A stretch of DNA of 29,589 nucleotides from a virus (Duplodnaviria > Caudoviricetes), in the IMG/VR virus record IMGVR_UViG_3300044616_000248, positions 1 through 29,589 of that record; one strand, given 5' to 3'. Positions 1-29,589 of the stretch are shown here, in pieces. Each line of letters begins with the position of its first letter. Position 1 is the first letter of the stretch. Under the pieces are notes generated by a model, which was not told the DNA's origin, searched no databases, and worked only from the letters and a program-made list of their open reading frames with translations. The position numbers and the translations under genes are program-made.

Positions 1-26
1 CGTATGTTCCATATAAATAAGTACGT

Positions 27-185
27 ATGAAGTTCAGAAATGGTTGGAATACTTATACCAAACAATGGGATAAGTTAGCTATTAAAGTAAGATTCTCATT
101 CATTGATATCTTATCTATTGAGATAGATGTGTCTAGAGACTTTTACCTTTTAACAATCTTAAATCTTACTATTAAAAATAGATAA
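27..185 (+). CDS. small hypothetical protein (52 aa, MKFRNGWNTYTKQWDKLAIK...LTIKNR), not in ORF track
   Basis: Translated by hand: ATG at 27, TAA at 183-185. Packed between an upstream TAA (18-20) and the next ATG at 187. Confidence 0.65.
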   Translation: MKFRNGWNTYTKQWDKLAIKVRFSFIDILSIEIDVSRDFYLLTILNLTIKNR

Positions 186-186
186 A

Positions 187-468
187 ATGAAAAATTCAAA
201 AGGACTTAAAGGAACAACAGATGCACTAGCACATTGTAAGTCAATGTATGCAAAAGGTGGATCAGCTGGTAAAAATCAAATGATCCGTTCTATGAAAAGT
301 TATGAGATGGGAGGTACATCTCAATCAGCTGATTTAGGTGATGATCTTAAAAGAGGATGGCGAAAAGTTAAAAGAGCTGTTAGAAATACAGTTAATAGTA
401 TGAAAAATCCAAGTCATACCCCAACATTTAAGAAATCTAAATGTGGTGGCGCAGGCTGCTGGAACTAA
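187..468 (+). CDS. small basic protein with YxxGG motifs (MYAKGGS, YEMGGT)
   Basis: ORF track. Lys/Gly-rich, shares the motif of the 12.6-16.2 kb cluster, and is followed by a terminator hairpin. Confidence 0.7.
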   Translation: MKNSKGLKGTTDALAHCKSMYAKGGSAGKNQMIRSMKSYEMGGTSQSADLGDDLKRGWRKVKRAVRNTVNSMKNPSHTPTFKKSKCGGAGCWN

Positions 469-485
469 TTTTAACTAACATATAG

Positions 486-517
486 AAATCCAGGTACTTA
501 TAGTATCTGGATTTTTT
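486..517 (+). terminator. Rho-independent terminator
   Basis: Stem AAATCCAGGTACT (486-498), loop TAT, stem AGTATCTGGATTT (502-514) with one G-U pair, running into a T-tract. Confidence 0.8.
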
Positions 518-548
518 ATTTAAACAATATACATTTAAACTTATTTTG

Positions 549-556
549 TATATTTG
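549..556 (+). promoter_or_regulatory. possible Bacteroidota housekeeping-sigma -7 element (TAnnTTTG)
   Basis: TATATTTG matches TAnnTTTG and lies between the terminator and ATG 582. No TTTG -33 box at the canonical spacing. Confidence 0.4.
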
Positions 557-581
557 TTGTAAACCAAATAAATTAAATATC

Positions 582-869
582 ATGGAAAACCAACAAGAAA
601 GAGAATTTACAGCTGAAGAACTAGCTGCTCAAAAAGAACAAATGCTTCAATTCTATACTGAGTCTATTCCATACTTAGAAGCTCAACTTAAGTATGAAGA
701 ATATCTTATGAAGATTGATGAAGCAAGGTACAAGAGAAATACTATTCAGATGCAGTGGGCAATGATGATGCAAGCTCAACAAGAACAAGAATCAGAAGGA
801 TCTGATTTTGATATTGACAATGAACCTAATATTCCTGAACAAGGTAAAAGGAAGCTCAGAAAAGGATAG
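582..869 (+). CDS. hypothetical protein, acidic/helical (MENQQEREFT...)
   Basis: ORF track starts at TTG 546. ATG 582 after an A-rich leader is the more plausible start. Confidence 0.75.
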   Translation: MENQQEREFTAEELAAQKEQMLQFYTESIPYLEAQLKYEEYLMKIDEARYKRNTIQMQWAMMMQAQQEQESEGSDFDIDNEPNIPEQGKRKLRKG

Positions 870-871
870 TC

Positions 872-1252
872 ATGGCTTTAGTAAATCAAGTACAGAAACG
901 TGTAAAAATGCCTAAATGGGATGTAGTAAAGTTCCAGATACTAGTGCATTGTTACATTAATAGAATTACCATGAGTGATTCTGATTTAAACTGTCTTACT
1001 TTACTAAGTCTTAATGAACCAATTGAACTTACTGAATTTTGTTATGAGGCCTCTTCAGAAGAGGAATGGATTTTTAAATCACCACAAACTGTTAGAAACT
1101 GTATTAATAAAGCAGAAAAAAATGGTATTGTGGTTAAAAACCCAGACAATAAAAAGATAATATCTATTAATCCAAGTTTAAAAATTCAAACTGAAGGTAC
1201 AGTATTACTTGATTATAAAATCTTAGGGAATGAATCCACGGAAGTCCAGTAA
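872..1252 (+). CDS. putative winged-helix DNA-binding protein
   Basis: SPQTVRNCINKAEKNGIVVK resembles a wHTH recognition helix plus wing. Position fits the small HTH genes upstream of crAss-like terminases. Confidence 0.55.
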   Translation: MALVNQVQKRVKMPKWDVVKFQILVHCYINRITMSDSDLNCLTLLSLNEPIELTEFCYEASSEEEWIFKSPQTVRNCINKAEKNGIVVKNPDNKKIISINPSLKIQTEGTVLLDYKILGNESTEVQ

Positions 1253-1610
1253 ATTATATAAAACAGTTTCAGAAGATTTAAATATAAGTGAAACACTTGT
1301 AGAGAACATAATAGAACATTATTATAAAGAGGTTAGAACTTGTATGTCAGAATTAAACCATGCTAGATTGAATGTAACTGGACTAGGACATTTTTTTGCA
1401 AAACCTCAAAAAGTAAAAAAAGATATTGTAAGTATCACTGCTATTCTTAAGACACATGATGTATCTACATTCAAAGCATATTTTAGTAAGAAAAACTATG
1501 AAGAGACTTTAGATAAACTAATCATTTTAGATAAAGAATTGACAGAACAAAAACAACTAAGAGTAAAATATAAAGATGAAAGCAGCACTAAAAGCAATCT
1601 GGGAGAATAG
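1230..1610 (+). CDS. HU/IHF-like DNA-binding protein
   Basis: LYKTVSEDLNISETLVENII...LNVTGLGHFFAK follows the HU/IHF helix-helix then 'l.GfGtF' pattern. Confidence 0.65.
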   Translation: MNPRKSSKLYKTVSEDLNISETLVENIIEHYYKEVRTCMSELNHARLNVTGLGHFFAKPQKVKKDIVSITAILKTHDVSTFKAYFSKKNYEETLDKLIILDKELTEQKQLRVKYKDESSTKSNLGE

Positions 1611-1878
1611 AAAAGGAATTCTAGAAGGTGTAAAAAACTCAATTATTAGAGATGAGTTAGTAGAAGACATTGCAAGAATGAGATATGACATTTGTGATGA
1701 ATGTGAACACATAGATAATAAAGGAAAAGAATGTGCTGTAAAAGGTACTCAACCCTGTTGTGCTGAGTGTGGATGTTCCCTTCAATTTAAAACAAGATCT
1801 CTTTCTTCAGAATGTCCTCTTGGTAAATGGCAAGCAATTGCTACAGAAGAAGAGGAAGATAAACTAGATGAACTATGA
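1576..1878 (+). CDS. Cys-rich putative Zn-binding protein (DUF6171-like)
   Basis: Pattern RxxICxxC...CxxCGC...K.......CPLGKW. Confidence 0.6.
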   Translation: MKAALKAIWENRKGILEGVKNSIIRDELVEDIARMRYDICDECEHIDNKGKECAVKGTQPCCAECGCSLQFKTRSLSSECPLGKWQAIATEEEEDKLDEL

Positions 1879-2711
1879 GCATAGTATTTAATGCAGATGA
1901 TCACAGCTACAAGAGTGTAGATCCCAATGATGAAATCAAATGGGTTAGTGTCACTACTCTACTGTCTAGTCTTAAGAAACCTTTTGATGCTAAGAAGGTA
2001 GCTGAGAGAGTTAGTAAGAATAAGAAGTCTAAATGGTATGGTGTAGATCCTAAAACAATTATTCAGATTTGGGATAATGAAGCTAACAGAGCTACAACAC
2101 TAGGTACATTCTATCATAACCAAAGAGAATCTGATTTATGCTCACTTGCATCTATTGAAAGAGAAGGAGTAACAGTTCCTATTTTTAAACCCTATGAACA
2201 ACCAAATGGTTTAAAGATTGCACCTGTGCAAAAGCTTGATCCAGGCGTGTACCCAGAACATATGGTCTATCTTAAGTCAGCAGGCTTATGTGGCCAATCA
2301 GATTTAGTTGAAGTAGTCAATAGTAGAGTAAATATTATTGACTACAAAACTAATAAAGAGATTAAAACAGAATCATTCAAGAACTGGGAAGGAATGTCTG
2401 AAAAGATGTTACCACCAGTAGAACATTTGGATGATTGCAACTTTAATCACTATGCTTTACAGTTAAGTATCTACATGTATATTATCTTAAAGCATAATCC
2501 TAAACTTCAACCAGGAAAGATATTTATTCACCACATTACATTTGAAACAGCCGGAGAAGATCAATATGGTTATCCTATTGCTAAGTTAGATGATAATGGA
2601 GAACCAAAAGTATTAGATGTAATACCAATGCAAGTTCCTTATCTTTATGATGAAGTAATATCTGTTATTAATTATCTCAAGGATAATCCTTACATTATTA
2701 AAAAGAAGTAG
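1875..2711 (+). CDS. PD-(D/E)XK (Cas4/RecB-like) nuclease
   Basis: SVTTLL, GTFYH, CGQSDLV, IIDYKT and YALQLSIY motifs. Confidence 0.85.
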   Translation: MSIVFNADDHSYKSVDPNDEIKWVSVTTLLSSLKKPFDAKKVAERVSKNKKSKWYGVDPKTIIQIWDNEANRATTLGTFYHNQRESDLCSLASIEREGVTVPIFKPYEQPNGLKIAPVQKLDPGVYPEHMVYLKSAGLCGQSDLVEVVNSRVNIIDYKTNKEIKTESFKNWEGMSEKMLPPVEHLDDCNFNHYALQLSIYMYIILKHNPKLQPGKIFIHHITFETAGEDQYGYPIAKLDDNGEPKVLDVIPMQVPYLYDEVISVINYLKDNPYIIKKK

Positions 2712-2713
2712 TT

Positions 2714-3022
2714 ATGATATTTTATGAAATAAGAGAAGTCAATCCTAATTATCCAGGCCGTGATAAAATATTGGCTTATAAAGGAACTATATTATTTAGA
2801 TATAAAGGTAAGTTATTATGTTATCTTAAACCTTTAAAGAATAAATCTAAGAGTTTTGAAGATCCTAAAAATCCAGATGTATATTTACCAACTGGATTTA
2901 TTGTTTGTAGAAATGATAGTCTATTGTATTATCAGCATTATTTAGCTACAGGTTTTATAGATGGTTTAAAAAATATATTAGGTATAAAATCAAAACCAAA
3001 AATTGAAAATCCATTTGCATGA
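2714..3022 (+). CDS. hypothetical protein
   Basis: ORF track. Abuts the upstream stop and overlaps the next start (ATGA). No recognised motif. Confidence 0.6.
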   Translation: MIFYEIREVNPNYPGRDKILAYKGTILFRYKGKLLCYLKPLKNKSKSFEDPKNPDVYLPTGFIVCRNDSLLYYQHYLATGFIDGLKNILGIKSKPKIENPFA

Positions 3023-3534
3023 TTGTAAGACTATTTGATGTTCAGAATGGTAAAGTAATTCCAACAGAACATTGCTATACACTAAAGGCACTTAAAGATA
3101 TCATGGATAACTATCCAGATGATTATCTTAAAATATACCTCTACTTGTTCTACATGACATGTCCCAATCCGGATATGAATCCTTTCTTTCATACTCCAGA
3201 GATAGATAAAGAACACATTATTCTAAAAGAAATTGAAGCTGAGTTTTCAACTGAAGATGCTGATATTTATGTTGCACTAGAGTTTTGTAAAAGAATGTAT
3301 GAAACTCCTACTTCAAGAGCATATCAAGGTATGAAATCTATGTTAGATAGATTAGCTAAGTATATGGAGACAACACAGATTACTGCAGGTAGAGATGGTA
3401 ACATTAATTCACTAGTTGCTGCAGCCAAAAACTTTGACCAGATTAGAGCATCATTTAAAGGAGTCTATAAAGACTTACAGGATGAGCAGTCAAGTAAAGT
3501 ACGCGGAGGCCAGGGGCTTGCTTATGATAGTTAA
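3019..3534 (+). CDS. conserved phage protein upstream of terminase, candidate terminase small subunit
   Basis: 171-aa helical protein immediately 5' of the large terminase. Function inferred from position only. Confidence 0.5.
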   Translation: MIVRLFDVQNGKVIPTEHCYTLKALKDIMDNYPDDYLKIYLYLFYMTCPNPDMNPFFHTPEIDKEHIILKEIEAEFSTEDADIYVALEFCKRMYETPTSRAYQGMKSMLDRLAKYMETTQITAGRDGNINSLVAAAKNFDQIRASFKGVYKDLQDEQSSKVRGGQGLAYDS

Positions 3535-3536
3535 TT

Positions 3537-5744
3537 ATGAGTGAGATTTATCAAGACATATCAACCTATGACAATGGAACATGGACAACAACAAGCTTTG
3601 AATCCAGAGAGGACTTCAGTAACTTCATATTTGGGCTTTTCAAAGAACCCGGTAGTTACGGATTCAACAGTACAACTAATCAGGTATTTGTATCTGAGTC
3701 AAGAAGATTTAGAGATACTGGAGTATATTGCACAGCCCCATTCAAATCAAAAGACTTCATATCCTATTGGGATGATCAAAAAGCAAAATGCAGGAAGGGG
3801 ATAATTGTAAAAGAGGATGAAAACACATGGTTTCTTGCAAGAGAATATTACATGTGGCTTAACTTTTTACCAATCTTTGATAAAGAACAACAGAAGTTTG
3901 ACTTTGCTAAGATTAGGGATGCACAGTATCACATGGCTCTATATGAGTTATTAGCTGAGTTAAACTATAAACATTCTGCTATTTTAAAGAAACGTCAGAT
4001 TGCATCATCTTATTACCATATGGGTAAGTTTATAAATCAGCAATGGTTTGAAGCAGGGGTTACACTTAAGATGGGAGCAAGTCTTAAAGATTATATCAAT
4101 GAGAAAGGATCCTGGAAATTCTTACAGGAATATGCGGCATTCTTAAATGAACATACAGCATGGTATAGACCTATGTCTCCAGACAAGGTAATGATGTGGC
4201 AACAAAAGATTGAAGTAAGAAAAGGAGATAGAAAAACAGAAGTTGGTCTCAAGGGTACTATACAAGGTATGTCATTTGAGAAAGATCCAACAAATGGTGT
4301 AGGGGGTCCGGTAAAATACTTCTTCCATGAGGAAGCAGGTATTGCTCCTAAGATGGACCAGACATATGAGTACATGCGCCCGGCCATGCGCTCAGGTATG
4401 GTAACTACAGGTATGTTTATTGCAGCAGGATCTGTGGGTGACTTGTCTCAGTGTAATCCTTTGAGAGATATGATTCTTAATCCACTCTCTAAAGATATTT
4501 ATGCTGTAGAAACTAATCTTATAGATAATAAAGGAACTATAGGTTTGTCAGGTTTGTTTATTCCTGAGCAGTGGTCAATGCCTCCATACATAGATGAGTT
4601 TGGTAATTCACTTGTAGAAGAAGCATTAAAAGCCTTAGATGATCAGTTTGAGCAATGGAAAAAAGAACTTTCTCCAGAAGACTATCAATTAAGGATTTCT
4701 CAGCATCCTAGAAATATCCAAGAAGCTTTTGCACACAGATCTGTATCAATATTTCCAACTCACTTGGTTGCTGCTCAGAGCAGAAGAATTGAAGAAAAAG
4801 AATATGCTTATGAGTATTTAGATATTTATACTGATGAGACAGGAAAAGTTGCTGTAAAACCTACAGATAAACAACCTATTAAAGAATTTCCAATAAGTAA
4901 AAAGACAGAAGATAAAACTGGTGTACTTGTTGTATGGGAAAGACCAATTAAAGATCCTACCTTTGGACAGTACTATGCATCTATTGACCCTGTTTCTGAA
5001 GGTAAGACAACAACATCAGAATCACTATGTTCTATCTATATCATGAAAGCTCCTGTAGAAGTTACTAAAGTAACTGTGGGAGAAACAGAAACATATATAG
5101 AACCGGATAAAATTGTAGCTGCTTGGTGCGGTAGATTTGATGATATTAATAAAACTCACCAAAGGTTAGAACTAATTATAGAATGGTATAATGCTTGGAC
5201 AGTAATAGAGAATAACATTTCACTATTCATTCAGTATATGATATCAAGAAAAAAACAAAGATATCTAGTACCAAAAAGTCAGATATTATTTTTAAAAGAC
5301 TTAGGTGCTAATGCTAATGTATTCCAGGAGTATGGTTGGAAAAATACCGGTACATTATTTAAGGCACACTTACTAAGTTATACTATTGAATACTGCAAAG
5401 AAGAATTAGATGTAGAAACTAAATCTGATGGTACTATTGTAAGAACTAAATATGGTATAGAACGTATTCCAGACCCAATGTTACTTAAAGAAATGCAGGA
5501 GTATGCTGATGGAGTCAACGTGGATAGACTTGTATCATTTGCAGCACTTGTGGCATTTATGAGAATTCAGCAAGCTAATAGAGGTTATTCTAAAAGAGTT
5601 ATCATGGATGATGCTTCTAAAAACTTGCAAAAGTCAGATAATTTGTTTAAATTAAATAGAACCCCGTTCCGTCATATGGGTGGATCAGGTAAAGTTATTA
5701 ATGGTCAAGTTTTTAATAGGTCAGCCTTTAAGAACTTAAAATAA
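3537..5744 (+). CDS. terL: terminase large subunit, crAss-like
   Basis: Walker A-like ILKKRQIASS, Walker B YFFHEEAG, RNase H-like nuclease ASIDPV...IENN...NVDRLVSF. Directly precedes the portal gene. Confidence 0.92.
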   Translation: MSEIYQDISTYDNGTWTTTSFESREDFSNFIFGLFKEPGSYGFNSTTNQVFVSESRRFRDTGVYCTAPFKSKDFISYWDDQKAKCRKGIIVKEDENTWFLAREYYMWLNFLPIFDKEQQKFDFAKIRDAQYHMALYELLAELNYKHSAILKKRQIASSYYHMGKFINQQWFEAGVTLKMGASLKDYINEKGSWKFLQEYAAFLNEHTAWYRPMSPDKVMMWQQKIEVRKGDRKTEVGLKGTIQGMSFEKDPTNGVGGPVKYFFHEEAGIAPKMDQTYEYMRPAMRSGMVTTGMFIAAGSVGDLSQCNPLRDMILNPLSKDIYAVETNLIDNKGTIGLSGLFIPEQWSMPPYIDEFGNSLVEEALKALDDQFEQWKKELSPEDYQLRISQHPRNIQEAFAHRSVSIFPTHLVAAQSRRIEEKEYAYEYLDIYTDETGKVAVKPTDKQPIKEFPISKKTEDKTGVLVVWERPIKDPTFGQYYASIDPVSEGKTTTSESLCSIYIMKAPVEVTKVTVGETETYIEPDKIVAAWCGRFDDINKTHQRLELIIEWYNAWTVIENNISLFIQYMISRKKQRYLVPKSQILFLKDLGANANVFQEYGWKNTGTLFKAHLLSYTIEYCKEELDVETKSDGTIVRTKYGIERIPDPMLLKEMQEYADGVNVDRLVSFAALVAFMRIQQANRGYSKRVIMDDASKNLQKSDNLFKLNRTPFRHMGGSGKVINGQVFNRSAFKNLK
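5624..5654 (+). promoter_or_regulatory. putative promoter CTTG-N20-TAAATTA (inside terL 3' end, upstream of portal)
   Basis: Same 20-nt spacing as four other copies in the window. Confidence 0.45.
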
Positions 5745-5749
5745 TAGAT

Positions 5750-8494
5750 ATGCAGGTATATAATGCTTTACAGTTAAAAAAGGGAGCAAAAGTTGAACAG
5801 AATAGGATGGGTAGTGTTACCCAACCTCTTCAATTTATTCCTAAGAAAGATAAGGATGAAGAATGGGCAGCTTGGAATCTTGACTGGCTTGAGTGGAATG
5901 GTTTAAAACAAATCCGTAGAAATGCACGCAGGCTTATGAAAAACTATAAGCTTGCAAAAGGTATTATTGATAAGTCTGATTATATAGTTGAAGAAAATAA
6001 TGAATATAGAGATGTTGTTGAGTTACTTACTAGAGAAGATCCTACAGCATTAGAACTTAAGTTCTATCCTATTATTCCAAATGTTATTAATGTTCTTGTA
6101 GCTGAATTTGCAAAAAGAACTACTAAACTTACATACAGAGCAGTTGATGAGTTCTCATATAATGAGATGATTGAGCAAAAAAGAAAAATGGTTGAGGAAA
6201 CTCTTATGGCCAATGCTCAAATGAAAATTGTAACTGCTATGCTAGATGCTGGTTTAGATCCAAATTCTCCAGAGGCACAAGAGCAAATAAATCCTGAAAA
6301 TCTAAAAACACTTCCTGAGATTGAATCTTTCTTTAAGAAAGACTATAGATCAATGATAGAACAGTGGGCTTCACATCAACATAAAGTAGATGTTGAAAGA
6401 TTCCGTATGGATGAATTAGAAGAAAGAGGTTTTAGAGATTCACTTATTACAGATAGAGAGTTCTGGCATTTCCATATGATGGAAGATGATTATGAAGTAG
6501 AACTTTGGAATCCTGCTGTTGTATTCTATCATAAGTCTCCAGATGCTAGATATATTTCTCAAGGTAACTGGGTAGGTAAAATTGATATGTTTACTGTTGC
6601 CGATGTTATTGATAAATATGGATACATGATGACAGAAGAGCAGTTAGCAGCTCTTGAAGCAATTTATCCAATTAGATCTGCAGGTTATAACATTGGTGGA
6701 TTGCAAAATGATGGGTCATTCTATGATGCTACTAAGTCTCATGAATGGAATACTAATATGCCATCACTTGCATACAGACAATATACTTCAGCAGTTGCCG
6801 GATCAGTATATGAGGGTGGAGATATTATAAATCAAATCTTATCACAAGGAGAAGATTACTTTGATCAAGGTACTGCATTCTTACTTAGAGTAACTACTGC
6901 ATATTGGAAGTCTCAAAGAAAAGTAGGACATCTTACTAAAATTACAGAAGAAGGAGAAGTTATTAATGAGATTGTTACTGAAGATTACTCAGTTACTGAA
7001 AAGCCAATATATGATACAAGACTCTTTAAAAATAAAACTAAAGAGAATCTTGTATTTGGTGAACATATTGATTGGATCTGGATTAATGAAACTTGGGGTG
7101 GGGTAAAGATTGGTCCAAATCTTCCTTCATTCTGGGGTATGAATAATCCTGGAGGATTCTCTCCTATTTATATTGGAGTTGGTAAGAATCATATTGGCCC
7201 ACTTAAATTCCAATTTAAAGGTGACTCATCATTATATGGTTGTAAACTTCCAGTAGAAGGAGCTGTATTCTCTGATAGAAATACTAAGTCTACTGCTCTT
7301 ATTGATTTAATGAAGCCATATCAAATTGGATACAATATTGTAAACAATCAGATTGCAGATATTCTAGTAGATGAACTTGGTACTGTAATCATGCTTGATC
7401 AGAATACATTACCTAAACATTCACTTGGTGAAGACTGGGGTAAAGGTAATTATGCTAATGCATATGTTGCAATGAAAAACTTCCAGATTCTTCCTCTTGA
7501 TACATCTATTACAAATACAGAGAATGCATTAAACTTCCAGCATTTTCAAAAACTTGATCTTGAGCAAACCAATAGACTCATGTCAAGAATTCAACTTGGA
7601 AACTACTTTAAGCAACAAGCATATGAAGTAATTGGTGTTAACCCACAAAGAATGGGACAACAATTATCTCAGACTACCGCTACCGGAGTAGAACAAGCTA
7701 TGGCAGCCTCATATGCACAGACAGAGATATACTTTATCCAACACTGTGATTATCTAATGCCTAGAGTACACCAAATGCGTACTGACTTAGCACAATACTA
7801 TAACTCTACAAAACCATCTGCTAGACTATCTTATATTACATCTGCAGATGAAAAAGTAAACTTTGAAATAGAAGGTACAGATTTATTAATGAGAGATCTT
7901 AATATTTTTGCTACAACTACTGCTAACCATAGAGCTGTTCTTGAACAGTTAAAGCAAATGGCAATGCAGAATAATACTACTGGTGCTTCTATTTATGATC
8001 TTGGTAAAGTTGTTCAATCTGATTCAATTGCTGAATTAAATAATGCTCTTAAAGATTCTGAGCAAAAACAACAGCAAATGAAACAACAAGAGATGCAACA
8101 ACAACAGCAAATGCAAGAACAAGCTCTTCAGGCTAAAGCTCAAGAAGAAAAACTCAAAAGAGACTTTGATATGGCTGAAGCTGAGAAAAACAGACAAAGA
8201 GATATTCTCATTGCTGAAATTAGAGCTGCAGGTTATGGTGCTGTTGTTGATGTTAACAAAAATGAAATGTCTGACTATCAAGATGCAATGAAAGATATCA
8301 GACAAAGTGAGCAATATCAAGAGCAAAACAATCTACAAAGAGAGAAGCAAGTAAATGAAAATATGAGACAATCTCAAAAAATGGATATTGAAAGAGAAAA
8401 AATTCAAGCCCAAAAAGAGATTGCAGATAAGCAATTACAGATAGCAAGAGAGAATAAAAATAAATTTGATAATAAAACAGAAAAGAAGAAATAA
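5750..8494 (+). CDS. portal protein, crAss-like
   Basis: 914 aa following terL. FYPIIPNVINVLVAE and LIDLMKPYQIGYNIVNNQI segments, plus a long Gln/Glu-rich C-terminal coiled coil. Confidence 0.88.
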   Translation: MQVYNALQLKKGAKVEQNRMGSVTQPLQFIPKKDKDEEWAAWNLDWLEWNGLKQIRRNARRLMKNYKLAKGIIDKSDYIVEENNEYRDVVELLTREDPTALELKFYPIIPNVINVLVAEFAKRTTKLTYRAVDEFSYNEMIEQKRKMVEETLMANAQMKIVTAMLDAGLDPNSPEAQEQINPENLKTLPEIESFFKKDYRSMIEQWASHQHKVDVERFRMDELEERGFRDSLITDREFWHFHMMEDDYEVELWNPAVVFYHKSPDARYISQGNWVGKIDMFTVADVIDKYGYMMTEEQLAALEAIYPIRSAGYNIGGLQNDGSFYDATKSHEWNTNMPSLAYRQYTSAVAGSVYEGGDIINQILSQGEDYFDQGTAFLLRVTTAYWKSQRKVGHLTKITEEGEVINEIVTEDYSVTEKPIYDTRLFKNKTKENLVFGEHIDWIWINETWGGVKIGPNLPSFWGMNNPGGFSPIYIGVGKNHIGPLKFQFKGDSSLYGCKLPVEGAVFSDRNTKSTALIDLMKPYQIGYNIVNNQIADILVDELGTVIMLDQNTLPKHSLGEDWGKGNYANAYVAMKNFQILPLDTSITNTENALNFQHFQKLDLEQTNRLMSRIQLGNYFKQQAYEVIGVNPQRMGQQLSQTTATGVEQAMAASYAQTEIYFIQHCDYLMPRVHQMRTDLAQYYNSTKPSARLSYITSADEKVNFEIEGTDLLMRDLNIFATTTANHRAVLEQLKQMAMQNNTTGASIYDLGKVVQSDSIAELNNALKDSEQKQQQMKQQEMQQQQQMQEQALQAKAQEEKLKRDFDMAEAEKNRQRDILIAEIRAAGYGAVVDVNKNEMSDYQDAMKDIRQSEQYQEQNNLQREKQVNENMRQSQKMDIEREKIQAQKEIADKQLQIARENKNKFDNKTEKKK

Positions 8495-8532
8495 TCTTTT
8501 AGCTATATAGTCCAGAAAATTATGCTAACTGT

Positions 8533-8563
8533 TTTAAATATTTGAAGTTTATTTTGTATATTA
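8533..8563 (+). promoter_or_regulatory. putative promoter TTTA-N20-TATATTA upstream of scaffold/MCP
   Basis: Intergenic. Matches the recurrent element with one mismatch in the upstream box. Confidence 0.5.
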
Positions 8564-8586
8564 AATTATAACCAAAACCAACAAAT

Positions 8587-9858
8587 ATGGAAGAAACCAA
8601 CAAAAAACCTGATGATCAGGTCCAAGACTCTACAACGGTAGGTCAGGTAGATGTAAATATTGATGAGCTATTTGGAATGCCTGGTGCTGAAAGTGTAATG
8701 CTTCCATCAGATGATTCAGATAATAATAAACAAATGTCAGTCTTTTCTAAACCAAAAGATGTAGACACAACGTTCCTTGACAAACCTGCAACTAAAGCAG
8801 GTGATGATAGTAGTGATAATAACACTAATGTTTCTACAGCAGAAGTTGATGAGGCAATTGCTCAACTTGATGACATGATCACTCAAGAAGAAGAGACTGG
8901 AAATAAAGGAAGACCAAAGGTTGATAAATCTGGTCTTTCTGAGTTGGCTCAGAAAATGATTGAGGAAGGTACACTTATTCCATTTGATGATGATAAACCA
9001 TTAGAGGAATATACTACCAAAGACTTCCGTGAATTATTTGAAGCTAACTTTCAAGAAAGAGAAAATAAAATTAGACAAGATACTCCAAGAGAGTTCTTTC
9101 AATCTCTTCCAGAAGAACTTCAGATTGCAGCTAAATATGTAGCAGATGGTGGCACAGACCTTAAGTCTTTATTTAGAACTCTTGCTCAAGTTGAAGAAGT
9201 AGTTCAATTAGATCCATCAAATGAATATGATCAAGCAGAGATTGCAAGACAATATCTTTATGCTACTCAATTTGGTACTCCTGAAGAAATTGAATCTGAA
9301 ATTAATGATTGGGCTGATCTAGGTAAACTTGAGCAAAAAGCAAATCAGTTCAAGCCTAAGTTAGATGCAATGCAAGAAGAAATTATTGCAAGACAGTTAG
9401 CAGAGCAAGAAGCAAGAAAAGAACAACAAGCTGCACAGGCAAAAATGTATACGGATAATGTATATAATACTTTGTCAAAAGGAGAACTTGGTGGAGTTAA
9501 GCTTGATAGAAAAGTACAAAGTTTATTGTACTCTGGATTAGTTCAACCTAACTATCCATCCATATCAGGTAAACCTACTAACATGTTAGGTCACTTACTA
9601 GAAAAGTATCAGTTTGTTGAACCAAGACATGATCTTATTGCAGAAGCACTTTGGTTGCTTGCAGATCCAGATGGATATAAAGGTAAGATCAAAGAACAAG
9701 GTTCAAAGAAAACAGTTGAAGATACTGTAAGAAAATTAAAAACAGAAGAAAGTAGAAAGATTAGTTCATCTACTATTTCTGAAGATAATGATACAAGAAG
9801 AACACAAAAACAACAAAGAACTATCTCAAGACCAAATAATTTGTTCAAGAGATTTTAA
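8587..9858 (+). CDS. putative capsid scaffolding/assembly protein (crAss portal-MCP intervening gene)
   Basis: Highly acidic, low-complexity N-terminus and helical/coiled-coil C-terminus, located between portal and MCP. Confidence 0.65.
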   Translation: MEETNKKPDDQVQDSTTVGQVDVNIDELFGMPGAESVMLPSDDSDNNKQMSVFSKPKDVDTTFLDKPATKAGDDSSDNNTNVSTAEVDEAIAQLDDMITQEEETGNKGRPKVDKSGLSELAQKMIEEGTLIPFDDDKPLEEYTTKDFRELFEANFQERENKIRQDTPREFFQSLPEELQIAAKYVADGGTDLKSLFRTLAQVEEVVQLDPSNEYDQAEIARQYLYATQFGTPEEIESEINDWADLGKLEQKANQFKPKLDAMQEEIIARQLAEQEARKEQQAAQAKMYTDNVYNTLSKGELGGVKLDRKVQSLLYSGLVQPNYPSISGKPTNMLGHLLEKYQFVEPRHDLIAEALWLLADPDGYKGKIKEQGSKKTVEDTVRKLKTEESRKISSSTISEDNDTRRTQKQQRTISRPNNLFKRF

Positions 9859-9886
9859 TTAGTAACAATTTAAATTAATATATACA

Positions 9887-11503
9887 ATGGCAACTCCAGT
9901 AATGAACAATGGTATATTCCTTAGGGATACCGCTTACAACGCAAGTTCCCATGTGGATTCTTACCACTTGGTGAACATGCTGAAAGATGCAGAGCCAATG
10001 GACCTTGGTCCAGTGGATCTTTGGGCTATGTCCCAAAAGGTTGAAATGCCTCTTTATCAAATGTCATCATTTGGTGGAAAAAATGTTATCATGGTAGATA
10101 ACGCACGTGGGGAATACAGATGGCAGACTCCAGTCTCTATTGACCTTCCTTACATTGTTGAGGATATTGAACCAGACAATGACTATAAAGGTGTTGATGG
10201 TACTACATTCCGTATCAAACTTAACAAAAGAGAATTTGGACATGGTGATATTATCACTTATGACAAATATAATGGTGTTGAGATGTACATTACACAAGAA
10301 GATATCCTCCCATTAGGTGATGGTTTTATCTATACTGTGCAATTGGTAAACAATGACAACTACAAATACATTGACAACAAGTATTTGGCTAATGGTACTA
10401 AAGTATTCCGTAAAGGTTCTGCAAGAGGTGAGTATGGTGAAAGATTTTCTGACATCATCACTAATGCTGGTTTCCGTGAATTCTACAACTACGTAGGTGG
10501 TGCAGAAGCTCACGTACACTACTCTATCTCTAGCCGTGCTGACTTGATGATCAAAGGTGGTATGAATGCAGATGGTACAGTTCCTGTAACTGAGATCTGG
10601 AGAAACTTTGACAAAACTATGGACCCATCTATTTCTTCTTTGGAAGACATGGTAAAAGTTATGGGTAAAGATGCTGTTAAAAAAGCATTTGACAATGGTA
10701 ACTTGTCACGTACATTCTTGACCAATATGGAAGCTGCTCACTTGAGCAAAATTGCAATTGACATTGAAACATACCTCATGTGGGGTCATGGTGGTAGAGT
10801 ACGTCAGGATGGTCCAGATGATGTTAGATTGTCTGTGGGTCTTTGGAAGCAGTTGGATAACTCATTCAAAAGAGTATACAACAAAAATAACTTCACACTT
10901 GACTTGTTCCGTTCTGAGATCTACAACTTCTTCAATGGTAAGGTTGAGTTCCAAGGTCCAGATCCAAAACGTAGCTTGATTGTACAAACTGGTATGGGTG
11001 GTATGAGAATGGTTAATGAGGCTATCAAACAAGAGGCTATCTCTTCTGGTCTTCTTATCCAGGCTGCTGATATCGGTGCAATCACTGGTAAAGGTATGGA
11101 CTTGAACTTTGGTTTTGCATATACTTCATATGTAATCCCATTCTTGGCAAATGTTAAGTTTGTTCTTAACCCAGCATTTGACAATGTTCATACAAATGAT
11201 ATTGAGAACCCAATCATTGATGGTTTCCCATTATCTTCTTACTCATTCATTATCTTTGACATCACTGATAACACTAATGACAACATCTTCTTATTGAAGT
11301 TGTCTTGGGACAATCAATTGAAATGGTGGTATCAAAATGGTACTATGGACTACATGGGACGTAGCCAAGGCTTCCAGTCTTCTGGTCAGTTCAATGGTTA
11401 CCGTGTAATGATGAGCCAAACAATGCCAGCAATCTGGGTTAAAGACCCAACTAAAGTGTTGAAAATTGTTATGAGAAACCCTGTAACAGGTGGATCATTC
11501 TAA
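9887..11503 (+). CDS. major capsid protein, crAss-like
   Basis: 538 aa in portal-scaffold-MCP synteny. Visibly shifted high-expression codon usage (AAC, TTC, CGT, GAC) and a strong terminator directly after. Confidence 0.88.
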   Translation: MATPVMNNGIFLRDTAYNASSHVDSYHLVNMLKDAEPMDLGPVDLWAMSQKVEMPLYQMSSFGGKNVIMVDNARGEYRWQTPVSIDLPYIVEDIEPDNDYKGVDGTTFRIKLNKREFGHGDIITYDKYNGVEMYITQEDILPLGDGFIYTVQLVNNDNYKYIDNKYLANGTKVFRKGSARGEYGERFSDIITNAGFREFYNYVGGAEAHVHYSISSRADLMIKGGMNADGTVPVTEIWRNFDKTMDPSISSLEDMVKVMGKDAVKKAFDNGNLSRTFLTNMEAAHLSKIAIDIETYLMWGHGGRVRQDGPDDVRLSVGLWKQLDNSFKRVYNKNNFTLDLFRSEIYNFFNGKVEFQGPDPKRSLIVQTGMGGMRMVNEAIKQEAISSGLLIQAADIGAITGKGMDLNFGFAYTSYVIPFLANVKFVLNPAFDNVHTNDIENPIIDGFPLSSYSFIIFDITDNTNDNIFLLKLSWDNQLKWWYQNGTMDYMGRSQGFQSSGQFNGYRVMMSQTMPAIWVKDPTKVLKIVMRNPVTGGSF

Positions 11504-11520
11504 TCTAAACTAGAAAGGAT

Positions 11521-11548
11521 AGGGAGGGGGAAACTCCTCCCTTTTTTT
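11521..11548 (+). terminator. Rho-independent terminator after MCP
   Basis: AGGGAGGGG-GAAA-CTCCTCCCT followed by a T-tract. Confidence 0.9.
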
Positions 11549-11586
11549 CTTTATATTTAACCAACAAATAATAAAACCAACAAAAC

Positions 11587-12603
11587 ATGGAAAATTTCAC
11601 AATGGTAGAAACCGGTGGAGGGAGAGTAAAGCAAACAGCTATTGCAGTCCGCCCGTTCTTTGACAACTCAGTCTCTAATATGGGATTGGAAAATTATGGC
11701 TTATCTCTATATGATGGAGTTAAGCACTTTGAACAACTTGCTTGCCTTGAGCAAAATGGAGTTATTAGATATCTTACTGGTCTAAATGAATTTGCACCAG
11801 AGATTAAACTTCTTAAAGCTGAAGACAAAGAAGCAAGAGTAAGAGAAATTAGAACTGCTGTTGCTGAACTTGAAACAGAGTTAGCAGCAAATGTTTTAGA
11901 TATTGAGGATCCTCAGTTCTGGAATAAAGTAAAATTACTTAAGCCTGACAATAAAGAATTCTGGAATAGAATTAATATTGCTTGTGGTAATGAACCTGTA
12001 TTCTTAGATCCTACAGATCCCTATGATAGAATTAAACTATATGCTATTGAAGCTGGTGGTTTTTCTATTGTAGCAAAAAGTTTTGATGATGCAAGATCAA
12101 GAGCTGTTCCGCCTAAGTTTTACTTAGATAAACAAGAGCAGACAGTTATTGCAAGAACTGAATACAAGAAAATGCGTAACAAAGCACTTTCTGAACTTCA
12201 GAAATTATTTGACAAGAACAGTACTAAACTATTCTACGTAGCTAAAGTAGTAGATGGTAACAGTACACAATATAGAAAGTCAACACCTAATGATGTTATG
12301 TATGAGAATATGGACTTGTATATTAATGGAGAAGGAGTTGAAAGCAACAAAGAAAGAGCAGCTAAGTCTTTCCTTGAAGCTGTAAACATGGATATGGAAA
12401 CACTAAAAATTAAATCAATTGTTAGAGATTCCGTATTTTTTAAGTATATTATTAATAAGGCTGATGGTTATATTTATCACGCTAAGACTAATGCATTATT
12501 AGGAAGAAACGTGTCAGATGTAATTGAGTATTTAAAGAGTCCTCTTAATGAGGATGTTCTTACAGATCTCAACAAAGCTTGTGAGAAATTTTGGAACTCT
12601 TAA
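11587..12603 (+). CDS. conserved crAss-like protein following MCP (probable virion/assembly protein)
   Basis: 338-aa ORF in the conserved position after MCP. No catalytic motif recognised. Confidence 0.6.
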   Translation: MENFTMVETGGGRVKQTAIAVRPFFDNSVSNMGLENYGLSLYDGVKHFEQLACLEQNGVIRYLTGLNEFAPEIKLLKAEDKEARVREIRTAVAELETELAANVLDIEDPQFWNKVKLLKPDNKEFWNRINIACGNEPVFLDPTDPYDRIKLYAIEAGGFSIVAKSFDDARSRAVPPKFYLDKQEQTVIARTEYKKMRNKALSELQKLFDKNSTKLFYVAKVVDGNSTQYRKSTPNDVMYENMDLYINGEGVESNKERAAKSFLEAVNMDMETLKIKSIVRDSVFFKYIINKADGYIYHAKTNALLGRNVSDVIEYLKSPLNEDVLTDLNKACEKFWNS

Positions 12604-12614
12604 AACTAAATAAA

Positions 12615-13019
12615 ATGAAAAAATATCAATCTGGTGGTTCTATGCAAGAAACAAAAAAAGCTAGAAAAACTATGGAATCTGGATATAAACCAGCACAAAA
12701 TGCACCAAAAGTAACTATTAGTCCTAGCAGTGGTTCTAGTAAAACACCTGTTAAAAAGGCATCTACTAAAAAAGCAAATCCCCCACGTGGAACAATGGAT
12801 CTAATTAGAGGATCTAAAAAATCAGATTATGAGGGTACTGTTACTCTAGCTGCACAAAAAGGCGGCTCTGTTAAAAAATATAAGACAGGTGGTATGGTAA
12901 ATTCTAATCCAAAAGCTTCAGCATCCAAAGTTGCTAGAGGTAGAGTTGGTGGAATTAGTTCTGCTCCAAAAACTGCTGTACCTAAAGCTAAGTATGGCAT
13001 GTCAATGCGTAAAAAATAA
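12615..13019 (+). CDS. Lys-rich low-complexity protein with xxGG motifs
   Basis: Track start is TTG 12591, but ATG 12615 after AAATAAA is more likely. Contains KYQSGGS, AQKGGSV, KYKTGGMV. Confidence 0.7.
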   Translation: MKKYQSGGSMQETKKARKTMESGYKPAQNAPKVTISPSSGSSKTPVKKASTKKANPPRGTMDLIRGSKKSDYEGTVTLAAQKGGSVKKYKTGGMVNSNPKASASKVARGRVGGISSAPKTAVPKAKYGMSMRKK

Positions 13020-13216
13020 TGGCAACTAAAAAAACAACTAAGAGTAAAGTAAACCAGGCTGGTGTCTACACTAAGCCTGGTATGCGTAAGTCTCTTTTTG
13101 AGAGAATTAAAGCTGGTACTAAAGGTGGAGATCCTGGAGAATGGTCTGCAAGAAAAGCACAACTTTTAGCTAAAGAATATAAGTCTAAAGGTGGTGGTTA
13201 TAAAACTAAGAAGTAA
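13019..13216 (+). CDS. small basic protein, DUF5872-like N-terminal half
   Basis: YTKPGMRK...KGGDPGEWSARKAQLLAKEYKSKGGGY recalled as the DUF5872-type signature. Confidence 0.65.
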   Translation: MATKKTTKSKVNQAGVYTKPGMRKSLFERIKAGTKGGDPGEWSARKAQLLAKEYKSKGGGYKTKK

Positions 13217-13482
13217 TGGGTAAAGATCCTCAACAAAGTCTTAGAGATTGGTCTGCTCAAAAGTGGATGACTTCTGGTACCTATGCTAATAAAAAGAAGG
13301 GTAAGAATAAAGAAGTAAAATCTAAGGGTTCAAAGAGATATTTGCCAGAAGCTGCTTGGGGATCATTATCAGCAGGAGAAAAAGCTGCTACTAATAAAGC
13401 AAAAGCTGCAGGTAACAGTAAAGGAAAACAATTTGTTAAACAACCAAAAAATATTGCGGCAAAGGCTGCAAGACATAGATGA
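13216..13482 (+). CDS. small basic protein, DUF5872-like C-terminal half
   Basis: QQSLRDWSAQKW...RYLPEAAW..LS..EKAATNKAK....KGKQFV. TAATG overlap with the previous ORF. Confidence 0.65.
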   Translation: MGKDPQQSLRDWSAQKWMTSGTYANKKKGKNKEVKSKGSKRYLPEAAWGSLSAGEKAATNKAKAAGNSKGKQFVKQPKNIAAKAARHR

Positions 13483-13982
13483 ATAAACCTGATTTAATAC
13501 TGGATGTTATCTCTAAAGAAGAAGAGCAAGAGTTATTATCCGAATTAAATAAGGAGGACACAGATATAGTATCTAATAAGTATGATAGATCAGGTTTAAT
13601 AAGATATGGAGACTCAGCTGATAGTAGTTATGTAAAATCAGAAGTCATTCCAGAATATTTAATAAACTTATCTAATAAACTTGTAGAACAAAAGATACTA
13701 GATGAGTTACCTGCTTCTATAACAATTAATGTTTATGATGAAGGTTACTCAATTAGTCCGCACATAGATAGAATAGAATATGGACCAGTGGTTACTATAT
13801 TAAGTATTTTATCTGATGCAGAACTTGTATTGTTAAATAATAGTAAAAAGATAAATATTAATTTACCATCAAGATCAGTAATTCAGTTAAAAGGTGAGTA
13901 TAGAAACATTTGGAAACATGCAATACTACCAGTTAAAGCAAAAAGAATATCTATAGTGTTTAGAAAAAAAATAAGTAACTAA
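13479..13982 (+). CDS. AlkB-like 2OG-Fe(II) dioxygenase
   Basis: INVY...ISPHID (HxD), WKHAI (distal His) and RISIVFR (RxxxxxR) motifs. Confidence 0.85.
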   Translation: MNKPDLILDVISKEEEQELLSELNKEDTDIVSNKYDRSGLIRYGDSADSSYVKSEVIPEYLINLSNKLVEQKILDELPASITINVYDEGYSISPHIDRIEYGPVVTILSILSDAELVLLNNSKKININLPSRSVIQLKGEYRNIWKHAILPVKAKRISIVFRKKISN

Positions 13983-14428
13983 TGGCAAAGACAAGAGCAC
14001 AACAAGCAGCAATAGCTATCTCTATGAAGAAGGCTGGTAAGAAACCTAAAATGCAAAATGGTGGAACTCCTTCTATTACTATGAGAAAAGTATCTTCAAA
14101 TGATCCTTATGAAAAAGCAAAAAGAGATTATGAAATGAAGAAACTTACTCTAGATGCTAAGCATAAAATGGATAAATTAAAAGCATCTAAAAAAATGCAA
14201 GATGGTGGTTCTACAAGATCTGTTCAAGGTGCGCCTAAACCAGCTAAATTAACTCCATCACAAACAATGAAAACTGTTAGATGGGATGGTGGTAATACTG
14301 GTTTACAAGTACCTAGTTATATGGTAAATGAAACAGGTAATCCATTACCTCAGTATGAAGCAACGGTAAAAGATAGACTTAAGAAAGCAGGTAAATTATC
14401 TTTTGGTGGTACAATAAAGAAAAAATAA
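13982..14428 (+). CDS. Lys-rich protein with xxGG motifs
   Basis: AQQAAIAISMKKAGKKPK N-terminus. Contains KMQNGG, KMQDGG, LSFGG. Confidence 0.7.
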   Translation: MAKTRAQQAAIAISMKKAGKKPKMQNGGTPSITMRKVSSNDPYEKAKRDYEMKKLTLDAKHKMDKLKASKKMQDGGSTRSVQGAPKPAKLTPSQTMKTVRWDGGNTGLQVPSYMVNETGNPLPQYEATVKDRLKKAGKLSFGGTIKKK

Positions 14429-14429
14429 A

Positions 14430-14711
14430 ATGGCAAAGTCACCAGCATGGCAAAGAAAAGCAGGAAAGAATCCATCAGGAGGTCTTAATGCTAAAGGTGT
14501 GGCTTCTTATAGAAGAGAGAATCCGGGCAGCAAACTTAAAACTGCTGTGACAACTAAACCATCAAAACTTGCTCCAGATAGTAAAGATGCTAAAAGGAGA
14601 AAATCATTTTGTAGCAGAATGTCCGGAATGAAGAAGAAAAACACAAGTGCAAAGACTGCTAATGATCCTAACTCAAGGATTAATAAGTCTTTAAGAAAGT
14701 GGAACTGTTAA
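14430..14711 (+). CDS. small basic phage protein, DUF6321-like
   Basis: AWQRKAGKNPSGGLN.KG..SY...NPGS.L...RRKSFC.RM...DPNSRINKSLRKWNC pattern, recalled from aquatic phages. Confidence 0.7.
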   Translation: MAKSPAWQRKAGKNPSGGLNAKGVASYRRENPGSKLKTAVTTKPSKLAPDSKDAKRRKSFCSRMSGMKKKNTSAKTANDPNSRINKSLRKWNC

Positions 14712-14723
14712 AATTTATATATT

Positions 14724-15146
14724 ATGAAAAAAATGTGTGCTAAGTGTGGCGGCTCTGTGAAAAAAATGGCTAAAGGTGGTTCAATGAAAACTACTGTAGG
14801 TTCTAAGTCTGCTAAATCTTTTATTGCTGGTATTCCAAATAGTGGTCCAACAGGTCCTAACTATCAAGGTGTAGACACTATGAAAAAAGGTGGTATGGTT
14901 AAAAAGAAATATGCTAAGGGTGGTTCATCATTTGGCATGCTTTCAGTAAAAGCTGGTATTGATAAAAATCCTAATCCTACTGCAGCAGATAGAATTGCTG
15001 GTGCTAAAAAGAAAGCTAAGTTTGGTGCATCTGTTCCAGTACAACATTCTCCAGCTCCAGGTAGAGTTAGATCTTCATCTGGTGTAGGTACTGTTCCTGT
15101 GGGCGCACGCAAGAAAATGGGTGGTTCTATTAGAAAAAAGAAATAA
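14724..15146 (+). CDS. Lys-rich protein with multiple xxGG motifs
   Basis: Contains AKCGGSV, MAKGGSM, MKKGGMV, YAKGGS, KKMGGSI. Confidence 0.7.
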   Translation: MKKMCAKCGGSVKKMAKGGSMKTTVGSKSAKSFIAGIPNSGPTGPNYQGVDTMKKGGMVKKKYAKGGSSFGMLSVKAGIDKNPNPTAADRIAGAKKKAKFGASVPVQHSPAPGRVRSSSGVGTVPVGARKKMGGSIRKKK

Positions 15147-15148
15147 TC

Positions 15149-15439
15149 ATGAAAGCACCAGGTAAATTAAAACCAATGATTGGTCCTGTACCTAGTACAG
15201 TTAAAAAACCTTTAAAGGCTGGTATGTATGCTAAACCTGTGCCTAAGAAAATGGCAGAAGGTGGTAACTGGATTCAAGGTGCAATCAAAAAACCAGGAGC
15301 TCTTAGAGAACAACTTGGTGTTAAAAAAGGTGAAAAGATTCCTAAAGCTAAATTAGCTGCAGCGGCTAAAAAAGGTGGCAAGCTTGGTCAAAGAGCAAGA
15401 CTTGCTATTACTCTTGGTAAAATGAATAAAAAGAAATAA
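15149..15439 (+). CDS. small basic phage protein (WIQGAIKKPGALR type)
   Basis: KMAEGG followed by NWIQGAIKKPGALREQLG...GQRARLA. Confidence 0.7.
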   Translation: MKAPGKLKPMIGPVPSTVKKPLKAGMYAKPVPKKMAEGGNWIQGAIKKPGALREQLGVKKGEKIPKAKLAAAAKKGGKLGQRARLAITLGKMNKKK

Positions 15440-15440
15440 A

Positions 15441-16202
15441 ATGAAAAAGACAACTAAAACTAAAATGGGTCCTCTAGGCACCCCACTTGGAAATCCACTT
15501 GGATATTTTAATTCTCAAAAAGCAAAAAGATCTGCTCCGACAAAACAAAATTTAAGAAAAGCTCAAGATGGCAGAGCTGTAGGACCAATGGAAAAAGGTA
15601 CTGTAGAATATTTAGATACTAAATATCCAGGCACAGCATTGAAATTTCAAGGACCATATTCTAATGATTATATGGATAATCAAAGAGAAAAGGTAGCTCA
15701 AACATATGATGCTTTTTCATGGGGAACTGCTGCGGATTTAGAGGATACTTTAAGAAAAAATGAAGAGAATCAAATAAGAAGTTGGAGAGATGACTTTAAT
15801 TCAGGTACTGGCCTTAGTAAAGCAGATGCCTATCGTAAAGGAGGTTCTGTTAAAAAGAAACCTATTATAAAAAAAGGAGGTTCTGTAAAAAAAATGCAAA
15901 AGGGTGGTCCTACATATAGTGAAATTAGTAATACACGTGGAGTTGGTATTGTTAAAAATACATCAACTATAGGTGGTGGAAAAAAAGAAAAAGAAAAAAG
16001 TTATAATTTAGGATATGCTGGTCCTAGTAGTGCCAAAGTTACAGTAAGAAAGTATGATAATCAAGGTGATCTTAAAAATACAAGATCAAGGTCTACCACA
16101 CCTGAAAAAGTAGATAAATATGTTGCTAAAAATGAAAGTAAAATTTCATATAAAAAAGGCGGTACTACTAGAAAAGTAACTTCTATTAAAAGAAAAAAAT
16201 AA
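15441..16202 (+). CDS. Lys-rich protein with multiple xxGG motifs
   Basis: Contains YRKGGSV, IKKGGSV, MQKGGP, YKKGGT. Confidence 0.7.
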   Translation: MKKTTKTKMGPLGTPLGNPLGYFNSQKAKRSAPTKQNLRKAQDGRAVGPMEKGTVEYLDTKYPGTALKFQGPYSNDYMDNQREKVAQTYDAFSWGTAADLEDTLRKNEENQIRSWRDDFNSGTGLSKADAYRKGGSVKKKPIIKKGGSVKKMQKGGPTYSEISNTRGVGIVKNTSTIGGGKKEKEKSYNLGYAGPSSAKVTVRKYDNQGDLKNTRSRSTTPEKVDKYVAKNESKISYKKGGTTRKVTSIKRKK

Positions 16203-16205
16203 CAA

Positions 16206-16904
16206 ATGTTAAACAGTACAATTGAAATAAAGATTAAGCAACGGCTAAATAAATTAGATAGCCAGGACTATGACAACATTGAATGTTGGCAAATAGTTGA
16301 GGCATTTAATAAAGCACAAGTTGAGTGGACTAGAAGACAATTGCACGGAATTAATATTGTTAAAGAAGGTGATGAAGGTTCAACTAGAAGAAAAGATGAT
16401 CTTCAAGTTCTTTTAAATACTCAAGCTATTTCACTTACTAATGAGCAATACTATTATTTTGGTAATCTTCCAGAAAATTATCTTCAGTGGAAAAGGGTAG
16501 ATGCTTATGCTAAAAATGAGTGTTGTGAAAAAAGAAGAATGACAGTCTATCTTGTACAAGAAGGAGATCTTAACATTCTTTTAAGAGATAAAGCTAAACA
16601 ACCAAATTTTGAATGGGCCGAAACTTTTGCTACTCTTATTGGTAATACAACACACATATATACAGATGGTAAATTTGAAATTCAAAATGCTAATCTTATA
16701 TATTATAGACAACCCATTAAAATTCAAATTCAAGATTGTGTAGATCCTTATACAGGAATTCAATCCACACAAAATGTAGAATGTGAATTTAAAGATGATA
16801 TTGTAGAAGTAATAATTGATGAAGCAGTAAGTATTCTTGCTGGAGATATTGAATCAGGTAATCAGTTCTCAAGAGGAACAGAAACTGCAGAACGTAACAA
16901 CTAA
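16206..16904 (+). CDS. putative head-tail ring/adaptor protein
   Basis: FNKAQ..W...EGSTRRKDDLQVLL...LPENYL...YYRQP...EIIDEAV-like pattern (VIIDEAV) as in crAss-like ring proteins, plus synteny. Confidence 0.65.
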   Translation: MLNSTIEIKIKQRLNKLDSQDYDNIECWQIVEAFNKAQVEWTRRQLHGINIVKEGDEGSTRRKDDLQVLLNTQAISLTNEQYYYFGNLPENYLQWKRVDAYAKNECCEKRRMTVYLVQEGDLNILLRDKAKQPNFEWAETFATLIGNTTHIYTDGKFEIQNANLIYYRQPIKIQIQDCVDPYTGIQSTQNVECEFKDDIVEVIIDEAVSILAGDIESGNQFSRGTETAERNN

Positions 16905-16906
16905 TC

Positions 16907-17425
16907 ATGGAAACAAAAACAAGACTATTAAAAAGAAATCCTGAGCCTGCAAAAACACTTAGCAGACCTCAGCCTGTTGTTACACAACCTAAAGAAGAAC
17001 CTGCTAAACCACAACCTACTCCGGATGCTGGAGTTGGCGGAAGCTCATTGGATACTATGACTGCAGCATGTGCAACAGAGATGATGAATGCAGCTACTAG
17101 TTTTCATAGACTTCACTTAAAAGTTAAAGGTGACGGTTCTTATGCAGCACATAAAGCTCTTGGAGATTTTTATGACGGCCTTCATGGTCACGCAGATACT
17201 TTAGTAGAAGGATACCAAGGCGTAGCAGAGAAACTTTTAACTTACAAAGACATGCCCATTAGAACACTAGATACAACTGCAGATGCTGTAGGATATCTTA
17301 GAGATCTATACAATACAATTAACAAACTCCAGGGCATGATGCCGTACTCTGAGATTGTAAATAACCTAGATTTAGTTAAGGATTCAATTAACTCAACTAA
17401 GTATAAATTACTTTTCTTAAAATAA
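16907..17425 (+). CDS. ferritin/Dps-like protein (DUF5856-like) with Pro-rich N-terminal extension
   Basis: FHRLHL...SYAAHKALGDFYDGL..HADTLVEGYQG four-helix-bundle signature, ending KYKLLFLK. Confidence 0.75.
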   Translation: METKTRLLKRNPEPAKTLSRPQPVVTQPKEEPAKPQPTPDAGVGGSSLDTMTAACATEMMNAATSFHRLHLKVKGDGSYAAHKALGDFYDGLHGHADTLVEGYQGVAEKLLTYKDMPIRTLDTTADAVGYLRDLYNTINKLQGMMPYSEIVNNLDLVKDSINSTKYKLLFLK

Positions 17426-17426
17426 T

Positions 17427-17457
17427 TTTGGAAGTTTTAAAAACTTTCACTATATTA
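17427..17457 (+). promoter_or_regulatory. putative promoter TTTG-N20-TATATTA
   Basis: Intergenic, upstream of ATG 17490. Spacer holds the inverted repeat AAGTTTT-A-AAAACTT. Confidence 0.6.
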
Positions 17458-17489
17458 TAGTATATATTTATTAATTAAAACTTAAAAAA

Positions 17490-19184
17490 ATGGCTTATTT
17501 TAATCACGCTTTTGAAAAAGCATTCTTAGGCACTGGTGTAACCCGTCAAACGGGTTCTGAAGATCCAGATGCACTACCAAATTTTACAGCTTCTTTGCTT
17601 AATGGTACAACATTAACCGTACAAACAGCTGGTGGATTTGTAACTACCAATAATGTACCTACGTATGTTCTTAACCAATTGAAAGCAGATGCTCCATCTA
17701 CTTATACTGATGGTTACTTTGGTATTTTTGATCCAAAGCAGAACGTAACAATTACTCCAGAGAACTGTTGTAATATTTACCTTGCTGGTTCTGCAATTTA
17801 TGAAAATGACAAAATTGGTCCTTTGGCAGGTGGTTATCAAGAGACTAACAAGTCTAAAATGATCAACCCTAAGTATGTATCACGTTTCTATTCTGTAGCT
17901 CCATGTTCTCCACAGAATAATGTAATCCACGTAGGTTCTACTTACTGGACTACAGGTGGTGGTGTATTAACTGGATCTATTACAACTCCAGGTGTAGGAT
18001 ATGCTCCTAACTCTGCTACTGCAGTAGGTGCTGAAACTTTAACTGTAACAGGTACTGGTACTGGTCTTGTTCTTGCTATTACAGTTGCTGCGGGTGTACC
18101 AACTGTAACTGGTATTGTTAATCCTGGTAAAGGTTATGAAATAGGTGATACAGTAACTATTGTTTCTCCTACAGGAACTCCAGGTACTCTTGCAGTTTAC
18201 ACAATTGCAACTGTAACCGATGCTCATCCACAAACTGGTTGTGGTACTGTAGCTGAGTGCTGCAAAGAATTCTTATGTGGTGAAACTTACTACCTCCGTT
18301 TGGATGTTAAAGGTTCTCCTGCATTACGCTTCTTAAACCACAATGCTTATGCAACTGTTGATGCATATACAGGATGTTGTGCACCAGATGCTATTTCTCC
18401 AACTCCAGTAGATTCTACTCTTGTAATGATTGCATGGGCTAATGGAATTATAAATAATCCAATTATTTCTCCATTTATTCAACCAGTAGTACAAGCTGAA
18501 GATGGTACTCTTTGGTATGCTCCAGGAACTTCTGCTGCTTTCTTAGCTGCAAATGGTGCTGATACTTGGAATAACTATGTATCTACTGGTCATACTGAAG
18601 ATGCTTGTGCAGGTTTAATCTTAAATGGTGCTTATGTTGACACTAGATTTGGTGATTGTACATTCCAAGTTTCTGACTTCTATGAAAAAGAGCCAGTTAA
18701 ACTTTACGCATCTGAAGTAGATTACAATGGTGAACCATGTTTATTTACTACACTTTGTGTTGTAACAGAATGTGCTGGTCTTCAAGTACAAGGTCTTGGT
18801 GAAACAGTTCTTAGAGAGTTGAAACTGTCAGAATCTTACAGACAAAACTTCTTAGCTACTGATTTCCGTATCCGTGAAATTACTCAGGGTGACCAAATTG
18901 TTACTTCAGTAGATCGCGGTGCATTATACTACAGATATGTACTTATTCATAATGTACCACGTTTTAATAACCCAACTGGTGTATTTGATAATGATCAATA
19001 TGCATTAACTGTTTATTCACAAAGCCCATTATTTACATTTGAACTAGCAATTGGTAGTTGGTTAGAAGGTTGTGATAATGGATGTAACATTGAAGAGTTT
19101 ACTTGTGAGACAGATTGTGCATCTTTAACTGCATTCCCTGCACTTCCAGTGTACAACCCTTACAATGTAGTTTCTTGTAACTAA
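17490..19184 (+). CDS. abundant virion structural protein (auxiliary capsid/decoration-like)
   Basis: 564 aa with its own promoter-like element and terminator. MAYFNHAF N-terminus and Thr/Gly-rich beta insert. Specific role inferred. Confidence 0.6.
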   Translation: MAYFNHAFEKAFLGTGVTRQTGSEDPDALPNFTASLLNGTTLTVQTAGGFVTTNNVPTYVLNQLKADAPSTYTDGYFGIFDPKQNVTITPENCCNIYLAGSAIYENDKIGPLAGGYQETNKSKMINPKYVSRFYSVAPCSPQNNVIHVGSTYWTTGGGVLTGSITTPGVGYAPNSATAVGAETLTVTGTGTGLVLAITVAAGVPTVTGIVNPGKGYEIGDTVTIVSPTGTPGTLAVYTIATVTDAHPQTGCGTVAECCKEFLCGETYYLRLDVKGSPALRFLNHNAYATVDAYTGCCAPDAISPTPVDSTLVMIAWANGIINNPIISPFIQPVVQAEDGTLWYAPGTSAAFLAANGADTWNNYVSTGHTEDACAGLILNGAYVDTRFGDCTFQVSDFYEKEPVKLYASEVDYNGEPCLFTTLCVVTECAGLQVQGLGETVLRELKLSESYRQNFLATDFRIREITQGDQIVTSVDRGALYYRYVLIHNVPRFNNPTGVFDNDQYALTVYSQSPLFTFELAIGSWLEGCDNGCNIEEFTCETDCASLTAFPALPVYNPYNVVSCN

Positions 19185-19208
19185 GAAAGTAACAGAAAAT
19201 AAAAATCT

Positions 19209-19246
19209 AAAGGGGAGAAGAGTTACAAACTCCTATCCCCTTTTTT
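19209..19246 (+). terminator. Rho-independent terminator
   Basis: AAAGGGGAGAAGAGTT-ACA-AACTCCTATCCCCTTT imperfect stem plus T-tract. Confidence 0.8.
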
Positions 19247-19257
19247 ATTAAATACCT

Positions 19258-19818
19258 ATGGCTAATCACGTATTAAGTTTAGAAGTTCCAACAGTTATGA
19301 ATACCTGTATCCTAAAGATTATGGACACTAGTGTATATTCTGATTTGTTGCCAGTAACATGTCCTACATTAAATGTAACTGTTCCTGGGTTTGCATACTC
19401 TGTTCAACTAGAAGGAACTCAGATGACAGAGTTTGTAGCAAGTGGACACATTACACTAACAGCTTGTAATCTTAATTTACAGACTACAAACTGTGGAACT
19501 CAGTATGCTAATTTACCAGATGGTATTTATGTAATTAAGTATAGTGTTTCTCCTAATGATCAGGTATTTGTAGAATACAATCATATGAGAATTAGTTATG
19601 CACTAAATAAGTATTATAATATTTTGTGTGAGGTGGATGCTAATGCATGTGAGCCGCCACTTAAAACAAAACAAAGACTTGAGCAACTTGGCTTAATCAA
19701 AATGTATTTAGAAGCTGCTAAAGCAAAAGTAGAATTTTGTCATGATCCTCAGAAAGGAATGACACTTTATAATTATGCTTTGAAGATGTTAAATAAACTA
19801 GATTGTGTAAATTGCTAA
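19258..19818 (+). CDS. putative tail/virion structural protein
   Basis: LPDGIYVIKYSVSPN motif, Cys-containing helical C-terminus, located in the structural block. Confidence 0.55.
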   Translation: MANHVLSLEVPTVMNTCILKIMDTSVYSDLLPVTCPTLNVTVPGFAYSVQLEGTQMTEFVASGHITLTACNLNLQTTNCGTQYANLPDGIYVIKYSVSPNDQVFVEYNHMRISYALNKYYNILCEVDANACEPPLKTKQRLEQLGLIKMYLEAAKAKVEFCHDPQKGMTLYNYALKMLNKLDCVNC

Positions 19819-19837
19819 AAATTTAAAACCAACAAAT

Positions 19838-20029
19838 ATGGCAAATTGTCCAAACTGTAAAAAAAAGTTATCATGCGGATGTCAGAAGAGAACAGCATCA
19901 GATGGTAAGACTGTATGTTCAGGATGTTTAAAAACATACGAAGCAGGATTAAAACAAAAGAAAACACTAGTAACAGTATCTCAGACAAATCAAGTTTGGG
20001 GAAAAGATAGATATAAAACAACTACATAA
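19838..20029 (+). CDS. small Zn-finger-like protein
   Basis: CPNC...CGC...CSGC. AAACCAACAAA leader and TAATG coupling to the next gene. Confidence 0.65.
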   Translation: MANCPNCKKKLSCGCQKRTASDGKTVCSGCLKTYEAGLKQKKTLVTVSQTNQVWGKDRYKTTT

Positions 20030-21921
20030 TGTCATTTCCACCACCTCCTCCTCCACCGCCCCCACCATTTTCTGCAGCATGGTATGGATTTGAACCCTGC
20101 TGTGGAGGAAACATTTTATACTTTAGATTTGACGGAACTACAGTTAATCCTGTAGAAGGTATTAATATCTATGACGGGCCAGCCGCTATTGGTTATGATC
20201 CTATAGATGATGTGTATGTACCATTAAGTAATCAGTGCTATAGAATATTTAGGGGGAATGCTGTAGATCCAATGAGCCCAATTGATGGGGGTAATTATAA
20301 TAATCTTGAAGTTGTACCAACAAATTTTGGTTCAAACTATACTTGGGATTCTACAACTACTTATGAAACTCCTTGTGGTGATGAAGTAATTACTTGTCCT
20401 ACATGTCAGCCAATAACTTATGATCTTTGGCCTTGTGATGAAACATTACTCCCTGTTACAACTGACACAGATTTATCTGCTTATGTAAATACTTTTGCTA
20501 CAATTCAAGTAGATGCAGACGGTGAATTTAATTGCTATTATGTATCTGTTTCTACTGATTCTACAAATTTAATTACAGTAATTGTAGATGGAGATGAACC
20601 ATGTAGTTGTAATTGTACATGCTATGAAATTATTGGTTCAGCTAAATTAAGATATGTAGACTGTGATGGAAATCCTCAAACCACAACAGTTAATGGATAT
20701 TGGAAAGAGTGCTCATTAGTATATCCAGTTACAAGCCCTGCACCAGGACCAAATCTTATTATTACAAATAATGGACTTTGTGTAGATGGTTTATGTCCAA
20801 GTCAATGTTTTGAACTTATAGACTGTGATGAAATTTTAGATCCAATTTATTCTACAGCTCAATCATTGTCTCCATTTGCAGTATTAGGACAAGTAGTTCA
20901 AATTGAAGGATATGATAATTGTTGGACAGTTGATAGTGTTGTAGAATGTGATTGTGCAATTAATGTAGTTGTACTACAAGCATATGATACATGTGAAGAA
21001 TGTAATCCTGCACCTAACTATTTGCTTACTAATTGTGATGATCAAACTACAATTATTTATACATCATCTAATCTCAGCGCATATGTTGATCAGGTTGTAG
21101 AATTAAATCCTGATTGTCCAGGTTGTTGGATTGTAAGTGAAATTAATGGACCAATTCCATCTGATGTACCAGTTTCAGTTTCAGTATCATATGATGATTG
21201 TGAAGCATGTAAGACTACATACTATGTACTTTCAGATTGTGCAGAAATTGAAGCTGACATAATTACATCAACAAATTTATCAGATTATATTGGTCAAACA
21301 ATTACTCTTGAATGGTGTCCTACAACATGTTGGACTGTAGCAGTATCTCCTACAAGTTTAAATGCAGGAGTTCTTGGAGATATAGCACAAGAATTTAATA
21401 CTTGTTTAGCATGTCTTACAAGTTTTCCTTGTATATGTTCAAGAATTAAAAATCATGATATAGTAGCACATAACTATGACTACTTAGATTGTGAAGGAAC
21501 TGTACAAACTATTACATTACTTTCAGGAGAAAGATCTGAAAGAATATGTATGGCACATTGGTTATCATCTTATCCTACAGATTATGTAGAATACTTTGGT
21601 AATTGTACTAATGGTGAATGTCCTCCGCAAATTTATCCAAAAAGAAATGTAGAACCAGGATATGTTACCCCAATCTGTAGTACAGAGAAATATGAAAAGA
21701 TAACATGTAAGGCTTCAGAAATATTATATAAGTCAGTTCTAGAACTTAGATATGGTATTAGTAATTGTTGTCCTGAAGAAAATGATAAATGGTTAGTTAA
21801 AAAACAATTAATTGATTTGCAAGCTTTAAGAGATCCATTATATGTATGTGAAGTTCCTGCATGTGGATGCGGTCAAACTACATGTGGTTGTAATACCTTA
21901 AACACTTGTAATTGTAATTAA
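20029..21921 (+). CDS. Cys-rich, acidic repeat-containing structural protein
   Basis: Poly-Pro N-terminus, four internal ~70-aa Cys repeats, Cys-rich C-terminus. Confidence 0.65.
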   Translation: MSFPPPPPPPPPPFSAAWYGFEPCCGGNILYFRFDGTTVNPVEGINIYDGPAAIGYDPIDDVYVPLSNQCYRIFRGNAVDPMSPIDGGNYNNLEVVPTNFGSNYTWDSTTTYETPCGDEVITCPTCQPITYDLWPCDETLLPVTTDTDLSAYVNTFATIQVDADGEFNCYYVSVSTDSTNLITVIVDGDEPCSCNCTCYEIIGSAKLRYVDCDGNPQTTTVNGYWKECSLVYPVTSPAPGPNLIITNNGLCVDGLCPSQCFELIDCDEILDPIYSTAQSLSPFAVLGQVVQIEGYDNCWTVDSVVECDCAINVVVLQAYDTCEECNPAPNYLLTNCDDQTTIIYTSSNLSAYVDQVVELNPDCPGCWIVSEINGPIPSDVPVSVSVSYDDCEACKTTYYVLSDCAEIEADIITSTNLSDYIGQTITLEWCPTTCWTVAVSPTSLNAGVLGDIAQEFNTCLACLTSFPCICSRIKNHDIVAHNYDYLDCEGTVQTITLLSGERSERICMAHWLSSYPTDYVEYFGNCTNGECPPQIYPKRNVEPGYVTPICSTEKYEKITCKASEILYKSVLELRYGISNCCPEENDKWLVKKQLIDLQALRDPLYVCEVPACGCGQTTCGCNTLNTCNCN

Positions 21922-21935
21922 TAATTAGTATATTA
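21905..21935 (+). promoter_or_regulatory. putative promoter CTTG-N20-TATATTA
   Basis: Exact spacing match to the other copies. Ends 5 nt before ATG 21941. Confidence 0.55.
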
Positions 21936-21940
21936 TAGAT

Positions 21941-23605
21941 ATGAAACCTTTGAACCTAGATAATAAACCTTGTAGTCCAATTTCCTCTAACTGTGTGATT
22001 TGGCAAGGACCAGATATCCCATGCATTAAGCTTTGCACAGGTGACACTGTATCAGATGTTGTTGGTAAATTGGCTACAGAATTATGTGCAGTTCTAGATA
22101 CATTAAATGTTACAAATTATGATTTGTCATGTTTTAATTTAACAGCATGTGGTCCAAATGATTTTCAAGCACTTATACAATTTTTAATTGAGCAGATTTG
22201 TGCATTACAAACTGAAGTAAATACACTTGCGGATCCAGCCACTAGTTCAATTGTAAATACAACTAAATCAACAGGAGCAGATACATTAGTTACTGTTGCA
22301 CCATGTTTTGTTGTAGGTACAACTACTGTAATGACTGTATCAGAATATGCTCAAGCAATTGGAACTAAAGTATGTTCAATAGTTTCTCAAATTTCTGCAA
22401 TTAACGCAAATATTAATAACTTAGATATAAGAGTTACTGCTCTTGAATCAGCACCTGCTCCTGTATTTACATTACCATCAATTCCTGTTGACTGTACACT
22501 TAGTGGTACTATTGTTTCTCCAGGGTCTTATGTAATTGATCAAGTTTTAAATGCTTTAATCAATGATGATACTTATGGTTACTGTGCATTAAAATCTGCA
22601 ACAGGAGAACCTGCAGCAATTACATCTGCAGTCCTTTCTCAATGTATTGCAGACACTGATTTATCATTAGAATTTGGAACGCAGTTTCAAGTTGCATATG
22701 CTGGCACATGGATTACATCTGCAAGTTTAAATACTGCAGCAGATGCAATTAATAATTTATGGATTGCACTTTGTGATGTATATAACTATGTAAGTACTTT
22801 TTCTATTACAGTTGCTGACACAGCAACTGTAAATTTAGATAATACAGGTAATGTTATTACAGCAAATATTACTGATACAGGTTGGGTAGATCTTCAAGGA
22901 TTTACATATTATTCAGGAGTAGATAAACCACAGTGTAGAAGAATTGGAAATCAAATTCATTTTAGAGGGACTGTATTTGTTCCATTAGAAAATCCATCAT
23001 CTCCAGGATCAGTAGTTGTATTAACATCTACTGGTGCATATAACTCTGTAGCAGGATGTACAACATGGAGTGGTGTTGGTGGATGTAGTATTAATGCTAA
23101 TGGTGCAATTTCATTTAATAATGGTGGATCTGTTATTCCACCTTCTGTTACAGCAGGAAATCTAGATAGCACATACTATAAAGCATGGGATGTAGCACTT
23201 AGAGCAATTGATGTAGACCCTACATATGGTACATGTTTAACATCTGCCATTAGAGTTTATATTACTTCAACAAAAGGACTTTCAGTTCAGCTTGTTCATG
23301 ATATTGAAATTACAACAACAAGAGGTGCTGGTGTTCAAGGTAACTCTCCTTTAAGATTAATTACTAGTAATGTAAGATCGGGGGAATACTTACCAAACTA
23401 TATTGCTGCTGCAACAGATATTCATAATGCGCCTTCTAATGCTAACTTTCCATTAGTATCTAATACATTTAATTTAACATGGCCATTTTCTTGTGATGCT
23501 GGTAATGAAAATCAAATTGGAGGATTTAACTTTTCAATTGATGGTTTAGTAGCTTATGTAGATCCATGTAATACTGAAACTGGATTCTCAACTGTTTGTC
23601 CATAA
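21941..23605 (+). CDS. putative tail fibre protein
   Basis: Cys-rich N-terminal module, coiled coil ISAINANINNLDIRVTALE, and DTGWVDL...RRIGNQIHFRG motif typical of fibre distal domains. Confidence 0.65.
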   Translation: MKPLNLDNKPCSPISSNCVIWQGPDIPCIKLCTGDTVSDVVGKLATELCAVLDTLNVTNYDLSCFNLTACGPNDFQALIQFLIEQICALQTEVNTLADPATSSIVNTTKSTGADTLVTVAPCFVVGTTTVMTVSEYAQAIGTKVCSIVSQISAINANINNLDIRVTALESAPAPVFTLPSIPVDCTLSGTIVSPGSYVIDQVLNALINDDTYGYCALKSATGEPAAITSAVLSQCIADTDLSLEFGTQFQVAYAGTWITSASLNTAADAINNLWIALCDVYNYVSTFSITVADTATVNLDNTGNVITANITDTGWVDLQGFTYYSGVDKPQCRRIGNQIHFRGTVFVPLENPSSPGSVVVLTSTGAYNSVAGCTTWSGVGGCSINANGAISFNNGGSVIPPSVTAGNLDSTYYKAWDVALRAIDVDPTYGTCLTSAIRVYITSTKGLSVQLVHDIEITTTRGAGVQGNSPLRLITSNVRSGEYLPNYIAAATDIHNAPSNANFPLVSNTFNLTWPFSCDAGNENQIGGFNFSIDGLVAYVDPCNTETGFSTVCP

Positions 23606-23617
23606 TACTAAAAAGAT

Positions 23618-24163
23618 ATGTCAATTAATAAATGTAAAAATTGTGGATGTGAAGATGGCTTAGTTACTCTTCCACCATGTCCTACACCAGGAGGTTGCCC
23701 AGATCCAGAACCATGTTCTGAAGTATTTGATGCACAGTGTATAGTATATACAGGTGCAGACATTGACTGTGGTGCTGATACTGTAGTACCTACTGATACT
23801 AATGTTGCTACAGCTTTAAATGATGTTGTAACATATTTCTGTCAAGAACTTAATCAACAGAAATTAAGATACATAAAAGAAATCAATACAAACTTTGATT
23901 TAACTACACTTACAATTACTCAAGCAGAATTAGCAGCATGTGGTATAACACCATCTTATTGTAGTTTAAGTGGGTCAGAGTATTCAGATTTTGTTATTAG
24001 TCTTTGGTATTTATCAGCTGGTGTTTGGAAACTTATTCAACCATATGAATCTCCAACAGAATTCTATGGTGTATCTGTAAATGATACAACAGGTTTAATT
24101 ACAATTGCAATCACTAGGCCTTCTGGTCCAACAACTAGATTAAGAGCAGTTTTAATATTCTAA
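23618..24163 (+). CDS. Cys-rich structural protein sharing its N-terminal module with the fibre gene
   Basis: PCSEVFDAQCIVYTGADIDC aligns by eye with PCSPISSNCVIWQGPDIPC of 21941. Confidence 0.6.
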   Translation: MSINKCKNCGCEDGLVTLPPCPTPGGCPDPEPCSEVFDAQCIVYTGADIDCGADTVVPTDTNVATALNDVVTYFCQELNQQKLRYIKEINTNFDLTTLTITQAELAACGITPSYCSLSGSEYSDFVISLWYLSAGVWKLIQPYESPTEFYGVSVNDTTGLITIAITRPSGPTTRLRAVLIF

Positions 24164-24166
24164 GAA

Positions 24167-24230
24167 GTTACAGTTTGTTGGTTTCTGTGACAACAAGGCA
24201 AAGCCCCTGCACTCGCGGGGGTTTTGTTTT
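24167..24230 (+). ncRNA. candidate 3'-UTR small RNA (seed-loop hairpin plus terminator)
   Basis: GTTACAG[TTTGTTGGTTT]CTGTGAC hairpin. The loop is complementary to AAACCAACAAA boxes at several start codons. Confidence 0.5.
24195..24230 (+). terminator. Rho-independent terminator
   Basis: CAAAGCCCCTGC-ACTC-GCGGGGGTTTTG stem (with G-U pairs) ending in T-tracts. Confidence 0.8.
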
Positions 24231-24239
24231 ATCACTATA

Positions 24240-24270
24240 TTTGCTAAAGTGAGTTATTTTTAGTATATTA
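24240..24270 (+). promoter_or_regulatory. putative promoter TTTG-N20-TATATTA
   Basis: Directly after the terminator and 11 nt before ATG 24282. Overlaps a TATATTTG (24236-24243). Confidence 0.6.
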
Positions 24271-24281
24271 ATCTATATAGT

Positions 24282-24863
24282 ATGAAAGATTTTAAAACCC
24301 CAGATCTTAAAGCTCCACGCTTTAGACCAAAGGTTCATAATATAGCAAACAAAAAGTTCTTTGATAGTTTTAGAAAGAAGTATCCAAAGTATAAAGACTT
24401 AAAGGATTCAGAGCTTAGAAAAATAATTAAATATTTTAATAAGCAGGCATATCATCTTGCGGTAGAAAACAGAGATGGTATACAACTGCCTGAGTCAGTA
24501 GGTTGGATATTTATTGGGACATGCCAAACAAGTGTAAAGAAAAATATTGATTTTGCAAAGTCAACAAAGTATGGAGTGACAGTAACAAATAAAAATTGGG
24601 AAACAGATGGTAAACTAGCTAAAATATTTTATACAAATTATGCTATTAAGCATAAGATGAAAAATAAAGAGTATTGGGGATTTACAGCTTGTAGAGATTT
24701 TAAAAGATTAGTATCTAAAACTTATCCTGAAAACTGGCCAATATATATAGTAGTTGACCCCCATCAAAAAATAAAACTAGACTATCAAAAAACTTATTAT
24801 AAAGACCTGTTACAAAAAAGAGAACAGGAGGCATTAAAAAATTATAATGACTTTGATCTATGA
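24282..24863 (+). CDS. IHF/HU-like protein of the crAss-like tail block
   Basis: LRKIIKYFNK...ENRDGIQLPESVGWIFIG pattern, basic, and in the position of crAss IHF-like genes before the tail tube genes. Confidence 0.55.
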   Translation: MKDFKTPDLKAPRFRPKVHNIANKKFFDSFRKKYPKYKDLKDSELRKIIKYFNKQAYHLAVENRDGIQLPESVGWIFIGTCQTSVKKNIDFAKSTKYGVTVTNKNWETDGKLAKIFYTNYAIKHKMKNKEYWGFTACRDFKRLVSKTYPENWPIYIVVDPHQKIKLDYQKTYYKDLLQKREQEALKNYNDFDL

Positions 24864-25522
24864 GTACAATTGGTGAATCAATATCTAGAGTTAGGAATGC
24901 TCTTAAAGCTGCTAAAGAAGATGCCTTCTTAACAGATAGGACTATCTTTTTTGCTATAACTAAATATGCTCAAACTCTTCTTAAGAGAGAAGACAATCAG
25001 TTTAAACTGATGAAGATGAGTTCTATATTTCAAGTGTTACCTTATCTTGAACTTATAGATGTTGATAAAGTTCAAGCAGGATGTGTTGGCGTACATTCAG
25101 GTTGTTACTTTAAAAGAACAAAAGATAAAGTACCAAGTATTTTAAATGGATCATTTGGACCAATTATACGTACAGTGTCTTCAATTGATGGAACTTTAGA
25201 ACTATATAGAACGGAGCCAGGTATTTGGCTTTCTATGACTAAGACAACAACTTTTAAGTATAATAAAAATTTGTACTTCTGGTACTTAGATGACTATTTG
25301 TACTTTCCTAATTTAGATTGGGAAGCTATAAGAATGGAAGCAATTTTTGATGGATATGTGGAGTCTTGTTCAAGTGATCCATGTGAACTAAAACAAAATA
25401 TGCCTTTAAATATTCCTGCATATTTATTTTCTGAAGTAGAACAATATACTGTCAAGGAACTAGCAATGAGTTTACAAATACCGCCTGATCAAGTTGATGA
25501 TGGTCAAAATATTCTTAGATAA
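24860..25522 (+). CDS. putative tail ring/adaptor protein
   Basis: Synteny, plus YFWYLDDYLYFPN and C-terminal P.D..DD motif. Confidence 0.6.
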   Translation: MSTIGESISRVRNALKAAKEDAFLTDRTIFFAITKYAQTLLKREDNQFKLMKMSSIFQVLPYLELIDVDKVQAGCVGVHSGCYFKRTKDKVPSILNGSFGPIIRTVSSIDGTLELYRTEPGIWLSMTKTTTFKYNKNLYFWYLDDYLYFPNLDWEAIRMEAIFDGYVESCSSDPCELKQNMPLNIPAYLFSEVEQYTVKELAMSLQIPPDQVDDGQNILR

Positions 25523-26580
25523 TGGATTTTAATTACACATTAAGATATAGAACCTTTGATGAATTATTACATGATGTAATGATTGATTTCAGTACTTTCT
25601 CTTTAGAGAATATGATTGAACCTCAGCAGTTAATTAAACTTGTAAAGAAGATTAACTATGATCTTGGTTTAAGAATTAATCAAACAAGAGAAGTAATTTT
25701 AGATGTATCACACGGTAATGTAAAACTGCCAGATGATTTCTATACATTTAACTTTGCATCAATTTGTGGACATTTTACAGAACATCTTGGTTATGATGGT
25801 TATGTAGGTGGTACAAATATTCAAGAAGTACCGTATGTTGAAACACCCGCCACAGTAGATGTATGTGCACCTATTACTGTAAACTGCTCTGTATGCAACG
25901 CAAATCCATGCAATCATACTGCGGCATGTCCAGACAATACATGTCCTGCTACATGTGTTCCTGATCCTATTCCTACAGAATATAATCCTTTAGCTCCTTA
26001 TGGAGATGTTTGTACAAGACCAAGAGTCTTTATGAATTGCAAAGGAGATAAGTATGAACTTATTCAAGTTATTAGTAATCCTGGTGTAACAAGAGTATAT
26101 ACACAATTGCTTCCATTAAGAATGAGAGCAAGTGAAAATATAGAATGTGAGTGTCCAAACTTATATTGGAATACTTCCAATGAAGGCTGGATTAAAGGAG
26201 GATTTTTATTTACCACATTTGATACAGGTAAAGTATATTTAAACTACCAGGGTCAAATGGAAGATGAAAATGGTAACTTATTAGTTCCTGATCATGATCT
26301 TCTTAATGAATACTATGAGTATGCACTTAAGTCTAGAATACTTGAGAACTTATATATGAATGGAGAAGATGTTGCACAAAGAATACAGTTAATAGAACAA
26401 AGACTAAGATCTGCAAGAAATGCTGCATTAAGTCTTGTTAATACACCAAACTTTAGAGAAATGGCTCAAATGTGGTGGATAAATAGAAAAGCTATGTATA
26501 GTAAGTACTATGATATGTTTAAATCATATGATTTACTTAGAGGATATAATAGAGTACCTGGGTCCAATACAATATTATAA
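25522..26580 (+). CDS. putative tail tubular/ring protein with Cys-rich insertion
   Basis: VKLPDDF...GKVYLNYQG..EDENGNLLVPDH..LNEYYEYALK pattern. Immediately precedes the muzzle gene. Confidence 0.65.
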   Translation: MDFNYTLRYRTFDELLHDVMIDFSTFSLENMIEPQQLIKLVKKINYDLGLRINQTREVILDVSHGNVKLPDDFYTFNFASICGHFTEHLGYDGYVGGTNIQEVPYVETPATVDVCAPITVNCSVCNANPCNHTAACPDNTCPATCVPDPIPTEYNPLAPYGDVCTRPRVFMNCKGDKYELIQVISNPGVTRVYTQLLPLRMRASENIECECPNLYWNTSNEGWIKGGFLFTTFDTGKVYLNYQGQMEDENGNLLVPDHDLLNEYYEYALKSRILENLYMNGEDVAQRIQLIEQRLRSARNAALSLVNTPNFREMAQMWWINRKAMYSKYYDMFKSYDLLRGYNRVPGSNTIL

Positions 26581-29500
26581 TGGCAAAGAATATCCAGAAT
26601 ACATCTCAAAATGTTACTAATACATTTATAAAAGGTCTTAATAAAGACTCTGATCCTTCATTTGTACAAGAAGGAATGTGGACACATGCACGTAACGCTT
26701 CTAATAATACTATAGAAGGTAACTTAGGCACATTATCTAATGAAGCCTCTAACTTTTTATGCATTACAACTGGTGCTACAATGCCAGCATTTGGTACCAA
26801 TCCTGTTGTAACTAAATATATTGTTGGAGCAATACAGTTATTTTCAGATAAATGGATTGTATATACGGCAGGTCATGATGCTAATGGAGTATCAATCATG
26901 TCAGAAATTGGTTTATTAGAAGAAGAAAGATGCATCTATAGACCTATTGTTCAAGATGAATGTCTTGGTTTTGATAAAAGATTTTTAATATCTGGTTCTG
27001 CAAGAGAAAAAGAAGATTGTTCTTGGCAAGTATATTGGGCAGATGGATTAAACCCTGATAGAATATTAAATGTTGGAGATCCACAAACTTGGCCAGATAG
27101 TTCATTTCAATGGGAAGCTAATACACTAATCAATCCTAATCAATCATCATATAATAGTGTTATTAACTATTATGTAGATTCTAATGGTGATAGAACACTA
27201 TGGCCAGGTGTAGCATGGATTCAGGATTGTGATCCATCTCCTGCTTGTACAATTTGTTTTGATACTAATGAATTAGATTGTAATGCAATTAGATTAGCAA
27301 GATTAGTAAAAACTCCATGCTTAAATGTAAAACTTGGTGAAGCTGGTGGTAACCTTAGAAATGGTACATACTTTGCTACTCTTGCTTATGCAATAAAAGG
27401 TCAAAGAGTTACTGATTATTATTCTCCAAGTAATACTCAACCTATTTATTTTCCAGATGATCTTCAAGGTGCATTAACTATTGATGTAGAAGCTGATACA
27501 GAAAACTTTGATGAGTTTATTTTAGTTGTAGTACAAAATATTAATCAAGGCACTCTTGCTAAAGAGATTGGAATATATTCTACTAAGACTAATTCAATTG
27601 AGTTAGATCAAATAAAAGATGAACTAATAACTGTACCATTAGAAATTATTCCAATTAGTAATCCAGTTTATGAAACATCTGATCAAATTACAGATGTGAA
27701 CAATTACTTGTTAAGAGTTGGTCCAAGATCTAAGTTTGATTTTAACTATCAACCTTTAGCTAACATAATTAGAACTAAATGGGTTTCTGTAGAATATCCT
27801 GCAAACTATTATGTTAAAGGAGGGAATAAAGGAAGTTACCTTAGAGATGAGGTATATGCATTCTTTATTCGTTGGGTCTATGATACAGGTGATAAATCTG
27901 CATCATACCATATTCCAGGAAGATATGCAAAAGACTATACATACATAAGAAGTGGTTCTAATGTTCAAATAAGTTCTAACGAAAGAGGAAGTGCAATAAT
28001 AAATGGTATAGAAGATTTTAACACACTTACTGCTTCGGATCAATTATTTGAAATGTATAATACTGGTAACCTTAGTGGTAACCCTGCTATATTAAATACT
28101 ATTTTACCGGATGGAGGAAAAGTTATAGCAAGTGGTGAAATGGGTTACTGGGAGTCTAGTGAAATATATCCAGATAATCAACCTGAAATTTGGAATTCAA
28201 GTGAGCACTGTTGGACAGGAATAGATGGGCATACACAAATTACAGATCCACAAGGTAATACATATTATCCAAATGATTTGTGTGGTGTTAACATTAGACA
28301 TCATAAATTTCCAGATAATTATTTAAGTCCTAAAACTCTTCACTATGAAGCTGCTGCAGGACAAAATGATCCTAATCTTTTAAAGATTAGATTCATGGGA
28401 GTTATGTTTGAAAACATTGCTTTGCCAAAGGATAATGAAGGTAATGATATACCAGGTATTGTAGGTTATGAAATATTAAGAGGTTCTAGAGAAGGTAACC
28501 GTAGCATTATTGCTAAAGGTATGATTAATAACTTTAGAACTTATGAAATTAAAGGAGATGTTGCTAGAGATAGATTAGGTTTATATGCTAACTATCCATT
28601 CAATACTATCAAGTCACCAATGAATACAGGATCAGGAACTGATCATAATATTGGTTTTAATGATCCTTACATAAAGACATCTCCTTATCAACAAACTGTT
28701 CCTAAAGAAATTATTAGTTTCCATTCTCCAGATACTATGTTTAGAACTCCTTTCTTGGAGTCAACAGAACTTAAGTTGTATGGAGCTATTTCTGGTTGGT
28801 CAGATCAAAATTTTCAACAACCAAGTCAACATCCTAAGTTTAAATTGCTTAGTGATCTGACAATGGTATTTGCTTTTGCTGCTGGTGTAGCTGAAGGTTT
28901 AATTTCAATGCTTGGTAAAAAAACAATTACTCAACCAGGAGCAAGTTTTACATCACAAGCAATTCCAAATATTGCTGGAACTTTTCTACCTATGCCTCCA
29001 GGTGGTGGATCAATTACAACAACTCCGCAATGGGCTCCTACATCAACATTGCCAGCAGAACAAGTTACAGGTAATCCAAATTTACCAAATGCCTATCCAA
29101 CATCTTATTTTTCTAAATTAACTAACTATTTTAATTTAGGACAAATATTTACAAACACAACTCAAGTAACCAATACAGTTGAAGAAATTTTTAATGACTT
29201 TAACTGGCAAATGGGTTTTATGAATGGAGGTACTTTTACAGCACCTTCCATTGATACTGATTTATCAGCTGCTGTATTTTTAGGAGGAGCAACTGGACAA
29301 GCTGTATTATCTGCACTTGGTATAGCAAATAAATTCTTATACTACTTTGCAGAAGGTACTGATGTAGCATTACAAGCAATATATGCTTTTATCAAATATG
29401 ATCAGTATGCATTGCAAATGATATCTCATGGTCTTTATGATTCATTTATATCTCCTGCAAGTTTACAAACATCAATTGTAAATGGATCTCCAGTTCTTGA

Positions 29501-29589
29501 TGCATACATTACAAGATTTAAAATTGGAGATGCATTTTATATCAGAGATAATATACAAGAAGTACAAACATTTGGTCCCCCAGCATCTC
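26580..29589 (+). CDS. tail stabilisation/muzzle protein, crAss-like (3'-truncated by window; absent from ORF track)
   Basis: ATG overlaps the previous TAA (TAATG). Reads MAKNIQNTSQNVTNTFIKGLNKD...YWADGLNPDR...YLRDEVYAFFIRWVYDTGDKSASYHIPGR...IRHHKFP...GYEILRGSR. Appears open to the window end (~1000 codons). Confidence 0.8.
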   Translation, partial: MAKNIQNTSQNVTNTFIKGLNKDSDPSFVQEGMWTHARNASNNTIEGNLGTLSNEASNFLCITTGATMPAFGTNPVVTKYIVGAIQLFSDKWIVYTAGHDANGVSIMSEIGLLEEERCIYRPIVQDECLGFDKRFLISGSAREKEDCSWQVYWADGLNPDRILNVGDPQTWPDSSFQWEANTLINPNQSSYNSVINYYVDSNGDRTLWPGVAWIQDCDPSPACTICFDTNELDCNAIRLARLVKTPCLNVKLGEAGGNLRNGTYFATLAYAIKGQRVTDYYSPSNTQPIYFPDDLQGALTIDVEADTENFDEFILVVVQNINQGTLAKEIGIYSTKTNSIELDQIKDELITVPLEIIPISNPVYETSDQITDVNNYLLRVGPRSKFDFNYQPLANIIRTKWVSVEYPANYYVKGGNKGSYLRDEVYAFFIRWVYDTGDKSASYHIPGRYAKDYTYIRSGSNVQISSNERGSAIINGIEDFNTLTASDQLFEMYNTGNLSGNPAILNTILPDGGKVIASGEMGYWESSEIYPDNQPEIWNSSEHCWTGIDGHTQITDPQGNTYYPNDLCGVNIRHHKFPDNYLSPKTLHYEAAAGQNDPNLLKIRFMGVMFENIALPKDNEGNDIPGIVGYEILRGSREGNRSIIAKGMINNFRTYEIKGDVARDRLGLYANYPFNTIKSPMNTGSGTDHNIGFNDPYIKTSPYQQTVPKEIISFHSPDTMFRTPFLESTELKLYGAISGWSDQNFQQPSQHPKFKLLSDLTMVFAFAAGVAEGLISMLGKKTITQPGASFTSQAIPNIAGTFLPMPPGGGSITTTPQWAPTSTLPAEQVTGNPNLPNAYPTSYFSKLTNYFNLGQIFTNTTQVTNTVEEIFNDFNWQMGFMNGGTFTAPSIDTDLSAAVFLGGATGQAVLSALGIANKFLYYFAEGTDVALQAIYAFIKYDQYALQMISHGLYDSFISPASLQTSIVNGSPVLDAYITRFKIGDAFYIRDNIQEVQTFGPPAS

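Follow-up and report, generated by a model that had tools for sequence, protein, structure and literature searches.

Introduction

Small RNAs that act by short pairing provide the closest described parallels to the element reported here. The c4 RNA controls the ant antirepressor message of temperate E. coli phages, and GcvB is a chromosomal enterobacterial sRNA that has its own promoter and depends on Hfq. In 3′-UTR-derived sRNAs such as CpxQ, DapZ, and MicL, a seed and a terminator lie at the end of an mRNA, and release by processing or an internal promoter is the defining feature. Scaffold control in phage P22 is achieved by protein autoregulation. The c4 antisense RNA of phages P1 and P7 is listed at 77 nt in a table of PMC12197685, and the phage sRNAs described in the sections of that source drawn on here come mostly from temperate phages or act on host genes, with crAss-like and Bacteroides phages going unmentioned there. 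Initiation in Flavobacterium is favored by adenines at −3, −6, −12, and −13 and by low pairing, and pairing near the start lowers translation (PMC6847099, in the parts cited). Homologs of Hfq and ProQ are not obvious in Bacteroides or Bacteroidetes according to the cited part of PMC7366714.

Here we describe a hairpin RNA element from a crAss-like phage whose loop is complementary to boxes at the start codons of virion genes. The element is a real and deeply conserved phage RNA structure by comparative evidence, and the comparative case that it pairs with the leaders of three assembly genes is good. Our literature search, which covered titles and the openings of abstracts and few subscription papers, returned no description of it.

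The carrier phage and its gene content

The window, meaning the whole stretch of DNA analyzed, is an entire virus record of 29.6 kb with 34% G+C and its main genes on the + strand. PHROG and Pfam profile matches (including PF23898, PF25702, and PF24228) identified a terminase, a portal, a Crass-type major capsid protein, and two crAss ring proteins, and these genes stand in the conserved order. Gene content and order identify the window as the virion-gene module of a crAss-like, uncultured phage. Because the terminase is just 22–25% identical to its 30 listed GenBank phage matches, all of them gut crAss-like, Azobacteroides, or Flavobacterium phages, we use the term crAss-like without a family assignment. 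We infer a host within the Bacteroidota.

Several labels used below were given by position. The putative scaffold gene, 8587, lies between the portal and major capsid genes, and "tail fiber" refers to 21941 and 23618; neither 8587 nor 23618 had a PHROG or Pfam match, and 21941 had only a Pfam match at 0.056, far below the cut-off. The variable module ending with gene 23618 likely encodes tail fibers. Gene 24282, downstream of the RNA, likely encodes an HU/IHF-like protein, judging from a weak profile match (E 0.0019, among 19 proteins) to a protein so annotated in NC_055871.1; its predicted structure model had a pLDDT of 91. No relatives of 11587 or 24282 were found in GenBank phages at E 1e-5, and 11587 had no match among PDB sequences.

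A TATATTA motif, kept in relatives, lies ahead of four operon starts (at 8554, 17450, 21926, and 24261) and is likely a late promoter element; it sits only a few bases before the ATG of 21941, which suggests a very short leader there. A sigma-70 promoter scan of the window gave results at chance level. Between 11587 and the structural gene 16206, positions 12591–16202 hold some nine short ORFs whose products are very rich in Lys and, in several cases, have a GG motif; three of this run match PHROGs of unknown function, and 13479 is a 2OG-Fe(II) oxygenase. Also within the virion module, the product of 16907–17425 has PHROG matches to Dps-like starvation-inducible and DNA-binding families and a match to Pfam DUF5856.

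A hairpin with an exposed loop follows the last gene of the variable module

Hairpin 1, its loop, and hairpin 2 (Table 1) form both the minimum free energy and the centroid fold of the region, with z scores of −4.8 to −5.3 and none of 200 shuffles equally stable. The stem and 11-nt loop recognized in the sequence-only reading were thus placed correctly. Most of the fold energy comes from hairpin 2 (stem 1 alone, −5.9 kcal/mol), and opening the loop costs 0.05 kcal/mol. Stem 1 begins three bases after the stop codon of 23618, so that hairpin 1 lies on the mRNA strand between a stop codon and a terminator-like hairpin, a 3′-UTR placement if the terminator is real. The second hairpin, which that reading called a terminator, folds with a U-rich tail, though a simple terminator scan of the window did not include 24195–24230 in its list; we therefore infer a terminator from the fold and the tail. 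The hairpin/terminator element is single-copy.

An Rfam search returned no family at the gathering score: the sole match was BSnc120 at 23.1 bits against a cut-off of 114 (E 0.43), T-box gave no match at E up to 1, and the c4 and GcvB models were also without a match. An H-type pseudoknot between loop and linker was considered and rejected by reasoning, as there is no space for a connecting loop and the linker is not conserved. RNA runs contained only short assembled contigs of relatives, three of which begin at the hairpin; such contigs carry no strand, end, or level information.

Table 1. Features of the window discussed in the text, in order of position.
Feature	Position	Strand	Remarks
Coding-region box in gene 582	587..597	+	One mismatch; codons Asn-Gln-Gln; possible weaker target
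Box	8575..8585	+	Exact; before ATG 8587 (putative scaffold)
Second box, first codons of 8587	8592..8604	+	8594–8604 exact; 13 nt complementary to loop and 3′ arm
Major capsid gene	9887..11503	+	PF23898 and phrog_11589; without box (internal control)
Two boxes before ATG 11587	11558..11584	+	11558–11568 one mismatch, 11574–11584 exact
Gene 11587	ATG 11587	+	Gene next after capsid terminator
Box	19826..19836	+	Exact; before ATG 19838
Gene 19838	ATG 19838	+	63-aa Cys-rich protein
Gene 23618	23618..24163	+	181 aa, no family; last gene of variable module; RNA in its 3′ UTR
Hairpin 1	24167..24191	+	7-bp stem 24167–24173/24185–24191, one G-U pair; displays loop
Loop UUUGUUGGUUU, predicted seed	24174..24184	+	11 nt; core UGUUGGU nearly invariant
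Hairpin 2 and U-rich tail	24195..24230	+	Candidate intrinsic terminator and RNA 3′ end
Gene 24282, downstream of RNA	24282..24863	+	Likely HU/IHF-like; promoter-like motif at 24261; anchor for finding relatives

The loop persists while the sequence around it changes

A search of viral contigs that used only the terminator pattern, and took no account of the loop, gave 119 loci from 46 of the 64 parts of the collection; TTGTTGG lay just upstream of the terminator in 109 of them. Among the 70 distinct contexts parsed by the 7-bp pattern, the stem held one G-U pair in 52, two in 18, and a mismatch in none, while 32 unparsed loci comprised unrelated matches, cut ends, and deviating stems. The G-U pairs place the fold on the + strand, and on the minus strand the parsed stems barely fold. 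When 71 sequences were aligned, pairing extended to 96.3% of cells, and both sides had changed in 7 of the 19 pairs, a count that exceeded 500/500 shuffles and all slid controls and that is inflated by related sequences. In hairpin 2, 5/12 pairs had changed on both sides. A model built on this alignment found one strong copy in each of 11 records.

Searches anchored on the 24282 protein extended this to more distant phages. A loose rule recovered the hairpin in 86 of 87 distinct loci, 74 of which have the exact 10-mer. In the last distant set it was detected in 61 of 63, and the two misses were visible by eye; the two sets have some contigs in common. It was kept down to 34.7% anchor-protein identity, and the distant phages have stems and terminators of unrelated sequence but retain the loop. 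The loop was conserved in relatives that keep the boxes described below, as the earlier proposal predicts. The upstream gene ranges from 82 to 1012 codons among relatives, and the stem begins 1–10 nt past its stop in 60/69 loci. In phages that have an inserted gene ahead of the anchor gene, the hairpin still lies 1.3–2.0 kb upstream, at the end of the variable module. No conserved promoter of the RNA's own was visible upstream in relatives. From this comparison, the element is a selected + strand RNA structure in a 3′ UTR.

Some variation was also observed. One stem class (11/70) leaves the loop partly paired, with a mean unpaired value of 0.58, and G118 has a C in the loop, with the target genes missing from its record. 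Joint loss of hairpin and boxes was considered for G121 and rejected, the hairpin being present with an altered loop end. Many distant relatives carry a gene of ~430 codons with a His/Trp-rich terminal motif between the hairpin and the HU/IHF-like gene, 0–1.5 kb ahead of the latter. The terminator-like hairpin has a C(ACNN)G loop (24210–24215 in the window) that is kept in the near clade and was partly built into the search pattern; the terminator loops of distant phages differ, including TTCTA- and GAAA-type loops, and the window's other terminators have other loops. In bacterial genomes (21/64 parts scanned), 119 of 120 pattern matches were due to chance, and the sole full element came from an assembly also holding an 81% ortholog of phage 11587, likely a binned phage contig or a hint of the host.

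Boxes complementary to the loop mark three virion-gene leaders

Matches to the loop complement with at most one mismatch occur ten times in the window, against 1.89 expected (0/100 shuffles). Five cluster around the ATGs of 8587, 11587, and 19838, at most 30 bases ahead of the start or a few codons into the gene; one lies in the first codons of 582, three are at other coding positions, and the loop itself is the only copy in antisense. The sequence-only reading had located the boxes at the three ATGs and the 13-nt second match correctly, had begun the 10/11 copy upstream of 11587 at 11559 rather than at 11558, and had lacked the one-mismatch coding-region copies at 9807, 12341, and 14556. Its suggestion that boxes are enriched at starts agrees with the occurrence of AAACCAACA in 3 of the 37 called leaders against 0.02 expected. 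When accessibility was included in the loop pairing, the starts of 19838, 8587, 11587, and 582 took ranks 1–4 of 35 start regions (−11.7 to −9.6 kcal/mol; next, −7.1 kcal/mol), and fold prediction left the target leaders in the window almost unstructured.

The enrichment extends to relatives. We counted AACCAA within 24 bases of the ATG in all phage loci fetched for the box count, with gene starts from a simple ORF caller, some of which are wrong. The motif preceded the ATG in 83/85 scaffold, 95/95 gene 11587, and 98/101 gene 19838 leaders, against 0/68 capsid leaders and 0/76, 0/92, 0/109, 0/112, 0/44, 0/51, 0/48, 1/94, and 0/10 leaders of neighboring genes. Repeated boxes were common, with two or more copies in 57/95 leaders of gene 11587 and repeats in 48/85 scaffold and 20/101 gene 19838 leaders, and AACCAA also occurred in the first 24 coding bases of 41/85 scaffold orthologs. 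Across the window and ten whole or partial records, the box was consistent in these three families only. Thus, of the four target genes first proposed, three are conserved, whereas the 582 box is a coding one: the motif is in the first codons of 8/10 orthologs and in the leader of 1/10, and it may in part reflect the Asn-Gln-Gln codons.

Within the box, positions 1–7 (AAACCAA) are almost fixed, and position 8 (232 C, 28 A, and 21 T among 281 leaders) varies though the loop G that faces it is almost fixed. The first box C lies at −11 to −8 in 233/281 leaders. Other phage leaders are also enriched for AAACCAA (28/1088 against 5.3 expected). A Bacteroidota control, drawn from 400 kb around ribosomal-protein operons in five genomes, gave 3/421 leaders against 2.7 expected and hence no enrichment.

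Outside the virion module, boxes were found in 4/8 leaders of an opposite-strand 113-aa family (G010, G011, G012, and G016) and in 3/7 leaders of a 97-aa family (G003, G009, and G016), which are possible lineage-specific additional targets. Distant relatives have another leader motif, TAACCC, before the capsid gene and the 17490 ortholog, possibly a second leader code.

Possible joint change of RNA and leaders in a few distant lineages

Joint change of RNA and boxes is mostly invisible because the core is frozen. Changes at the loop edge were unmatched, as boxes are normal in G076, G105, and G114, whose loops have an A in the 5′ portion; loop-length classes failed to predict box tails, and a test of own against foreign RNA 3′ segments in 197 pairs was null (mean rank 0.47). 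The loops of G130, G131, and G133 have drifted at their 3′ ends, and a second element, complementary to the 3′ arm and linker of the RNA, lies 5′ of the box in 7/9 target leaders of these genomes. This element was present in 7/22 target leaders of the ten genomes with an RCTGAC RNA and in 0/180 of the other 99 genomes; under an equal rule, it occurred in 0/40 control leaders of the ten and in 8/364 of the other genomes. Seven RCTGAC genomes are without it. The signal is a post hoc finding and represents two lineages at most, because gene 11587 is 81% alike in G130 and G131 and that of G133 is 54–57% alike to both. Predicted duplexes of the extended leaders reach −22 to −29 kcal/mol with their own RNA, against −16 to −21 kcal/mol with the window RNA. 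Since the second element and the box are collinear with the RNA, a duplex that formed at the loop first would extend by opening stem 1.

In G132, the most distant of the genomes, the loop together with its 5′ flank matches that genome's own scaffold leader perfectly over 11 nt (−24.2 kcal/mol), and the 11587 leader of G132 holds an 11-nt stretch, read by eye, that is complementary to the altered 3′ end of the loop with one G-U. The extra complementarity in these four distant genomes points to direct RNA–RNA pairing. Signs of loop–target covariation, a check put forward with the original proposal, appear in these four genomes and in phi17:2 (below), but not at the loop edges or in the global 197-pair test.

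A similar hairpin occurs in a cultured Cellulophaga phage

The cultured phage phi17:2 of Cellulophaga baltica, whose capsid is ~26% identical to that of the window over part of its length, has a hairpin at the site equivalent to that in the window, between its annotated tail-fiber and ring genes at about 51330–51430 of NC_021798.1. The 12-nt loop consists of U's flanking GG, and a terminator comes next; this is the only such match in 50 kb. Among 34 starts, the best target of the loop is the gene after the capsid gene, and the tail-fiber and scaffold-position genes come next. The post-capsid gene has no detectable homology to 11587 and is equivalent by position only. Its box has A where the window has C, a match to its loop that is weakened by A-at-position-8 boxes also being present where the loop has G, and phi17:2 is a single lineage. 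The ring protein of phi4:1 is identical to that of phi17:2. We found no comparable hairpin in the fetched stretches of Fpv3, csAssE-Sib, Lbo-JY46, and cr106_1, and no further phi17:2 relatives in viral or metagenome contigs. The closest capsid (28.6%) belongs to PP438436.1, a phage deposited with a cyanobacterial host, which also has orthologs of 11587 and 24282; its leaders are A-rich and without SD sequences, and the host label may merit checking.

Proposed mechanism and alternatives

Comparison among relatives shows a fold selected on the + strand, a loop kept amid change around it, and boxes kept in exactly three leaders. We consider it probable, with some reserve, that the 3′-end phage RNA pairs in trans with these leaders and represses their translation. 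The circuit proposed from sequence alone is thus supported in part, its discrete ~65-nt RNA and its coupling of tail to head assembly standing as predictions. Late expression from the promoter-like motif at 21926 would produce the likely tail-fiber transcript, at whose 3′ end the hairpin would show its conserved U/G-rich loop, and the RNA would accumulate late, either as the mRNA 3′ end itself or as a processed fragment guarded by the terminator. The loop would pair with the AAACCAA(C) boxes over the starts of the putative scaffold gene, 11587, and 19838 and lower their translation, with loop-first pairing nucleating a duplex that would extend by opening the weak stem. Given the common position of the first box C, the duplex would mask adenines −3, −6, −12, and −13, within the stretch from about −13 to −3 whose adenines Bacteroidota ribosomes are proposed to need.

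On 8587 and 11587 the RNA would work mostly in trans, since terminator-like hairpins after the capsid gene (at 11521) and after gene 17490 (at ~19210) separate these two genes from it. Since the box-free capsid leader shares the predicted transcript, the RNA would set the scaffold-to-capsid ratio, and scaffold and accessory protein would go down relative to capsid protein during tail-gene expression. The universal seed is only 7 bp (−5.4 kcal/mol, against −11.4 kcal/mol for 11 bp), and this weakness, together with the reported absence of Hfq and ProQ in Bacteroides, suggests that repeated boxes or a helper protein supply affinity. A bolder reading, somewhat less likely than not, is that a lytic crAss-like clade, and probably also phi17:2 and phi4:1, use an RNA-only assembly checkpoint. 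The 3′ end of the tail-fiber message would then be a riboregulator with several targets, setting the scaffold-to-capsid ratio by means of a leader code private to the phage where host ribosomes do not read Shine-Dalgarno (SD) sequences.

The RNA might pair with the boxes and activate instead, through protection of 5′ ends or ribosome delivery that stands in for the unused anti-SD pairing. All of the pairing evidence serves activation equally, the first box C occupies an SD-like position, and SD sequences are absent from Bacteroidetes mRNAs (PMC6847099, as cited). We nevertheless regard it as unlikely: a duplex would mask the adenines favorable to initiation, and translation falls when the start region is paired (same source); the almost unstructured target leaders leave nothing to unfold; and the capsid gene, for which the highest output is needed, lacks a box in every leader counted.

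Control could also run in reverse, with box leaders acting as triggers or sponges that open hairpin 1 and alter the stability or termination of the tail-fiber message, so that head transcripts would tune tail expression. Extended duplexes do use the 3′ arm, so stem 1 must open; the stem lies close behind the stop codon in most loci, and many leaders have two or more boxes. A sponge, however, would not require boxes to be confined to start-codon regions, the predicted duplexes mostly end before the terminator core, and the next gene has a promoter-like motif of its own, which leaves reverse control a quite unlikely reading.

Still more improbable is a site recognized by a protein, whether as duplex DNA in both orientations or as a pair of unrelated motifs in single-stranded RNA, with loop and boxes never pairing. 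The clade-wide frozen core on both sides and the unmirrored changes at the loop edge would fit such a site, but the G-U patterns mark an RNA fold on the + strand, for which a DNA site would have no use, the conserved boxes are all on the sense strand with the loop as sole antisense copy, and lineage-specific complementary extensions in several genes of one genome are hard to obtain without pairing. We give very little weight to a chance complementarity between an ordinary A-rich Bacteroidota initiation signal and an mRNA-stabilizing 3′ hairpin: the box does place adenines at favored positions (PMC6847099, as cited), and AAACCAA is enriched in other phage leaders too. Against chance, the motif is not enriched in host-type leaders, those of ribosomal-protein operons included, and the loop survives complete replacement of its stem. 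A T-box antiterminator senses the ACCA 3′ end of uncharged tRNA, and the invariant core does hold UGGU directly upstream of a terminator-like hairpin, but control of read-through in this style is barely credible here, with no Rfam T-box match, neither an antiterminator fold nor a specifier domain in the predicted fold, and the boxes left unexplained.

Comparison with known systems

If repression by pairing is correct, virion morphogenesis in an abundant aquatic phage group would gain a further, post-transcriptional level of control, and the case would show how translation can be regulated where neither SD sequences nor Hfq are available. Because a look-alike exists in phi17:2, a phage of Cellulophaga baltica, the idea is open to bench tests, and loop/box pairs could become small translational switches for Bacteroidota.

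Like c4 of P1 and P7, the element would be a small phage-encoded trans-acting RNA that controls phage mRNA by short pairing, though it lies in a 3′ UTR, its predicted targets are three late assembly genes of a crAss-like phage, and it has no c4 match in Rfam. It resembles CpxQ, DapZ, and MicL in having a seed and a terminator-like hairpin at an mRNA end, with release only predicted here. The likeness to GcvB acting on ACA translation enhancers is that a G/U-rich seed faces C/A-rich elements upstream of several start codons (PMC3879156, in the part cited); here, however, the predicted seed is the loop of a hairpin, the phage encodes both the RNA and its targets, and there is no sequence or Rfam relationship. 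GibS of Bacteroides thetaiotaomicron shows that start-region pairing can repress targets in Bacteroidetes but, as described in the cited part of PMC7366714, is an intergenic sRNA of the host whose 5′ seed is long and unstructured, unlike a 7–11-nt loop seed at an mRNA 3′ end. SviR, from the Vibrio cholerae phage satellite PLE, is a trans-acting sRNA that lowers translation of phage mRNAs, including that of a putative structural gene (10.1101/2022.04.08.487710, in the part cited). In that case the RNA of a satellite targets its helper phage, whereas here a phage would regulate its own assembly genes.
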